A stretch of DNA of 64,000 nucleotides from the NCBI GenBank assembly GCA_027623195.1, contig JAQBUT010000011.1:1-64000 (forward strand). The letters run 5' to 3'. The first letter of the stretch is position 1; the number at the start of each line of letters is the position of its first letter. Positions 1-64,000 of the stretch are shown in pieces. Both the position numbers and the translations under genes were made by a program. Below the pieces are notes generated by a model. It did no database searches. It saw only the letters and a list, made by a program, of their open reading frames with translations, and had not been told where the DNA came from. This stretch comes from Chloroflexota bacterium. GTDB lineage: Bacteria > Chloroflexota > Dehalococcoidia > Lucifugimonadales > JADFKI01.

Positions 1-125
1 CGCTTTATCGCATCAGGTCCGCTTTGAGCCGCCTATGGCTCGCTTTCTCCCCATCGCCCCAATTCACTTTCCCAAATTCGGGATGACTCATGTCTTTTTT
101 TGAATGCAAGGGAATATTGGGACGT

Positions 126-1979
126 TTAGTCGTCTGCGGGGATAGCCTCAGGCTCCTCATCCCGGATGGCCCCAGAGAATAGTTCAGCCAACGCCTTGTC
201 TTCTGCTGTCTCGTTCACCATCAGATATTCAGCAACCTTATCAAGAGTTTCGCGATTCTTGGTAAGTCTCTTGGTGGCGTTTTCGTGGGCTTCCTGAATG
301 AGACGCCTCACCTCGGAGTCGATCTCCTCGGCAAAGTGGTCGCTGTAGTCCACCTGCTCGTGTATCTCGCGGCCCAGGAACACCATCTCTTCCCGCTTGC
401 CGAAGGTGCGGGGCCCTAGTTTAGGGCTCATGCCGAGCTGAGTGACCATAGCCCTGGCTATGCTGGTTGCCTGCTCCAGGTCGTTGCTGGCGCCTGTGGT
501 AATCTCTCCGAAAACCACTTCCTCTGCCGTCCGCCCACCAAGGGCAACGGCCAGTCGCGCCTCCAGTTCCTTTTTGGAAACCAGATTGTGCTCTTCCTCA
601 GGGGCAAATCTGGTGTAGCCGCCCATCTGGCCCCTGGAGATGATGGATATCTTGGTAACGTTGTCCGCTTCAGGAATAAGGAAGCCGACAAGGGCGTGAC
701 CTGCCTCATGGAAAGCGGTGATGCGCTTTTCTTTTTCGCTGACCACACGGCTTCTGCGGGCTGGTCCCGCGATAACCCGGTCTATGGACTCGGCGAACTC
801 TTCGTTCGTAATTATGGTCAGCTTTCTCCGGGCCGCTAAAATAGCAGACTCGTTTACCAGGTTGGCCAGGTCTGCACCGCTGAAGCCAATCGTTTGCTTG
901 GCGACTCGCGCGAGGTCTATATCGTTGGCAAGAGGCTTACCCTTGGAGTGAACTTTGAGAATCTCCTCTCGACCTTTCACGTCCGGGTTGTCCAGAATCA
1001 CCCTTCGGTCGAATCGGCCAGGGCGAAGCAGCGCAGGGTCTAGTATGTCCGGTCGGTTGGTAGCTGCCAGTACAATTACATTCGTATTTACGTCGAAGCC
1101 GTCCATCTCCACCAGGATCTGGTTCAGAGTCTGCTCGCGCTCGTCGTGACCGCCGCCTAGACCCGCACCACGATGCCTGCCCACGGCGTCGATCTCGTCT
1201 ACGAAGACGATACAAGGCGAGTTGCGCTTGGCTTGATCGAACAGGTCTCGCACGCGGGACGCTCCAACGCCTACGAACATCTCTACGAACTCTGAGCCTG
1301 ATATGGCGAAGAAGGGAACGCCCGCCTCTCCGGCCACTGCACGAGCAAGCAAAGTCTTGCCTGTGCCAGGGGGGCCAACCAGCAGGACCCCCTTTGGGAT
1401 TTTTGCGCCGAGGCTCACGAAGCGTTCCGGGAACTTCAGGAACTCAACAACCTCTTCCAACTCTTCTTTAGCCTCTTCAACGCCGGCCACATCGGAGAAG
1501 CTTACCGAAGGGCTATTGCCCACGAACATGCGGGCGCGGCTCTTGCCAAAGCTAAAGGTCTGATTGCTGCCGCCCTGGGCGTGCCGCATCATGAAAAGCA
1601 GTATGGCTCCGAAGAAAATCAGGGGAAGGAAATTAATCAGGATTCCAAACAGGCTACCCAGTCCGCTGGAGCCTTTGACTTCTATATTCACATTGGATGC
1701 CAGTGGGTTTACGCCGGCGTTCTCCAATATTTTGACGATTGAAGACCCTTCCTCCTTGCGGGAGGTAAGCGATTCGCCAGTATTGGTTATTAGGGTAAGC
1801 TTGTCGCCTCTGACCTCTATTCTTTCCACGTCTCCCCTGGCCGTCATAGTGACGACCTCGCTTATGGGAATCTCCTGCGAGCCGCCGAGGGGGTCGGAGA
1901 ATAGCGTGAAAAAAATGGCGAGCACAGCTACAATAATCAACAGGTATATGAAGCTGTTCCGCATGAGCCGGGAGTTCAT
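126..1979 (-). CDS. ftsH: ATP-dependent zinc metalloprotease FtsH
   Basis: Two N-terminal TM segments, Walker A GPPGTGKT, Walker B VFVDEID, SRH ([10 protein letters not shown]), HEAGH zinc motif. Confidence 0.98.
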
Positions 1980-2161
1980 CAGGGGTTCCTATCTACCTAT
2001 AGGTCCGCGTTTAGTGTGCAGAAGATTTCTAATCGAATCAGGCAATGCAGGAGGGCTTCCGCCACAAGCACCACGCTATTCGCAGTATAACAGAAGGGGC
2101 CTAGAAAATATCTGATACGGGCCTGGTTCCCATGGGAAACGGCTATGGATCTGCCCGTGCA

Positions 2162-2190
2162 TTGACATACTTTGTAGGGCGCAATAACAT
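2162..2190 (+). promoter_or_regulatory. sigma70-type promoter of the gcv operon
   Basis: TTGACA (2162-2167), 17-nt spacer, TAACAT (2185-2190). Confidence 0.6.
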
Positions 2191-2273
2191 GCCGCCGGGC
2201 TTGGCGAACATTACACGAATTAGCCTACTTAACCTTAATCTGGTATTGGAACGCCAAGGAAGGGCGAACAAAC

Positions 2274-3380
2274 ATGGACGATAATGTGCACCTTCAGCGG
2301 ACTCCACTCTACGATGCCCACGTTAAACAGGGTGGTAGACTGGTGCCCTTCGCCGGATGGGAAATGCCTATCCAGTACACGGGCATTCTCGATGAGGCCA
2401 GAGCAGTAAGGTCCTCCGTAGGCATTTTCGACGTGTCGCACATGGGGCGCTTGGAGATTTCTGGGTCCGGCGCGGCGAATCTTCTTAATAGGGTTTTGAG
2501 CGTTAACGCGTCGGCCCTTAGGCTTGAACGCGCCCGATACAACGTCATTTGCGACGAGTCCGGTGGCATAATTGACGATTGCATTGTTTACCGCAGGTCT
2601 GAGGAGATGTTTCTGCTGGTGCCCAATGCCTCCAATACGGATTCCGTTCTCCAATGGTTGGCCCGCTGGAACGAGCCTGATGCCGGAGTGGCCATCGTAA
2701 ACGTTACGTCTGAATCGGCGATGATCGCGATACAGGGGCCAGACGCGGTCGGCATGGTGGACGGTCTATGTGATATAGATGCGTCCGCAGTGAGGCCCTT
2801 CGCCACGGTGAAGGCTTCGATTGGGTCGAGCCAAGTGTGGCTGGCACGTACGGGCTACACTGGTGAAGACGGCTTCGAAATCATCGTCCCCGCTGATAGC
2901 GCAGGGGAGCTTTGGAACGCCCTTGCGAGTGCAGGAGCGACGCCTTGCGGCCTGGGCGCTCGGGATGTTCTCCGCCTGGAGGCTGGACTTCTCCTGCATG
3001 GAAACGAGATGGATACGGGCGTCAATCCTTACGAGGCAGGACTGGACCGGTTCGTCGACCCAGATAGAGACGGTTACGTGGCAGGTCCGGTGCTAAATCG
3101 ATTAAAGAAGGCGGGATTATCCAAAAGACTGGTTGGATTTGTCCTTACCGGAAGAGGCGGCATTCCCCGACACGGTTACGCTATACTGGGTGGCGCTGAA
3201 AGCATTGGAATCGTAACCAGCGGTGTGCACTCCCCGACCCTGGATTGCAGCATCGGAATGGGTTACGTTGGCATCCAATATGCTGATCCCGGCACCGTCA
3301 TTCAAATTGACATCCGGGGCCGGATAGTCGACGCTGAAGTAACAGAATTGCCATTTTATTCACGGAGAAGAAGCGGATGA
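2274..3380 (+). CDS. gcvT: Glycine cleavage system T protein (aminomethyltransferase)
   Basis: RTPLY...FAGWEMP, FDVSHMG, RTGYTGEDGFE, GLGARDVLRLEAG motifs. Confidence 0.97.
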   Translation: MDDNVHLQRTPLYDAHVKQGGRLVPFAGWEMPIQYTGILDEARAVRSSVGIFDVSHMGRLEISGSGAANLLNRVLSVNASALRLERARYNVICDESGGIIDDCIVYRRSEEMFLLVPNASNTDSVLQWLARWNEPDAGVAIVNVTSESAMIAIQGPDAVGMVDGLCDIDASAVRPFATVKASIGSSQVWLARTGYTGEDGFEIIVPADSAGELWNALASAGATPCGLGARDVLRLEAGLLLHGNEMDTGVNPYEAGLDRFVDPDRDGYVAGPVLNRLKKAGLSKRLVGFVLTGRGGIPRHGYAILGGAESIGIVTSGVHSPTLDCSIGMGYVGIQYADPGTVIQIDIRGRIVDAEVTELPFYSRRRSG

Positions 3381-3763
3381 ATCCTGCGGAACTTAAGTAT
3401 TCTGAAGAGCATGAATGGGTCCAGGTTGAGTCGGAAACGGTAGTGCTGGTTGGCATAACCGAGTTCGCTGCCGAAAGCCTTGGTGACGTTGTCTACGTGG
3501 ACCTGCCAGAGGTTGACGCTAACGTTGGGCAGTTTGAGAAGATGGGTGAGATAGAATCTGTTAAGGCCGTCTCTGACCTATACTCGCCTGTAAGCGGCAA
3601 GATTACCGAGCGCAACGAGCAGGTGTTGGACAACCCTCAGCTCGTTAATGACGCTCCCTTCGAGGGTGGTTGGCTGATTCGTGTGCTCCTAGACGACCCG
3701 TCTCAGCTGGACAAGCTAATGTCTGCCTACCAGTACGAGTCTTTCCTGGCGTCCCAAGACTGA
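3377..3763 (+). CDS. gcvH: Glycine cleavage system H protein
   Basis: YSEEHEWV and lipoyl-lysine motif IESVKAVSDLYSP. Confidence 0.97.
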   Translation: MNPAELKYSEEHEWVQVESETVVLVGITEFAAESLGDVVYVDLPEVDANVGQFEKMGEIESVKAVSDLYSPVSGKITERNEQVLDNPQLVNDAPFEGGWLIRVLLDDPSQLDKLMSAYQYESFLASQD

Positions 3764-3770
3764 TCTGGAC

Positions 3771-5102
3771 ATGCCGATGGACTCACACGGTTTCGTATCT
3801 CCTTACAGCCCCAACACGGATAGTGATAGGCGGGAAATGCTGGACGCCATAGGCGTCGACTCAGTCGAGGAACTGTTTGAAGACATTCCCGAAGCCTACC
3901 GACATCCGCCGCTGAATCTGCCCCCTCCCAAGTCCGAGATGGAGCTTCTTCGCTACGCTGAGGAGTTGGCCTCTATGAATGGCGTTCCGGGCGACTACGC
4001 CTGTTTTCTGGGCGCTGGCTCGTACAGGCACTACGTTCCAGCGATCGTGCGGCAACTGACTAGCCGCAGCGAGTATGTGACTTCGTATACCCCCTATCAG
4101 CCCGAGGTTTCTCAGGGCACGCTACAGACCGAGTTTGAGTTCCAAACCCTCTGCGCTCAACTGACCGGCATGGACGTTGCCAACGCTGGCATGTACGACG
4201 GGGCCACGTCGCTAGCTGAGGGGGCGTTGATGGCCGTACGCGTAAACGGAGGCCGACGGATTGCCGTGCTGGATAGCGTGTCGCCGAGGTATGTCGAGGT
4301 GCTGGAGACGTATACCAAATCTCAAGGCATCGAGATCGACATTATTTCCGCCGATAACCTTACTTTGGCAGACGACACCGCATGCCTCCTGGCGCAGCAG
4401 CCCAATTTCTACGGCTACCTGGAGGACATGCAGGCCATAGCCGATAAGGTACACGAGCAGGACGCCCTGTTTGTCGTCTACGCCGATCCTTTCGCCATGG
4501 CCTTGTTCAAGCCCCCGGGTGAGTACGATGCGGACATTGTGGCATCGGAGGGGCAGGCGCTGGGAGTTGCGCCGACTTTTGGAGGACCGTACGTCGGCAT
4601 CTTCGCCTGCAAGCAGCAGTACATACGGCAGATGCCCGGACGAATTGTGGGCCGGACTGTGGACTCAGATGGCAAGATTGGCTACGTCCTCACGTTGCAG
4701 ACTCGCGAGCAGCACATCAGGAGGGAGCGCGCCACATCCAACATATGCACATCGGTGGCCTTGATTGCGCTAATGTCTACGGTGTTCATGGCAGCCAACG
4801 GCAAGAAGGGCATGCGTCACCTGGCTGAGTTGACCTATCACAAGGCCCACTACCTGGCGTCGCTAATAGAGAGAATACCTGGCTACTCCCTGCGCATGGA
4901 CGGAACATTCTTCCAGGAGTTCGTTGTTGAGTGCCCAATCTCACCCTCAGAAATCAACGACAAGCTGCTTTCTCAGAAGATCATAGGTGGTCTGGACGTG
5001 AGCGACATGGTGCCCAATGGAATGCTGGTATGTGCTACCGAGGTGAACTCTCGCGAAGAGATTGAGGCCTTCGCCCACGCGTTGGCAGAGGCGGTCGCCT
5101 GA
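3771..5102 (+). CDS. gcvPA: Glycine dehydrogenase subunit 1
   Basis: YTPYQPEVSQG, MYDGAT, REQHIRRERATSNICT. Confidence 0.97.
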   Translation: MPMDSHGFVSPYSPNTDSDRREMLDAIGVDSVEELFEDIPEAYRHPPLNLPPPKSEMELLRYAEELASMNGVPGDYACFLGAGSYRHYVPAIVRQLTSRSEYVTSYTPYQPEVSQGTLQTEFEFQTLCAQLTGMDVANAGMYDGATSLAEGALMAVRVNGGRRIAVLDSVSPRYVEVLETYTKSQGIEIDIISADNLTLADDTACLLAQQPNFYGYLEDMQAIADKVHEQDALFVVYADPFAMALFKPPGEYDADIVASEGQALGVAPTFGGPYVGIFACKQQYIRQMPGRIVGRTVDSDGKIGYVLTLQTREQHIRRERATSNICTSVALIALMSTVFMAANGKKGMRHLAELTYHKAHYLASLIERIPGYSLRMDGTFFQEFVVECPISPSEINDKLLSQKIIGGLDVSDMVPNGMLVCATEVNSREEIEAFAHALAEAVA

Positions 5103-6595
5103 TGGCAACGAAGAATCCCCTACAGCTAAAGTACGAAGAGAGCCGCCGTCGTCTTCTTATGGACCGTAGCGTTCCAGGCAGGATGGGCGTTAGTTTGCCT
5201 CCCAACGACGTGCCGGAGCAGCCCATGCCGGGCTCCGACATACTTCGGAACGAAATGGATTTTCCTGAGGTCACCGAAGGCGAGATTGTTCGCTATTTTT
5301 CCCAGTTGAGCCAGTTTAACTTTTCCATAGACCACAACTTCTACCCCCTGGGCAGTTGCACAATGAAGTACAACCCCAAGGTTAACGACGAGGTCGCGGG
5401 TTTGCGGGGCTTCACAGATATCCATCCCCTCCAGCCGGAGTCCACCGTCCAGGGCGCGCTGAAGCTAATGTGGGAGCTCCAGGAGTACCTGGCGGAGATA
5501 ACCGGAATGCCCGGCGTATCGCTAGCTCCTATGGCTGGTGCCGATGGCGAACTGGCGGGCATGCTCATGGCGCGGGCTTATCACCTCGAGCGGGGGGATA
5601 CGCAGCGCACCAAAGTGCTCATTCCGGACAGCGCACACGGGACCAATCCTGCCACGGCAACCATGTCTGGATTTGAAGTGGTCACGCTTCCTTCCGACGC
5701 ACGTGGGGACACCGACCTGGACGCCCTGCGAAACTCCGTGGGCGATGACCTGGCGGGTCTGATGATTACTCTTCCCAGCACCCTGGGTCTGTTCGATAGC
5801 AATATCGATCAGGTAGTCAAGATAGTCCGAGATGCCGGGGGTATAGTGTACGGGGATGGCGCGAACTTGAATGCGTTGCTTGGCCGAGTGCGAATGGGGG
5901 ACTTGGGATTCGACGTTATGCATTCGAATCTTCACAAGACATTTACACAGCCACACGGTGGTGGTGGCCCTGGCTCCGGACCGGTGTTAGTGGGGCCCAG
6001 GCTCTTGCCGTACCTGCCCACGCCTTGGGTCACACGGCGCGCCGACGGCGAAGACGAGACTTTCAGCTTCACCACTCCGGAAAAAAGCATAGGACGCATG
6101 GCGGCGTTCCATGGTAACTTCGGAGCACTGGTCAGGGCTTACGCCTATATCAGCACACTGGGCAAGGAAGGCATAGCGGCCATAAGCGATGACGCCGTCC
6201 TCAACGCCAATTACGTGATGAGTCAGCTAAAGGACGATTACGATCTGCCTTACGACAGGGTCTGCATGCACGAGGTTGTTCTGTCGGCTCGTACACTGAA
6301 GCGCCAGCATGGCGTTAGTGCGCTGGATGTGGCCAAGCGTCTAATAGATTACGGTATTCATCCTCCCACAATGTATTTTCCCCTCATCGTTGAGGAGGCC
6401 CTTATGGTCGAGCCCACGGAGACCGAATCCAAAGAGACTCTTGACTATTTCATCGAGGTAATGAAAACTATAGCGCGGGAAGCCCGCGACGAGCCTAGTC
6501 TGCTGCATGACGCTCCTCACGACACTCCGAATTCACGACTGGATGAGGCCAGGGCAGCCCGTCAGCCCGACCTTCGGTGGCGTCGACAGACTTAG
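5102..6595 (+). CDS. gcvPB: Glycine dehydrogenase subunit 2
   Basis: YPLGSCTMKYNP, SAHGTNPA, PLP-lysine motif NLHKTFTQPHGGGGPG. Confidence 0.97.
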   Translation: MATKNPLQLKYEESRRRLLMDRSVPGRMGVSLPPNDVPEQPMPGSDILRNEMDFPEVTEGEIVRYFSQLSQFNFSIDHNFYPLGSCTMKYNPKVNDEVAGLRGFTDIHPLQPESTVQGALKLMWELQEYLAEITGMPGVSLAPMAGADGELAGMLMARAYHLERGDTQRTKVLIPDSAHGTNPATATMSGFEVVTLPSDARGDTDLDALRNSVGDDLAGLMITLPSTLGLFDSNIDQVVKIVRDAGGIVYGDGANLNALLGRVRMGDLGFDVMHSNLHKTFTQPHGGGGPGSGPVLVGPRLLPYLPTPWVTRRADGEDETFSFTTPEKSIGRMAAFHGNFGALVRAYAYISTLGKEGIAAISDDAVLNANYVMSQLKDDYDLPYDRVCMHEVVLSARTLKRQHGVSALDVAKRLIDYGIHPPTMYFPLIVEEALMVEPTETESKETLDYFIEVMKTIAREARDEPSLLHDAPHDTPNSRLDEARAARQPDLRWRRQT

Positions 6596-6649
6596 TCTCC
6601 ATTGGCTCCCGTGACCGAAACCTTGGAATTTCCTAGTTAGGAGTAAAGC

Positions 6650-7108
6650 ATGGCAGATGTTGGACAGCAGGCGCCGGATTTCACACTTCCAGCGCAAGAT
6701 TCGAGCGCGGTATCGCTCAGCGATTACAAAGGGAAGAAGAACGTAGTTCTCTCGTTCCACATATTCTCATTCACAGGTGGTTGAACGGACCAAGTCTCCT
6801 TGTTCCGCAGGGCCAACGCCCTGTTCGAGGAGAAGGATACCCAGGTTCTGGGTATAAGCAACGACTCCAGGCCGACACAGACGGCCTATTCGATGTCTTT
6901 GGGTAATATTTCTTACCCAATATTGTCGGACTTCCATCCCAAGGGACAGGTGACCAATGCCTATGGGATTTGGAACGAGCAGCGCGGGGCGTCCAACCGC
7001 GCAATCTTCGTAATAGATAAAGAAGGCGTTATCCGTTTCAAGCGGATCTACGACAGCGCCGCCGATCTGGACCCCAAGGACATCCTGGCGGAGATCGATA
7101 AGCTGTAG
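6650..7108 (+). CDS. AhpE-like peroxiredoxin, probable selenoprotein (in-frame UGA at codon 45, 152 aa)
   Basis: SD AGGAG then ATG 6650; MADVGQQAPDFTLP...VVLSFHIFSFTGG-TGA(6782-6784)-TDQ continues in frame into track ORF 6800..7108 (LSDFHPKG..YG, RAIFVIDKEG); the TGA sits at the peroxidatic Cys position. Confidence 0.85.
6795..6833 (+). other. Candidate bacterial SECIS hairpin
   Basis: TCTCCT(6795-6800)/AGGAGA(6828-6833) lower stem and CAGGGC-CAAC-GCCCTG upper stem; the loop begins about 29 nt after the UGA. Confidence 0.55.
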
Positions 7109-7133
7109 GGATTCCTGAGGGTTAGGCAAGTAT

Positions 7134-7177
7134 AGAGGGCCGGCTGAACAATACGCAGACCGGCCCTCTCGTGTTTT
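7134..7177 (+). terminator. Hairpin/terminator after the gcv-peroxiredoxin cluster
   Basis: AGAGGGCCGG...CCGGCCCTCT inverted repeat followed by a weak T tract. Confidence 0.55.
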
Positions 7178-7220
7178 CCAAAATCTGTATGGGCCGCTGG
7201 GACGGTTCTGGAGTAACTAT

Positions 7221-8075
7221 ATGGTGGAAATTAAGGCGCCTTCTCAGCTCTTTGGCGTGGGCGACAAGGTTCTTATACAGGACAAACGAGGTAGGCATTA
7301 CCTCATCACACTGGCCCTATCCAAAAAATTTGAGTCGCATATCGGCGCCTTTCCGCATGAGGACTTGATCGGTCAGGAGGACGGTGCGTGGGTGACCACG
7401 AACAAAGGCCATGTCCTGCTGGCAGTGAAGCCCACCATGGCCGAATATGTCGTTGAGATGCCTCGTATCGCCACCGTTAGCTATCCAAAGGACACTGGAG
7501 CAATTCTTGTGTATGGCGATATCTTTCCGGGCGCTCGGGTGCTGGAAGCGGGCTCCGGCTCTGGCGCGCTAACGATGAATTTGCTTCGGGCCGTGGGTGA
7601 GCATGGCCGGGTGTACTCATATGACTTGCGCGAGGATATGCTGGCCCGGGCCCAAAAGAACGTAGAATCCATGCTGGGAGACGCGCCTAATGTCGAGTTC
7701 AAACAGGGCGACGTCTACCAGGGAATCGACGAAGACGATTTGGACCGCGTAGTCTTAGACCTGCCTGAGCCTTGGCAGGTAGTGCCGCATGCTTCGGACA
7801 AGCTGGCGCGCGGCGGTCTGTTCGTTAGCTTCCTGCCAACCGTTTTGCAAATTCATGAGTTGACCAATGCCCTACGAGAACAACGCACCTTCGAGATGAT
7901 CGAGACTTTTGAGGTTCTCATGAGGCCATGGGCCGTGAGTGGTCGCAGCGTTCGGCCATCGCACAGGATGGTCGGGCATACAGGATTCATTACTACGGCA
8001 CGCAGGTGCGCGCCCCGCCCCTACCCTTCCGCCCTACAGGAAGAAGCGCCGGAAACTGAGGAAACTACTGACTAG
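7221..8075 (+). CDS. trmI: tRNA (adenine-N1)-methyltransferase TrmI
   Basis: MPRIATVSYPKD, VLEAGSGSGAL, LDLPEPW, RPSHRMVGHTGF. Confidence 0.93.
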   Translation: MVEIKAPSQLFGVGDKVLIQDKRGRHYLITLALSKKFESHIGAFPHEDLIGQEDGAWVTTNKGHVLLAVKPTMAEYVVEMPRIATVSYPKDTGAILVYGDIFPGARVLEAGSGSGALTMNLLRAVGEHGRVYSYDLREDMLARAQKNVESMLGDAPNVEFKQGDVYQGIDEDDLDRVVLDLPEPWQVVPHASDKLARGGLFVSFLPTVLQIHELTNALREQRTFEMIETFEVLMRPWAVSGRSVRPSHRMVGHTGFITTARRCAPRPYPSALQEEAPETEETTD

Positions 8076-9298
8076 TCGTCCTCTTTGCCTTCGTCCGGCC
8101 ACAAAGCGTCTAACGTGAAGTTTGATTGCGGGTAGGTGGATTCCGTTGTGGACATGTGATGATCTGCCTTAATCGGTGGGGTTACATCTTCCAGGAAAGC
8201 CTTGGAGGGAAACAGGTTCCCTGCAGACAGGCCCGGAATGCCTTTGGACTGCACCAGGACTTTGAAGTTACCGAAGCCTTCGGCGTCAGCCAGTTCCTGC
8301 ATGGCTCGCAAGTTGGAGGTACGTTCGCGCAGAGGGATGTCCAGCCTTCTCAAGCCCTCCATCATGGCGTCCAAACCAAGCCCCTTAAAGTAATCGCCCT
8401 GGTTCAGGTAGGTCACGTTTCGCAGTCCGCTTGATTCCCCGTCCGACATTAGCTGCGAAAAATCGACGTGAGCCGTGAGGTCTTGTCTCCCGATGCGCTG
8501 GTAAGGGCTGGAACCATCTACATGTTTGTAGTAGGTCTGTAGGGTGCCCATAGTTCTGGCTGGTGAATAGAGCTCTTCCGATAGGTATCCGTAATCGACG
8601 GTAATCACGAAGCCTCGATCAAGTGAAGACGCTATTTCTCGAATCCAGGGTTCCATGTGCAAGTTGACCTCGCCCTCATAACCGTCCGGCCAACCCCAGT
8701 CCAGTCTAGCCAGCCGCCTCTCGATGTCGGGAGTTGAAGGCTCTCCCGTCACCTCAATGATTCCGTCGCGGTCATTGTATGAAACGTAAATCTCTCGAAG
8801 GCGGCCCGCCTCCATACGGAAGCGATGTACTGGAAAGGCGTCCGGTAGCTCGTTCGAGAAAATACATCCCGTAATGCCTCTTAGTGGTACGCCTTCCGTA
8901 AGAATGCGTTGGCCTGTGCTGGATTCAACAGACGTAGGATACCTGTCCAGAGACAAGTAACAAATGGATGTCTGAAAGGCCAAGGGAAGATTGCTCACAT
9001 AAGCGGCAAGGTCTCGACTGAGGATGCCTGCGCCCGCCCCAAGCTCAACGGCGTAAAATGGGCTCGGCCTGTCCAGTAGCTCCCACATGCTATAAAGCTG
9101 ATTGGCGATGCAGGCCCCAAACGCTGGGTGTACGGCGGGGCCTGTGTAGAAGTCGCCAGACTCCCCAAAAGGCGCGGGCGATGAGTAATAACCTCCGTCC
9201 GGGTGGTATAGCGCCAGCCGCATGAACTCTTCGAAGGTGATCTTGCCTTCTTGTCTTATTCTGCGCCTGATCTCTTTCTCTGGTCCGCTTTTACTCAT
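8072..9298 (-). CDS. SAM-dependent methyltransferase, MidA/NDUFAF7 family
   Basis: ITFEEFMRLALYHPDGGYY, GDFYT, VELGAGAG, SNELPDAFP, DYG, DLTAHVDF. Confidence 0.9.
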   Translation of the reverse strand: MSKSGPEKEIRRRIRQEGKITFEEFMRLALYHPDGGYYSSPAPFGESGDFYTGPAVHPAFGACIANQLYSMWELLDRPSPFYAVELGAGAGILSRDLAAYVSNLPLAFQTSICYLSLDRYPTSVESSTGQRILTEGVPLRGITGCIFSNELPDAFPVHRFRMEAGRLREIYVSYNDRDGIIEVTGEPSTPDIERRLARLDWGWPDGYEGEVNLHMEPWIREIASSLDRGFVITVDYGYLSEELYSPARTMGTLQTYYKHVDGSSPYQRIGRQDLTAHVDFSQLMSDGESSGLRNVTYLNQGDYFKGLGLDAMMEGLRRLDIPLRERTSNLRAMQELADAEGFGNFKVLVQSKGIPGLSAGNLFPSKAFLEDVTPPIKADHHMSTTESTYPQSNFTLDALWPDEGKEDD

Positions 9299-9313
9299 AG
9301 TATTGACCTAAAT

Positions 9314-9346
9314 AAAAAAGGGAGGCACCTGCGAAGATGCCTCCCT
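9314..9346 (-). terminator. Intrinsic terminator
   Basis: AGGGAGGCA...TGCCTCCCT stem with an A-run on + (U-tract on -). Confidence 0.7.
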
Positions 9347-9369
9347 GATATTCATAAATTACGACGAAT

Positions 9370-9573
9370 TTAGGTAGTCGTTTTGGCCTGTTTAGCACGC
9401 CTGCCCTGTGGGTTTTCTCGGTCCCAGCCGGAACCTTGAATTGAGTTCTTGAACTCGGATCGCTCGCCGCAGTGCTTGCAGACACCGTTGCTGACTGGGC
9501 CATTGGGGCTATCGATCATCCAGTAATGTTGGCACTCTGATACTGGTTGCTCCACTTCTTCATCTGCTGTCAA
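9370..9573 (-). CDS. Small hypothetical protein with CxH...CxxC (putative Zn ribbon)
   Basis: 67 aa, TTG start with upstream purine-rich GGGGGA, CQHYW..CKHC, followed by a terminator. Confidence 0.7.
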   Translation of the reverse strand: MTADEEVEQPVSECQHYWMIDSPNGPVSNGVCKHCGERSEFKNSIQGSGWDRENPQGRRAKQAKTTT

Positions 9574-9605
9574 AGTTCATTCCCCCTAATCACCACCCAA
9601 GGTGT

Positions 9606-10754
9606 TTAAATACTTTGGCGTTCTTCCATAGGTACGTACGGTACGTCCATCTCACCTACATATTGTAGCCTGGGCCGAAGCAGAATGTTATTTTCGAACT
9701 GCTCCACAACCTGAACCGTCCAGCCCGGTATGCGACCCATCGCGAAAATAGAGATGAACAGGTCGTCCGGTATTCCTAGCAGGTAGTAAATGGCACCTGA
9801 GAAGAAGTCCACGTTTTGGCAGATACCTCGCCTGGAATACGGCTCCATACTCTTGGTCACCGACTCCAATATGGAGAACCATTTGGGCTGGCCCTTGCGC
9901 TCACCCAACTCTTTGGCGTCATCCTTCAGGTGGAAGGACCGCGGGTCGGTGGCTCGGTATACCCGATGGCCAAAGCCCATAACGCGCCCGCCGCCGCTGA
10001 GCAGATCTCGAACGTACTCTTCGGCCTTGTCTTCCTCACCGATATCCAAGGCCATCTTCATGACCTCTTCGGCCGCGCCGCCGTGCGATGGGCCTTTAAG
10101 GACACCGATGCCTGTGGTGACTGCGCAATGCAGGTCCGCTTGCGTGGAGGCCGCAACCCTTGCTCCGAACGAGGAGGCGTTTATGCCGTGCTCGGCGTGC
10201 AAGATGAAGTCTTTGTCAATCAGGTGGGCATCTCGTGGGTCCGGCTCTTCTCCGAAAAGCATATACAGGAAGTTGGCCGCCTGATTCATGGTAGTGCTTG
10301 GCGCGATAGGCTCTTTGCCATCGCGTATGCGGGCATGGGCCGCCACGATGGTCGGAGCCATTGCCGTTAGACGAATACCCTTACGAATTGTCGCTTCAAT
10401 GGAATTGTCTTCCGTCTCGGGATCGAAAGCTGAAAGCGCAGATACAGAAGTCCGCAGCACATCCATAGGATGCGAGTCTTTTACGATTTCGATGACCGAA
10501 AAGATATCCTCGGGGAGAGCCCTGTTGGCCTTCAATTCCAATTCAAAGGCATCCAACTGGCTCTGAGTGGGAAGTGCCGCGTACATGAGGAGGTATATTG
10601 TCTCCTCGAACGTGGACTTCTGAGCCAAGTCGTCAATGTTATAGCCCCTGTAAAGGAGCTTTCCGATCTTGCCGTCTATGAAGCTGGACTTGGTTCGATC
10701 TATGTATACATCTCGAAGGCCTCTTTTGATCTCGACCTTCTGTTCAGACGCCAT
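9606..10754 (-). CDS. gltA: Citrate synthase / 2-methylcitrate synthase
   Basis: LLYRGY, HAEHGINAS, GPSHGGA, MGFGHRVY, NVDFFSG; start moved to ATG 10754 (SD GGAGG). Confidence 0.93.
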   Translation of the reverse strand: MASEQKVEIKRGLRDVYIDRTKSSFIDGKIGKLLYRGYNIDDLAQKSTFEETIYLLMYAALPTQSQLDAFELELKANRALPEDIFSVIEIVKDSHPMDVLRTSVSALSAFDPETEDNSIEATIRKGIRLTAMAPTIVAAHARIRDGKEPIAPSTTMNQAANFLYMLFGEEPDPRDAHLIDKDFILHAEHGINASSFGARVAASTQADLHCAVTTGIGVLKGPSHGGAAEEVMKMALDIGEEDKAEEYVRDLLSGGGRVMGFGHRVYRATDPRSFHLKDDAKELGERKGQPKWFSILESVTKSMEPYSRRGICQNVDFFSGAIYYLLGIPDDLFISIFAMGRIPGWTVQVVEQFENNILLRPRLQYVGEMDVPYVPMEERQSI

Positions 10755-10839
10755 ACCAAATCCTCCAGGGCAAATATTTTGTTTGACTGTTATTAAATTG
10801 GTCGTCCTCGTGGGTGCCATCGCCCGCGAGAGCATGCCA

Positions 10840-10868
10840 ATTTTAGCATTACGCCTATATGCTGTCAA
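10840..10868 (-). promoter_or_regulatory. sigma70 promoter of citrate synthase
   Basis: Minus strand TTGACA-17 nt-TAAAAT with extended TG. Confidence 0.65.
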
Positions 10869-11014
10869 GAAACGAATAAAGGCATAAAAACTCCCTTGGA
10901 GCAGCTTATTACCACGTGCAAGGATCCCAACTGTTCGGTGCTGATGTGAATGATTTCTAGTTCAAAAGGTAGGTGTTACCTTGATGGCAATCTAAACCTC
11001 TGCTACGATTTAAG

Positions 11015-11032
11015 TAGTGATTACATTCACAA
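11015..11032. promoter_or_regulatory. Rex operator upstream of rex
   Basis: TAGTGAT-TACA-TTCACAA vs consensus TTGTGAA-N4-TTCACAA; lies between two sigma70-like promoters. Confidence 0.65.
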
Positions 11033-11171
11033 AGTTATTGACGAACTATTTGAGTAATTATAGAATATTGGCGTTCGGATGTGATAATGCGCAGGGTGCG
11101 TAGGAACCCTTATTTAGTTCGGTGAATTCGCACCTTGAGAACCGATCAATGCTGTATCCCTAGGAATGTGC

Positions 11172-11792
11172 ATGGACTCATTTTCAGTCCCAGAAGTAGT
11201 GGTGCTTCGGCTCCCTCTTTACGTTAGGGCGCTCAGCCAACTGAGGGACGGTGGGACTGATGTGGTCAGTTCACAACAGCTTGGCAGCCTTCTGCAGATG
11301 ACGCCTGCGCAGATTCGAAAGGACCTCAGCTACTTTGGGAGGTTTGGCAAGCAGGGACGCGGCTATAACGTGCGGTTCCTTTTGCACGAGTTGCGGGAGA
11401 TCCTGGGACTCGACCGCGAGTGGAGGGCCTGCCTCATAGGGGTGGGTCGTCTGGGCCACGCCATCATCAACTACCCCGGATTCTCTCCTGAAGGCTTCAA
11501 GATAGTTGCGGCCTTCGATGGCGACTCCGATCAGGTCGGCACCTCCATCGGCGGATTCAAGGTGCGACCCATGGAAGACCTCGCCGAGGTTGTCAACGAG
11601 ATGAAAATCTCCATTGGCATTGTTGCCGTTCCGGCTTCTCAGGCGCAGGAAGTCATCGAGAAGCTAATCGAAAACAAGGTAAAGGGTATCCTGAATTATG
11701 CCCCTGTTGCGCCTCAGGTCCCGATGAACACAGTTATTCGGAACATTGATCCCGTGCTATCCCTTCAATCCATGACCTTTTACCTGAGGTAG
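11172..11792 (+). CDS. rex: Redox-sensing transcriptional repressor Rex
   Basis: RLPLY, wHTH AQIRKDLSYFGRFGKQGRGY, GVGRLG dinucleotide fold, ILNYAP; start 11166 or 11172. Confidence 0.97.
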   Translation: MDSFSVPEVVVLRLPLYVRALSQLRDGGTDVVSSQQLGSLLQMTPAQIRKDLSYFGRFGKQGRGYNVRFLLHELREILGLDREWRACLIGVGRLGHAIINYPGFSPEGFKIVAAFDGDSDQVGTSIGGFKVRPMEDLAEVVNEMKISIGIVAVPASQAQEVIEKLIENKVKGILNYAPVAPQVPMNTVIRNIDPVLSLQSMTFYLR

Positions 11793-11945
11793 CCTTCCTC
11801 GGTTCTGGTATTCCAATGAAGTGGGTCTAGGCATTCCGACCATTGAAGCCTAATTGACCATTCTCCTCCGTTGATGGCGATTTGGAGCGACATTTAACGT
11901 GCGGCCTTGTGCAAAATTGCATCAAGGACAATATGGCAACAATAT

Positions 11946-11980
11946 AAAAAGACCGGTGATTCTTGTTCACCGGTCTTTTT
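11946..11980. terminator. Bidirectional terminator between rex and atpC
   Basis: AAAAAGACCGGTGA-loop-TCACCGGTCTTTTT. Confidence 0.85.
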
Positions 11981-12009
11981 ATTTGGATTCGGTTTTTTCC
12001 GAAGGGAGT

Positions 12010-12459
12010 CTACTGTGTAGGCGGTTGTTGCGTCGGGCGCTCTCCCCGCTGCTGCCTCCGTCGTCGCGTGACGACCCCGATCCGGGCCTGAGATCGCTTG
12101 AGCGAGGCCATCGCTCTCTGCAGATCCATTTCTGAAACGGCAGACGAAATGCGCTCCTGAGCCCTCTTGAAGGCGGCCTCTGCTCGCTCGGCGTCGATAT
12201 CCTCAACGCGTTCGGCCGTGTCCGCCAGTATGGTGACTGTGTTGGACATGACCTCAATGAAGCCCCCGCTTACGGTCATGTAGGTCTCTTTGCCGTCCTT
12301 GCTGACTCGAATTTCTCCGGGCTGCAAAACCGTAAGAAGCGGCGCGTGTCGCGGCAAAATGCCCAGCTCACCTTCGATGCCTGGCGCAACCAAGACATCT
12401 ACATCCTCAGAGTAGACCAGCCGCTCTGCGGTTACTATTTCCAGTTTCATTGGGGCCAT
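12010..12459 (-). CDS. atpC: ATP synthase F1 epsilon subunit
   Basis: LEIVTAER, GELGILPRHAPL, VSGGFIEV. Confidence 0.96.
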   Translation of the reverse strand: MAPMKLEIVTAERLVYSEDVDVLVAPGIEGELGILPRHAPLLTVLQPGEIRVSKDGKETYMTVSGGFIEVMSNTVTILADTAERVEDIDAERAEAAFKRAQERISSAVSEMDLQRAMASLKRSQARIGVVTRRRRQQRGERPTQQPPTQ

Positions 12460-12492
12460 TGGTTAGTCCTCAGCAGACTTTGAATTATCGGG

Positions 12493-14782
<2,290 letters not shown>

Positions 14783-14797
14783 CGATGCTAGAACCTA

Positions 14798-16309
14798 TTA
14801 GTAAGGCACATTGGCCTTGAATTCCGTAATGGCTGCGTTCAGGGATTCGGCAGTTTCGTCGGAAACGTCTCCCGAGTCGGCTATGGTGCCGAGCAGGTCT
14901 CTATGACTTGAAACCATGTAGCTGTGGAAGCCAGCCTCAAACGCGGCGATTCTTGGAATCTCCACGTCGTCCAGATGGCCGTTGATGAGAGCGAACAGAA
15001 TCCCTACTTGCTGCTCCACAGGCAATGGCGAGTTCTGCCCTTGCTTCAAGATCTCGGTTGCTCTCTGACCGCGCTCCAGCTGCTGTCTTGTGGATGCGTC
15101 CAGATCGGCGGTACCGAACTGAGCGAAGGTTACAAGCTCTCGGTACTGGGCCAGGTCCAACCGAAGCCGTCCCGCGACCCCTCTGACTGCCCTGGTCTGA
15201 GCGGCACTGCCCACGCGCGAAACTGAGAGACCTGCATTCACAGCGGGCCTGATTCCGGCGTTGAACAGCTCGGGCTCCAGGTATATCTGACCGTCGGTAA
15301 TGGAGATGACGTTGGTGGGCACGTATGCCGACACGTCGCCGGCGAGGGTCTCAATGATAGGCAATGCAGTGACCGAACCGCCGCCGTGGGCCTCGTCTAG
15401 CTTTGCCGCGCGCTCAAGCAGGCGGCTGTGGAGGTAGAAGACGTCACCAGGGTACGCTTCACGTCCCGGAGGGCGTCTTAGCAGGAGGGACATCTGTCTA
15501 TATGCCCACGCATGCTTGGAAAGATCGTCATAAATGATTAGGGCATCCTTGCCCTGCCACATGAATTCCTCGGCCATGGCGCAACCCGCGTAAGGGGCGA
15601 GGTATTGCATTGGGGCCGGGTCTGATGAGTTGGCGGCCACTATGATGGTATGTTCCAGTGCGCCGTGCTCTTCAAGGAGGCCTAGCACCTGTGCCACCTT
15701 GCTGGCCTTCTGGCCAATGGCAACGTAGATGCAGACCAGATCGCCGCCCTTCTGGTTGATGATTGTGTCAATTGCGATGGCGGTCTTGCCCGTGGAACGG
15801 TCCCCGATGATGAGCTCACGCTGTCCTCGGCCTACCGGGATCATGGCGTCGATGGCCTTGATACCCGTCTGTACAGGCCTGTTAACCGAGCTGCGGATTG
15901 CCACGTTAGGCGCGACGACTTCAACCTCACGGGTGCTGGTGGTGTTAATTGGCCCCTTGCCGTCTATCGGCTGTCCCAGGGCATCTACGACGCGGCCCAT
16001 AAGAGCCTCGCCAACGGGAACCACCACAACTCGCCCGGTACTTCGGACCTCGGTGCCCTCCTTAATCCCTAGAGGTTCACCCATGATGACCGCGCCGACG
16101 CTGTCTTCTTCAAGGTTCAGCGCCATTCCCATGATGCCTCCCTCGAACGACAGCAGTTCGCCGTACGCTACACCTGAAAGCCCATGGATCTGCGCAATGC
16201 CGTCACCGACTGCGATTACGGTGCCCACGTCTACCATTTCAAGCTCTTGACCGAACCCTTCGATCTGACGCTTGATTACCGACGCAATGTCTTGTCCTCT
16301 GACTGCCAT
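14798..16309 (-). CDS. atpA: ATP synthase F1 alpha subunit
   Basis: [29 protein letters not shown]. Confidence 0.98.
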
Positions 16310-16343
16310 TCCAGCCTCCGTGGATTTTACGGTTTTACTATCT

Positions 16344-16883
16344 TTAGGCTTGCTGTACTAACTCTCGGCGGAGACCCTCCAGCTTAGTGCGGGTGCTGCC
16401 GTCGATGACCCTGTCGCCGACTCGAGCCACGATTCCGCCAAGTATCTGAGGATCGATGCGGACCGTGAGGACGATCTCTTTGCCTACTATCCCTTTAAGC
16501 ATGTTCCCTACCGAGGACTGTTGCTCGTCCGTCAGTGGTACCGCCGATATGACCTCGGCGCGTTCAATGCCGCGATGGGCATCCAGCATTTCCTGATACG
16601 CCTCTGCTATGGCCGGCAACAAATGTACGGAGTTGCGACTGGCAAGAAGCGTCATCAGGTTACGGGTCAGCGGATTTATGGAGCCGCCAACAGTCTCGTC
16701 AATCAGACCGCTTTTCTGACTAACCGTAACTTGCGGCGCGTCTAGAATCTCAGAAAACTCCTGGCTTTCCATGGCGCCTGCAAGGTAGCCCAGGTCGTCA
16801 GACCACGTTTCGAACTCGTCCTTCTCCAGGGCTAGCTCAAATGCGGCTTGGGCATATCTACGTGCTGAAGCACCCTTTGGCAT
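16344..16883 (-). CDS. atpH: ATP synthase delta subunit
   Basis: [24 protein letters not shown]; start placed at MPKG (ATG 16883). Confidence 0.93.
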
Positions 16884-16967
16884 AGAAGTTCTCTTTTCGT
16901 GAATTTGGTGGCGACGGCCCCGACCGTTAAGAGGCCGTCGATTCGCTAACACATGAGTAGTGTCAGA

Positions 16968-17471
16968 CTAGTTTCGGCCCGCCCGTGAGTTGCCCTCTTC
17001 GAGCACTCGGTTGATGATGTCCTGATGTGTCGGTGCGTCAAGTGACCTTTCGATCACCCTTTCAGCCGCCATGATAGCCATCCCAGCGAACTCGCGGCGC
17101 AAGTCTTCAATCGCCGCGTCGCGCTCGCGCTGGATGTTCGCGGTCGCCCTGGTCCGCTCGCCTTCGATATCCTGGCGGGCCTTGGCCAGCTCCTCTTCAC
17201 GGAACCTGTCGGCAACCTCTCTGGCCTGGGCAATAAGCTGCTGGCCTTCGGTGCGGGCCGCCTCGATTTGCCCCTGCATTGCTTCCTGCTGCGAAGTGGC
17301 TTCCTGGCGCACGCGATCCGCCGTCTCCAGGCTCTCCTGAATTCGGTTGGCACGCTGCTCCAGCATTCCCAATATGGGCCTATACAGCAGCTTGTAAAGT
17401 ATCGCAAAGAGTATTACGAAGCTGACAATCTGAGTAATTAGGCCGACTAAATTGATTCCTAAGGCTCCCAT
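16968..17471 (-). CDS. atpF: ATP synthase Fo b subunit
   Basis: N-terminal TM (LGIN..QIVSF), long coiled coil, operon position. Confidence 0.95.
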   Translation of the reverse strand: MGALGINLVGLITQIVSFVILFAILYKLLYRPILGMLEQRANRIQESLETADRVRQEATSQQEAMQGQIEAARTEGQQLIAQAREVADRFREEELAKARQDIEGERTRATANIQRERDAAIEDLRREFAGMAIMAAERVIERSLDAPTHQDIINRVLEEGNSRAGRN

Positions 17472-17539
17472 GCCTTCTCCTCTAAATAGTCTGGATATGT
17501 GAGTTGGCTAAATCCCTTATACCAGGGATGGAGCCGTCA

Positions 17540-17770
<231 letters not shown>

Positions 17771-17843
17771 TTACTCCTCATTTAAGGTTGTGTTGATTTA
17801 TCTAGCAGCCGCTCTCTCTTCGGGGGGCCGCCAATTAACAGAC

Positions 17844-18914
17844 TTAGTGATGATCCTCGCCGCCATGGCTGGTCGTCGCCATGACTGCGAATACCAGGGT
17901 GAGCATCGCGAAGATGAACGCTTGGATGACCCCGACGAAAAGCTCCAGCCCCAGGAAAGGAATGATTCCGATCAGGGGAAGCAGGAACGCCATGGCAACC
18001 AGCAAGACCTCGCCCGCGAAGATGTTGCCGAATAGTCGGAAGGTAAAGCTGATTATCCTGGCAAGCTCGCTGATGGCTTCTAGTATACCTACGAAGAACC
18101 CAATAGGTCCTTCCTTAAAGTTAATGAACTTCCCTATATGCCCAAGGAACCCCAGCGTGGAGAAGCCCCAGAAGTGCACCATAACCATTGCCACCAGGGC
18201 GATGGCCAGGGTTGTGTTTACATCGGTGTTTGCGCTACGCAGGAACGGTATCAAAAGACCGGCTGTCTTACCATCGCCTGCGCCCTGGTCGTGTTCAAAC
18301 TGCTCGGCCGTGATCTGCTGATCCAACGACCCAGGAGCCAAATAAACGAACCCGCCATCGCCCTCAAACACATGAAGGTTGATCTCCTCCAGGTTCGCAT
18401 GGCCGCCGTCATCTTCGGCGAGCTCTTCCTGGTGATGGATAACCTCTTCGGCAGGCTCTATCCAGCCTATCGTGCCATACCCCGGCAGGATGCCCATCCA
18501 GTTGGAGATCATGATGTACAGGAAGATAGTCATAACCAAGGGGAAGAAGCGACGCGCCCGCTCTTTGCCGGCGATGCTTTCCGCCAGGTTCAGGAAGAAC
18601 TCGATGAAGACCTCGAGCAGATTTTGCATTCCGCGAGGGACTTCGCTTAAGTTTCGGGTGGCCAGATAGGAGATGACTGCAAGTACGATGATTGACAGCC
18701 ATGCCGTAACCATCGTGTTCATAAGGGTAAAGCCAGGGAAGAGTTCGCCCGGTAGGAAGGGTTCTGCCGGAATTTGAATAGATGCGATTGGTGTGCTTAG
18801 GAAGCCGAATCCGAAGGCATTACCAAGCGCCCCGCCGGCAAGACTTGTGAGAAAAACGATGCCCGTAATTATCAATATGGCGAGCACCTTGGGATTCCCC
18901 AGGAGTCCTGACAC
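17844..18914 (-). CDS. atpB: ATP synthase Fo a subunit with large extramembrane insertion
   Basis: PRGMQN, SNWMG, SFTFRLFGNIFAGE, QAFIF. Confidence 0.96.
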   Translation of the reverse strand: MSGLLGNPKVLAILIITGIVFLTSLAGGALGNAFGFGFLSTPIASIQIPAEPFLPGELFPGFTLMNTMVTAWLSIIVLAVISYLATRNLSEVPRGMQNLLEVFIEFFLNLAESIAGKERARRFFPLVMTIFLYIMISNWMGILPGYGTIGWIEPAEEVIHHQEELAEDDGGHANLEEINLHVFEGDGGFVYLAPGSLDQQITAEQFEHDQGAGDGKTAGLLIPFLRSANTDVNTTLAIALVAMVMVHFWGFSTLGFLGHIGKFINFKEGPIGFFVGILEAISELARIISFTFRLFGNIFAGEVLLVAMAFLLPLIGIIPFLGLELFVGVIQAFIFAMLTLVFAVMATTSHGGEDHH

Positions 18915-18942
18915 TATCTTTTACCTTCCTGTAGCAAAGATT

Positions 18943-19188
18943 TCATTTCGCGGTACCAGTAGGCTCATCTGGTCCCGAGTTGTCGGAGAGTACAGCCATG
19001 AGCATTCTGAACATGCCGAGTACGGCTACTGCGATTCCGACAGCCAGACCGAGGAGTGTAAGCAATGGGCCAGTGTCGAATTGTTTATCCAACCATAGCC
19101 CTCCAAAGCCGCCCCCGCCAATGCATATTCCAACGTACCAACCAATGCCTATAAGCTGGAGTACGGTGGCCATTTTACTGGCGTTCAT
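18943..19188 (-). CDS. AtpZ/AtpI family membrane protein
   Basis: Two TM helices with GLWLDKQFDT.P loop; first gene of the atp operon. Confidence 0.85.
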   Translation of the reverse strand: MNASKMATVLQLIGIGWYVGICIGGGGFGGLWLDKQFDTGPLLTLLGLAVGIAVAVLGMFRMLMAVLSDNSGPDEPTGTAK

Positions 19189-19207
19189 AGGGCCCCTCCA
19201 CGAAAGC

Positions 19208-19243
19208 TTGTGTAGTATATCACAATCATTTTCAGAGGGTCAA
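19208..19243 (-). promoter_or_regulatory. atp operon promoter overlapped by a Rex operator
   Basis: Minus strand TTGACC (19243-19238)-18 nt-TATACT (19219-19214); palindrome TTGTG-TAGTATAT-CACAA at 19208-19225. Confidence 0.7.
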
Positions 19244-19264
19244 TTCTCAAATTAAGTGTCCAAT

Positions 19265-19298
19265 AAAAAGTGCGCCCCGTCGGTAATGACGGGGCGCA
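19265..19298 (-). terminator. Intrinsic terminator after the DUF151 gene
   Basis: GTGCGCCCCGTC-loop-GACGGGGCGCAC with an A-run on +. Confidence 0.8.
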
Positions 19299-19352
19299 CG
19301 ATATTTTTCGTATGCTTATATTAACCCGGGTGGGCCGGTGTTATTGCTGAGA

Positions 19353-19898
19353 CTAGGTGTTCTCTCCCTGCCCTAGGTCTTCCAGGTCCAAGGTTCCAAT
19401 GAAGTCCTGGAACGCAGACAGGCTCTTCAACTCCTCTTCACGCAGGGGTCGCTCCTCACCGTTCTCGCCCTCCTCAATGATGGGCTTGCCGGTCTCCATG
19501 TCCATTTGCACGCCAGCCTTCTCCACCACGCTGTCGTCCGCGAATATGGGAGCCTGCGTTCGCACTGCCAGCGCAATTGCATCGCTGGGGCGCGAGTCTA
19601 TCTCAAGCTTGTCGCCATTGTGCTGAATAACGATCTTGGCGAAGAAAGTGTCGTTGCTCAGGTCCGATACGATAATGTGGTCGACCGTTGCGCCAAGCGT
19701 GTTAATGATTGATCGAAGCAGGTCGTGAGTTAGCGGCCTTGGCACGGAAACATCCTGCAGCTTGAGAGCTATAGCGTCCGCCTCCGATGGCCCTATCCAA
19801 ATGGGAAGGTACTTGTCCGAGTCTTTGACTCGGAGAATTACCACCCTCTGGTAGTTCATGAGGCTTACTCTTATGCTGTCAATGACTAGTTCCAGCAT
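19353..19898 (-). CDS. Bifunctional nuclease family protein (DUF151)
   Basis: LPIWIG..EA, PRPLTHDL, DSRPSDAIALA; start ATG 19898 with SD GGAGGAG. Confidence 0.92.
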   Translation of the reverse strand: MLELVIDSIRVSLMNYQRVVILRVKDSDKYLPIWIGPSEADAIALKLQDVSVPRPLTHDLLRSIINTLGATVDHIIVSDLSNDTFFAKIVIQHNGDKLEIDSRPSDAIALAVRTQAPIFADDSVVEKAGVQMDMETGKPIIEEGENGEERPLREEELKSLSAFQDFIGTLDLEDLGQGENT

Positions 19899-20122
19899 TG
19901 ACTCACTCCTCCTTGGGACTCCGGGCTCAATGCCATCGGGACCCTCTGGGAAACGCAATTTCATTTTAGGTAGTGGTAAATACGGTGTCAACGGGATTGA
20001 CGGCAGTCAGGCTCTATTATTGAGCAGTTTCGGTAGAAGCCTCTGTTTCCGAATCACCAGTCTGTTAACCGTTAAATAACCGTTTACCCCACAAATCACG
20101 CATAAACATATACGGCGTGGGG

Positions 20123-20329
20123 TCAAACTTGCGGAGGTGATTTCCAGGGAGAGCCTTTGATCCTTTTTGCCAGGTCCGACCTCGGCATTATCACCTTACG
20201 GTCGCAGCCCTGGCAGCGTATTCCGATATCGGCGCCAACCCGCACCACCTGCCATTCGTAAGCCCCGCAAGGGTGTACCTTCTTTAGCCGTACGGAGTCG
20301 CCTATCTCTACCTCTAATTTTATGGCCAC
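20123..20329 (-). CDS. DUF951 family protein
   Basis: LKKVHPCG..W...RVGADIGIRCQGC. Confidence 0.88.
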   Translation of the reverse strand: MAIKLEVEIGDSVRLKKVHPCGAYEWQVVRVGADIGIRCQGCDRKVIMPRSDLAKRIKGSPWKSPPQV

Positions 20330-21156
20330 TTCATGCCCTCCAGCTTCAGAATACGATTGATGTTGTCACGCAGATTCTGAGCAACAGACCGAGCGGCCTG
20401 GGCAAAGTCGTCTTTATCCGACGAAGCGTAAAGGACACTTCTGGAGGAGTTGATGATGATGTTGGGATATTCGGAATCCATGCCGAATTTTACAGAGTTC
20501 TCCAGGTCGCCCCCTTGCGCGCCGATAGCCGGAATAAGCACTGGCATTCCAGGGCAACGCTCCCTGACAACGCTGAGCTGATCGGGGTAGGTCGCTCCAA
20601 CTACCAGGCAGACGTTTCCGTGGGTGTTCCATTCCCTGGACCGCTCGGCCATCCACTCGTAGAACCTTGGCTCCTGGCCGTCGGCGCTTACTCGCAGGTC
20701 TTGGAACTCTTGGGATCCGGGATTGGAAGACCTGCACCAGACGAATACGCCTTTGTCCTCGTATTTGAAAAATGGCTCCAGGGACTCGCCGCCTGCGAAG
20801 GCGTTCACAGTGATGGCGTCGAACCCCCACACATCGAAAAGAGCCTTGGCGTAGGCAGCGTTGGTGGAAGCGATGTCCCCACGTTTGGCGTCGCCAAGTA
20901 TAATCACCTCAGGGGCTACTTCCCTTATATAGTCAATGGTCTTACGAAGCGCCTCCAGGCCGGGCATGCCCAGGGCTTCGTAAAATGCCAGGTTGGGTTT
21001 GTACGTGCAGACCAGGTCCTTAGTAGCGTCGATTATACCCTTATTGAAGTCGATAATTTCCACGGGCATGCGCTCGGGGTCCGGGTCCAGCCCAATGCTG
21101 ACCAGACTACCGGTGGCGTTGCAGGCGTCGCTCAAGCGTTGTAGGAATGGATTCAA
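20320..21156 (-). CDS. pyrF: Orotidine-5'-phosphate decarboxylase (subfamily 2)
   Basis: GLDP, YKPNLAFYE, DAKRGDI, SNPGS, VVGAT, GAQGG, NSSRSV. Confidence 0.95.
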   Translation of the reverse strand: MNPFLQRLSDACNATGSLVSIGLDPDPERMPVEIIDFNKGIIDATKDLVCTYKPNLAFYEALGMPGLEALRKTIDYIREVAPEVIILGDAKRGDIASTNAAYAKALFDVWGFDAITVNAFAGGESLEPFFKYEDKGVFVWCRSSNPGSQEFQDLRVSADGQEPRFYEWMAERSREWNTHGNVCLVVGATYPDQLSVVRERCPGMPVLIPAIGAQGGDLENSVKFGMDSEYPNIIINSSRSVLYASSDKDDFAQAARSVAQNLRDNINRILKLEGMKWP

Positions 21157-21314
21157 GGCTGGGCTCCCCCTCTGGCAAAGGCCATTGGCCCTTGGAACTG
21201 TAGATTCAGTTTAGTCGGCCCATGCGCCCGGGGCAAGGCGATATTTTTGGATTTACATCTCTTATTATTGGTGGGGATTTTCGCCTTAAAAGTTTTCATG
21301 TAGGCTGAACTAAA

Positions 21315-22019
21315 GTGTTATTGCCGAGAAATCTTAAAAAAGCGACTTTCGTTGAAAGACTGAATCGTTTTGCCATGCTAGCCGATGTTGACGGCCAACA
21401 AGTCCTCTGTCATGTGGCCAACTCCGGCAGGTTACGGGAGTTGCTTTCCCCTGATAATACTCTCTGGCTTACCCCTGCCCCAGAAGGTGCTGACCGCAAA
21501 ACAACTCATGACTTGCGGTTGGTGGGCATTGGTGGCGTGCTGGTTTCCGGCGACGCTCGACTGCCAAACCATCTGCTGCGTGAGGCCATAGAAAGCGGTA
21601 GGCTTCCAGAATTTGGCGGGTTCGACGAGGTGCGAAGCGAGGTAACCTATGGCGATAGTCGCCTGGACCTGGTGTTGACGGGCAAGGATGCCTCCTGTCT
21701 TGTGGAGGCGAAATCGGTGACGCTGGTGGAAAACAGGGTGGCGCTGTTCCCGGATGCGCCGACAAGCCGGGGCAGAAAGCATGTTTTGAATCTGTGCAAT
21801 GCTGTCGGGGAAGGCTATCGGGGTGCCGTGGTTTTCGTCGTTCAGAGGCCAGACGCCGATTCTCTGGAACCTAACGTGACTTCCGATCCTAAGCTTTACG
21901 ACGCGCTGTTGGAGGCAGAGGCCGTCGGCGTGGAGATTTACGCCTACACGTGCCGCGTGAGTCTGGAAGAAATTTCCATAACCGACCGCATTCCCGTGAG
22001 GCTGCACGATCTTGGATGA
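21315..22019 (+). CDS. sfsA: DNA/RNA nuclease SfsA
   Basis: RLNRF, HVANSGRL, SRLD, VEAKSVTL, FPDAPTSRGRKH. Confidence 0.93.
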   Translation: MLLPRNLKKATFVERLNRFAMLADVDGQQVLCHVANSGRLRELLSPDNTLWLTPAPEGADRKTTHDLRLVGIGGVLVSGDARLPNHLLREAIESGRLPEFGGFDEVRSEVTYGDSRLDLVLTGKDASCLVEAKSVTLVENRVALFPDAPTSRGRKHVLNLCNAVGEGYRGAVVFVVQRPDADSLEPNVTSDPKLYDALLEAEAVGVEIYAYTCRVSLEEISITDRIPVRLHDLG

Positions 22020-22725
22020 GATCGGTGCCGACGAAGTCTCACTAGGTGACACGCTTACGACAGTATACGATGTGCTGTTAAATCGTTATGGCCCGCAGCA
22101 CTGGTGGCCGGGAGATTCGCCTTTCGAAATGATGGTGGGAGCAGTCCTGACGCAGGCAGCCTCCTGGACCAACGTAGAGAAGGCTATAGCCAATTTGAAG
22201 GAAGCGGACGCGCTGTCGCCAAGGGCTATACGTGAGCTAGAACAGGACGACCTGGCGCGGCTTGTCTACCCCAGCGGCTACTACAACGCCAAGGCCCGTA
22301 AGCTGAAGGCGCTGGCCGAGTTCATCGGCAGCAAATTCGCCGACGATATCACTTCTATGGCGTCTGTGGACACTGGGGTATTGAGGGCACAGCTTCTAGG
22401 CGTACACGGCATTGGCGAGGAGACCGCAGACGACATCCTGCTCTACCCGTTAGATAAGCCAGCGTTCGTTATCGACGAATACGCCAGGAGACTGCTGTTT
22501 AGGCTGGGCATCGCCCCTGAGGTGGGACCTTATAAGTTGTATCGCTCGACGTTCACCGACAACTTGCCGGAAGATACAAAAATGTTCGCGGAGTATCACG
22601 CGCTTATCGTTCGACATGGTAGGGAGAATTGCCAGAAGAGTCCAGTGTGTGGCGGTTGCTGCCTTCTGGAAATCTGCCCAACGGGACAGTCAACGGAAGT
22701 CGTTTTGCACGGTATTGACGATTAG
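22012..22725 (+). CDS. Endonuclease III-related HhH-GPD glycosylase with Fe-S motif
   Basis: GPQHWWP, GAVLTQ, LLGVHGIGEETAD, C-x6-C-x2-C-x5-C. Confidence 0.88.
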   Translation: MDEIGADEVSLGDTLTTVYDVLLNRYGPQHWWPGDSPFEMMVGAVLTQAASWTNVEKAIANLKEADALSPRAIRELEQDDLARLVYPSGYYNAKARKLKALAEFIGSKFADDITSMASVDTGVLRAQLLGVHGIGEETADDILLYPLDKPAFVIDEYARRLLFRLGIAPEVGPYKLYRSTFTDNLPEDTKMFAEYHALIVRHGRENCQKSPVCGGCCLLEICPTGQSTEVVLHGIDD

Positions 22726-22743
22726 CCGAATGAGGGCGACCAG

Positions 22744-23835
22744 CTACCTTGGCGCGTCCAACACGACCACGCTGTTGGTTTTGATAATGAGGTAGATGTC
22801 TTCGCCGACTTTCAGACCGAGGTCGGTGAGTGACGCCTGGGTAATCTCCACGATAACCTGGGTGCCTATGTCGGCGTAAATCAGCACCCTGGAACCCAAC
22901 ACGTGTATTTCGCGGACTGTGGACTTAACTATATTACGGGCGCTCATTCGCGGCGGAATCTCGTCGGCCAAAATGACGTCGCCCGCCCTGATGGACACCA
23001 TTACCTTTTCCCCGGGGCCCCGTTTAGTCTCGGGCGCAAACAGCGTCGCGTCGCCGATTTTTAGTTCGGCCAGACCGTCGCTCCCCTGCACTACCATGAC
23101 CTCCGCTTCCAGGAGATTCTCAAGGGTAGCGTAATCGGCGATCTCGGCCAGGCCGGGGTGGACCAGGGAATTTGAAACGTTGCCGTAAGTCACGGGCCTT
23201 CCCTGCTTCAGCACCAGCATTTGATCGGCCAACGCCATCACCTCTGATACTGAGTGGGAGACGTAAATTATCGGCGTGTCTAACTCTCGGCGTATGCGGT
23301 TCAGGTACTCGATAATCACTCCGCGAAAGCCACCGTCCAGTGACGCCAACGGCTCGTCCAGAAGCAGAAGGTCTGGAGATGTGGCCAAAGCCCTGGCCAG
23401 CGCCACTCTTTGTCTCTCTCCACCGGATAGGTTGTCTACCCTTCGGTTCATCAGGCCGGACAATTGCAAAAGGTCGGCCACCTTTTCCGGTCCGATTTTT
23501 CGCAGAGGCTCGGGAGTCAGGTTGAATCCGTACATGAGGTTGCCTTTGACATCCATATGTGGGAACAGTGCAGAGTCCTGAAAGACGTATCCGAATCGGC
23601 GCTTTTCCGGAGGCAAATGCTCTCCACTTTCGGACGAAAAAAGACGCTTTCCCTTGAAGTCGATATAACCCTGGTCCGGGTGGATCATACCGGCGATGCA
23701 GTTCAGGAGCGTCGATTTGCCGCTGCCGGAGGCTCCGAAAATAGCTGTTACTCCAGACTCGAATGACGCCTGGCAGTCCAAAGTAAAATTCGAATATTCC
23801 TTGATGACGTGGAAATCTACAATTGGACTCGTCAT
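22744..23835 (-). CDS. modC: Molybdate ABC transporter ATP-binding protein
   Basis: GASGSGKS, LSGGERQR, LLLDEP, C-terminal TOBE. Confidence 0.93.
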   Translation of the reverse strand: MTSPIVDFHVIKEYSNFTLDCQASFESGVTAIFGASGSGKSTLLNCIAGMIHPDQGYIDFKGKRLFSSESGEHLPPEKRRFGYVFQDSALFPHMDVKGNLMYGFNLTPEPLRKIGPEKVADLLQLSGLMNRRVDNLSGGERQRVALARALATSPDLLLLDEPLASLDGGFRGVIIEYLNRIRRELDTPIIYVSHSVSEVMALADQMLVLKQGRPVTYGNVSNSLVHPGLAEIADYATLENLLEAEVMVVQGSDGLAELKIGDATLFAPETKRGPGEKVMVSIRAGDVILADEIPPRMSARNIVKSTVREIHVLGSRVLIYADIGTQVIVEITQASLTDLGLKVGEDIYLIIKTNSVVVLDAPR

Positions 23836-23847
23836 AACTGGTATTCC

Positions 23848-24525
23848 CTACCTCGCCTCCGTGTTACCTTGCGAGCGTTCCAAGAGCCAGTTGTGAAGAG
23901 CCAGCGTTAACGCCGCCAGGCCGACGGATACGGCTACCAGACGCAAAGCCATGTCGTCGTCTCCTAGCTGCACCCTGGAGAATATTGCCAGCGGTAGCGT
24001 CTGCGTACGTCCCGGGATGTTCCCTGCCACAACGATGGTGGCTCCGAACTCGCTCATCGCCCTAACGAAACCCAGGAGAATACCTGCCAGGATTCCTCGG
24101 TATGCCAGAGGGACGGTGATGGTGAAAAGGACGCGCCACGGCCCTGCGCCCAGGCTTCTGGCAGAGCGCTCCAAAACCGGGTCTACGCCTCTCATTGACA
24201 CCATGATCGTGCGCGCCATCAAGGGGAAGGACACTATGGCGGCGGCAATGGCAGCAGCAACCCAGGTGAAGGTCACGTCTGCCCCGAAAACATTCTGAAT
24301 TATGCCGCCCAATGGGCCATTCCTGCCGAGAAGCATAAGTAGTAGATATCCCACCACTACCGGGGGCACCGCGAGGGGTAGGGACATAAAAATGTCCAGG
24401 ACGAAGCTCCCGGGCACTCGCTTTTTGATTATTAGCCAGCTCAGGCCCACCGCGAAAGGCACGTCGATGATTGTGGCTACCAGAGCTATCTGCAGAGTCA
24501 GCCCTATTACAGGCAGGATTTCCAT
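23848..24525 (-). CDS. modB: Molybdate ABC transporter permease
   Basis: LPLAVPPVVVG, EFGAT..VAGNIPGRTQTLPLAI. Confidence 0.94.
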   Translation of the reverse strand: MEILPVIGLTLQIALVATIIDVPFAVGLSWLIIKKRVPGSFVLDIFMSLPLAVPPVVVGYLLLMLLGRNGPLGGIIQNVFGADVTFTWVAAAIAAAIVSFPLMARTIMVSMRGVDPVLERSARSLGAGPWRVLFTITVPLAYRGILAGILLGFVRAMSEFGATIVVAGNIPGRTQTLPLAIFSRVQLGDDDMALRLVAVSVGLAALTLALHNWLLERSQGNTEAR

Positions 24526-24565
24526 TAGAAGCCGATGGCCTCCCCGTTATTACTTTCGAACATGA

Positions 24566-25354
24566 TTACTTCCCACCTTCGAGAATGCTAAAGCCATGGT
24601 TTACCAAGATTCGCAATGCCTCTTCGCCATTTAAAAAATCGAAGAATTCCGTCGCTGCTGCCGGATTATCACCACCGCTCAACAGGACCGCAGGGTAGGC
24701 TATTTTGGAGTAGGAATCGATTGGCACCACGTCAATAACTTCGAGACCGCCTGCAATCGCGGCGTCCGTCTGGTATACAAACGCAACATCAGCATTGCCG
24801 GACTCCACGTACGCCATGGTGGCCCTTACGTCGGCACCAAACGCCATCTTACTCTGTAGCTCATCCCACAGCCCCAGGTTGACGAGGGATTCCTTGGCGT
24901 AACCGCCAGCAGGCGCAAGGTCCGGGGCTGCCATAGCTACTCGACCGACCTTGTCGGAGGTGAGGTCTAGCAGGTCATTCAAGTTCGGGCCGTTTTTCTC
25001 AGTCACCAGCACCAGCCTGTTGGACAACAGGTCCGTTTTGTTCAGCATTCCAACCTCCCGCTCTTCCAGGAAGTCCACTGGAAACCGACCTGCCGAGATG
25101 AAAATATCCGCAGGCGCGCCCGTGGCAATCTGTTGCGCCAGCGTTTGAGACCCACCGTAGCTAACCAGCACTTGAACTGTGTTTCTGGCCTCGTAAGCCG
25201 CGATTGCCTCATCCAAGGCGTTCGTGAGGCTGGTTGCTGCGAAGATCAGGATCTCGCTGTTGCCGGAGTTTGCAGAGCCGCACGATGTTCCGGCCAACAG
25301 GCCCAAAAACAGGAGGACTGTCCCTACGGTGTGTCTAACCTGCAGGATTGACAT
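24566..25354 (-). CDS. modA: Molybdate ABC transporter substrate-binding lipoprotein
   Basis: Lipobox-like LAGTSC, FAATSL, GGSQTLAQQI..GAPADIFISA, PAGGYA, VYQTDA. Confidence 0.93.
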   Translation of the reverse strand: MSILQVRHTVGTVLLFLGLLAGTSCGSANSGNSEILIFAATSLTNALDEAIAAYEARNTVQVLVSYGGSQTLAQQIATGAPADIFISAGRFPVDFLEEREVGMLNKTDLLSNRLVLVTEKNGPNLNDLLDLTSDKVGRVAMAAPDLAPAGGYAKESLVNLGLWDELQSKMAFGADVRATMAYVESGNADVAFVYQTDAAIAGGLEVIDVVPIDSYSKIAYPAVLLSGGDNPAAATEFFDFLNGEEALRILVNHGFSILEGGK

Positions 25355-25528
25355 CAACTCACATATTTCCGAAAAAATTCCCTGGCCTTTAAAGTCTCAA
25401 GTGCCTTGGACATGGAATTAGAAGCGTAGGCGGGTAAGCTATTATAAGTCGGCCCGCAAAATAAATCCCGTAGAGGTAACCATGACGCCGAAAACGGGTA
25501 TGGGGACGTATTTTTTAGCCCACTCAGC

Positions 25529-25558
25529 TTGAATAGACAAGGGTTGAAATGCTATAAT
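25529..25558 (+). promoter_or_regulatory. Promoter of the nusA operon
   Basis: TTGAAT-18 nt-TATAAT with extended TG. Confidence 0.65.
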
Positions 25559-25583
25559 CTGATAGGAATTGGCTCTTTTTATA

Positions 25584-25611
25584 AAAGTGGGGTGTCCCCA
25601 CTTTATTTTTT
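25584..25611 (+). promoter_or_regulatory. rimP-leader-like terminator hairpin in the nusA 5' UTR
   Basis: AAAGTGGGG-TGT-CCCCACTTT followed by a T-rich tract, between the promoter and nusA. Confidence 0.7.
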
Positions 25612-25656
25612 AGGAGGAGCTTTAGTTACAATTGTTATAAGGAGGTGGCTGAAGTT

Positions 25657-27240
25657 ATGAAAAGCGATTTCATAGTCGCGCTAACTCAGTTGGCAGCTGA
25701 ACGCGGGCTTCCTAGAGAAATTGTGCTATCAGCCATCGAGGCTGCGCTGGTGTCTGCCTATCGCAAGGACAGCATAACGGCGGGCCAGAATGTATCTGTG
25801 AAACTAGACCCTGGCAGTGGTGACGTCACCGTCTACATACTGAAGACGGTTGTAGAGGAAGTTACAGACCACCAGATAGAGATCACCCTGGCGGACGCCC
25901 AGAAGATCGATCCCACCGCTGAGATGGGGGGCACTGTAGTCACAGAGAGCATGCCCCACACGCCGGGACGTATCGCAGCCCAGACGGCCAAGCAGGTCGT
26001 TATGCAGAGGCTACGGGAAGCCGAGCGTGAAATCGTATTCATGGAGTACGAGGATAAGGAAGGCGAGGTCTTCTCGGTGAACATCCAACGGGTGGAGCCG
26101 AAGCAGGTCATCGTCGATCTTGGACGAGCGGAAGCTGTTCTACCGATTAGTGAGCAGGTGGCTGCTGAAAGGTATCGTAGCGGAAGTAAGATGAAGGTTT
26201 TGCTGAAGACCGTGGAGCGATCTGGCAAGGGGCCAGAGCTAATCGTCTCCCGGGCGGACACGCAACTCCTGCGGCGGCTGTTCGAAATGGAAGTGCCGGA
26301 GGTATTCAGTGGCGCTGTGGAGATTGACTCCATTGCCCGCGAACCCGGTTCTCGCAGCAAGGTGGCCGTAAGAGCTACGCAAGATGGAGTAGACCCCGTA
26401 GGTTCATGTGTGGGGCTCCGAGGCGTGCGCATTCAAAATATCGTTAACGAACTTCACGGTGAAAAGATCGACGTGGTTGAGTGGAACAAGGAAGCAGCCA
26501 TTTTCCTTGCTAATGCTCTTAGCCCCGCGCAGGTCATGAAGGTGGAGTTGAATATTGATGACCAGACCGCCAAAGCGATTGTCCCTGAACGTCAGTTGTC
26601 CCTGGCTATAGGCAAGGAGGGCCAGAACGTTCGTCTGGCTGCACGTCTAACCGGTTGGAAGATCGACATCAAGGGCAACGTCGAATACGAGGCAGAGCTT
26701 GCAGAGCGTGCGGTGAATGAGGCCGAGGCTATTGCCACCGGTGCCGTCGCCGTTGAGGAGCCACCGGTAGTAGAAGAGGTTGAGGCGGTAGCTGAAGAGG
26801 CCGTCGCGACTGAGGCAGTGGAAGCAGAACCGGCAGTCGCCAAGGTCGAAGAGGCGGTTGCTGAGGAAGCCAAGGCTGAAGTTGAAGTCGTTCCTGTTGC
26901 CGAAGAGGCGCCTGTCGTAGAACAGCCCGTGGTTGTGGCTGAGGTAAAATCCGAGCCTAAGCCCGCCCCTGTGCGCCAACCTGTGGCGCCTGCCGAGCGC
27001 TCCGCTTCGTTGCGTGATGTACCGGAGGCTATCTGGTCTGTTAGGCGCGCCCGTCGATCTTCACCTGATGCCAATGAGCCCGGCCAGATTAGGTTCGCGG
27101 AAGATATCGCGGGACTTCGAGGAGGGGTTACGGCTTCCAGAAGAGGCAGGCGTCGCGATGATCCTGATGCCGTTCCCGCTGCGACCGCACAGCCTGAGGC
27201 GCCCAAGCGCAAGACCAAGGCTGGAAAGAAGCGCCGCTAG
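25657..27240 (+). CDS. nusA: Transcription termination/antitermination factor NusA
   Basis: GRIAAQTAKQV, S1 and KH domains, AREPGSRSKVAV, LSLAIGKEGQNVRLA; long acidic tail. Confidence 0.97.
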   Translation: MKSDFIVALTQLAAERGLPREIVLSAIEAALVSAYRKDSITAGQNVSVKLDPGSGDVTVYILKTVVEEVTDHQIEITLADAQKIDPTAEMGGTVVTESMPHTPGRIAAQTAKQVVMQRLREAEREIVFMEYEDKEGEVFSVNIQRVEPKQVIVDLGRAEAVLPISEQVAAERYRSGSKMKVLLKTVERSGKGPELIVSRADTQLLRRLFEMEVPEVFSGAVEIDSIAREPGSRSKVAVRATQDGVDPVGSCVGLRGVRIQNIVNELHGEKIDVVEWNKEAAIFLANALSPAQVMKVELNIDDQTAKAIVPERQLSLAIGKEGQNVRLAARLTGWKIDIKGNVEYEAELAERAVNEAEAIATGAVAVEEPPVVEEVEAVAEEAVATEAVEAEPAVAKVEEAVAEEAKAEVEVVPVAEEAPVVEQPVVVAEVKSEPKPAPVRQPVAPAERSASLRDVPEAIWSVRRARRSSPDANEPGQIRFAEDIAGLRGGVTASRRGRRRDDPDAVPAATAQPEAPKRKTKAGKKRR

Positions 27241-27244
27241 GAAG

Positions 27245-27532
27245 ATGGTGGCACGCACTCGGCACGAACCTCAAAGGACGTGCGTGATTTGTAGCCGAAA
27301 AACTTCTAAAAATGAGCTTACTCGACTGTGTGCTAACCCTGATGGTTCGGTAACAGTCGACACAACGGGGAAGGCTCCGGGTAGAGGGGCCTACATTTGT
27401 ACCGGAGGGGGATGCTACAAGAAAGGGCTTAACAGAGGACGCTTGGAGTATGTGCTGCGAACTAAAATGGATCAGGATAATTGGGAGCGGATATTGTCGG
27501 AAATGTCCGCTCCCAATGATTTAATGCCCTAA
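27245..27532 (+). CDS. ylxR: YlxR (DUF448) family protein
   Basis: PQRTCVIC, GKAPGRGAYIC; true start ATG 27245. Confidence 0.9.
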   Translation: MVARTRHEPQRTCVICSRKTSKNELTRLCANPDGSVTVDTTGKAPGRGAYICTGGGCYKKGLNRGRLEYVLRTKMDQDNWERILSEMSAPNDLMP

Positions 27533-27594
27533 AAATGCTAAAATAAGAACTGCTATATTAGCAGTATTAAAAATAACCAACATAACGGGGGAAT

Positions 27595-29403
27595 ATGACT
27601 AACAGGATCGATAACGGAACCCAGCAGGTCAGCGACAACGGTGCGGAAGAAGAAATTTACGATATTGAACCTTTAGAGGTGCCGGCTGCGATATCAGTTC
27701 ACGACCTTGCTGATCTGATGATGACCACGCCTGTCGAAGTTATCAAGGAATTCATGCGCACCGGCCACATGTACTCCATTAATGATGTGGTGCAGCATGA
27801 TGTCGTCAGCGTTATTGCCCCCGCCTTCGGATTCGAAGTGCTGTCTCAGGAAGCGGCGACTAGACCCGGATCCATCGTTCTTTCCATGGACGAGGAAGAC
27901 CCTAGCCAATTGGTTGCGCGGCCCCCTGTCGTTACCATCCTGGGGCACGTTGACCACGGAAAGACGACGCTTCTGGACACAATACGAAAGAGCAATGTTG
28001 TATCAGGTGAAGCCGGAGGTATCACTCAGCATATCGGGGCCTACCAGGTGAAGTCTAATGGCCATGTTATTACCTTCCTGGATACCCCAGGCCACGCTGC
28101 ATTCACAGCCATGCGGGCGCGAGGTGCCCAGGTTACGGACATAGCAATTCTGGTGGTGGCTGCGGACGACGGCATTATGCCGCAGACGGAGGAGGCCATT
28201 GACCATGTGAAGGCTGCCGGGGTGCCAATTGTCGTGGCCATCAACAAGGTGGATCGTCCCGACGCAGACACTGAAAGGGTCAAGCGCCAGTTGGCAGAGC
28301 ACGACTTACTCATTGAAGAGTGGGGCGGCAACGTGATCTCAGCCTCGGTTTCTGCCCTAACGGGTGAAGGTGTGCCAGAGTTGCTGGAGAGCATTATCAT
28401 TGTCTCCGAAGTAGAAGAGCTTAAGGCCAACCCACATGCATTAGCCAAAGGTGTTGTCGTCGAGGCAAGGCGAGACAAGAGCCGTGGTACGGAGACCACC
28501 ATGCTCGTGCAGAACGGCACTCTTAAGGTTGGAGACAATCTTGTAATCGGGACATTGCGAGGCCGAATACGGGCCATGTTTACCGATCGCGGCGAGGCGA
28601 TTGAATCTGCCGGGCCTTCCCAGCCGGTGGTGATACTCGGTATGACTGGCCTTCCTGAAGCCGGACATATATTCCAGGTGGTCGCAGACGAAAGAGAAGC
28701 TCGTCAAGTCGTGGAAAGCCGGCAAAGACAAGCCGATATGCAGAAGTCCTCAGGGCCGACCCTGGAAGACGTGCACACTCGTATCGAGTCGGGTGAGATA
28801 AAGGGTCTAAACCTGATAGTAAAGACGGACGTTCAGGGTAGCGTTGAGGCCATCAAGGGCGCGCTGAACAATCTGAACACCGACAGGACCAGGGTTAACC
28901 TGGTGCATGCGGCCAGCGGTTCCATTACCGAGAGTGACATACTTTTGGCAGTGGCGTCTCAGGCTATCGTAATAGGATTCAATAGCACTCCCGAGCAGGC
29001 AGCTCAGGCCTTCGCAAACCAGGAAGGCGTGGAGATTCGGCATTACAGTATCATCTACAATCTGCTGGACGATGTTGAATTGGCGCTGACTGGTCTCTTG
29101 GAGCCGGTCTACCAGGACGTGGTTGAGGGACGAGCAACGGTTAGAGCCATATTCAAGGTCGGCAGAAGGCAAGAAGTTGCAGGGTTCTACGTGAACGAAG
29201 GGCGCTTTGCTCGTGACTCCAAGGTGCATGTGTTACGCGGGAGAGAGCAACTTTACGTTGGAACACTGACCAGCCTGAAGCACTTCAAGGACGATGTCCG
29301 AGAAGTTGCCACGGGATTAGAGGGCGGCCTGATGGTCGATGGCTTCAACAGCTTTGAAGAGGGTGACACGCTGGAAGCACACCGTTCCGTGAGAGTGAGT
29401 TAG
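27595..29403 (+). CDS. infB: Translation initiation factor IF-2
   Basis: [41 protein letters not shown]. Confidence 0.98.
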
Positions 29404-29462
29404 CGTCTCGTCTACCCCTACCCCAACCGTCCGGAATAGCTAATTCCAAAGAGGTCGTCCCA

Positions 29463-29858
29463 ATGAGCCGCCGCATGGAACGCGTTAATGTACTTGTGCG
29501 CCAGGAGATCAGCCAGATCATGTTTGCTGACCTCAATGACCCCCGGCTTTCGGGTGTCGTTAGCGTCACTCGCGTGGATACCGCTCCCGACCTGCGTAGC
29601 GCCAAGGTGTACATCAGCGTATACGGTGACGCGGAGGCGAAGAAGCGCAACATGGCGGCGTTAACGTCTGCGGGTGGTTTCATTCACAGAGTGCTGAAAC
29701 GTAACCTCTCTTCTCTCAAGTACATACCAGTCCTCTCCTTCGAATTGGACGAGTCAATTGAAAAAGGCGCCGAGATGATTAAGATGATCAACAAGATCGT
29801 CCCGGACCTGCCTCCGGAAAATGACCCTGACAATCCGCCGGATATTGCGAATGAATAA
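29463..29858 (+). CDS. rbfA: Ribosome-binding factor A
   Basis: RRMERVN, DPRL, DLRSAKVY, P.LSFELDESI. Confidence 0.95.
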   Translation: MSRRMERVNVLVRQEISQIMFADLNDPRLSGVVSVTRVDTAPDLRSAKVYISVYGDAEAKKRNMAALTSAGGFIHRVLKRNLSSLKYIPVLSFELDESIEKGAEMIKMINKIVPDLPPENDPDNPPDIANE

Positions 29859-30795
29859 GCCCAAATACGACGGCATCATTAATGTGGACAAGCCTTACGG
29901 GCTCACGTCCATGGAAGTGGTTCGTCGACTTAAGCGGGCTAGCGGGCAAAAGCGGGTTGGTCACGGGGGTACATTGGATCCCATAGCCACGGGAGTTATC
30001 GCCATATCCTTTGGGCAGGCGACGCGCATGATGGAAGACCTCATCAACGGCTCCAAGGGCTACAAAGCTGCCGTTGAATTGGGAGTCATCACGGACACGT
30101 ACGATGCTCTTGGTGAAGTGGTGGAAACCAGAGACGCCTCGGCTATTACCTATGCAGATATAGAGAAAGCTGTTGCCGGGTTCATTGGTGTTATTGAGCA
30201 GGTCCCGCCCATGTACAGTGCCCTGAAAAAAGACGGCCGCCGCCTGTACGAGCTCGCACGTGAGGGCCTGGAAGTAGAGCGTGAGGCACGCTCAGTCATG
30301 GTGCATGGCATTGACATCGTGGACTGGGATAGCCCTGTGGTCACTATCGAGGTTTTTTGCGGACGGGGCTTCTATATGCGCTCATTGGCATACGACCTTG
30401 GAGACGCGCTGGGCTGTGGCGGTCACATGAAGAGCCTTGTCCGCCTGAAAAATGGACCCTTTTCCTTGGCCAATTCCCTGTCTCTGGAAGAAGCGGAGCA
30501 GAAATTGCAGGATGGCGAATGGCAGGACATATTGCACTCGCCGGATGTGGTGCTTTCATCCATGGACGCCGTAGTAGTAGGAAAGCCTACCGAAGACCTG
30601 ATCCGCAACGGACGCTCGTTGCCTCTTGGCCTTCGGCTGCCTGGAGGGAAGGCGGATGACCGATGTCGCGCCTATTCCGTCGATGGACGATTTCTTGCAA
30701 TACTCATCTTCGATTCGACTTCCGGTCAGTGGCGCCCAGACAAGGTTTTCGCATTGGAGTACGCTCAACCAGAAGGTGTGCCGCAATTCTCTTGA
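29851..30795 (+). CDS. truB: tRNA pseudouridine(55) synthase
   Basis: DKPYGLTS, VGHGGTLDP, QVPPMYSALK; start ATG 29851. Confidence 0.96.
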   Translation: MNKPKYDGIINVDKPYGLTSMEVVRRLKRASGQKRVGHGGTLDPIATGVIAISFGQATRMMEDLINGSKGYKAAVELGVITDTYDALGEVVETRDASAITYADIEKAVAGFIGVIEQVPPMYSALKKDGRRLYELAREGLEVEREARSVMVHGIDIVDWDSPVVTIEVFCGRGFYMRSLAYDLGDALGCGGHMKSLVRLKNGPFSLANSLSLEEAEQKLQDGEWQDILHSPDVVLSSMDAVVVGKPTEDLIRNGRSLPLGLRLPGGKADDRCRAYSVDGRFLAILIFDSTSGQWRPDKVFALEYAQPEGVPQFS

Positions 30796-30841
30796 CCACG
30801 AAGCTCCCAGCGTCCTAAAATGTGTTGCTGAGGTATTTAAT

Positions 30842-31159
30842 ATGGTTACATACGCAATAGTACAAACTGGCGGTAAGCAATACCGCGTTCACACGGGGGA
30901 AACCGTACGTGTGGAGTCTTTGCCAGGCGATGAGGGTGACCTGATCGAATTGGAAGACGTTCGCATGGTTTCAAACGAAGGTGATGTCAAGCTTGGCTCT
31001 CCCTCCATTGCTGGCGCTAAAGTAACGGTTGAAATTGTTGGCAATGGTCGAGGCAAGAAGGTCATCGTTTTCAAGTACAAGGCCAAGACGCGTTATCGTC
31101 GTAAGAACGGCCACCGGCAAAACTACACCGAAATCAAGGTAACTGACATCTCACTGTAG
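30842..31159 (+). CDS. rplU: 50S ribosomal protein L21
   Basis: [13 protein letters not shown]...GHRQNYT; start ATG 30842. Confidence 0.97.
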
Positions 31160-31185
31160 TAGATGATGTAAAGACGAGGTTTTTC

Positions 31186-31440
31186 ATGGCTCACAAAAAA
31201 GGTGGCGGAAGTACCAAGAACGGTAGAGATAGCAATGCAAAGCGGTTGGGCGTAAAGCGCTACGATACTGAAATAGTAACCGCTGGTTCGATTCTAGTGC
31301 GTCAGCGCGGGACCAAAATTCGCCCAGGTAATAACGTGGGCGTCGGACGGGACCATACGCTGTTTGCGCTGATCGACGGTTCAGTAAAGTTCGAGCATGC
31401 GACGCGCGACCGTAAGAAGGCCAGCGTCTACCCCGTCTAG
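31186..31440 (+). CDS. rpmA: 50S ribosomal protein L27
   Basis: [16 protein letters not shown]. Confidence 0.98.
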
Positions 31441-31453
31441 AGAGGACAATCCA

Positions 31454-31660
31454 TTGAAAGCAGACATACATCCCGAATATCACGCTGAGGCGTTGGTGAC
31501 CTGCTCATGCGGGTCTACCTACACCACAGGCTCAACTAAGCCCACTCTCCGGGTCGAAATTTGCAATATGTGCCATCCCTTCTTCACGGGAGAGCAGCGA
31601 ATCGTCGACACCGAGGGTCGAGTTGAAAGACTGAGGCGCAGGTTCAACCTGGGGCAGTAA
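31454..31660 (+). CDS. rpmE: 50S ribosomal protein L31 (Zn-binding type)
   Basis: TTG start; [22 protein letters not shown]. Confidence 0.96.
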
Positions 31661-31685
31661 CAGAAAATTTTATCATAAAAAGTAG

Positions 31686-31717
31686 ACAGGGGTGGGCTAG
31701 CCAACCCCTGTTTTTTT
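31686..31717 (+). terminator. Intrinsic terminator after rpmE
   Basis: ACAGGGGT...ACCCCTGT followed by a T-run. Confidence 0.8.
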
Positions 31718-31832
31718 ATTCCTATTATTGGCTAGAATCATTTCCAGGAATATCTCGTCCATGGGTGCGAGGCCTGATTCGGACGTGCCTGCATCCAAAA
31801 ATTAGTATCCATTAAGGCGTTAGCGATAACTT

Positions 31833-32729
31833 ATGAGTGCTCAACAGGGACACACCTATGGAGGACAGGCCGTCATCGAGGGCGTGATGATTCGCGGTCA
31901 AAAGAATATGGCTGTCGCAGTGCGCCGCCACGATGGGTCCATAGCCGTGCAGTGCCTGCCGCTTAGCGCATTCTTTACCGGTAATCTGCGGCGCATCCCC
32001 CTGGTGCGTGGGATTATCACTCTAGCCGAAACTTTGACGCTTGGTATGCGCGCGTTGAGTTACTCGGCCAACGTCGGCATGGAATCGGAAGGCGAGGAGA
32101 TAGGCAAAGGGTCCATCGCGCTAATGATGGTGCTGTCCTTAACCATTGCCATTGGTCTATTCTTTTTACTGCCATTAGCGGCAAGCTGGTTTTTAGAAGG
32201 CGTCCTCGGTTCCAGTCTCGCTGCCAACGTGGCCGAGGGAGTTATACGGCTGGCTCTCTTTGTCGGGTACATACTGCTCATCGGTCAGATGAACGACATC
32301 AAACGTGTGTTCATGTACCACGGCGCAGAACACATGACCGTGCATGCTCAGGAGCGGGGCGATCCCCTGGAGGTGGAGTATATCCGCAAGTATTCCACGG
32401 CTCATCCACGTTGCGGTACAGCGTTTCTGCTAGTGGTAATGGTGCTTGCCATAGTGGCGTTCATTTTCGTGGGTAGGGAGCCGCTATGGTGGCTTTTCAC
32501 GTCCAGGGTAGTCCTCATACCGGTCATAGCATCGGTAAGCTACGAGGTAATCAGGTGGAGCGGTCGCTACTCTGGGAATTCTCTGGTTGGGCTGATCACC
32601 GGGCCAAGCCTGGCGTTGCAAGCTCTCACCACGAAGGAGCCGGACGACGATCAGATCGAGATAGCAATCGCGGCTATGAACAGCGCTCTTGAGGCCGATA
32701 GAGGGGTTTCACCGACGGCCTCAGAATAA
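31833..32729 (+). CDS. DUF1385 domain membrane protein
   Basis: YGGQAVIEGVM, YHGAEH, HPRCGT, TTKEPDD. Confidence 0.92.
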   Translation: MSAQQGHTYGGQAVIEGVMIRGQKNMAVAVRRHDGSIAVQCLPLSAFFTGNLRRIPLVRGIITLAETLTLGMRALSYSANVGMESEGEEIGKGSIALMMVLSLTIAIGLFFLLPLAASWFLEGVLGSSLAANVAEGVIRLALFVGYILLIGQMNDIKRVFMYHGAEHMTVHAQERGDPLEVEYIRKYSTAHPRCGTAFLLVVMVLAIVAFIFVGREPLWWLFTSRVVLIPVIASVSYEVIRWSGRYSGNSLVGLITGPSLALQALTTKEPDDDQIEIAIAAMNSALEADRGVSPTASE

Positions 32730-32759
32730 GGCTGGAGGCCGGCAGTCCTGCCTAACAGG

Positions 32760-33380
32760 CTATCCCTGACGCTGGCGAAGCTCCGCCCACACGTCTTTCG
32801 GGGGAACTCCGTTGGCTGATAACAGCACCATGACGTGATAGAGAAGGTCTGCGGTTTCCCTTACCAGGTGTTCCTTATCCCCAGTCATGCCAGCGAGGGC
32901 CGTCTCTCCGCCCTCTTCGATAACCTTCTGGCTGATGCGCTCCATGCCGTCCTGGAATAGCTTGGTTGTGTAGCTACCCTCTGGCATGGCCTCTTTTCGG
33001 TCCTGTATAACGGCGAACAGGTCTTCCAAAACTCCGGGTCCAGTCTCTTCGCGGAAGAAATCTGGTTGCTCGCTCAGGTCAGTGAAGAAGCAAGTAGGGT
33101 TTCCCGTGTGGCAAATGGGGCCGTCGGGCTCAACCTTCAGGATAATCGTGTCGCCGTCGCAGTCCACAGAGGCCGACTTTACACGCATGTAGTTTCCCGA
33201 AACTTCGCCCTTATGCCACAGTTCAGACCGGCTGCGGCTGTAGAACCAGACCTCGCCGCCCTCCAAAGTACGTTTGAGGGAGCCAGGGTTCATGTAGCCC
33301 AGCATTAGCACGTCTCCGGTGTTAACGTCCTGCGCTATGGCCGGCACCAGGCCTTTTTCGTCTAGTTTCACGTCTACCAT
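32760..33380 (-). CDS. hisIE: Bifunctional phosphoribosyl-AMP cyclohydrolase / phosphoribosyl-ATP pyrophosphatase
   Basis: SRSRSELWHKG, DCDGD, CHTG..TCF, GSYT, ETADLLYH. Confidence 0.96.
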   Translation of the reverse strand: MVDVKLDEKGLVPAIAQDVNTGDVLMLGYMNPGSLKRTLEGGEVWFYSRSRSELWHKGEVSGNYMRVKSASVDCDGDTIILKVEPDGPICHTGNPTCFFTDLSEQPDFFREETGPGVLEDLFAVIQDRKEAMPEGSYTTKLFQDGMERISQKVIEEGGETALAGMTGDKEHLVRETADLLYHVMVLLSANGVPPKDVWAELRQRQG

Positions 33381-33399
33381 GCGTCACCTGTAAGAGAAC

Positions 33400-34230
33400 T
33401 CATGCCTTGGGTTTGCCCCGTATCGGCATACCGTTCTTTGCTAGATATTCCTTGACTTCCCCAATGGGATGGGTGCCGTAGTGAAATATGCTGGCGGCCA
33501 ACACGGCATCGGCTTTGCCCTCGTCCAGCGCCTCCAACAGATGTTGGGGGTTCCCTGCCCCGCCACTGGCGATCACTGGGATTGTCACGCCCTCTGAGAT
33601 TGTCCGGAGCAATTCCAGGTCGTAGCCTGTGAGTTGCCCGTCGGTATCCATACTGGTTACGAGCAGCTCGCCTGCGCCCAGGTCCGCGGACCTCTTGGCC
33701 CATTTCACGGCATCAATGCCCATAGGGGTGCGTCCCCCGTGGGTGTATACCTGCCACCTGGAAGTCTCGTCAAGCGCGAGGTCCGGGTCGACGCCTGGTT
33801 TGGGGTGCCCCAGGCTGTCCTCGTCGGTGCAACCCTTGGCGTCTATCGCTACCACAATGCACTGAGATCCGAAAAAGTCGGCAGCATCTGCTATGAGCTG
33901 TGGATTTTCGATAGCCGCCGTATTCAGCGATGTCTTGTCGGCCCCCGCTTCCAGCATGCGGCGAATGTCTGCGACGCTGCGCAGGCCGCCCCCGACCGTA
34001 AGCGGTATAAAGACCTGCTCAGACACCTGCTTTACCACTTCTATCATGATGTCGCGGGCGTCGGCGCTGGCCGTGATATCGAGGAAGACCAGTTCGTCAG
34101 CGCCCTCTTTGTCGTAGAAGGCAGCTAACTCTTTTGGGTCGCCTGCGTCCCTTATGTCGACGAAGCTGACGCCCTTCACCACCCTTCCCCTGTCAACATC
34201 AAGACACGGGATGATCCGCTTGGTTAGCAT
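33400..34230 (-). CDS. hisF: Imidazole glycerol phosphate synthase cyclase subunit
   Basis: [40 protein letters not shown]. Confidence 0.97.
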
Positions 34231-34237
34231 GAGTACC

Positions 34238-35542
34238 TTACTTGCGCATAATCAGCATGTACTGATTGTCGTTCAGGCTGTGCCGTGAAGTCAGGCGGAA
34301 TCCAACATCCTGTGCCATCTTCAGAAGGTCGGCTTCGCTAAGTCGCTGGCGGAGTGGCGGTCCTGCATTTCTGTCCATCTTGTTCCACTCGATCAACGTA
34401 AGCCAGGCACCACGGTGCATACATCGAAGGGCCTCTTGCAAAAGCCCTTTGGAGTCCTTGGACTCCGCAACGGAAAATGCCGCAAACGCCCCGTCCAAGG
34501 AATCATCATCAATAGGTAGTTTGCCGTCCTGAGATAGCCTGGTTTCAGTATTCGTGAGGTTGATTTTTTTGATCTGTTCCGCAGTAGCGTTCAGCATTTC
34601 CTGGTCTTCATCCACGGCGTAAACCTTGCCGCTGAATACGTACTTGGCAAAAGGCACAGTGAAGTAGCCCGAGCCGCAGCCAATGTCCACGATGGACTGG
34701 TAAGGCAGCATAGGAAGGATTGCCAGCACCCTCTGAGGATCGATCTCTTGGTAATGTGTGGTTATAGTTGCTACGCTCTTGTCTTCCGGCATTAACACGT
34801 ACCTCTTATTCAGTTTGTGTCCTACATTATTCAGGGCTTCGATAGCTGTGGTCAACGAGATGTCACCCGTATAAAGCGCGGTCCCCACTACGGCTCCCTC
34901 TACCCCAATGGAGGCGAGTCGCAGTATGTGGTCGCACGTGGATATGCCTCCAGCAGCTATTAGACTGACCACCTGTTGTGCAATGAGCTGCTCGATGGCC
35001 TGGAAATTGGGCTCCGTAAGCGTTCCATCCCGCGAGATGTCTGTGTATAAGAAGCGGGTTACGCCTCTTTCGCCCATCTCTTTTATCACGTCGGACGCCA
35101 TAACCTGACTGCTTTCGGTCCATCCACGAAGGGCCACGAGGCCGTCCTTAGCGTCCACGGTGACGATAATCCTATCAGACCCCAGGCTCTGCACCAGGCC
35201 CTTTATGAGCTCTGGATCATCTATGGCAGCGGTGCCTACCATGATACGCGCTGCCCCTGCGGATACCAGTTCCTCCGCCGATTCTCTGGTGCGCACCCCG
35301 CCCCCTACTTGGACAGGCACCTTGACGGATGAAGCAATGGCTCGTATCACATCCAGGTTTGCGGGCTTACCATCTTTCGCGCCGTCCAGGTCCACCACAT
35401 GCAGCCTGGTCGCGCCCATTTCCACCCACCGGTTCGCCATCTCGGTCGGGTCGTCTGAGTATACCGTTTCGCGGGCGTAATCTCCCTGGTAAAGACGGAC
35501 GCACTTGCCACCTCGCAGGTCTATGGCAGGAATTATCTCCAT
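34238..35542 (-). CDS. hisA: HisA in frame with a C-terminal class I SAM methyltransferase domain (own start at 34792)
   Basis: [32 protein letters not shown]; then [18 protein letters not shown]...GPP. Confidence 0.9.
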
Positions 35543-36177
35543 ACGCCGGCCGCTTTAGTCTGCTCTACCAGTTTAACGAAATTTTCGTAAATGATAAGGC
35601 CAACATCGCCGCTCTTTTCAGGATGGAACTGAACCGCCGTCACGTTGTCCCAGGCGACGGCGCTGCAAAAGTTCATTCCGTAGTCGGTGGTTCCGGCGAT
35701 AACGGACTCATCTTCAGGGTCTGCATAATAACTATGCACGAAATAGAAGTAAGAACCGGCAGGAATGCCTTTTAGGACCGGGTGGTCCAGTTTGAAATCC
35801 ACCTGGTTCCAGCCCATGTGCGGTATCTTCTGTCCAGCCGGTAGCCTGCGTACCCTGCCCTTCAAGATTCCGAGACAGGCCTCGTCCCCTTCGTCAGACT
35901 CCTCAAGCAGAAGCTGTAAACCCAGGCATACGCCCAGGAACGGCTTTCCGCTGAGAATAGATTCCTTGATGGGCCCCTCAAGGCCCAACTCGCGAATGTG
36001 TCGCATGGACGAATCGCACGCGCCCTGGCCTGGGAAGACAACACCGTCTGCCTGCCTGATGGCTTCGGGGTCCGAAGTCGCGATCGCTGCCGCGCCACAT
36101 TTCTCCAGCGCCTTCTGCACGCTGCGAAGGTTTCCCGCCTGGTAGTCTACTATGGCGATTTGGGGCCTGTTCTCCAA
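35533..36177 (-). CDS. hisH: Imidazole glycerol phosphate synthase glutaminase subunit
   Basis: DYQAGNLRSV, GVCLGLQ, PHMGWN, YFVHSY, QFHPEKS. Confidence 0.97.
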   Translation of the reverse strand: MENRPQIAIVDYQAGNLRSVQKALEKCGAAAIATSDPEAIRQADGVVFPGQGACDSSMRHIRELGLEGPIKESILSGKPFLGVCLGLQLLLEESDEGDEACLGILKGRVRRLPAGQKIPHMGWNQVDFKLDHPVLKGIPAGSYFYFVHSYYADPEDESVIAGTTDYGMNFCSAVAWDNVTAVQFHPEKSGDVGLIIYENFVKLVEQTKAAGVWR

Positions 36178-36178
36178 T

Positions 36179-36745
36179 CTAGTCTGCCTTTACACGGGTG
36201 CCGGTTACGATCTCCATGGGTAGGTCTCTGTCAACATACCTGGCCATCATGAACAGAAGGTCTGCCAGTCGATTGACGTATCGAAGTATCTCGGGGTTGG
36301 GGAGTTGGCCTGCCTGGTCCAAGGCGACAACACGCCGTTCGGCACCTCGGAGGGCGCTCCTCGCCAGATCCAGCGCACCGGAAGTCGGCGAAGCGCCGGG
36401 TATGATGAAATTCGGTGGTAGCTCAACCTCAGATCCCAGTTCGTCTATCCAGACTTCAAGCTGATCCACGTTGGCAGAAGTTATGCCCTCGAACGTCGAT
36501 GTGTACTTCTCATAATTCTCGATGCCCGTCGCCAACTCTCCGCTGAGAGTGAACATCTCTCGTTGGAGCTGAAGAATCATTTCCTGGACACGGGGCTCTG
36601 TCGCCAACGCCCGCGCGAATCCCATGGCAGAGGTGGCGAAGTCGGCCTCACCGTATGCAACGCACCTGGGATCGGTTTTGGACACCCTTCCACCGAACAG
36701 CAGGCCGGTCGTTCCATCGTCGCCCGACTTGGTGTAAATCTTCAT
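36179..36745 (-). CDS. PduO-type cob(I)alamin adenosyltransferase
   Basis: KIYTKSGDDGTT, FIIPG, RGAERR, YVNRLADLLF. Confidence 0.9.
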   Translation of the reverse strand: MKIYTKSGDDGTTGLLFGGRVSKTDPRCVAYGEADFATSAMGFARALATEPRVQEMILQLQREMFTLSGELATGIENYEKYTSTFEGITSANVDQLEVWIDELGSEVELPPNFIIPGASPTSGALDLARSALRGAERRVVALDQAGQLPNPEILRYVNRLADLLFMMARYVDRDLPMEIVTGTRVKAD

Positions 36746-36844
36746 TTATTTCGACCTCCGGTACTGGTGGCATTATATCAGCTACGGGTATGGCCGGACA
36801 GGGATTTGGGTGCGCTTCCGAATGGGTAAACGGCTATAACAGAA

Positions 36845-36879
36845 TCGACCCGACGATATGTGTGTTCGTCGGGTCGATG
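36845..36879. terminator. Hairpin downstream of hsp20
   Basis: 13-bp inverted repeat ATCGACCCGACGA...TCGTCGGGTCGAT. Confidence 0.55.
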
Positions 36880-36936
36880 GCTAGGACGTGGCGCTTCCAG
36901 ATTAGCCAGGGCGCCTTCCAGGCTTAAAGGCTGACG

Positions 36937-37374
36937 TTATGCGACCTTGATCTCCAGGCGCTTGGCCTTTTTGGCCTCAGCCTTGGGGAAGGTAATCGTG
37001 AGCACACCGTCCGCGTATACGGTCTCTACCTTCTCGGTATCAACGGTGTCAGGTAGTCGGATGGCACGATAGAAGTTGCCGGCCCTACGCTCGCGTAGCA
37101 GGTACTTATCACCACGTTCCTCGTGCTTCTCTTTCGTTTCGCCTTTTATGGTCAGGAGATCGTCTTCCACGGTTACGTTAATATCCTCGGCCTTGATGCC
37201 TGGTAGCGTAGCCTTTACCAGTATCTTGTCGTCCTCGGCGACCACATCCAGCGGCACGGCCCATCGTTCTATGTCCGCATCCGCAAGTCCGTCGCCATTG
37301 GAACGCCAGGTCCGATTGAACGCTTCGTCTAGCTTTCGCATCTCCTTGAACGGATCCCATCTCATCATGACCAT
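36937..37374 (-). CDS. Hsp20/alpha-crystallin small heat shock protein
   Basis: RWDPF, LPGI...I.V, RERRAGNFYR, DGVLTI..PK. Confidence 0.95.
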   Translation of the reverse strand: MVMMRWDPFKEMRKLDEAFNRTWRSNGDGLADADIERWAVPLDVVAEDDKILVKATLPGIKAEDINVTVEDDLLTIKGETKEKHEERGDKYLLRERRAGNFYRAIRLPDTVDTEKVETVYADGVLTITFPKAEAKKAKRLEIKVA

Positions 37375-37447
37375 GACATTCTCCTCTCCACTTATTACTT
37401 GTTGCCTCTACTGATGATTGGGCGATCATTCGTCACCCTTCATGACA

Positions 37448-37477
37448 ATTATAATTAGTATGCTTTTAACTTATCAA
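37448..37477 (-). promoter_or_regulatory. Promoter of hsp20
   Basis: Minus strand TTGATA-18 nt-TATAAT. Confidence 0.6.
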
Positions 37478-37544
37478 GAAACTTATAGAAAATAAAAGAA
37501 GTTATGTTGTTGGGTCACATAATATATGCTAAAATCAATTTGCT

Positions 37545-38444
37545 ATGCCAACAAACTATTACGACATACTGGGCGTTTCTAGAAACGCCGACCAAAAAGA
37601 GATAAAGCAGGCCTACAGAAAGTTGGCCCGCAAGTATCACCCTGACCTTAATTCCGGCGACAAAGAGGCCGAGAAGAAGTTCAAGGAGATCAACGAGGCC
37701 AATGAGGTGCTGTCGGACCCAGAAAAACGCACCAAGTATGATCGCTATGGTGACAACTGGAAGCACGCGGAAAGGGTCCAGCAGTCGGCAAATGGTGCGC
37801 CATTCAGGTGGTCCAGTGGGGGAGGGTCTTTCCAGGATGCCGACTTCAGCTCCTTTGGCAACATGGAGGACCTGATGGGTGGCATGGGCGGGGTCTTCAG
37901 TGGCGGTCGCCGCAGGCCCGCACCCAGGCCCCATGTTGATGTAGCTGTGGAAGTATCGCTTGAGGAGGCGTTTTCCGGCACTAAACGTCAGGTATCCATG
38001 CCTTCCGGAACCGGCAGCCGTCGTATCGAGGTGTCGATTCCTGCAGGCGTCAAGACGGGTTCGAGGGTTCACATCGCTGTCGACAAAAATACGCAACTGT
38101 TCCTTCGAATAACGGTGAATGCGCATCCCATATTCCAGCGGGAGGGCAACGACCTCTATACCGACGTTAGCATACCGTTTGAGGACGCTATTCTAGGTGG
38201 TGACGTCGATGTACGGACACTAAAAGGGAAGGTTCGCCTGAAGGTGGCACCTGACAGTCAGGGTGGTCAGAAGATTCGTCTGGCAGGGCAAGGCATGCCT
38301 GTCCTGAATGACATCAAGACTCGCGGCGACCTTTATGTGACTCTTCGCCCTACCCTGCCCAAAGGCATTACAGACGAAGAGCGAGAGCTTCTGGTGAAGT
38401 TCAAGGCCTTGCGCGCTGAGGTTGAAGCGGTGGAGGCGGAGTAA
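37545..38444 (+). CDS. DnaJ-class chaperone without zinc finger (CbpA-like)
   Basis: J domain with HPD, G/F region, DnaJ C-terminal domain, no CxxCxGxG repeats. Confidence 0.93.
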
Positions 38445-38450
38445 TCGATT

Positions 38451-38777
38451 ATGGCGACAGACGAAATGTTTGGCCATGAAGAGCCAATATTTATCATAAG
38501 CGTAGCTGCACGCATGCTGGGCGTACGAACGCAAACGCTGCGCTACTACGAGCGTCTTGGACTTATCGAACCAGATCGCACTCAAGGCAACCAGCGGATT
38601 TTCTCTCGCAGCGACATTGAGCGAGTGCAGCGCATACGGAGCCTGATGGAAGAGCTGGGTGTGAACCTCGCCGGTGTTGAGGTTGTGCTGAAGCTTCTGG
38701 CGCGGCTGCAGACCGCAGAGGACGAAATTCAGGCGCTGAAGGACCAGAACCAGCGGCTCAAGGAACGCATTTCCTAG
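38451..38777 (+). CDS. MerR family regulator, HspR-like
   Basis: ISVAARMLG...QTLRYYERLGLIEP.RT.G..R, LGVNLAGV. Confidence 0.88.
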   Translation: MATDEMFGHEEPIFIISVAARMLGVRTQTLRYYERLGLIEPDRTQGNQRIFSRSDIERVQRIRSLMEELGVNLAGVEVVLKLLARLQTAEDEIQALKDQNQRLKERIS

Positions 38778-38844
38778 CGCCGATTTCGCCAACATTCGTC
38801 GTCTAAGAATAGGCCCGTTATTGACTAAGAGGGGCCATTCACCA

Positions 38845-38873
38845 GAATGTCATTCCTAGGCGGAATGACATTC
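38845..38873. repeat. Perfect palindrome, REP-like
   Basis: GAATGTCATTCC-TAGGC-GGAATGACATTC (12-bp arms). Confidence 0.6.
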
Positions 38874-38910
38874 AACATCGTTTTTATGCAAATCTGAATC
38901 AAGTAAATAA

Positions 38911-39666
38911 TCAGCGGAAAATCTTACTTATCACAACCTCATCGCCGAGTAAGACTTCAACATTTACGGGTTCACGGATTTCTGTAATTATTCGGACGTT
39001 GTAATCTCCCGAAGCTGACTCTATGGTTTCGTATATTCCATCTTCGGTAACTCTCTGTGTTGTGAATACGAATGGCTCAAGCTTAAATAGGCTTAATGAT
39101 GCAATACTTGGGCACGCTGCATAGACGGTAACCGAAGGGACTGAGAAGGGTGTGTCCACTGAGAGAATGGCGTCGAACATAGGCCGACACTTGTGCATTC
39201 CCAATTCTGGATTCGTGAGATTCAATTTTGGCGCCGTTAATTGTGGTGAACCTTTCTTATCTTCTTCAGACTGAGCATGTGGAGGGCTAGGAGAAGGCCG
39301 CGGGTCAGTAATTCTAAATAATTCTGTATAGGTATCGCGCCCATCGGCCCTAGCTCTAATACGTGCCGAATATTCTTTGGTTTCATTGTCCATTGCATTG
39401 GTCATTGCGTATGCCGGTACTGTAAAGGAAACGTGATTTCGCCCCGTCCCCATTAGCTTCAACGGATAACTTACCCCAATCGCAGGGAATTCTACATCGG
39501 CAATCTGAAGCCATAACTCACTCACATCAGTCACTAGCATTGAAGGTCTTAACGTGAGGTGAACCTGCACCTTGAATGTGCCATTGTTGGGTTGCTGGGA
39601 CTTAACCAAGGCCTCGTGTATATCGATGTTCACTGGTGGCGGAAGGAAATCTTCAAACTGATACAC
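38911..39666 (-). CDS. Hypothetical protein (possibly the 3' part of a frameshifted gene)
   Basis: 251-aa ORF with AT-richer codons, no recognised motif, no clear SD. Confidence 0.5.
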   Translation of the reverse strand: MYQFEDFLPPPVNIDIHEALVKSQQPNNGTFKVQVHLTLRPSMLVTDVSELWLQIADVEFPAIGVSYPLKLMGTGRNHVSFTVPAYAMTNAMDNETKEYSARIRARADGRDTYTELFRITDPRPSPSPPHAQSEEDKKGSPQLTAPKLNLTNPELGMHKCRPMFDAILSVDTPFSVPSVTVYAACPSIASLSLFKLEPFVFTTQRVTEDGIYETIESASGDYNVRIITEIREPVNVEVLLGDEVVISKIFR

Positions 39667-39925
39667 TACCCGAATTTGTAACGGATGGTACTTCGGCCTC
39701 TACTGTGACCTTGGGTTTGGTCCACCAAAGACCCCACAGCAGCAGTGCTAAGCCCACAACTGGAAAGCCAATTTGGAAAAAAGAGAGTGTGGGATTGAAA
39801 GTAACGACGGTACTCTCATTGCCAGGTGTGTATCGGTCGATGATGGATAACCACGAGTCAAAAGCACCTGGTGCCGTGACCAAAAGAAAGACGATAATAA
39901 CAACGGCAATTCGGCGTTTGTCCAT
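39653..39925 (-). CDS. Hypothetical two-TM membrane protein
   Basis: MDKRRIAVV...; two hydrophobic segments; TATGAT 6 nt upstream of the ATG; overlaps the next ORF by 14 nt. Confidence 0.55.
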   Translation of the reverse strand: MDKRRIAVVIIVFLLVTAPGAFDSWLSIIDRYTPGNESTVVTFNPTLSFFQIGFPVVGLALLLWGLWWTKPKVTVEAEVPSVTNSGSVSV

Positions 39926-40003
39926 ACGGGAATCATATCTCAACACCCCGCACGAAATAGATATTCACCAATCACTGATTGAAAACCCCCAAATCGCGGA
40001 CGC

Positions 40004-40036
40004 AAAAAAGGGGCGCACTTATGTGCGCCCCCTTTT
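40004..40036 (-). terminator. Intrinsic terminator after the moeB-like gene
   Basis: AAAAAAGGGGCGCAC-TTAT-GTGCGCCCCCTTTT. Confidence 0.85.
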
Positions 40037-40058
40037 ATTGAATTACATTCGGTTCGGG

Positions 40059-40892
40059 CTAATGAGCCAATGAAGGCATACCGCAGAACATTTCGTAATC
40101 GATAAGTTCTGTAACGGTAGGGTTGTCCCCGCATAGCGGGCACTCCGGGTTCCTTCGTAGCTTAACGGTGCGGAAGTCCATATCTAGCGCGTCGATGAGG
40201 AGCAGTCTTCCCGACAGCGACTTGCCGACTCCGAGAATCAATTTGACCGTCTCGGTGGCCTGGATAGTGCCGACCATTCCCGGCAGCATACCTAGCACGC
40301 CGGCCTCGGCGCAGCTTGGCACCTCACCCGGAGGCGGGGGCGTTGGGAACAGGCAGCGGTAGCAGCCAGCGCCCGGCAGGTACACAGACGCCATGCCATC
40401 AAATAGAAGAATGCTTCCATCCACCAGAGGCTTGTTGCTCAGGTACGCCGCGTCGTTTACCAGGTAACGAGCAGGGAAGTTGTCGGCCCCGTTAACGATG
40501 ATGTCGTATTCGGGGATGATGTCGAAGGCGTTCGCCGAGGTAATGGGCTCTTCGTGTAGGATTACATTTACATCCGGGTTGTAAGCTTTCAGCGTGGCGT
40601 AGGCCGATTGAGCCTTAGACTTTCCGATGTCGTCGTTCTGGTGCAGAATCTGGCGCTGCAGGTTGGTAACGTCAACAGTGTCGAAATCGACAATGCCGAT
40701 TGTGCCCACCCCTGCCAGTGTGAGATAAATTGCGATTGGAGAGCCCAAGCCGCCTGCTCCAACCATCAGTACTTTGGCGTCGAGAAGCTTGCGCTGTCCC
40801 GCGCTTCCAACCTGAGGCATGATAATGTGCCGGCTGTACCTTTGAACTTGATAAGGCGTTAGCGCCTGGGTCTGAGTTTCGGTCTGGGTCAT
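40059..40892 (-). CDS. moeB: MoeB/ThiF family sulfur-carrier adenylyltransferase (E1-like, no rhodanese domain)
   Basis: RYSRHI, GAGGLG, NLQRQ, DNFPARY, CYRC, PSCAEAGVLG, CPLC. Confidence 0.9.
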   Translation of the reverse strand: MTQTETQTQALTPYQVQRYSRHIIMPQVGSAGQRKLLDAKVLMVGAGGLGSPIAIYLTLAGVGTIGIVDFDTVDVTNLQRQILHQNDDIGKSKAQSAYATLKAYNPDVNVILHEEPITSANAFDIIPEYDIIVNGADNFPARYLVNDAAYLSNKPLVDGSILLFDGMASVYLPGAGCYRCLFPTPPPPGEVPSCAEAGVLGMLPGMVGTIQATETVKLILGVGKSLSGRLLLIDALDMDFRTVKLRRNPECPLCGDNPTVTELIDYEMFCGMPSLAH

Positions 40893-40995
40893 ATTTGGAT
40901 TTCCTCCGTGGCCTTTAATCTTTAGATGCCTATTCGCAAGAACCGGTGCTACTGTTTAACTAAATCTCTGGTATTCCGGCCCAAAGTTAAGGAAT

Positions 40996-41037
40996 AAAAA
41001 AACTCCACTAAAAACCGCCTGGGGGTCACAGTGGAGC
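40996..41037 (-). terminator. Attenuator terminator in the moeB 5' leader
   Basis: Minus strand CTCCACT...AGTGGAG followed by T7, about 100 nt upstream of the moeB start. Confidence 0.7.
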
Positions 41038-41125
41038 TTGGTCTGGTCGCTGGCCACTGGGAATGGAATCCCACTAACCAACGTTGTTCAAACCTGGTTG
41101 GCCTACTCGAGGCCAACTCCCTGTT

Positions 41126-41179
41126 TTAGACCACCTGATATTTGGTGGAGCAACAGAGGCAGCTAGCTTTGCAAATCAT
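41126..41179 (-). CDS. Putative Cys-rich leader peptide MICKASCLCCSTKYQVV
   Basis: 17 codons with 4 Cys, including a tandem TGT-TGC, between promoter and terminator. Confidence 0.65.
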   Translation of the reverse strand: MICKASCLCCSTKYQVV

Positions 41180-41218
41180 GCTTTTCTCGATAAACAGCGT
41201 TTGCGCGCGTGCATTAGA

Positions 41219-41247
41219 AGTATAGCATGGCGGGGTTTTGACTTCAA
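41219..41247 (-). promoter_or_regulatory. Promoter of the leader-moeB transcript
   Basis: Minus strand TTGAAG-17 nt-TATACT with extended TG. Confidence 0.65.
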
Positions 41248-41340
41248 CTGAGGCATATGTCGTCCCTTAGTCCAACTCCTGCGGACCGCCCTATACGCCT
41301 GCGCGCGCCCTTGTTGCCTAAATAGTATCCTAAATTTGCG

Positions 41341-41369
41341 TTGACATGCCTAGGTGCCGCAGTTAACAT
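41341..41369 (+). promoter_or_regulatory. Promoter of otsA
   Basis: TTGACA-17 nt-TAACAT. Confidence 0.55.
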
Positions 41370-41413
41370 ACGGGCCACTGATGAACTCGTGTTCAGATGC
41401 TCAGGCGCGGGTG

Positions 41414-41445
41414 AATCAGTCCATGTAAATCAGTCCATGTAAATC
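41414..41445 (+). repeat. 14-bp tandem duplication
   Basis: AATCAGTCCATGTA twice, plus AATC. Confidence 0.85.
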
Positions 41446-41613
41446 CCCCCCAATAAAATGTCCGCCTGAGTCTCGGCTTCTCTAAATCAGGATTCACTCG
41501 GGTCCGAGTTTGTTGGTTGAGAGCTATTCGACCCGCATGAATTGTCCTGCCGGGTGAACTTGTTATCCATGTCCCGTGTCATTAGTTAGGGGCAGACAGC
41601 GTATGAGGTAACG

Positions 41614-43038
41614 GTGCAACAAGGTCAGAGACTGGTTGTCGTTTCTAATAGGGTTCCCCCTGCTTCTGCGGTCACTCCTCAAGACGGCAACGGCTCGGCT
41701 CCCGTAGGTGGCCTGGTTAGCGCCATCAAGCCCACAATGGAAAAGTATGGCGGGCTTTGGCTGGGATGGAGCGGAAGGAGCACGCAGCGTCGGGGTGGCT
41801 ACGAGCCCACCGTATCCGACCTCGGCCCCGTTCAGTTGGCCACGCTGGACTTTGCGGAAGAAGAGGCCAGTATGTATTACATAGGCTATTCCAACCGCAC
41901 GCTTTGGCCCCTACTTCACAGCTTCCCAGGCCGCGTGGTTATACGCCATGACACATACAGGTTCTACCGTCGGATCAATCGGCGATTCGCTGAGGCACTT
42001 TTCTCCGTCTTAAAGCCAGGAGATCAGGTCTGGGTACACGATTTTCACCTATTCCACCTGGGGTTTGAGTTGCGGCAACTAGGTTGGACTGGCAGCATAG
42101 GATTCTTCCTGCATGTCCCCTTCCCTGCGGCGGACATCTTCTCGATTTTGCCATGGTCCAAAGACACCCTGGAGGCCCTACTGCACTACGATCTCGTCGG
42201 AGTTCATACGGATAGGTACCTGCGTAACTTGCATGATGCCTTGGACTCGGAGCTAGGTGGCTCAGTTGACAGCAGCGGCGTCTACTCGTACGGAGCCCTA
42301 TCGTCCAAGCTAGGCGTGTATAGCATTGGCATAGATCCGTCCGTTTTTCAGGAGAAAACGATGCTCGGCAGTCGTAGCCTGACGGAGGAGCTCTCGTTAA
42401 ATCTGAACCCGAGTCATCGCCTGATAATAGGCGTGGACAGGTTGGACTATACCAAAGGCATACCACACCGACTGCGTGCCTTCGAGCGTATGCTGGAGCA
42501 ACATTCAAATTTGCGCGGTAAGGTTATATACGTCCAGATATCTTCGCCCTCCCGCACACGCGTGCCAGAGTACATACAGGAGAAGGAGCAGGTGGAGCGT
42601 CTGGTGGGTCAGATTAATGGCAGGTTCTCTGAAGCCAACTGGGTGCCCATCAGGTACCTTTATCGGTCCTATCCCCAAAACGTGCTTGCCCGCTTTTACC
42701 ACGACGCTGACGTGGCAATGGTGACTCCCCTTAGGGATGGGATGAACCTCGTAGCCAAGGAGTTCGTCGCGGCGCAGGGGGAGGAAAATCCGGGCGTCCT
42801 GGTTTTGTCTCAGTTCTCGGGGGCTGCCACTTCATTGGTTGATGCAGTTATTGTGAATCCATACGACGTGGACGGCATGGCGGAGGCTACCTACCGCGCT
42901 TTACGAATGCCTTTGGCAGAACGTCTGGCCCGATCCAAGAGCCTGATGAAGGACGTTTTCACGGATACTGCCGCCTCGTGGAGTGAATCCTTTTTGGATG
43001 ACCTTAAGCTGAATTCCAGGCGGGCACCTGTCAATTAA
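41614..43038 (+). CDS. otsA: Trehalose-6-phosphate synthase (GT20)
   Basis: VVSNRVP, GGLV, WVHDFHL, FFLHVPFP, DRLDYTKG, DGMNLVAKEF. Confidence 0.93.
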   Translation: MQQGQRLVVVSNRVPPASAVTPQDGNGSAPVGGLVSAIKPTMEKYGGLWLGWSGRSTQRRGGYEPTVSDLGPVQLATLDFAEEEASMYYIGYSNRTLWPLLHSFPGRVVIRHDTYRFYRRINRRFAEALFSVLKPGDQVWVHDFHLFHLGFELRQLGWTGSIGFFLHVPFPAADIFSILPWSKDTLEALLHYDLVGVHTDRYLRNLHDALDSELGGSVDSSGVYSYGALSSKLGVYSIGIDPSVFQEKTMLGSRSLTEELSLNLNPSHRLIIGVDRLDYTKGIPHRLRAFERMLEQHSNLRGKVIYVQISSPSRTRVPEYIQEKEQVERLVGQINGRFSEANWVPIRYLYRSYPQNVLARFYHDADVAMVTPLRDGMNLVAKEFVAAQGEENPGVLVLSQFSGAATSLVDAVIVNPYDVDGMAEATYRALRMPLAERLARSKSLMKDVFTDTAASWSESFLDDLKLNSRRAPVN

Positions 43039-43121
43039 ACCTGCCTAAAGCCGATGAGGCCAGATGAGGTTTGCCCGAGACCTGAAGATTATCGTAATCA
43101 TTTCGGGCGGCGAGAGCCTCA

Positions 43122-44036
43122 TCACTCCAGCGTAACTGTCCCGTTAGCTGCATTTATCACCAGCTCTGCCTCTCCCAATCCTATGATGCCCGAGAAGTTT
43201 TTGTCGTCCGCTGTGCCTGCCGCCAGGGCGAGGCTGCTGACTGCGCTGCCGTTTGTGGCCGACGCCAGAACCCTCAGACTGGGGTCGCCGTCTAGCTTCA
43301 CCACTACGTTGCCGTTGGATGTGAGGAAGCCGTTCTTGCCGCCAGGCGTAAGCTCCCCCTGAAAGTAAATGGTGCCGCTTCTCGTTGCCAGTTCGAAGGC
43401 GCCCTTGCCGCGCTCCACCCTCACTGTGCCGTTGGTGGTTTCCAGGGAGGCATTGCCTATCATAGAGTCGATGCTAATTCCCCCGTTGGTAGTGCCGCCG
43501 TTGAAATTGCCGCTGACGTCCTCCAAGGTGATTCCTCCATTGGAGGTTACCAGGTTGCCTGAGGCCTGCATGCCCGAAATTTCCACGTCTCCGTCATTAG
43601 TAATGAGGTCTATAAACGTGGTGCTTGGCGCGGTGATAATAATATCTGCGCTGGGGATATTTAACTTGGCCAGGTTACGAAGCCCAGGATGCTGTTTCGC
43701 AGCGATGATAATGGTGTCGCCTTCCCGCCTGACTTCGTACTCCAGCTTTTCCGGGTTTTGAATCGAGGACTGGACTACGATGACGCCGGGTGGACCGGCG
43801 CGCACATCCACGCGTCCGCCGTCACTCTCAACCAGCAGCTTTGGAGACGATCCAACACTGAAAGTGTCGTCGTGTATTGCGCCCTGTGCGGAACTCGGCG
43901 TGCAAGCGCCAACAAGCAGCGCCAACATCAGGAAGACTATGGTGGACAAGCGGCGAGGCAGGCCCCCCCAGATCGTAGGGCCTCCGTTGGCAGCCAAAAT
44001 TTTGGTCCACATTCGCCCCATTAGAGGCTCCTTCAA
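43122..44036 (-). CDS. DUF4097 family beta-strand repeat lipoprotein
   Basis: Lipobox LVGAC; repeated T.NG.I/V motifs; start uncertain. Confidence 0.8.
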   Translation of the reverse strand: MKEPLMGRMWTKILAANGGPTIWGGLPRRLSTIVFLMLALLVGACTPSSAQGAIHDDTFSVGSSPKLLVESDGGRVDVRAGPPGVIVVQSSIQNPEKLEYEVRREGDTIIIAAKQHPGLRNLAKLNIPSADIIITAPSTTFIDLITNDGDVEISGMQASGNLVTSNGGITLEDVSGNFNGGTTNGGISIDSMIGNASLETTNGTVRVERGKGAFELATRSGTIYFQGELTPGGKNGFLTSNGNVVVKLDGDPSLRVLASATNGSAVSSLALAAGTADDKNFSGIIGLGEAELVINAANGTVTLE

Positions 44037-44434
44037 CCTGAAGAACTTAGACCCGCCACGGAAACATATTCCAAAACATCAATCAGGTATTACCTATATA
44101 AACTATAGCGTACGCATGTAGTGTTTTCTGTTAGAAAAGCGTGCCTTTTGTGTTTGCGAGTCGATTGACGCTGGCTGCGGGTGCTGCAATCGGCGAAAAC
44201 ATCGGGTTTACGAGAACATAAATCTCCATAGGATTTCCGTAATCTAATTGGTTGGACACCACGGGCTTCGTAAGGGGGTAGATTACTGCTTTTCGCGCTT
44301 CTGTGACGCCATGTGGACTATTTGGCCGTGCTGCTTTGATTGGCGGCGGCAATGGTCGGTTTATTCCAAGAGCGTAGGGATTCATTGGGCATTAACTCAA
44401 ATTAGAAATTACGAAACGTATTTGGAGGCGAGAG

Positions 44435-45685
44435 ATGTTGGGTTCAAAGGAAATTACAGTCTACGAGGAGGTAAATGTCTTCTTCGATCGCGCTGCTGAG
44501 CGTCTTGGGCTGGAAGACGGCGTGAGGGAGATGCTGCGTAGGCCGTGGAGAGAGCTTCAGGTTTCGGTGCCCATCAGAACCGACGAAGGCGATATCAAAG
44601 TCTACACAGGGTATCGCGTGCAACATAACGGAGCGCGCGGTCCATACAAGGGCGGAGTGCGGTACCACCCGCTGGCGGACCAGGAAGAGGTCAGAGCACT
44701 GGCGTCGCTAATGACGTGGAAGAATGCGCTGGTGGACATTCCATTTGGCGGCGCCAAGGGGGGTATCCAGTGTGATCCACGGACCATGAGCGAGGGAGAA
44801 TTGAATCGTCTTACCCGACGCTACACCCTGCAGATAGAGCACCTGCTGGGGGTGAACCGGGATATTCCCGCGCCGGACCTGGGAACTAATTCTCAGACTA
44901 TGGCCTGGATGATGGACACCTACGGCCAGGTACACGGCTACACGCCTGGTGTAGTAACGGGGAAGCCCGTAGAGCTTGGGGGCTCTGTAGGGCGGGATTC
45001 GGCTACCGGCCGAGGCGCAGTCTATGTGCTGCGGGAGGCCGCCAAAGACCTTGGGATTTCGCCGGATGGGGCTCGAATCGTAGTGCAGGGCTTCGGGCAG
45101 GTCGGGTCGTGGACGGTACGGCTGTTGGGGGAAATGGGCTGCAAGGTTATTGGCGTAAGTGATGTAGATGGCGGCATATACAATCCTAATGGAATTGATG
45201 TGAACGCGCTGGTGCAGCACAAGGAATCTTGCCGTACGGTATCTACCTTTCCAAATGGTGACCGCGTTACAAATGAGGAATTGCTGGAGTTGGATTGCGA
45301 GTTCCTGGTGCCGGCTGCTATCGACAAGGTCATTCACCGGGACAATGCACCCAAGGTAAGGGCCAGGGTCGTTGTGGAGGCCGCTAACCACCCTTTAACG
45401 CCGGAGGCGGATGAAATATTGAATGCCGCAGGGGTCACAGTGATTCCAGATATACTGGCCAATGCCGGTGGCGTTATCGTCTCCTATTTCGAATGGACCC
45501 AGAACTTCTACCAGCACCAGTGGGACATGGAAAGAGTTAATGACGAACTAAATAAGATCATGACTCGCGCATACATAGCGGTGAAGGAAAAGGCCGCATC
45601 CGAGCGAATTACCTTGCGAGAAGCCGCCTTCTTGATTGGCGTTGGGCGAGTCGCCAAGGTAGCAAAAATGCGGGGCTTTATCTAA
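44435..45685 (+). CDS. gdhA: Glu/Leu/Phe/Val dehydrogenase (glutamate dehydrogenase)
   Basis: RGPYKGG.R, PFGGAKGG, DIPAPD, QGFGQVG, PDILANAGGV. Confidence 0.93.
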   Translation: MLGSKEITVYEEVNVFFDRAAERLGLEDGVREMLRRPWRELQVSVPIRTDEGDIKVYTGYRVQHNGARGPYKGGVRYHPLADQEEVRALASLMTWKNALVDIPFGGAKGGIQCDPRTMSEGELNRLTRRYTLQIEHLLGVNRDIPAPDLGTNSQTMAWMMDTYGQVHGYTPGVVTGKPVELGGSVGRDSATGRGAVYVLREAAKDLGISPDGARIVVQGFGQVGSWTVRLLGEMGCKVIGVSDVDGGIYNPNGIDVNALVQHKESCRTVSTFPNGDRVTNEELLELDCEFLVPAAIDKVIHRDNAPKVRARVVVEAANHPLTPEADEILNAAGVTVIPDILANAGGVIVSYFEWTQNFYQHQWDMERVNDELNKIMTRAYIAVKEKAASERITLREAAFLIGVGRVAKVAKMRGFI

Positions 45686-45795
45686 CACGTCGGCATGATA
45701 GTCTTGACCCGAAACGTCTCAAGGGGGTAGCCTTGGCTTAAAATTTGTCTTTTCGTTTTACGCCAGCCCCAACACTCGCCTGAAGGAGAGCATCC

Positions 45796-46845
45796 TTGGA
45801 GTTCGGGTCATTCGTCGAGTTTCACCGCCGGGAGGGCAGCAGCTTTGCCGACGCATTTCAGGAGTCATTTGATCACATTGAGCAGGCCGAAAGCCTGGGT
45901 CTAGACGGGGTCTGGCTATCCGAGTCTCACTTCAACCCCGGCAGGTCTGTGCTATCTTCGCCGCACTCCATAGCGGCTGCTATTGCGGCCCGGACTAAAA
46001 GACTCAAGATAGGCACTGCCGTAAGCATTCTCCCTTTGGGCAATCCGCTCAGGATGGCTGAAGAGACCGCAACCATCGACCAGATTAGCCAGGGTAGGTT
46101 CCAATTCGGAGTCGGTAGGAGCGGCCTTCCAGGTTCTTATGAAGGCTACGGCATGTCGTATGCTGAGAGCCGGGAACGATTTTTCGAATACCTGGAAATT
46201 ATCGTGAAGGCTTGGACCCAAGAGCGTTTCTCCCACCAGGGCAACTACTTTTCGTACAACGACGTTTGCCTGGTGCCCAAGCCGCTTCAGTCTCCACATC
46301 CTCCGGTACGTATCGCTGCAACCACATCGGACACCTTCCCTATTATCGCCAAGATGGGCTTCCCAATCTTCATTGGCGTTCGAAGCCTCGGTTTGGACGC
46401 GGTGGCAGAGCAGGTGGCTGATTACAAACAGGCCTGGAAGGACGCGGGACATCCCGGGCCAGTGGATATTTCGATTCGGATACCAGTCTACGTTGCCGAT
46501 ACCAAGGAGCATGCCATCGCTGAGGCTGAGGATAGCTTTATGCGACAGTTCAGGCGCCTTGGTGGCCAGCTCTCCGCTTCTGCCACGAGGGTAGGTTCGG
46601 TCGCCTCGGAGGCCCGGTCCGAGCGTGGCCAGCAGTTGGCAGACCTGACGTGGCAAAACGTAATGGGCAGTAAAGCACTGGTTGGCACCTCGGAAATGGT
46701 TATCGAACAGCTTCACCATTTGAAAGAGACCCTTCATTTTAGTGGTGTTGTTGCCGAGCTTAACGCCGGCGAACTAATTCCCAGGGAGAAAATAGCCAGG
46801 TCTCTTCGCCTGTTTTGTGAGGAGGTTGCTCCCGCTTTTTCTTAG
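45796..46845 (+). CDS. LLM class flavin-dependent oxidoreductase (luciferase-like)
   Basis: AESLGLDGVWLSESHF, PLRMAEE.ATID, GVGR, PKPLQSPHPP. Confidence 0.92.
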   Translation: MEFGSFVEFHRREGSSFADAFQESFDHIEQAESLGLDGVWLSESHFNPGRSVLSSPHSIAAAIAARTKRLKIGTAVSILPLGNPLRMAEETATIDQISQGRFQFGVGRSGLPGSYEGYGMSYAESRERFFEYLEIIVKAWTQERFSHQGNYFSYNDVCLVPKPLQSPHPPVRIAATTSDTFPIIAKMGFPIFIGVRSLGLDAVAEQVADYKQAWKDAGHPGPVDISIRIPVYVADTKEHAIAEAEDSFMRQFRRLGGQLSASATRVGSVASEARSERGQQLADLTWQNVMGSKALVGTSEMVIEQLHHLKETLHFSGVVAELNAGELIPREKIARSLRLFCEEVAPAFS

Positions 46846-46887
46846 CAAGAGGCATAAGATCTGGCACCATATTCATGCAAAGGGGAT

Positions 46888-47724
46888 TTGCGAATGCTTT
46901 CATCGGCCATAACGGACGCCTACACACCGCGAGAGATCGCGGACAAGGTCCGGGCGCTGGGCGTAGCCAAGGCCAGAGGCGACGCGTTAACGATACTGGT
47001 TCTGAGCGTGTTGGCGGGCGCTTTCATCAGCCTGGGGGCAGTGTTCTTTATGGTCGTGGTGACCGGCACTTCCCTGGGCTTTGGGGCGACGAGGCTCCTG
47101 GGAGGCCTGGCATTTAGTCTCGGGCTGGTCCTCGTCGTCGTTGCCGGGGCAGAACTTTTCACAGGGAACAACCTGGTGTCCATGGCGTGGGCGTCGCGGC
47201 TTATTACTTTTCCGGAGCTACTTCGGAACTGGGTTTTAGTGTACGTCGGAAACGTGGCCGGTTGCATAGGTACGGTGGTCTTAGTGCTAGCCGCAGGCGT
47301 GGATGGTTTCGGCGGCGGCGCGGTCGGAGAAACGGCCAAGGCAATTGGCGAAAGCAAGGCTATGCTGGACCCGCTGCAGGCCTTCGCCCTTGGCGTTTTA
47401 TGCAATGCCCTGGTATGCCTTGCGGTATGGCTGACGCTAGGCGGCAGGACGGTTACAGACAAGATCCTGGCTATTATCTTCCCCATCACGGCCTTTGTTA
47501 CCATAGGGTTTGAACATTCCATAGCCAACTGGTTCTTCCTGCCCTACGCGATTGCACTGGACGGCTTTCAGTCTGGCTATCTGGTGACCGGGGCCGTGGT
47601 GAATCTCGTCGCCGTCACGTTAGGCAATGTCTTGGGTGGCACGCTGCTGGTGGCAGGCGTCTACTGGTTGGCATACCTTCGAAACGATCGCGCGGCCAAC
47701 ACCTCGAATACCGGGCAGTCGTGA
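46888..47724 (+). CDS. Formate/nitrite transporter (FNT) family
   Basis: LAGAFI, GAELFTGN, LCNALVCLAVW, GFEHSIAN, GNVLGG. Confidence 0.93.
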   Translation: MRMLSSAITDAYTPREIADKVRALGVAKARGDALTILVLSVLAGAFISLGAVFFMVVVTGTSLGFGATRLLGGLAFSLGLVLVVVAGAELFTGNNLVSMAWASRLITFPELLRNWVLVYVGNVAGCIGTVVLVLAAGVDGFGGGAVGETAKAIGESKAMLDPLQAFALGVLCNALVCLAVWLTLGGRTVTDKILAIIFPITAFVTIGFEHSIANWFFLPYAIALDGFQSGYLVTGAVVNLVAVTLGNVLGGTLLVAGVYWLAYLRNDRAANTSNTGQS

Positions 47725-47847
47725 GCAGGCGTCTTATAGCGATTTGGGCCTGTTTCCCTGTATTGCCTGATGCAGCGGGTTGTGGTGCTTGGTGCTATAA
47801 TTTACGTTGTAATAATAGGACTTGAAACAAGGTCATTTGGCCTTTAA

Positions 47848-49092
47848 GTGAAAATATTGGCAGACGCGAATGTAGCGGTATTAATTGACTTCGAAAACGT
47901 GGGCCTGGATGCTATCCAGTACCTGCTGGATCAGCTTTCTGACGTTGGTCGCATAATCATCAAGAGGGCTTACGGGGACTGGTCGGTACAGCGAGGCAAG
48001 CAAGAGCAGCTCATCGAGCAAGGCATCGAAGCTGTGCACCAGTACCGGTCTAACAGGTCGGGCAAGAACTCCAGCGACATACGCCTAACTATTGAAGCCA
48101 TCGATCTATTCCATACCTCCCCTATCGACACCTTTGTAATCGTGTCATCCGACAGCGACTTTGTTCCCCTGGTGGGCAAATTACGCTCTTCAGGCAAGAC
48201 TGTTATAGGCTCAGGCCGAAGAGAGGCCACTTCCTCCACACTGATTCGCAGTTGCGACAGGTACATCTTTCTTGACGATGTCACGAAGCGACGCCCACCT
48301 GTGGTGGCGCAGCCCGCCCGTAGGCGTAACGCTGCGGCTGCTTTTAGGCCGACCGATAGCGACGATACATCGTCCGTTTCGAATTCGGGTGAGACATCTC
48401 TGGTAATGCGTGCCTACGAGGCCTCCATGGACGACCTTGGATATGTTGCAGGGTCCAAGCTGTACCAGACAATGCGGCGCATAGACCCTGGATTTGACTA
48501 CAGAGTGCTGGGGTTCCGAACGTTCATACAGTTCTTGGAAGCCAGCAGTGAAATTGAAATTAACCGTCCTCAAAATGGCGGAGATGTTCAGGTCGCAACA
48601 AAACAGGGGAGGGACCAGGCCGGGTCTCCTTCTCCAGATCCTCAAGAACAGCCAGAATCTAATGGACAGCGGGGCCCGCAGCGACGAGGTCGAGGGCAAC
48701 GACAGCCCCTCCCAATAGAAACCTCACCTGTTGTTGAGGAACAGGCAGTTCCCCCTGCGTCCGTGTCTGAACAGGTGCCCCCTCCCGCAATGATAGAGGA
48801 GGAGACGGCTCCTGTTGAACCAGACGAGGAAGAGAGGCCTGTAGTCGTCCCAACGAATGGTGCCTCTTATGGGTCATCGGGCCTGAACTGGGAGCGCGAA
48901 GTAGATGCTGCGTGGACTAGACGTCAACGCAATACCATTTCGGGAAGAGCAGCAGCCACGGACGCTGCCAAGGCCCTGAAGGTGGATAAGCTAAGCTCAT
49001 CACAGTTCCCTTCACTGGACAAGCTTCTTGGAGCCAGTAAACTACTGCAACTCAATTGGCGACGCGAGGGGAATACCATTGTTAAGAAATAG
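47848..49092 (+). CDS. NYN (LabA/DUF88) domain protein with OST-HTH/LOTUS domain
   Basis: LIDFEN, KRAYGDW, GKNSSDI, SSDSDF, CDRYIF; DPGFDYRVLGFRTF. Confidence 0.9.
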   Translation: MKILADANVAVLIDFENVGLDAIQYLLDQLSDVGRIIIKRAYGDWSVQRGKQEQLIEQGIEAVHQYRSNRSGKNSSDIRLTIEAIDLFHTSPIDTFVIVSSDSDFVPLVGKLRSSGKTVIGSGRREATSSTLIRSCDRYIFLDDVTKRRPPVVAQPARRRNAAAAFRPTDSDDTSSVSNSGETSLVMRAYEASMDDLGYVAGSKLYQTMRRIDPGFDYRVLGFRTFIQFLEASSEIEINRPQNGGDVQVATKQGRDQAGSPSPDPQEQPESNGQRGPQRRGRGQRQPLPIETSPVVEEQAVPPASVSEQVPPPAMIEEETAPVEPDEEERPVVVPTNGASYGSSGLNWEREVDAAWTRRQRNTISGRAAATDAAKALKVDKLSSSQFPSLDKLLGASKLLQLNWRREGNTIVKK

Positions 49093-49132
49093 CGCTGGAT
49101 TCGGCCTGGCAACTTAGTTCGTGAATTGGCAT

Positions 49133-49197
49133 GTGGTTCGACAAGCTCACCGTGAACGTGGCAAAGAAAAATCGTTCGCTCTGAGTCTGTCTAAAGG
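49133..49197. repeat. REP-like inverted pair (TTCGACAAGCTCA family)
   Basis: GTGGTTCGACAAGCTCACCGTGAACG followed by a degenerate inverted copy; related copy at 61995. Confidence 0.7.
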
Positions 49198-49321
49198 CAG
49201 GCCGCGCTTTTGTGCGTAGCCGCCGAGTATCACCTTCTTCGGAAGTTAGGACGAATCGGTTTATCTATAGCCTGAACCTGTAGGCCTGGACATTCGACCA
49301 AGGGAACTGTGAGTCCTGACG

Positions 49322-50086
49322 ATGCTTCTTGCGCTAGACATAGGGAATACCAATATCACCCTGGGAATTTTCCAGGGTGATAATATTCACGCGACCTGGC
49401 GGGTGGCCACAGACGCCTCCAAGATGCCGGACGAGTACGGGATTCTCTTGAACCAACTGCTCGGTCTTAAGGGCATGGACTCATCGAATGTGGATGCTGT
49501 GGCGGTCTGTAGCGTAGTTCCACCTCTGACACCCGTATTCCTAGAGCTCTGCAGGACTTATTTCAAAATCGAACCGCTGGTAGTTGGCGCGGGAACCAAG
49601 ACTGGCATTCGAATACTCTACGATAATCCCAGGGACGTTGGCGCTGACAGAATTGTAGACGCAGCAGCAGCACTCAAAATGTATGGTGGTCCCGTTATCG
49701 TTGTCGACATGGGCACCGCGACCGTATTCGACGCTGTTACGGGGGATGGGAATTACCTGGGCGGAGCCATTGCCCCTGGTATGGCCATTGCCGCCGATGC
49801 CTTATTTCACACGACTTCCCAGTTGAGGCGCGTTGAGTTGGTAAGCCCAGGTGTGGCCATTGGCAAGAACACGGTCCACGCAATTCAGTCGGGGCTGGTG
49901 CTGGGATACGCCGAGCTGGTCAAAGGCATGGTAGGCAGGTTCGACCGAGAGCTGGGCGGTGGCGCCAAGGTCGTGGCAACCGGAGGCCTCGCCCCTGTTG
50001 TGGCACAGGAGGCAGGCGTATTCGACGCTGTTGACCCCGACCTTACGCTCACTGGCCTTCGTTTGATTCACGAGATGAATTCTTAA
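49322..50086 (+). CDS. coaX: Type III pantothenate kinase
   Basis: LDIGNTN, SVVP, VGADR, VDMGTAT, GGAIAPG, ATGG. Confidence 0.96.
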   Translation: MLLALDIGNTNITLGIFQGDNIHATWRVATDASKMPDEYGILLNQLLGLKGMDSSNVDAVAVCSVVPPLTPVFLELCRTYFKIEPLVVGAGTKTGIRILYDNPRDVGADRIVDAAAALKMYGGPVIVVDMGTATVFDAVTGDGNYLGGAIAPGMAIAADALFHTTSQLRRVELVSPGVAIGKNTVHAIQSGLVLGYAELVKGMVGRFDRELGGGAKVVATGGLAPVVAQEAGVFDAVDPDLTLTGLRLIHEMNS

Positions 50087-50158
50087 TTGGCGGCTCATTC
50101 ACACCTTCATGTTGACCCCGTGGCAATGTCAGTAAGCGGATGCAAGGATATCTAAGAA

Positions 50159-51358
50159 ATGCCTAACCCTCTGGAAAATAGGCACATTGCCCTTGGCGTG
50201 ACGGGAAGCATTGCCTGCTACAAGTCCGTCGATTTGGCCAGCAAACTCACACAGGCCGGCGCGCTGGTAGACGTACTAATGACACCCGAGGCGACCAAGT
50301 TCCTTGCGCCGTTAACCTTTCGAAGCATTACACACCGGCCCGTTATCACCGATATATTCGCTCCGGAATCGGAGCTTAGTATTAACCACGTGGCCGTAGC
50401 GGAGCGGGCTGACGTAGTGATAGTTGCCCCTGCTACGGCGAACACTATCGCCAAGCTGGCTCACGGTTTAGCGGACGATCCCGTCACGACTACTGTCCTG
50501 GCTACCCGAGCGCCGGTCATCGTCGCTCCGGCTATGGATGCCAATATGTACGAAAATGCAGCAACTCAGCAAAACGTGGCCGCACTGCAGGGCCGAGGTT
50601 ACATAATCGCCGGGCCTGCCTCCGGTAGATTGGCATCGGGACTTATTGGACTGGGCCGAATGCTGGAAACACCTGACCTTCTTGGCTGCATCAAGGTCGT
50701 GCTCGGGCGTGACGGGGACCTTGCCAATCGAAAGGTTGTGGTCAGCGCTGGGGGTACGCAGGAGCCTATCGACCCGGTACGTGTTATTGCCAACCACTCA
50801 ACGGGCAAGATGGGATACGCATTGGCCGAGGCCGCCCGAGATCGGGGCGCCGACGTATCGCTGGTCACCACGCCCACTGCTCTGGAAGACCCCTATGGCG
50901 TCAACGTCATCAAGGTGCGTACTGCTTTGGAGATGCGTAGTGCCCTGCTTCATCAGTGCTCCAACGCCGACGCGCTAATTATGGCCGCGGCGGTGGCGGA
51001 TTGGCGTCCCACAGAGACTGCAGACCACAAGCTGAAAAAGGGTGATTCCGATACCTGGAGCATCGACCTGGTTAAAAACCCCGACATCCTCGCGGAGATT
51101 TCCGGAGAAGGTCTGATTAAAGTCGGATTCGCTGCCGAGAGCGAAGACCTCATAGCTAATGCTCAGTCCAAGCTTGTGAGCAAAGGACTGCACCTCATAG
51201 TTGCCAATAACATCACGGCACCCGATAGTGGTTTCGGAACGGATACAAACAGGGTTACCCTAGTGGATAGGGAAGGCCGGACCACTGAGTTGCCTCTGCT
51301 AACCAAGTACGAGGTAGGCCACGAGATTTTGGATAGAGTCGCAAAGGTCCTGGCGTAG
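50159..51358 (+). CDS. coaBC: Bifunctional PPC decarboxylase / PPC ligase
   Basis: GVTGSIACYK, APATAN, PAM, GGTQEPIDPVR, STGKMG, GFAAES. Confidence 0.96.
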   Translation: MPNPLENRHIALGVTGSIACYKSVDLASKLTQAGALVDVLMTPEATKFLAPLTFRSITHRPVITDIFAPESELSINHVAVAERADVVIVAPATANTIAKLAHGLADDPVTTTVLATRAPVIVAPAMDANMYENAATQQNVAALQGRGYIIAGPASGRLASGLIGLGRMLETPDLLGCIKVVLGRDGDLANRKVVVSAGGTQEPIDPVRVIANHSTGKMGYALAEAARDRGADVSLVTTPTALEDPYGVNVIKVRTALEMRSALLHQCSNADALIMAAAVADWRPTETADHKLKKGDSDTWSIDLVKNPDILAEISGEGLIKVGFAAESEDLIANAQSKLVSKGLHLIVANNITAPDSGFGTDTNRVTLVDREGRTTELPLLTKYEVGHEILDRVAKVLA

Positions 51359-51385
51359 CCCTTAAAACCGGCTGGAGGCGTCGCG

Positions 51386-51763
51386 GTGACCTTGCAAAAT
51401 ATATTCAAAACCATATCGGAACGCCTTCAGACTACCGCCACCGTTAAGACAGTTTATGGCGATCCCATTATTGCCGAGGGCAAAACGATCATCCCGGTTG
51501 CCAGGGTGCGCTTCGGATTCGGCGCAGGGTTTGGCGAGGGGGAGGCAGGCGACGAAGGCACCGTTGCCCGCCCAGCAGGTGGAAAAGGCGGTGGTGGCGG
51601 CGGAGGGGTTGAAGTCCGCCCCGTCGGCTTCATTGAGATAACACCGGGAGAGACGCGCTTCGTCTCCATTGAGGGACACCAGAAGGCCACACGTTGGGCT
51701 ATTATGGGTCTACTGGCAGGGTTCTTTTTGTTCAGGCGACGGCGCAGGCGAAAAGGGTCATAA
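51386..51763 (+). CDS. YtfJ/GerW-like protein
   Basis: VKTVYGDPI..EGKTIIPVA..FGFGAG, GGGGGG..V.PVG. Confidence 0.85.
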   Translation: MTLQNIFKTISERLQTTATVKTVYGDPIIAEGKTIIPVARVRFGFGAGFGEGEAGDEGTVARPAGGKGGGGGGGVEVRPVGFIEITPGETRFVSIEGHQKATRWAIMGLLAGFFLFRRRRRRKGS

Positions 51764-51833
51764 AGAACTATTTAATGGAATGCATTCACTGAAACGGTTA
51801 CAATTTGACGGGGTAACTCAACTGGAGGGGACG

Positions 51834-52019
51834 ATGCCGATAGTACGAATCGAGATGTGGCCCGGCAGAAGCCACGCACAGAAGGCGGAGCTGGCCAGGG
51901 TAATCACGGACGCAATGGTCAACATTACCCAGACGACCCCTGACTCCACCATAATTGTCTTTGAGGACATTCCCAAGGACAATTGGGCTCAGAACGGCAT
52001 GCTCGCGTCCGACAAGTAA
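51834..52019 (+). CDS. 4-oxalocrotonate tautomerase family protein
   Basis: Pro-1 start MPIVRIEMWPGRS..QK; SD GGAGG; true start ATG 51834. Confidence 0.92.
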   Translation: MPIVRIEMWPGRSHAQKAELARVITDAMVNITQTTPDSTIIVFEDIPKDNWAQNGMLASDK

Positions 52020-52039
52020 TCGCGCTGGACGCAATGGTC

Positions 52040-52069
52040 TTGACAGGCCTGGCGAATCGCACTTATAGT
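52040..52069 (+). promoter_or_regulatory. Promoter of the T-box/trp operon
   Basis: TTGACA-18 nt-TATAGT. Confidence 0.7.
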
Positions 52070-52089
52070 AAATTCAATTAACAAAAAAA

Positions 52090-52379
52090 GGCTACGAACA
52101 GGACTAGTAGGTCTCCAGCGAAGCTCAGAGAGCCGGGTAAGGTGTGAGCCGGCGCTAAGCGCAGGGACTGAATGGACCTGGGAGCTGCCGCCCGAAGGTC
52201 TGCCTCAAGCGGACTGTAGGCGTGGACGGAAGGGCACCGTTACTGAAGCCCAGGGTATCGAGCCAGAACGATTGGCTCCGTGCCCGAACAAGAGGTCATT
52301 CGAGCTGGAAGCGGCTTTGGATGGCGAATTAGGGTGGCACCACGGTTAGAACCCGTCCCTTGCTAGGGCGGGTTTTTTT
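52090..52379 (+). ncRNA. T-box riboswitch (Trp specifier)
   Basis: AGTA, AGAGA and GGTGTGA stem I motifs; GAA-TGG specifier (52173-52175); T-box AATTAGGGTGGCACCACGG (52327-52345); terminator plus T7. Confidence 0.93.
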
Positions 52380-52541
52380 ATTGCCTAATTGTTCTTGATA
52401 TTTGGAAATTGGAACACGGAGGTGCAGCGCAATGGGATCTTTCTGCGCGTGCTTGTGGCCTAGGGGCGGATCTTTAACCTAGGACACACCGAATGACCAG
52501 CGTCTACTAAATACTGAAGATTTCGCTAGGCGATACGAATA

Positions 52542-53585
52542 ATGCAAACCAGTGAATTGACAAGAGAATCAGAAGCGCCCAGCAAGCGAAGGGTGTTCAG
52601 CGGCATACAGCCCTCGGGCGACGTGCAACTGGGGAACTACTTGGGTGCGATAAAAGGCTGGGTGGAGCGGCAGTCGGAAAAAACTAACTTCTTCTGCCTG
52701 GTGGACTTACACGCCATCACGGTGTACCAGGACCCGGAGCAACTGCTCCGCCAGACTCGGTCCTTGGCCGCCATTCTTTTCGCAGCCGGGTTGGACCCCG
52801 AAAGGAGCACCGTCTTTATCCAGAGCCACGTCCCGGCCCACGCCGAGGCGTGTTGGATATTGAATTGCGTTACGCCTATGGGCTGGTTGGAACGCATGAC
52901 CCAGTTCAAAGACAAGTCCGCCAACCAGGAGCGGGTGTCCGCTGGTCTGCTGGACTACCCCGTGCTGATGGCGGGAGACATACTGCTGTACGACACCCAC
53001 GAGGTGCCTGTGGGCGAGGACCAGCGTCAGCATGTTGAGCTGGCAAGAGACATCGCGGAACGCTTCAATCATTTGTATGGCGAGACTTTCGTGGTGCCTC
53101 AGGCTGTAATCGCAGAGGTTGGGGCCAGGGTCATGGGACTGAACGACCCGACCGCGAAAATGTCCAAGAGCTTTTCGCACATCCGGGGCCACGCTATTGG
53201 CATGCTTGACGATCCCAAGGAAATCGAGCGCTCCTTTAAGCGGGCCGTGACGGACTCCGGCAAAGATATTACCTTTTCAAATGATCCGGAGCGAGCGGGA
53301 GTTAACAACCTTCTCGGCATATACAAGGTCATCACAGGGCGCAATACGTCCGAGGTAGAAAACGACTTTGCGGATGCCAGGGGTTACGGCGACCTCAAGG
53401 CCCGTGTGGCAGAGGTTGTTACCGAAGAGTTGATGCCCATTCAAAAGCGATATCACGAAATAATGGACGACGTGAGTGAGCTGGACAGGCTTCTGGCCAG
53501 AGGCGCGGAGCACGCCGCTTCTGTCTCTACGCCAAAGATGGACGAGCTAAAGAGGAAAGTGGGTCTCACATTACCCCGAGGCTAG
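52542..53585 (+). CDS. trpS: Tryptophan--tRNA ligase
   Basis: SGIQPSG, GNYLGA, VPVGEDQ, KMSKS. Confidence 0.97.
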   Translation: MQTSELTRESEAPSKRRVFSGIQPSGDVQLGNYLGAIKGWVERQSEKTNFFCLVDLHAITVYQDPEQLLRQTRSLAAILFAAGLDPERSTVFIQSHVPAHAEACWILNCVTPMGWLERMTQFKDKSANQERVSAGLLDYPVLMAGDILLYDTHEVPVGEDQRQHVELARDIAERFNHLYGETFVVPQAVIAEVGARVMGLNDPTAKMSKSFSHIRGHAIGMLDDPKEIERSFKRAVTDSGKDITFSNDPERAGVNNLLGIYKVITGRNTSEVENDFADARGYGDLKARVAEVVTEELMPIQKRYHEIMDDVSELDRLLARGAEHAASVSTPKMDELKRKVGLTLPRG

Positions 53586-53631
53586 TCGTCTACCTGACCG
53601 GCCATCACGTCGAACGGTAAGGACAATTAAC

Positions 53632-55083
53632 ATGTACCAACCAACGCTAGAACAGGTGCGGAAGCTGGCGGACCAGGGAAACCTGATTCCAATTTTCCGC
53701 GAAATCAGCGCGGACCTGGAAACGCCGGTGTCCGCTTACCTCAAGGTAGCGCGGGCACCTTACTCCTTCCTGCTGGAGAGCGTGGAGGGCGGCGAGCGCA
53801 TAGCACGGTTCAGCTTCATAGGGACTGAGCCACATAAGATCATCAAAACCGGGCCCGGTCAGGAGTACGGCGCCGTGGACCCGCTCATACTAATAGAGAA
53901 AGAGCTATCCCAGTACAAGGTCGTGAGCGTGCCGGAGCTACCGCGCTTCAATGGCGGGGCCGTGGGATACCTTTCCTATGAGACCGTGGGCTATTTCGAG
54001 AAGCTGCCATCTCCGAAGAAAGTGGCCACAGACGTTCCAGAGTCCATTTTCATGTTTGCCAACACGTTCCTGGTCTTCGATCACCCGCGCCACAAAATGC
54101 TGGTGGTTAGCCACCTGGAGTTGGATGGTGATATCGACTCCTCTTATGCCGACGCGGTGAATCGCATCGAGGAAATCGTTGGAAGGCTGCAAGGACCGAT
54201 CAACCTGCCCCATACGGAAGACGCCGTCGTGACGCAGAAAGCGGCCATGGACTCCAACGTAACAAAGGACCAGCACGAGGCTATGGTGGAGCGCGTTAAG
54301 GAGTACATAGTTGCGGGCGATGTCATACAGACCGTCGTCGCCCAGCGGTTGGCAAGGCCCACCACCGCTCACCCATTCCAGATCTATCGAGCCCTCAGGG
54401 CCATCAATCCTTCGCCGTACATGTACTACCTCGAGCTGGACGGATTCCAGATAGTCGGGGCGTCGCCGGAGATGCTGGTGCAGGTGGAAAACGGCGTAGT
54501 AGCGACGCACCCAATTGCGGGTACCCGACCTCGTGGGGCCAACGCCGCTGAGGACGATGCGCTGGAGGCGGAACTGCGCAACGACGAGAAAGAACAGGCA
54601 GAGCACATCATGCTGCTAGACCTCGGGCGCAATGACATCGGGCGGGTCAGTGAGCCCGGCACAGTAGAAGTCACGCAGCTTATGGACGTGGAGCGTTACT
54701 CCCACGTCATGCACCTCGTCTCCCACGTGACGGGCAAGCTGCGCAAGGACTACACCAGCTTCGACGCGTTAAGGGCATGCTTCCCTGCCGGCACTGTATC
54801 CGGCGCGCCAAAAATACGAGCCATGGAGATTATCGCCGAGCTGGAGCCTGACAAGCGCGGACCTTACGCGGGCGCCGTGGGCTACTTCGACTTCTCGGGC
54901 AACATGGACACGGCCATTGCCATTCGCACCCTGGTGGTGAAGGACGGCGTGGCGTACGCCCAGGCCGGAGGGGGCATCGTGTACGACAGCGTGCCGGACA
55001 CTGAGTACCGCGAAACGTTACACAAGGCCTCCGCTGTATTACGGGCCATCGACCAGGCTGAGTTAGAAGGCTCGCCGGAATAG
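53632..55083 (+). CDS. trpE: Anthranilate synthase component I
   Basis: DLETP, LLES, NPSPYM, PIAGT, FPAGTVSGAPK. Confidence 0.96.
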   Translation: MYQPTLEQVRKLADQGNLIPIFREISADLETPVSAYLKVARAPYSFLLESVEGGERIARFSFIGTEPHKIIKTGPGQEYGAVDPLILIEKELSQYKVVSVPELPRFNGGAVGYLSYETVGYFEKLPSPKKVATDVPESIFMFANTFLVFDHPRHKMLVVSHLELDGDIDSSYADAVNRIEEIVGRLQGPINLPHTEDAVVTQKAAMDSNVTKDQHEAMVERVKEYIVAGDVIQTVVAQRLARPTTAHPFQIYRALRAINPSPYMYYLELDGFQIVGASPEMLVQVENGVVATHPIAGTRPRGANAAEDDALEAELRNDEKEQAEHIMLLDLGRNDIGRVSEPGTVEVTQLMDVERYSHVMHLVSHVTGKLRKDYTSFDALRACFPAGTVSGAPKIRAMEIIAELEPDKRGPYAGAVGYFDFSGNMDTAIAIRTLVVKDGVAYAQAGGGIVYDSVPDTEYRETLHKASAVLRAIDQAELEGSPE

Positions 55084-55108
55084 GCGGCGGTTTGACTGGA
55101 GAAAAATC

Positions 55109-55699
55109 ATGATACTGCTAATAGACAACTACGATAGCTTCACGTATAACCTGTACCAATACCTGTGTGAACTGGGCGCCGACGTGAAAGTGGTGCGTAA
55201 CGACGAGATAACCATCGAGGAGATCGAGGAGATGGCGCCGGAGAAAATCGTGGTCTCTCCCGGTCCCAAGACTCCCGAGAAGGCTGGCATATCGCCCGAG
55301 GTAATCAGGCGGTTCGGCGCTAAGATACCCATGCTAGGCGTGTGCCTTGGTCACCAGTGCATAGGCTACGCCTACGGCGGCACCGTTGGCGGCGCGGGGG
55401 AGATAATGCACGGCAAGATGTCCTTGATTCACCACGACGGCAAGGGCGTATATAAAGGCCTCCCCAACCCATTCAAGGCCATACGCTACCACTCACTGGC
55501 GGTCTATAAAGAGGATTTGCCAGACGACCTGGAGGTCTCCGCGTGGACGGACAACGGCATCGTCATGGGCGTAAGGCATAAGGAACACCCTGTGGAGGGA
55601 ATCCAGTTCCACCCAGAGTCGATCATGACCGAAGTGGGCCACGATCTCCTACGAAATTTTTTGGAGAGCGGCCCGCAGGCAAACGGTGAAGACAGATGA
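55109..55699 (+). CDS. trpG: Anthranilate synthase component II
   Basis: IDNYDSFTYN, SPGP, GVCLGHQ, RYHSL, QFHPES. Confidence 0.95.
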   Translation: MILLIDNYDSFTYNLYQYLCELGADVKVVRNDEITIEEIEEMAPEKIVVSPGPKTPEKAGISPEVIRRFGAKIPMLGVCLGHQCIGYAYGGTVGGAGEIMHGKMSLIHHDGKGVYKGLPNPFKAIRYHSLAVYKEDLPDDLEVSAWTDNGIVMGVRHKEHPVEGIQFHPESIMTEVGHDLLRNFLESGPQANGEDR

Positions 55700-56709
55700 T
55701 TCGAGAAGCCATAGAAGCAGCCGTGGAGGGCCGTTCCCTTACAGTCGAAGAAGCCGCGCAGGCAATGGAAGAGATAATGACCGGCGAGGCCACGCCTGCG
55801 CAGTTCGGAGCCTTCGTGACGGCGTTGCGCATTAAGGGCGAGACTGTAGACGAGATCACCGGCATGGCTCAGGTTATGCGGGAGAAGTCGTTGCACGTCA
55901 ACGTCGAGGGCGCGCTGGTGGACACCTGTGGCACAGGGGGCGACGCCTCCGGCACCTTCAACATATCGACCACGGCGGCCTTTGTGGTGGCTGGCGCTGG
56001 CGTTAAGGTTGCCAAGCACGGCAATCGGGCAATGTCCGGCGCATGTGGCAGCGCAGACGTATTGGAGAGCATTGGCGTAAAGATCGACCTCGGTCCAGAA
56101 GGCGTGGAACGCTGTCTACTCGAAACGAATTTTGGCTTCATGTTTGCTCAGACTTTCCACCCGTCTATGCGATTTGCCGCAGGTCCGCGTCGGGAGATTG
56201 GCATACGGACGGTATTCAACATCCTTGGGCCTCTTACCAATCCGGCGGGAGCCCAGTCACAGGTCATAGGCGTGGCAGACCCTGCTGTAGCCGATAAGAT
56301 GGCGCAGGTCCTCGCCAAGTTGGGCAGCACTCACGCGCTGGTGGTGCATGGCGGCGATGGCCTGGACGAGATTTCCCTTAGCGGCCCGACACAGGTTTGG
56401 GAGATGCAAGGCGGCGTTGTCACTGAGAAGTCTATAAGTCCAGCCGATGTGGGTTTGTCTTCGTCGCCAACGTCGGCTATTCAGGCAGGCGGCGTGGAAG
56501 AGAGCGCGCGGATATTGCGTGAAGTTTTGGCCGGCAAGACCGGACCAGCGAGAGACATAGTGCTGATAAATGCAGCGGCGGCTTTGCTTGCTGCAGATAA
56601 AGTGTCGTCCCTTGCAGACGGAGTTAGGGTTGCAGCCGAAGCCATCGATAGCGGCAATGCACAGGCCAGCATGGAGAGCTTCGTGAAGCTGAGTCAGAGC
56701 CTGGAATAG
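55696..56709 (+). CDS. trpD: Anthranilate phosphoribosyltransferase
   Basis: DTCGTGGD, FNIST, KHGNR, GLDE. Confidence 0.97.
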   Translation: MIREAIEAAVEGRSLTVEEAAQAMEEIMTGEATPAQFGAFVTALRIKGETVDEITGMAQVMREKSLHVNVEGALVDTCGTGGDASGTFNISTTAAFVVAGAGVKVAKHGNRAMSGACGSADVLESIGVKIDLGPEGVERCLLETNFGFMFAQTFHPSMRFAAGPRREIGIRTVFNILGPLTNPAGAQSQVIGVADPAVADKMAQVLAKLGSTHALVVHGGDGLDEISLSGPTQVWEMQGGVVTEKSISPADVGLSSSPTSAIQAGGVEESARILREVLAGKTGPARDIVLINAAAALLAADKVSSLADGVRVAAEAIDSGNAQASMESFVKLSQSLE

Positions 56710-56761
56710 TCGGGGTTTAAGGTTTCGGTACGACTTCCGAAAACCAGCTAAGAGGAATGAA

Positions 56762-57577
56762 TTGGTACAAGGCGGCACCCCGGACATTCTGAAAAAAATC
56801 GTCGGCGTAAAGCGAGTCGAGGTGGAGCGTCTCAAAATCGAGATGCCCCTGGCCGAGTTGCAACGTCGTATTGCAGCACGCCAGCCTGCCCTGGACTTTG
56901 CCGACGCGCTTCGTGGCGACCCCGCTGACCCCACGGACAAGGTAAAGATAATTGCTGAGGTCAAAAAGGCCTCGCCATCAAAAGGCCTTCTGCGGGCTGA
57001 TTTCGATGCGGTGGACCTGGCAAAGACCTACGTAGCCAACGGCGCTGCGGCTATCTCCGTCCTCACGGAAGTAGACCACTTTCAGGGCAGCATCGATTAC
57101 ATGGCTGCCGTTCAGGAGGTAGCATATCCGCATAACGTTCCTGTACTGCGCAAAGAGTTTATCTTCGATACGTACCAAGTCTACGAGGCCCGCGCCTATG
57201 GGGCCGACGCCCTGTTGCTCATCGTGGCAATGCTATCACCGGAATGTCTGGTAGAGCTTTTTGACCTAAGTGGTTCGCTGGGTATGCAGTGCCTCGTGGA
57301 AGTCCATGACGAGTCTGAGGTAGATGTGGCGCTAAAGGCAGGCGCTGACGTAGTTGGGATAAACAACCGCGACCTCAGGACCTTCATTACAGACCTGTCC
57401 GTGACCGAGCGGTTGGCAACCCGCGTTCCCTCCGATAAAATAATAATTAGCGAGAGTGGTATCAACAGTCCGAAAGACCTGGTAAGGGTTCAGGCGGCTG
57501 GAGCCAACGCGGCGCTTATAGGCGAGGCTCTGGTGACGGCATCGGACGTGGGCGCAAAGCTTAGGGAGCTTGCATGA
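56762..57577 (+). CDS. trpC: Indole-3-glycerol phosphate synthase
   Basis: IAEVKKASPSKG, SVLT, LVEVH, GINNRDL, SESGI. Confidence 0.96.
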   Translation: MVQGGTPDILKKIVGVKRVEVERLKIEMPLAELQRRIAARQPALDFADALRGDPADPTDKVKIIAEVKKASPSKGLLRADFDAVDLAKTYVANGAAAISVLTEVDHFQGSIDYMAAVQEVAYPHNVPVLRKEFIFDTYQVYEARAYGADALLLIVAMLSPECLVELFDLSGSLGMQCLVEVHDESEVDVALKAGADVVGINNRDLRTFITDLSVTERLATRVPSDKIIISESGINSPKDLVRVQAAGANAALIGEALVTASDVGAKLRELA

Positions 57578-58236
57578 CCGAATTTAAGATATGTGGCCTA
57601 AGGACGCTGGAAGATGCGTTGGCAGCAGCTGACGCCGGCGCGTCGTTTTTGGGATTTGTTTTCGTTCCGGGCGTGCGTAGGCAAATAGACGAGGAGTTGG
57701 CTTCCGAGATTATCCAGGAAGTCAAAAAGCACACGGGTTCGGACGGACCACGTATCGTAGGCTTGTTTGCAAACCAGCCTTTGCCTGACGTAAATCGCAT
57801 CGTCGGCAAATGCAATCTGGATTTCGCTCAACTCTGTGGCGACGAGCCACCTGACTACTGGGATAACGTCGAGGCCTGGGTCATCAAGATGCTGAAGGTG
57901 GCAGACGACGGCCCCAAGGAAAAGCTGGTGGCAGGCCTTCGCAAGCATATCGAGGATGCGGTGAGTCGCATGCACCTGTGCTTGCTGGATAAGTACACCG
58001 CCGGGGCCCTGGGAGGCACTGGCAAGTCCTTCGACTGGAACATCGCTGCGGAGATTGCCAGACATTACCGCATCATACTGGCAGGCGGGCTTACGCCCAA
58101 GAACGTCCGCGAGGCCATGTCGACGGCTGGACCCTGGGGCGTCGACGTATCCACGGGCGTCGAGACCGACGGGGTCAAGGACATCGAGAAGATTAAGGCG
58201 TTTGGCAACACCGTCCGCGCATTTGGCGCTGCCTAG
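57574..58236 (+). CDS. trpF: Phosphoribosylanthranilate isomerase
   Basis: KICG, GGTGKSFDW, LAGGL, GVDVSTGVE. Confidence 0.95.
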   Translation: MTEFKICGLRTLEDALAAADAGASFLGFVFVPGVRRQIDEELASEIIQEVKKHTGSDGPRIVGLFANQPLPDVNRIVGKCNLDFAQLCGDEPPDYWDNVEAWVIKMLKVADDGPKEKLVAGLRKHIEDAVSRMHLCLLDKYTAGALGGTGKSFDWNIAAEIARHYRIILAGGLTPKNVREAMSTAGPWGVDVSTGVETDGVKDIEKIKAFGNTVRAFGAA

Positions 58237-58318
58237 CCGAAATCCTTTCGGATATACGGCTCATCTGATTGCCAAAAGCAGGGTCTGCTGAGGCCCCCCG
58301 AATTGGAGACACCCTTAC

Positions 58319-58825
58319 ATGGCAAAGCCGATACGTCTGAAGACCCACCGTGTTCGAATCAATGCTCCCCGCGAACTCCTCTATCAGATGATGTCGTCCT
58401 TTGGACGTGGCCGCCTCGCAGGCGACAACAACGAGTCCTCAGAGGTTATCTCACGTGAAGGCGACACACTGGTCGTAAAGTTCCGCACCAAAGCGGGGCC
58501 CATCTCCTACGACACTGTGGAAGAAGTTACCCTGGAGCCGCCGAGTCGCATAACCTTCCGGCATATGTCCGGACCCCTTCACCACGCCTGGGAAGAGTTT
58601 GTCTTTGAAGAAATTACTGAGTTCGAGATGGAACTGGTCCACGACGGTGAATTCATCTGGAAGCGGTTCCCGTTTTTCGGATGGTTTGGCGGCATGATCT
58701 ACACCAAGCCCACCTTCGAGCGCGTGCTGACGAAACACATGGCCCAGATCAAAGAGTCCGCCGAAGCCAGGGCCGCCCGTAGCCGGGTGTTTCCACGACC
58801 CCCTGCGGACACTGGCCGCGCTTAG
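58319..58825 (+). CDS. SRPBCC/START-like family protein
   Basis: INAPRE, P.RITFRH..GP, C-terminal helix. Confidence 0.7.
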   Translation: MAKPIRLKTHRVRINAPRELLYQMMSSFGRGRLAGDNNESSEVISREGDTLVVKFRTKAGPISYDTVEEVTLEPPSRITFRHMSGPLHHAWEEFVFEEITEFEMELVHDGEFIWKRFPFFGWFGGMIYTKPTFERVLTKHMAQIKESAEARAARSRVFPRPPADTGRA

Positions 58826-59889
58826 GCCGTCCTGACCGCCTTGGTCACTGCAGTGGACGAGACCTTCGGCCCCCAACTGGGAATTACACCGCACATGGTC
58901 TTTTCTGCGCCGCCCGCGAATACTACCAGGATATCCTTAGGGCTTGCTATCAGCGGCAGCAGCGTTGTCTCATCCTCCGGTGTTATATCGCCCTTGATCT
59001 CCGCCGCACGCTTCAGGTCGGCCACGGAGCGTTTCATCTTGCCGTGAACCGTCCGCTTAACGTCGGCCTTGCTCCAGCCGTCCCACACGCTGCTCTCGCC
59101 GGATATCACCAGGGTGAGCTCACCTTGTCGTACTACGGCGCTATAGTCGTTGGTGGAGCCAACAGTGGAAAGTGACGTGCCGAGGGTGCTTGCAACGTCG
59201 GCCACAGTTGTGAGTATATTCTCGGGGTCTCCGCTGGTCCGGGCCTGTCGCGGTCCGTCACATGCGAAAACAGTTACGGTGCTCTGCTCTGCTGAGAAGC
59301 CGCGCTCCACGTGAAGCGGAGTCCAGTGCGTCTCCGTCTCGGCCTCCGCGATGCAGTAGCTGTACTTGCCGGGGTGGCCAAGCACGCTGCGATCGAACAG
59401 GCCTGGTATGGCTGCACAGGCGTTCATTAGAATGAGCCTTACTGCCCTGCCTATAGTGGCATTGGCTCTATTCCCTGGCCCGAACAGGTTGTTCCTGGAA
59501 TTGATGTTCAGCTCTCGCGTCACGGGCCCGTTGACGATGACCATGATGGCGGAGCCGCCAAGGCTGGACGATGGGCCAACCAGGTTGAACAGCGGGTCCA
59601 GCATGGCCTCGGAAGCGGCCAGCACCACCGGGAAGTACTCCGGCCTGCAGCCCGCCATGACGGCGTTGGCCGCGATCTTGCCTACCGTGATCTCCCGACG
59701 ACGTTCCGGCAGGGTGCCGACTACCTCATCGGCTGGCCTGCCTCCGATTTCGAGGAACTGCCCTACCCGCTCCTCGGTGGGAGGCACAACCGGCAGGCCA
59801 TCGGTCCAGCCCAACTCGTAAATCTGCTCAATAGCGTCGACAGGATCGTCCCATTCGATGCTGCGGGCGTCATTGGAACCGGTACTCAT
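58822..59889 (-). CDS. Conserved hypothetical protein (GWTDGLPVVPPT family)
   Basis: GWTDGLPVVPPT, AVMAGC, RANATIGRA, GHPGKY; start ATG 59889 with SD GAGAGG. Confidence 0.8.
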   Translation of the reverse strand: MSTGSNDARSIEWDDPVDAIEQIYELGWTDGLPVVPPTEERVGQFLEIGGRPADEVVGTLPERRREITVGKIAANAVMAGCRPEYFPVVLAASEAMLDPLFNLVGPSSSLGGSAIMVIVNGPVTRELNINSRNNLFGPGNRANATIGRAVRLILMNACAAIPGLFDRSVLGHPGKYSYCIAEAETETHWTPLHVERGFSAEQSTVTVFACDGPRQARTSGDPENILTTVADVASTLGTSLSTVGSTNDYSAVVRQGELTLVISGESSVWDGWSKADVKRTVHGKMKRSVADLKRAAEIKGDITPEDETTLLPLIASPKDILVVFAGGAEKTMCGVIPSWGPKVSSTAVTKAVRTA

Positions 59890-60069
59890 GGCTGAACCTC
59901 TCAATGCGACATTCTTGGGTAACCAAGCAAAGCTAGCACAAGGTCAGAGACAGGTCAACGAGAGCCGCCGGTAGCCGCCTTGACAGTGCTATGAGGCATG
60001 CCATAGGCTGTCGGGCGACCGTCCCAAAGTGGGGGTCATATAGCTGTAAATATGAGAGGAGTCCTTCCA

Positions 60070-60468
60070 ATGGCTTTTGCATTTGAGCACGTGCATCTAA
60101 AGGCGCGAGACCCTGAGAAGACCGCGAACTGGTACGTTGAGGCGTTCAACTTCACTATAGTCAACGACAGAGGCGTTCGCCCTTCAGGTGACCGCTTCAT
60201 TGAGTGCAACACGGCAGACGGGGTAATCATAAGGATATCCGGAGCCCGCACCGGTGAGGATATGGGACCTGGCAATGCCAATGTCCACTACGGTCTGGAG
60301 CACTTCGGTATCACCGTGGATGATATGGACTCGGAGCTGGAACGACTAAAAGCCCTGGGCGCTGTTGTCGATGAAGGCCCCAAAGACGGCGGTCGGCCTG
60401 GAAGCAAGGTTGCCTTCATCAAGACCCCTGACGATGTTCGCATTGAGGTTATGCAGCTAGGTAGCTAG
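60070..60468 (+). CDS. VOC/glyoxalase family protein
   Basis: EHVHL, LEHFGITVDD, FIKTPDDVRIE. Confidence 0.9.
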   Translation: MAFAFEHVHLKARDPEKTANWYVEAFNFTIVNDRGVRPSGDRFIECNTADGVIIRISGARTGEDMGPGNANVHYGLEHFGITVDDMDSELERLKALGAVVDEGPKDGGRPGSKVAFIKTPDDVRIEVMQLGS

Positions 60469-60504
60469 CTGAGGGATCGACCAAACGTTATTTTAGGAGT
60501 TTGA

Positions 60505-61035
60505 ATGATAGATCGAATATTGGGTGCGCTGCGGCTGAACCCTCACACCTTTGAGGAAGTGGAGGCCGACACCAGCGCGACGAAGCAGGCGGCTTTCGTT
60601 GTTATTATCGTCGCCATAGCTACAGGTATTGGTGGGATAGGTGGTGGCCCGCTTGGCTTCATAATGGGCATCGTCTCGGGCCTAATTTTCTGGGCGGCCT
60701 GGGCCTTCCTGACTTTCATCATCGGGACGACCATACTCAAGACACCTGAGACGCATGCGAACTGGTCGCAACTGGCTAGAACGACGGGCTTTGCCCAGGC
60801 TCCCGGCATCTTGAAGCTGTTTGGTTTCATTCCGGTGTTGGGCGGCATTATTGTCTTCATAGCCTCGGTGTGGCAATTGGTAGCCATGGTAATCGCTGTT
60901 AGACACGCATTGGATTACACGTCCACGATTAGAGCCGTGGCCGTTGTGATTATAGGTTGGATAGTCGTTATGATAATCGTCGGTTTGTTTGCGGTCACTT
61001 TTGGCGGTGCCCTAATCGCCGCCGGAGGGCCATAG
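60505..61035 (+). CDS. YIP1 family membrane protein
   Basis: FEEVEAD..AT.QA, multiple TM helices, GFAQAP. Confidence 0.8.
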   Translation: MIDRILGALRLNPHTFEEVEADTSATKQAAFVVIIVAIATGIGGIGGGPLGFIMGIVSGLIFWAAWAFLTFIIGTTILKTPETHANWSQLARTTGFAQAPGILKLFGFIPVLGGIIVFIASVWQLVAMVIAVRHALDYTSTIRAVAVVIIGWIVVMIIVGLFAVTFGGALIAAGGP

Positions 61036-61058
61036 ACGAAACATGGGAGCGAAATAAA

Positions 61059-61442
61059 TTGGCAAGACAGACTTTCTTTTCCAATCCAGACAAAAAGCCG
61101 TCAGGATTCTCCCCTGCCACCAGGGTCGGCAACCAGGTATTCATCTCGGGCCACGTCTCCGTTGACGCCGAGGGTAATGTCGTTGGCGTTGGCGACGCTG
61201 GCGCTCAGTCCGAGCAGTGCTTCAGGAATATCGAAGCTGCCCTTACGGCCGCTGGCGCCACGTGGGGCGACGTAACGAAGATAACCTGCTTCATGCTGCA
61301 CCGGGAGGACTACCCCGCCTACGCTGCGGTACGGCTGAGGTACTTCCCTGAGAACGGGCCTGCCAGTAGCACGGTGTTCATTCCCGGGCTGGTCCGGCCC
61401 GAATACCTCATCGAAATAGAGGCCACGGCGGTATTGGGGTAG
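61059..61442 (+). CDS. RidA/YjgF family protein
   Basis: FSPA, FISG, PASSTV, LIEIEATA; TTG start at 61059. Confidence 0.88.
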   Translation: MARQTFFSNPDKKPSGFSPATRVGNQVFISGHVSVDAEGNVVGVGDAGAQSEQCFRNIEAALTAAGATWGDVTKITCFMLHREDYPAYAAVRLRYFPENGPASSTVFIPGLVRPEYLIEIEATAVLG

Positions 61443-61520
61443 GCAATTGTTGTGCGCAGAGGTACAGGTCAGAACAAACTTTAACTGGGAAAATGGATTT
61501 ATCCCGGATTAGGTGGAAAC

Positions 61521-61868
61521 ATGACAGACGAAGACTGCATCTTTTGCAAGATTAACGCTGGGGACATTCCCAGCGAAAAGCTTTTTGAGGACGACGACTG
61601 CTTCGCAATTCGAGACATCGCGCCCAAGGCGCCGACGCACCTGCTGGTCATACCCAAGGAGCACTTCACCTATTTGACGGGAATGACGGCAGGGTTTCAG
61701 CCCGTCATTGGCAGTATGTATAACGCTGCGCGACAGTTGGCCATATCCGAGGGCGTTGCGGAGCCTGGCTACAGGCTGATCGTCAATCAGCGGGACGATT
61801 CGGGCCAGGAGGTGCCGCACCTGCATATGCACCTGCTGGGTGGACGCAAGCTTGGCCCCATGGGCTAG
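61521..61868 (+). CDS. Histidine triad (HIT) nucleotide-binding protein
   Basis: CIFCKI, DIAPKAPTH, HLHMHLLGG. Confidence 0.95.
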   Translation: MTDEDCIFCKINAGDIPSEKLFEDDDCFAIRDIAPKAPTHLLVIPKEHFTYLTGMTAGFQPVIGSMYNAARQLAISEGVAEPGYRLIVNQRDDSGQEVPHLHMHLLGGRKLGPMG

Positions 61869-61896
61869 GTCTAATGGCCAAGTGAATGGATGAACG

Positions 61897-61934
61897 AAAA
61901 GAGGGCTTCCCAAGATCGGGAAGCCCTCTTTTTT
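61897..61934. terminator. Bidirectional terminator
   Basis: AAAAGAGGGCTTCCC...GGGAAGCCCTCTTTTT. Confidence 0.85.
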
Positions 61935-61994
61935 GCTTGGAAGCTGGTTCGCAACGATAATACCGGGCCTTGCATAGAAAGCTATTGGACACCT

Positions 61995-62056
61995 GTGGTT
62001 CGACAGGCTCACCACGAGCGTTGGGGTAGAATCCTGGTCACTCAAAGCTTGTCGAA
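61995..62056. repeat. REP-like inverted pair (TTCGACAGGCTCA family)
   Basis: GTGGTTCGACAGGCTCACCACGAGCG ... AGCTTGTCGAA. Confidence 0.7.
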
Positions 62057-62101
62057 TGATTGGCGGCGAAAAATTCTACTTTTTGCGAAGAGGAAAGGAT
62101 G

Positions 62102-62989
62102 CTATACGGGCATTTCCCGCTTCGTGTGCGCCCTGCCGATCTTGGCTGCCTCTTCGTTGTTTCCTGCGATTACCATGACACCTTCGTCGATCATATCAGT
62201 CACGTCGGCTGGAGTGACCGAGTTGAGGAAGAACAGGCCAGCTTTTTCGCACGCGGACTTGATGCGATTACGGGCCGCCGTAAGCTCAGGAGGCATCTGG
62301 TCCTTGGGTGGTAGGTGCTTGTAGCCGTGCACCAGACTCATGTCGCCGGGACCCCATTCCGCGAAGGCAATGCCTGGAATTTGCGTGCTCAACTCCACGT
62401 TGGACAGCGCTCGCTTGTTCTCGATCTTGAGGCCCAAGAGCATCTCGCCATTGGGATTTAGCGGCCATGGGTCTGCCTTGTCCAGGTAATCGTCGCCTGA
62501 AATGCCCCAGACTTCGCCAGCCTGGTTTTGCCCGCCAGCGCCGCGATGACCCTCGCCCAGGTTTTGGTCTACGCCGATCTTGTTGATGGGGTATCGGCAA
62601 GACTCAACAAACGCTCGGACCGCTCCGGGATTCTCCGCGTGGCAAAGGAGGATTCCATGCACGCCCCTGGAAAGGATCTGCCGGAACTGCCACGCATTTG
62701 CCCTGACAACCTCAGCGCTACCGCCGTCGACAGGAACTTCCACGATTACAGCGGGAGTGCGGTGGCCGCTGTTGGTGGGCCCACCGTCGATTAGGCCTCG
62801 CATGAACTGGTCTAGCCCGGCCATGTCGAAGGCGCCATGCTCCATACCAACGTTGATATAGTCGGCCCACGTTTTGGACATCTTAAGGCCCTCTTCGTAG
62901 TTCAGCACCGCCCCCGAATGCGCCCCGGTGTAATAGATAGGCTGGCCCTGTTCCAGAAGTTCGATCATCTTGTTTATTCTTTTTGGCAT
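62102..62989 (-). CDS. HpcH/HpaI aldolase / citrate lyase family protein
   Basis: MEHG, G.RG, KIE, GPGDMSL; start ATG 62989. Confidence 0.82.
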   Translation of the reverse strand: MPKRINKMIELLEQGQPIYYTGAHSGAVLNYEEGLKMSKTWADYINVGMEHGAFDMAGLDQFMRGLIDGGPTNSGHRTPAVIVEVPVDGGSAEVVRANAWQFRQILSRGVHGILLCHAENPGAVRAFVESCRYPINKIGVDQNLGEGHRGAGGQNQAGEVWGISGDDYLDKADPWPLNPNGEMLLGLKIENKRALSNVELSTQIPGIAFAEWGPGDMSLVHGYKHLPPKDQMPPELTAARNRIKSACEKAGLFFLNSVTPADVTDMIDEGVMVIAGNNEEAAKIGRAHTKREMPV

Positions 62990-63073
62990 ATTATTTCCTC
63001 TCGGCTTTTCGTCATTCCTTTGTTCGGGGAGTTTACCCCAATTCCGATTTGACGCCAACTGTCTCGCCGAAGT

Positions 63074-63577
63074 TCAGCGGGCCGGTACGACCTCGCGGAT
63101 TTCCACGGTTACGTCGCCCGCGTCCAGCGTCAGTATGGCAATAGTCGCCGGCACCATAAAGGACGCGTAGGCCTGGCCTGGATTTACGAACAGCACGCCG
63201 TCTTTGGTCTCGTTTACTGGCACATGCAGGTGGCCGTAGAGGATGATGTCTACCGGCTCAGGGAAATCTGGGAGCAGCGCCTCGGGCTCGAATTCGGGGC
63301 CGCCCCAGGCCGGGTGTATCACCCCGACGCGCTTGCCCTCCACTTCGATTACCTCCACGTAAGGGATGGCGTTGCGCAGGTTCACAGGGTCCGTGTTGCC
63401 ATGCACTACCACGGAGCGTTTGGCCTCCTGCTTGAAGCCTTCGACCACGTCCATTCGGACGAAGTCCCCGCAGTGGACGGCGATATCAGCCTCAGCGACG
63501 GCCTGTCGAATATCCGGATGCACTTCGTCCCATTTGTGGAAGTGGGTATCGGAGATGACTACTATTTTAGTGCTCAT
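63074..63577 (-). CDS. YfcE-like metallophosphoesterase
   Basis: ISDTH, HCGD, GNTD, GHLH, NPG. Confidence 0.9.
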   Translation of the reverse strand: MSTKIVVISDTHFHKWDEVHPDIRQAVAEADIAVHCGDFVRMDVVEGFKQEAKRSVVVHGNTDPVNLRNAIPYVEVIEVEGKRVGVIHPAWGGPEFEPEALLPDFPEPVDIILYGHLHVPVNETKDGVLFVNPGQAYASFMVPATIAILTLDAGDVTVEIREVVPAR

Positions 63578-63743
63578 GCAGCGCGGATTTTAGCATACGT
63601 TGACCTATGATTCGCCGCCGGGCGAAGCCGATTTAAATATATGTCCTTCGTTTCTGTAATCGGTCTACTTGAGGGATTGACCTTTGTGCTACAATGCCGC
63701 CGTTAATTTATGGATATTTGGGCCATTGCGTCGGAGGCTGTTG

Positions 63744-64000
63744 ATGTTTTCTAAAGGTTCTGTGAAGGTAGACGGACCCCTGAAGGGCGTTAAAGTCCTG
63801 GACTGGACCGTGTGGCAGTTTGGGCCTGTTTCTACTGCCATGATGGCAGACATGGGCGCGGATGTCATCAAAATAGAGTCGCTGGACGGCGACTCGGGCC
63901 GGGGGCTGTGGAGGGCGTCCAGCCTGACCATGGACCTTGGTGGCGGACGCAACGCCTACTTTGAGACGACAAACCGCGGCAAGCGCGGTATGGCAATAAA
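63744..64000 (+). CDS. CoA-transferase family III (CaiB/BaiF), 5' partial
   Basis: SD GGAGG, ATG 63744; PLKGVKVLDWT..QFGP....MADMGADVIKIE...NRGKR; runs off the window end, so absent from the ORF track. Confidence 0.9.
   Translation, partial: MFSKGSVKVDGPLKGVKVLDWTVWQFGPVSTAMMADMGADVIKIESLDGDSGRGLWRASSLTMDLGGGRNAYFETTNRGKRGMAI

Follow-up and report, generated by a model that had tools for sequence, protein, structure and literature searches.

Two conserved mRNA hairpins behind the in-frame TGA of an AhpE-like peroxiredoxin gene of Dehalococcoidia suggest a long-range SECIS arrangement

Peroxiredoxins with selenocysteine (Sec) in a TxxU motif are already catalogued as a prokaryotic selenoprotein family (PMC13188914, PMC1088965), whose prototype is PrxU of Eubacterium acidaminophilum. 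The signature proline has been called absolutely conserved in peroxiredoxins (PMC4749874). Two other reference points are AhpE of M. tuberculosis (1xxu; F37H mutant, 5c04), whose thiolate is hydrogen-bonded by Thr42 and Arg116 (PMC4965862), and the Prx6 enzymes (human PrxVI, PfPrx6), which have a single redox residue and a histidine eight residues before it. This histidine is reported to trap the oxidised enzyme and to be needed for fast reduction by HS-, its place being taken by Tyr or Phe in AhpE-type proteins (bioRxiv 10.1101/2025.02.13.638076). As for the RNA signal, the bacterial SECIS consensus (the bSECISearch model as given in PMC13188914) requires a G at loop position 1 or 2 and a UGA-to-loop spacing of 16-37 nt, and in a structural study of SelB the conserved G lies some 20 nt away (PMC4605307). 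Dehalococcoidia rank among the most selenoprotein-rich bacteria in BSepDB, in which 87.4% of 57,630 entries have such a SECIS element and the rest are called uncharacterised (PMC13326102).

Here we compare with these systems a gene from a 64,000-nucleotide stretch of a Chloroflexota bacterium (contig JAQBUT010000011.1, positions 1 to 64,000; hereafter the window). The gene product shares with the catalogued Sec family the TxxU at the peroxidatic site, the domain PF00578 and the existence of Cys homologues, but it lacks the proline of that family's highly conserved PxxxTxxU (PMC13188914, PMC1088965). It has the same length as AhpE, is 39% identical to it, likewise has no resolving Cys and retains Thr42 and the active-site Arg, whereas it has a predicted Sec for Cys45, His for Phe37, Ile for Pro38 and Gln for Glu48; the F37H change of the 5c04 mutant is the one that occurs naturally here. 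It resembles Prx6 in the histidine eight residues before the peroxidatic residue and in the single redox residue, and unlike Prx6 it has no extended C-terminus, no proline and no PVC motif, and its scaffold is AhpE-like. Taken jointly, it is fairly likely that the gene is intact, that its TGA is read as Sec, that it specifies an AhpE-like predicted peroxidase with one selenium, and that a two-part SECIS serves it.

The list of open reading frames catches only the C-terminal part of the gene, as a 102-aa piece (6800-7108). An earlier note on this DNA proposed that the real gene begins farther upstream behind a Shine-Dalgarno sequence, has a TGA at codon 45 and encodes a 152-aa protein without any Cys, and translation of 6650-7108 bears this out; the TGA is the sole one in the frame. 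The features are collected in Table 1. gcvPB lies within the fetched flank at 39 of 75 loci and trmI at 53, and 21 loci have none of the window's neighbours. The named relatives are Dehalococcoidia/SAR202 MAGs, and two genomes hold two TGA-bearing copies each, adjacent in G033 (C4:82012-83674) and on C1 and C2 in G039. An Rfam scan of 6550-7250 with E up to 10 returned zero matches, and a promoter and terminator scan of 6400-7300 gave no signal above shuffled sequence.

Table 1. Positions of the features discussed. Coordinates are those of the window, except in the last five rows, which refer to contigs of the window's genome (G000).
Feature	Position	Strand	Remark
Upstream gcvT-gcvH-gcvPA-gcvPB cluster	2274..6595	+	Context
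Shine-Dalgarno-like AGGAG	6639..6643	+	6 nt 5' of the ATG; read from the sequence
AhpE-like peroxiredoxin gene	6650..7108	+	152 codons, one Sec (predicted), no Cys, TAG stop
His37-Ile38 codons	6758..6763	+	Replace AhpE Phe37-Pro38; His at the Prx6-type histidine position
Thr42, catalytic Thr of TxxU	6773..6775	+	Invariant in the alignment
In-frame TGA, predicted Sec45	6782..6784	+	Codon 45, peroxidatic position
Gln48	6791..6793	+	Replaces AhpE Glu48
Proximal mRNA hairpin	6795..6833	+	Starts 11 nt after the UGA; pairing conserved, apical loop variable (CAAC here, no G)
Distal mRNA hairpin	6837..6855	+	8 bp, loop GUU 6845-6847, 60 nt after the UGA
Arg117, conserved active-site Arg	6998..7000	+	71/71 His-clade metagenome loci
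TrmI-like tRNA methyltransferase gene, downstream	7221..8075	+	Context
L224	C3:46883-47251		AhpC/TSA-domain gene with TGA
L227	C53:18073-18435		AhpC/TSA-domain gene with TGA
L228	C65:80027-80392		AhpC/TSA-domain gene with TGA
L232	C1:6135-6446		AhpC/TSA-domain gene with TGA
L233	C56:189632-189991		AhpC/TSA-domain gene with TGA

TGA is otherwise an ordinary stop, as the note had remarked: gcvH, gcvPA and also gcvT end in it, and it closes 255 of the genome's 1428 open frames of at least 300 codons; the genome is therefore not globally recoded. The Sec machinery that the note had expected is all present, namely selA (E 6e-136), selB over the cut-off, a selD with an in-frame TGA of its own, and a tRNA-Sec gene with the anticodon UCA. 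Homologues were read in three overlapping locus sets (30, 80 and 80, summing to 190), in which the aligned codon is TGA at 30/30 loci (the window's own included), 51/80 and 77/80 and is TGC or TGT at the remainder; the stops or decay that would mark a pseudogene were looked for at the site, and TAA, TAG and TGG occur at 0 of the 190 loci. In a comparison that drew on 37 ungapped orthologues, dN/dS to the closest orthologue is 0.11 upstream of the TGA and 0.08 downstream of the hairpin zone. Contigs of four sequencing runs from two studies, one run possibly being the source of this DNA, were examined for TGC or TGT, and all four have the TGA with no other letter. The interchange of TGA with Cys, the selection on both sides and the Sec machinery together make Sec the very likely reading, and the aligned codon, the AhpE-like sequence and the predicted fold agree with the single-Sec peroxiredoxin that the note had suggested. 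Among 61 genomes, the best 54 matches (52 genomes) each have exactly one TGA; selA exceeds the cut-off in 55 of the 61, and in 48 of the 52 with a strong TGA match. The four others are G001, G059 and G060 (74-86% complete) and G042 (95%), and G001 has a TGA-bearing selD fragment.

Could the TGA instead be a true stop that splits or inactivates the gene, an error of sequencing, or a codon for Trp or Cys? Databases do hold the gene as pieces of 44 aa and about 100 aa, and some entries have Trp at the site. Such a reading is nonetheless highly improbable, given the 190 of 190 loci free of TAA, TAG and TGG, the purifying selection on both flanks, the agreement of a second study's contigs on the TGA and the ordinary genes of this genome that end in TGA. 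Moreover, the Trp entry P0003 matches the TGA locus L060 at 60/60 residues around the site and runs past the TGA stop of L060, which points to a gene call with code 4. Trp occupies the peroxidatic position in P0003, P0005, P0007 and about 30 other full-length database proteins, probably through translation of TGA with code 4 on short contigs, as shown for P0003 only. We conclude that the gene is almost certainly intact and its internal TGA read as Sec.

Several further observations concern this codon and the selenoproteome around it. Of 37 close orthologues, 36 have ACG as the codon after the TGA (6785-6787), a position outside both stems; this synonymous constraint is relaxed in more distant ones. 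One Sec-type copy (L150:504-956) has an extra in-frame TAG just 5' of the distal hairpin and is a broken copy or a misassembly. In the window's genome, a thioredoxin gene (C46:48105-48676) lies about 180 nt upstream of tRNA-Sec on a contig that also has selA and selD. In five further AhpC/TSA-domain genes (Table 1, last five rows), a single in-frame TGA falls within a redox motif of UxxC or CxxU-like type; a de novo motif scan for the selenoproteome of this genome gave 1758 candidates, mostly noise.

The protein matches Pfam PF00578 (AhpC-TSA) over residues 4-130 (E 4.5e-33). The earlier suspicion of AhpE kinship proved sound, AhpE being the closest solved subfamily both by sequence (E 2e-30 to 4e-29; next family 7.5e-19) and by predicted fold (pLDDT 97; TM 0.95 and rmsd 1.4 to 1xxu), and the F37H mutant 5c04 is the top sequence match because the protein has His37. 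In the alignment, the TGA coincides with Cys45 of AhpE, Ile38 with Pro38, Thr42 with Thr42 and Arg117 with Arg116, so that the note's placement of the peroxidatic residue, its replaced proline and its retained catalytic Thr and Arg are all recovered; His37 and Gln48 deviate from AhpE in addition to the Ile38 it had singled out. The strict signature Pxxx(T/S)xxC is absent, Ile38 standing where Pro is found seven residues before the peroxidatic residue, and the rest of it (Thr, peroxidatic Sec, distant Arg and predicted peroxiredoxin fold) is there. No NCBIfam model exceeds its cut-off (PrxU, NF040737, 68.3 of 270 bits; Prx-SUH, NF045827, 41.7 of 298 bits). At the Prx6-His position the protein has the His of Prx6 at -8 and not the Tyr or Phe of AhpE, while the extended C-terminus of Prx6 is missing, the 152-aa chain ending after the last core helix. 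With the strict signature incomplete, the site mixed and no conserved resolving Cys, we call the protein AhpE-like and do not assign it a PREX class.

Judged by the aligned sequences, this odd site (His37-Ile38, Gln48) is clade-wide in Dehalococcoidia and not tied to Sec. Position 38 among 127 distinct clade proteins is Val in 68, Ile in 55, Leu in 3, Lys in 1 and Pro in none, and Gln48 is found in 125 of them; the Lys occurs in L068:3001-3456. The His forms make up one supported clade (98/93) that takes 37 of the 63 rows of a tree built from a chosen subset of loci. In the wider AhpE-like group, 141 of the best 150 representatives cover the site, of which 25 have no Pro, 25 have His37 (20 together with Pro, 5 without) and 68 have Gln48. 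The non-canonical site reported by the note is thus real and clade-wide, but it is not unique, and since the clade's Cys forms and the wider AhpE-like group share the loss of Pro, we reject this loss as an adaptation to Sec. Likewise, the absence of Cys holds for this protein and fails as a clade trait: 122 distinct Sec forms have no Cys in only 30 cases, one in 88 and two in 4, and therefore no conserved resolving Cys. One Sec peroxiredoxin, L118, is 260 aa long, its C terminus being extended by a part that by eye resembles a glutaredoxin.

At the same gcvPB-prx-trmI locus, four genomes have a Cys orthologue. All four retain selB over the cut-off and three of them selA, for which reason an origin of the Cys forms through loss of the Sec machinery was rejected. 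In the midpoint-rooted tree the Sec group and the main Cys group are sisters, a topology compatible with a Sec/Cys exchange in either direction. In a low-GC group (L083, L087, L092 and L093, in G061-G064), Cys occupies the site, both hairpins are lost and the distal-loop codon is mostly Ile, yet the Sec machinery is retained.

The protein is quite likely to have peroxidase activity. Thr42 and the Arg are kept, and attack of the selenolate on peroxide is therefore likely, while the absence of the 'absolutely conserved' Pro leaves the predicted activity not guaranteed. In the cycle we propose, selenolate-45, held by Thr42 and Arg117, would attack a hydroperoxide, the oxidised selenium would be stabilised by His37 in the manner of the equivalent His in Prx6 enzymes, and, for want of a resolving Cys, the selenium would be restored by an external reductant (a small thiol, HS-, thioredoxin or glutaredoxin). 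The reductant is the weakest step of this cycle; because the clade has the Prx6 His on an AhpE scaffold, we infer and prefer a His-stabilised selenium that is reduced by a small species. The genome encodes two thioredoxins and four glutaredoxin-like matches, and two TrxR-like genes score just below the cut-off. No MshC exceeds the cut-off in this 87%-complete genome, so a mycothiol route is not supported. Lipoyl-GcvH as reductant was discarded, adjacency being its only support and the gene having none of the window's neighbours at 21 of 75 loci.

A Sec protein with this site could instead be something other than mainly a peroxidase, re-purposed as a carrier of selenium or sulfane sulfur or as a redox sensor. 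Pro38 and Glu48 are replaced throughout the clade, a conserved resolving Cys is absent, and His37 corresponds to the Prx6 His required for the fast HS- reaction and for selenium transfer, human Prx6 with H2Se providing a precedent for re-purposing (bioRxiv 10.1101/2025.02.13.638076). We regard this as improbable, for Thr42, Arg117 and the predicted fold are retained, the Cys forms keep the identical His/no-Pro/Gln site, the neighbours are gcv genes and trmI with no selenium-metabolism genes among them, and loss of Pro and Gln48 are each widespread in AhpE-like proteins. Peroxidase remains the preferred assignment.

To describe the RNA downstream of the UGA, the 190 loci were reduced to 136 distinct Sec and 30 distinct Cys segments. 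In the window gene this region folds better than shuffled sequence (z -3.1 to -3.7). Sec genes have a mean z of -2.23 (control zone -0.67; 74 rows), compared with -0.42 in Cys genes (control zone -0.14; 29 rows). All eight pairs of the distal hairpin (folding energy -9.5 kcal/mol) form in 115 of the 136 Sec segments and in 0 of the 30 Cys segments; synonymous resampling would give 4.1 and 0.8, respectively. The distal stem is paired in 97.4% of cells, compared with 20-46% in slid controls, and shows 58 double changes against 16.5 in shuffles. A switch between Ala64 and Thr64 alters the first stem base, and the third base of the Gly68 codon tracks this change in 126 of 134 rows. When the tree is built with the tested hairpin codons removed, about 6 of 7 independent tree pairs show a joint change at the distal pair 58/72 (median p 0.03, compared with p 1 at two control sites); covariation of the pair 63/67 is weaker (median p 0.06). 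The loop codon is Val (GTN) in 135/136 Sec and 12/30 Cys genes; the QVL peptide fixes several stem and loop bases, and the invariant GU is thus partly protein-coded. The distal hairpin is also found in Sec relatives titled Nitrospinota, Chloroflexia and Acidobacteriota. RNAalifold recovers it unaided from the 136-row consensus and does not call the proximal stem. For the latter, 70.9% of cells are paired, double changes number 104 (45.8 in shuffles), and independent tree pairs give a median p of 0.016. Very probably, both hairpins are under selection as RNA.

We then asked which of the two resembles a bacterial SECIS, using an approximation of the published rule and not bSECISearch itself (a loop of 3-9 nt on a stem of 4-16 bp, a G at either of the first two loop positions, MFE at or below -7.5). 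The distal hairpin has the loop, stem, G and energy of this rule and the proximal one does not. It matches the consensus in its 3-nt loop, its 8-bp stem and the GU at the start of the loop, but its loop is 60 nt from the UGA and not 16-37 nt, and the gap is filled by a conserved hairpin without a G loop; the window gene has no qualifying hairpin at 16-37 nt. Under the approximate rule, a hairpin qualifies at 55-66 nt in 126 of the 136 Sec genes and at 16-37 nt in 26, 105 having the distal one only, and 21 of the 26 Sec genes with a G-loop hairpin at 16-37 nt by a looser test also have a distal one. The corresponding counts in the 30 Cys genes are 4 (55-66 nt) and 2 (16-37 nt). When the proximal hairpin is subtracted, the spacing has a median of 21 nt (range 17-40).

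The selD genes of this lineage offer a comparison. In 30 selD loci, of which 29 could be read (the motif was not found in one), a CAG-GUN-CUG apex lies at 33 nt in 21/29, including that of the window's genome, and a distal hairpin in 0/29. Five of six other TGA genes of this genome have a G-loop hairpin at 16-33 nt (selD at 33 nt, four at 16-21 nt), none being found for the TGA gene on contig C56. A narrow scan of this genome for an apex of the CAG-GUN-CUG type behind any stop gave 13 matches in 29,022 windows, of which selD and the present peroxiredoxin are the only two recognised as genes. Within the peroxiredoxin family, a strong hairpin at the normal distance is found in 3 of 4 Sec genes with fewer than seven distal pairs, compared with 3 of 132 with at least seven; this exchange rests on about 2-3 independent lineages. 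In six loci (L097, L145, L153; L113, L119, L126), a weakened distal hairpin goes together with a G-loop hairpin 16-23 nt from the UGA, and the distal loop of L097 is without its U; from their sequences, these loci would be natural switches between the two layouts.

In the arrangement that we envisage, about 10 nt of mRNA would occupy the entry path of a ribosome paused at the UGA, and the proximal stem, which begins at +11, would stay folded. It would thereby take about 39 nt out of the spacer and leave the distal loop effectively about 21 nt away, within reach of the winged-helix domains of SelB, which would bind the GUN-loop hairpin 60 nt downstream. An elongated SelB that spans 60 nt is not supported, the SelB frame having 620 aa compared with 624-641 codons in other SelB frames. 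The opposite allocation would make the proximal hairpin, with an atypical and tolerated loop, the SelB site, and would leave the distal hairpin as a pause, mRNA-stability or SelB-preloading element. In its favour, the proximal stem begins 11 nt 3' of the UGA and puts the loop at the usual place, near 29 nt; the hairpin is itself under selection for pairing, and some bacterial SECIS elements are said to deviate from the consensus (PMC13188914). However, the proximal loop varies in length and sequence and begins with G[G/U] in only 11 of 136 Sec genes, the SECIS apex of the lineage's selD reappears in the distal hairpin and not in this one, and genes with a weakened distal hairpin mostly have a normal G-loop hairpin instead. 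We therefore consider a proximal SelB site unlikely, and the distal hairpin is probably the binding site. A long-range SECIS with a ruler hairpin, in AhpE-like Sec peroxiredoxins of Dehalococcoidia and relatives in Acidobacteriota, Nitrospinota and Chloroflexia, is in our judgement a reasonably likely description of the whole.

The use of Sec by a peroxiredoxin is known, and the RNA layout with its displaced hairpin is the less ordinary part. BSepDB entries may include this gene; one BSepDB supplement makes no mention of peroxiredoxin, Prx, AhpC or canonical SECIS. In the full-text literature available for searching (PMC12013277, PMC7026636 and PMC8113037 included), outside which subscription journals largely lie, neither a distal bacterial SECIS with a looped-out spacer nor the His/no-Pro/Gln active-site variant is described in what we found.

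If true, the arrangement would give bacteria a second SECIS layout, and it could account for some of the selenoprotein genes in which a canonical SECIS is missing. SECIS finders should then take the spacing after folding, and selenoprotein engineering could shift the SECIS away from active-site codons. With covariation behind it, Cys genes as internal controls and natural reversions to the usual layout, the family offers an alternative that a simple reporter could test. The enzyme, for its part, would be a natural hybrid of AhpE and Prx6 with a His-stabilised oxidised selenium, and the clade would be a natural test of the 'essential' Pro and of a Prx6-type His on an AhpE scaffold.

Follow-up and report, generated by a model that had tools for sequence, protein, structure and literature searches.

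The window, i.e., the whole 64,000-nucleotide stretch of DNA analysed here, belongs to a genome which its relatives identify as marine SAR202/Dehalococcoidia. It contains moeB, a gene for an E1 adenylyltransferase, preceded by a structured leader with a short Cys-containing ORF and a terminator. The features of the locus, with positions counted from the start of the window, are as follows.

41219-41247, minus strand: sigma-70-type promoter with an extended -10 (-35 at 41247-41242; -10 ending at 41219)
41126-41179, minus strand: leader ORF of 17 codons, predicted from sequence, with Cys codons 3, 7, 9 and 10 at 41173, 41161, 41155 and 41152
41145-41151, minus strand: segment 1, seven bases in codons 10-12 that equal the terminator 5' arm sequence (by inspection)
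41116-41135, minus strand: segment 2, which would supply the antiterminator's 5' strand (masked folding and consensus fold)
41097-41117, minus strand: local hairpin, present in the MFE structure
41040-41094, minus strand: long middle stem-loop, which in the folding brings segments 2 and 3 together
41021-41037, minus strand: segment 3, terminator 5' arm and predicted 3' strand of the antiterminator (folding)
40996-41010, minus strand: segment 4, terminator 3' arm and seven-T tract (sequence and folding)
40924-40929, minus strand: GCATC(T), a short conserved motif just before the moeB ribosome-binding site
40059-40892, minus strand: moeB, encoding a ThiF-family E1 adenylyltransferase of 277 aa (above the NF004281 cut-off), followed by its own terminator near 40036-40004

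A first-pass annotation of this DNA had named the promoter, the 17-codon ORF with four Cys codons, the terminator and moeB, and the sequence bears out each of them at its position and on the minus strand. The promoter scores 9/12 with TG in a promoter scan; taken alone it is weak, because there are 3 promoter-like sites per 1.5 kb versus 1.1 expected. Transcription probably starts near 41212. The ATG of the leader ORF lies 40 nt past the -10 element, i.e., the ORF is not leaderless, and its ribosome-binding site is weak. At the Cys frequency of the genome (0.85%), the binomial chance of at least four Cys in 16 codons is 9e-6, and at the random-codon frequency it is 1.6e-3. The terminator has arms at 41036-41030 and 41009-41003 and seven T at 41002-40996, forms in both the MFE and centroid structures, and lies ~100 nt ahead of the moeB start; a simple terminator scanner missed it because its loop is longer than 8 nt.

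As a whole, the 228-nt leader folds to -89.3 kcal/mol (z = -5.5), and 0/200 shuffles are as stable. Rfam gives 0 matches to it up to E = 10, and a DNA search of the genome finds no copies of it beyond chance. The GCATC motif occurs in 27/130 orthologous regions, and its reverse complement in 6. On the other side of moeB, two ORFs of 97 and 251 aa (window 38911-39946, minus strand) have no NCBIfam match, and genes labelled from their translations as Hsp20, DnaJ-like and HspR-like (MerR) heat-shock genes lie close by (window 36937-38777). A MerR-like gene is also found directly upstream of moeB in genus g4.

The leader is probably a ribosome-read transcription attenuator of the classical type which would sense charged tRNA-Cys. 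The leader ORF would be translated in step with transcription, and scarcity of charged tRNA-Cys would stall the ribosome on the Cys codons, allowing the polymerase to read past the terminator into moeB. A stalled ribosome would allow read-through because the Cys-codon ORF overlaps one strand of the predicted antiterminator. Segment 2, which makes up that strand, consists of codons 15-17, the stop codon (bulged) and then 9 bases. According to the folding, a ribosome at Cys7, 9 or 10 would cover segment 1, so that 41135-41116 could pair with 41037-41021 while the terminator 3' arm is still to be made. A ribosome at the stop codon would instead cover the 41135-41116 strand, and the terminator would be expected to form. 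Segment 1 can pair either with segment 2 (1:2, in the MFE structure) or with the terminator 3' arm (1:4, in the consensus that RNAalifold gives for 4 sequences), so without any ribosome it should take one of these partners and transcription would also stop. Having few terminators close to stop codons is a criterion that fits coupled transcription-translation, and by that criterion coupling is plausible in this host: 1.7% of 174 predicted 3' terminators are at most 12 nt from a stop codon.

We assessed this switch by folding the transcript up to just before the terminator 3' arm while masking the ribosome footprint codon by codon (masks of 6, 9 and 12 nt were all tried for this genome). Without a ribosome, upstream RNA holds the terminator 5' arm with a probability of 0.28. 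This rises to 0.82-0.83 with a ribosome at Cys7, Cys9 or Cys10 and falls to 0.13-0.14 with a ribosome at the stop, i.e., the modelled leader switches in the direction that the annotation had predicted. The 2:3 antiterminator which it proposed is also predicted by the masked fold, but over a greater extent (41135-41116 with 41037-41021, 15 pairs, stop codon bulged). Its 1:2 helix is present in the MFE structure, yet not every close relative requires it: it does not dominate in genome G001 or metagenome locus L278, where the antiterminator is predicted to form even without a ribosome. The concern that the local hairpin would compete for segment 2 largely dissolves, since 6/8 of the hairpin pairs coexist with the antiterminator.

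The closest relatives, G001, G002 and L278 (all at genus level), have the same ORF frame and the same CC pair. With their changed bases, G001 (0.94 at Cys vs 0.20 at the stop) and L278 (0.63 vs 0.04) also switch in the masked fold. G002 switches weakly (0.90 vs 0.62), and G004, which belongs to the same family as this genome and whose leader reads MTITCTCCCSC, does not switch (0.67 vs 0.67). RNAalifold on the four genus-level sequences recovers the antiterminator helix plus a possible 1:4 helix. Covariation, counted over these 4 sequences only, amounts to 3/40 pairs changed on both sides, and the middle stem-loop has 2 pairs changed on both sides. L278 breaks one antiterminator pair, while the antiterminator strand is kept despite base changes in this genome (G000), G001, G002 and L278. 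When the full-length terminator is included, it dominates almost all states at equilibrium (0.99-1.0 at Cys9/10), and the switch would therefore have to be kinetic. Kinetic switching is usual for attenuators.

Beyond the genus, we listed 133 loci in the order, of which 13 were not fetched. An automatic rule which calls a CxC-or-CC ORF plus a terminator found the leader in 29/130 genomes of the order; its terminator part is loose (91/130), and it misses single-Cys and odd-start leaders. In a test blind to Cys, 151 upstream regions without an adjacent rrf2 gave 51 with an extended -10 at 190-410 nt upstream and a terminator, and the ORF was chosen by ribosome-binding score alone, ignoring Cys content. 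At least one Cys was present in 39/51 of the picked ORFs (15.9 +/- 3.5 in 100 dinucleotide shuffles), and at least two in 31/51 (3.8 +/- 2.1, maximum 10), these being non-independent draws because many of the leaders are close kin. Lack of Cys-rich ORFs in orthologous leaders had been named in advance as an argument against attenuation, and the count of 31/51 versus 3.8 shows that such ORFs are there. Cys makes up 8.5% of leader residues versus 2.4% in shuffles, and its two codons are used about equally (TGC 43, TGT 42).

The leaders conserve Cys and little else. The number and spacing of Cys vary freely (single Cys, CxC, CC, CxxC), and only the terminator region can be aligned between families, with no aptamer-like core found; a profile of 48 leaders from outside the genus matches the terminator region of this genome at 22.8 bits. 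Presence of the moeB leader shows no association with presence of cysH (8/41 vs 21/89). In genus g4 the leader has been lost and the same promoter is kept next to moeB. Family f8 (L027, L160, L165, L167) has, 140 nt before moeB, a promoter, one short conserved hairpin and a terminator with no Cys ORF, which could be either a shrunken leader or a different switch. The single-Cys leaders of families f14 (L226, L227, L232, L240) and f36 (L197, L200), ~150 nt before moeB, have the peptide D-D-L-F-H-L-C in common, and because it is shared by two families, a sequence-dependent stalling peptide is suggested there.

The masked fold was applied to 46 of the 51 leaders (2 had no Cys ORF, and 3 had a mis-picked frame or no room). 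Among them, 22 switch as predicted, 3 switch the opposite way and 21 do not switch, compared with 2-8 in the predicted and 0-6 in the opposite direction for six shuffled controls; many of the switching leaders are close kin. A plain duplex test for the antiterminator gave no general signal in distant leaders, which did better than a shuffle in 24/49 cases.

The enzyme under this proposed control has no rhodanese domain, passes NF004281 and is the only E1 match in the genome. In the order, the MoeB E1 is near-universal and single-copy (147/151 genomes), and a cysM-like gene or a rhodanese gene lies 3' of moeB in 69/130 genomes, including 18/29 of those with a called leader. The one moeB-linked CysM tested is closest, over its full length, to the mycobacterial CysO-dependent enzyme (3dwg/3dki, E 1.7e-87), and cysE is above its cut-off in 1/61 genomes. 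This genome has four ThiS-family carriers (ThiS, MoaD, a CysO-like protein and a fourth), two JAB proteases, sat-cysC and cysH, with rhodanese located elsewhere. The CysO-like carrier is closest to 3dwg_C (E 1e-23) and adjoins a ThrC-like enzyme: operon C11:44896-46744 (minus strand, L119) encodes a ThrC-like PLP enzyme, a small protein which we take to be NIL-like, and the carrier, which ends in Gly-Gly-Phe. By analogy, this operon may correspond to the MetM/MetO homocysteine route. A rise in E1 would presumably increase the supply of thiocarboxylated carriers from which cysteine or homocysteine is made, and the same E1 probably serves ThiS and MoaD too.

The tie between the E1 and sulfur amino acids is strong for the order. 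For this genome it is indirect, because the moeB operon is split and neither a CysO-type CysM (not found in 3/3 genomes of the genus, best match 42%) nor an NIR_SIR sulfite reductase was found. NIR_SIR and cysE were both missing from the searches of this genome, which is 87% complete, though cysH and sat-cysC are present. The earlier suggestion that the enzyme serves cysteine/sulfur rather than Moco is thus too strong: a single E1 was found alongside four carriers that include ThiS and MoaD, and the CysO-type CysM was not found in the genus. Several rhodanese paralogues are present (C65:83422, C1:16242 and C58:15868, plus matches in G001 and G002). Five distant rhodanese matches, from these three genomes, each have one in-frame TGA, possibly for selenocysteine.

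A second Cys leader precedes cysH, which encodes an APS reductase (TIGR02055). It was found in a loose genome scan at C56:63163-63062 (minus strand, L127) as a 33-codon ORF, MMHEMQSTKCTCCCRS..., with a good ribosome-binding site and a terminator. A strict genome scan for 13 amino acids, requiring a ribosome-binding motif and a terminator, returned 7 rows, and its only Cys rows precede moeB and cysH. Many SAR202 families have this leader conserved ahead of cysH-sat. From 30 cysH loci, 18 were usable (the other 12 had no terminator (7), no promoter (4) or no picked ORF (1)), and the leader ORF has at least two Cys in 18/18, versus 4.1 +/- 1.8 (maximum 9) in shuffles. A G-run past its Cys codons is complementary to the C-rich terminator arm. 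In the masked fold, 5/18 cysH leaders switch and 1 reverses, and the one in this genome does not switch (0.61-0.73 vs 0.56). The cysH leader has no sequence similarity to the moeB leader or to rrf2, so it arose separately. No Cys leaders were seen before the cysM-like gene of this genome, the thrC-cysO operon, mec, the second JAB gene, sat, moaD, thiS or rhodanese. At C3:56641-56860 (plus strand), divergent from mec and before phage-like genes, there is a small three-Cys ORF followed by a promoter-like site and a short terminator; it has no ribosome-binding site and is probably a chance occurrence.

The source of the moeB leader is suggested by genomes of the order which have an rrf2 regulator gene in its place. 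In 48/130 genomes (22 families), a gene for an Rrf2 protein of the Fe-S type, with three Cys, lies at most 1.5 kb upstream of moeB, often with a terminator next. The moeB-linked Rrf2 matches TIGR00738, and its nearest named model is CymR, below the cut-off of that model. In a quick MoeB tree, this genome falls together with nearly all of the rrf2-less leaders in a 72-row clade (SH-aLRT 87, not starred). Within the clade a single rrf2 locus is intact, on a long branch, versus 45/58 of the other rows. An rrf2 of the moeB-linked group has a match in 122/151 genomes, with two copies in five. When it is not at moeB it is in the suf cluster, as in 19/20 of the regions fetched and in this genome (C50:44143-44580). 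The suf-linked copies form a separate clade (support 96), and the two paralogues are almost mutually exclusive across the order (L357-L375), with G125 having both. This genome has lost the intact moeB-linked rrf2, and its only rrf2 of the group is the suf-linked paralogue.

Some leaders retain parts of the gene. A DNA profile of the 3' part of moeB-linked rrf2 was compared with the 151 regions, where controls reach 3.4 bits and relics score 18.3 (G115), 16.1 (G150), 13.8 (G038), 12.8 (G148), 6.7 (G094), 6.2 (G063) and 5.7 (G078). A weight matrix made without the Cys columns finds a Cys codon at the second-Cys position of rrf2 in 10/53 leaders versus 1.44 expected. The Q-R-E-V codons are matched at 10/12 bases or more in 6/53 leaders (shuffles 0.64, maximum 4), and in 5/6 of these strong matches a Cys codon stands exactly 8 codons upstream, which is the spacing of rrf2. 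G004 is among the in-register five, with a stop codon in place of the residue after the third Cys. These computed profiles were used instead of a hand-made motif count (7/53), which was devised with the data already in view and carries no weight here. The promoters agree in type, with a TTGA(A/T) -35 in 43/51 leaders and in 14/29 rrf2 promoters with an extended -10. In this genome the leader's -35 is rare, occurring once among 13 like-patterned sites. Descent of the leaders in relatives from rrf2 thus appears well supported by sequence comparison.

The same gene seems to have collapsed more than once. G038 and G094 are a separate collapse in which no Cys was kept; their promoter agrees at 29/29 bases with that of the intact rrf2 in a relative, G129. 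In family f13 (L239 and L241 vs L228) rrf2 collapsed independently: the promoter is identical, the terminator and a remnant of the C-terminal tail survive, and the Cys codons are lost. Where Cys leaders lie between an intact rrf2 and moeB (families f5, f25, f61, f14 and f37), there is no relic signal, and these leaders look independent in sequence.

For this genome, nhmmer gives no match to rrf2. Cys7 lies eight codons before Gln15, a register which is not significant alone (it ranks 12th of 166 positions), and codons 15-17 of the leader ORF are presumed to be the trace of Q-R-E-V. The same four bases pair with the terminator here and in G004. From the promoter type, the terminator homology, the clade, the register and this pairing shared with G004, we infer, with somewhat more confidence than doubt, that the leader ORF descends from a collapsed rrf2. 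The ancestral order would have been rrf2-terminator-moeB-cysM-rhodanese, and the codon for the second Fe-S-ligand Cys would have been the seed of the sensor. The course of events towards which we lean is that, in one SAR202 clade, a gene for an Fe-S-type Rrf2 heading moeB-cysM-rhodanese collapsed by internal deletion with its promoter and terminator kept, its second-Cys codon becoming the sensor (later CC/CxC) and its E-V codons the antiterminator strand. Control would thereby have passed from a protein reading Fe-S/sulfur to a ribosome reading tRNA-Cys, and other lineages would have gained Cys leaders independently, both ahead of cysH and in the interval separating an intact rrf2 from moeB.

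Two variants of this origin were tried; the first is not supported and the second is rejected. The first was that the intact rrf2 was already the sensor of an attenuator. Among the 16/25 rrf2 operons with a terminator, an operon's own pairing beat that of other families in 7/16 and shuffles in 4/16, and because intact rrf2 operons show no antiterminator signal, we make no claim of rrf2 as a prior sensor. The second would derive the relic from the suf-linked rrf2 by copying. The G150 relic reads R-E-V-W-R-S-V-D-E-A versus R-G-V-W-R-D-V-E-V in the suf copy, and the suf copies form a clade of their own.

The Cys codons themselves allow other readings. The translated leader might control the terminator through its nascent Cys cluster, sensing a metal, Fe-S/sulfane sulfur or redox state in the way that CruR senses copper. 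CruR is a precedent for this (PMC9426467), CxC and CC are motifs of a metal-binding kind, and the ancestral codon stood for a presumed Fe-S ligand. We nevertheless regard such sensing as very unlikely, because the spacing and number of Cys vary freely with no conserved arrest motif, and because the genes controlled are for sulfur assimilation in both cases (moeB and cysH). In addition, CruR needs a conserved 45-residue CXXC-RAPP spacing, while the Cys residues here would still be inside the exit tunnel.

Slightly less probable still is decay alone, in which the ORF with its Cys codons would be a functionless remnant of rrf2, and a leaky terminator would damp moeB constitutively. A relic accounts for one Cys codon, the terminator is kept without a Cys ORF in f8 and in G038/G094, the whole leader is lost in genus g4, and many distant leaders have no predicted switch, all of which fit such decay. 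It does not explain the gain of tight Cys clusters and new starts, given that the Cys of rrf2 are spaced 5-6 residues apart, nor the Cys leaders without rrf2 signal before cysH and between intact rrf2 and moeB, nor an antiterminator strand that is preserved through base changes in G000, G001, G002 and L278.

A peptide acting in trans, as a small sulfur carrier or RiPP precursor that the adjacent E1-like enzyme would modify, is barely credible: the short Cys-rich peptide does adjoin an E1-fold enzyme with a weak TOMM-binding-protein match, but that match is far below those to MoeB models, the E1 is near-universal and single-copy (147/151 genomes), the peptides share no sequence besides Cys and lack a C-terminal Gly-Gly, modification or export genes were not seen nearby, and the same peptide type precedes cysH. 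Equally hard to credit is a riboswitch or T-box-like RNA which binds its ligand directly and has an incidental ORF, for which the strong fold (z = -5.5) and the persistence of a short hairpin and terminator without an ORF in f8 could speak, since there is no Rfam match to E = 10, only the terminator can be aligned between families with no aptamer-like core, and both Cys codons are equally used.

Under the preferred reading, i.e., a tRNA-Cys-sensing attenuator, the kind of attenuator is already known, and what is new is its origin, traceable in relatives and probable for this genome, from the gene of an Fe-S-type regulator. Leader-peptide origins are rarely traceable. Here an intact ancestor, partial relics and finished attenuators coexist within a single order, so that the path leading from a regulator gene to an RNA switch can be followed and reconstructed. 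The attenuator is compact and amenable to testing in a laboratory host, and it suggests that the sulfur-carrier route is the regulated way to sulfur amino acids in an abundant ocean lineage with cysE in 1/61 genomes. To our knowledge, textbooks do not list cysteine among the amino acids for which a terminator/antiterminator attenuator has been tested: the mycobacterial case is translational and the actinobacterial predictions are without terminators. The literature searched, with most subscription journals outside its reach, yielded neither a cysteine attenuator in Chloroflexota nor a description of an attenuator derived from a regulator gene.

Several published systems share some traits with this one. 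For the E1, the mycobacterial MoeZR/CysO/CysM/Mec system shows that a single enzyme can charge carriers for Moco as well as for cysteine (PMC3227635), and Streptomyces MoeZ/MetO/MetM/Mec is a carrier route to homocysteine (PMC13759103 Table 2). Like these, the system here is predicted to have an E1 that charges a ubiquitin-like sulfur carrier; unlike them, it has no fused rhodanese, its operon is split and a CysO-type CysM was not found in the genus. CruR is a copper-sensing uORF of 145 aa with a Cys motif, a fixed CXXC-RAPP spacing and Rho-dependent termination (PMC9426467). The likeness lies in an upstream ORF which carries a Cys motif and governs termination (predicted here). The other CruR traits are absent here, and a CXXC with a C-terminal RAPP is absent from the 51 picked leader ORFs. 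YtgCR of Chlamydia trachomatis, in which codons within a metal-dependent repressor gene sense an amino acid, is intact and its product active (PMC7755916). It is a precedent for repressor-gene codons as the sensor, whereas in the present case a relic would be all that is left of the regulator gene.

Closer in their codons are the mycobacterial polycysteine sORFs. In the study of Ms5788A, these are leaderless and hide a ribosome-binding site, with no transcription termination shown, and no uORF attenuator for cysteine was known to the authors from previous work (bioRxiv 10.1101/834739). Other papers differ in their terms: PMC13402693 terms the mycobacterial elements transcriptional attenuators, citing bioRxiv 10.1101/834739 among others, and PMC13236596 terms them translational. 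Our leader is like the Ms5788A type in having Cys codons in a short upstream ORF and in the control, predicted here, of sulfur/cysteine genes (including rhodanese in the mycobacterial case), and unlike it in having a 5' leader and an intrinsic terminator. In Actinobacteria, Cys leader peptides have been predicted before cys operons, with no conserved terminator hairpins found (PMC1262725). Runs of Cys codons are common to those predictions and to our leaders, and the difference is that the terminators here are conserved and alignable between families.

The closest match in mechanism is the classical trpL/hisL attenuator, which two sources describe as an ORF rich in codons for one amino acid with mutually exclusive antiterminator and terminator, placed ahead of genes that supply the amino acid in question (bioRxiv 10.1101/834739; PMC1262725). 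The enriched ORF and the intrinsic terminator are both present here, and the exclusive antiterminator is predicted in G000, G001 and L278, so the leader resembles the trpL/hisL type in its short one-amino-acid ORF, its predicted exclusive antiterminator and its intrinsic terminator. It differs from that type in its amino acid (cysteine), in its target (a sulfur-carrier E1), in an antiterminator predicted to close a multi-branch junction with the stop codon bulged, and in its apparent origin from a transcription-factor gene.
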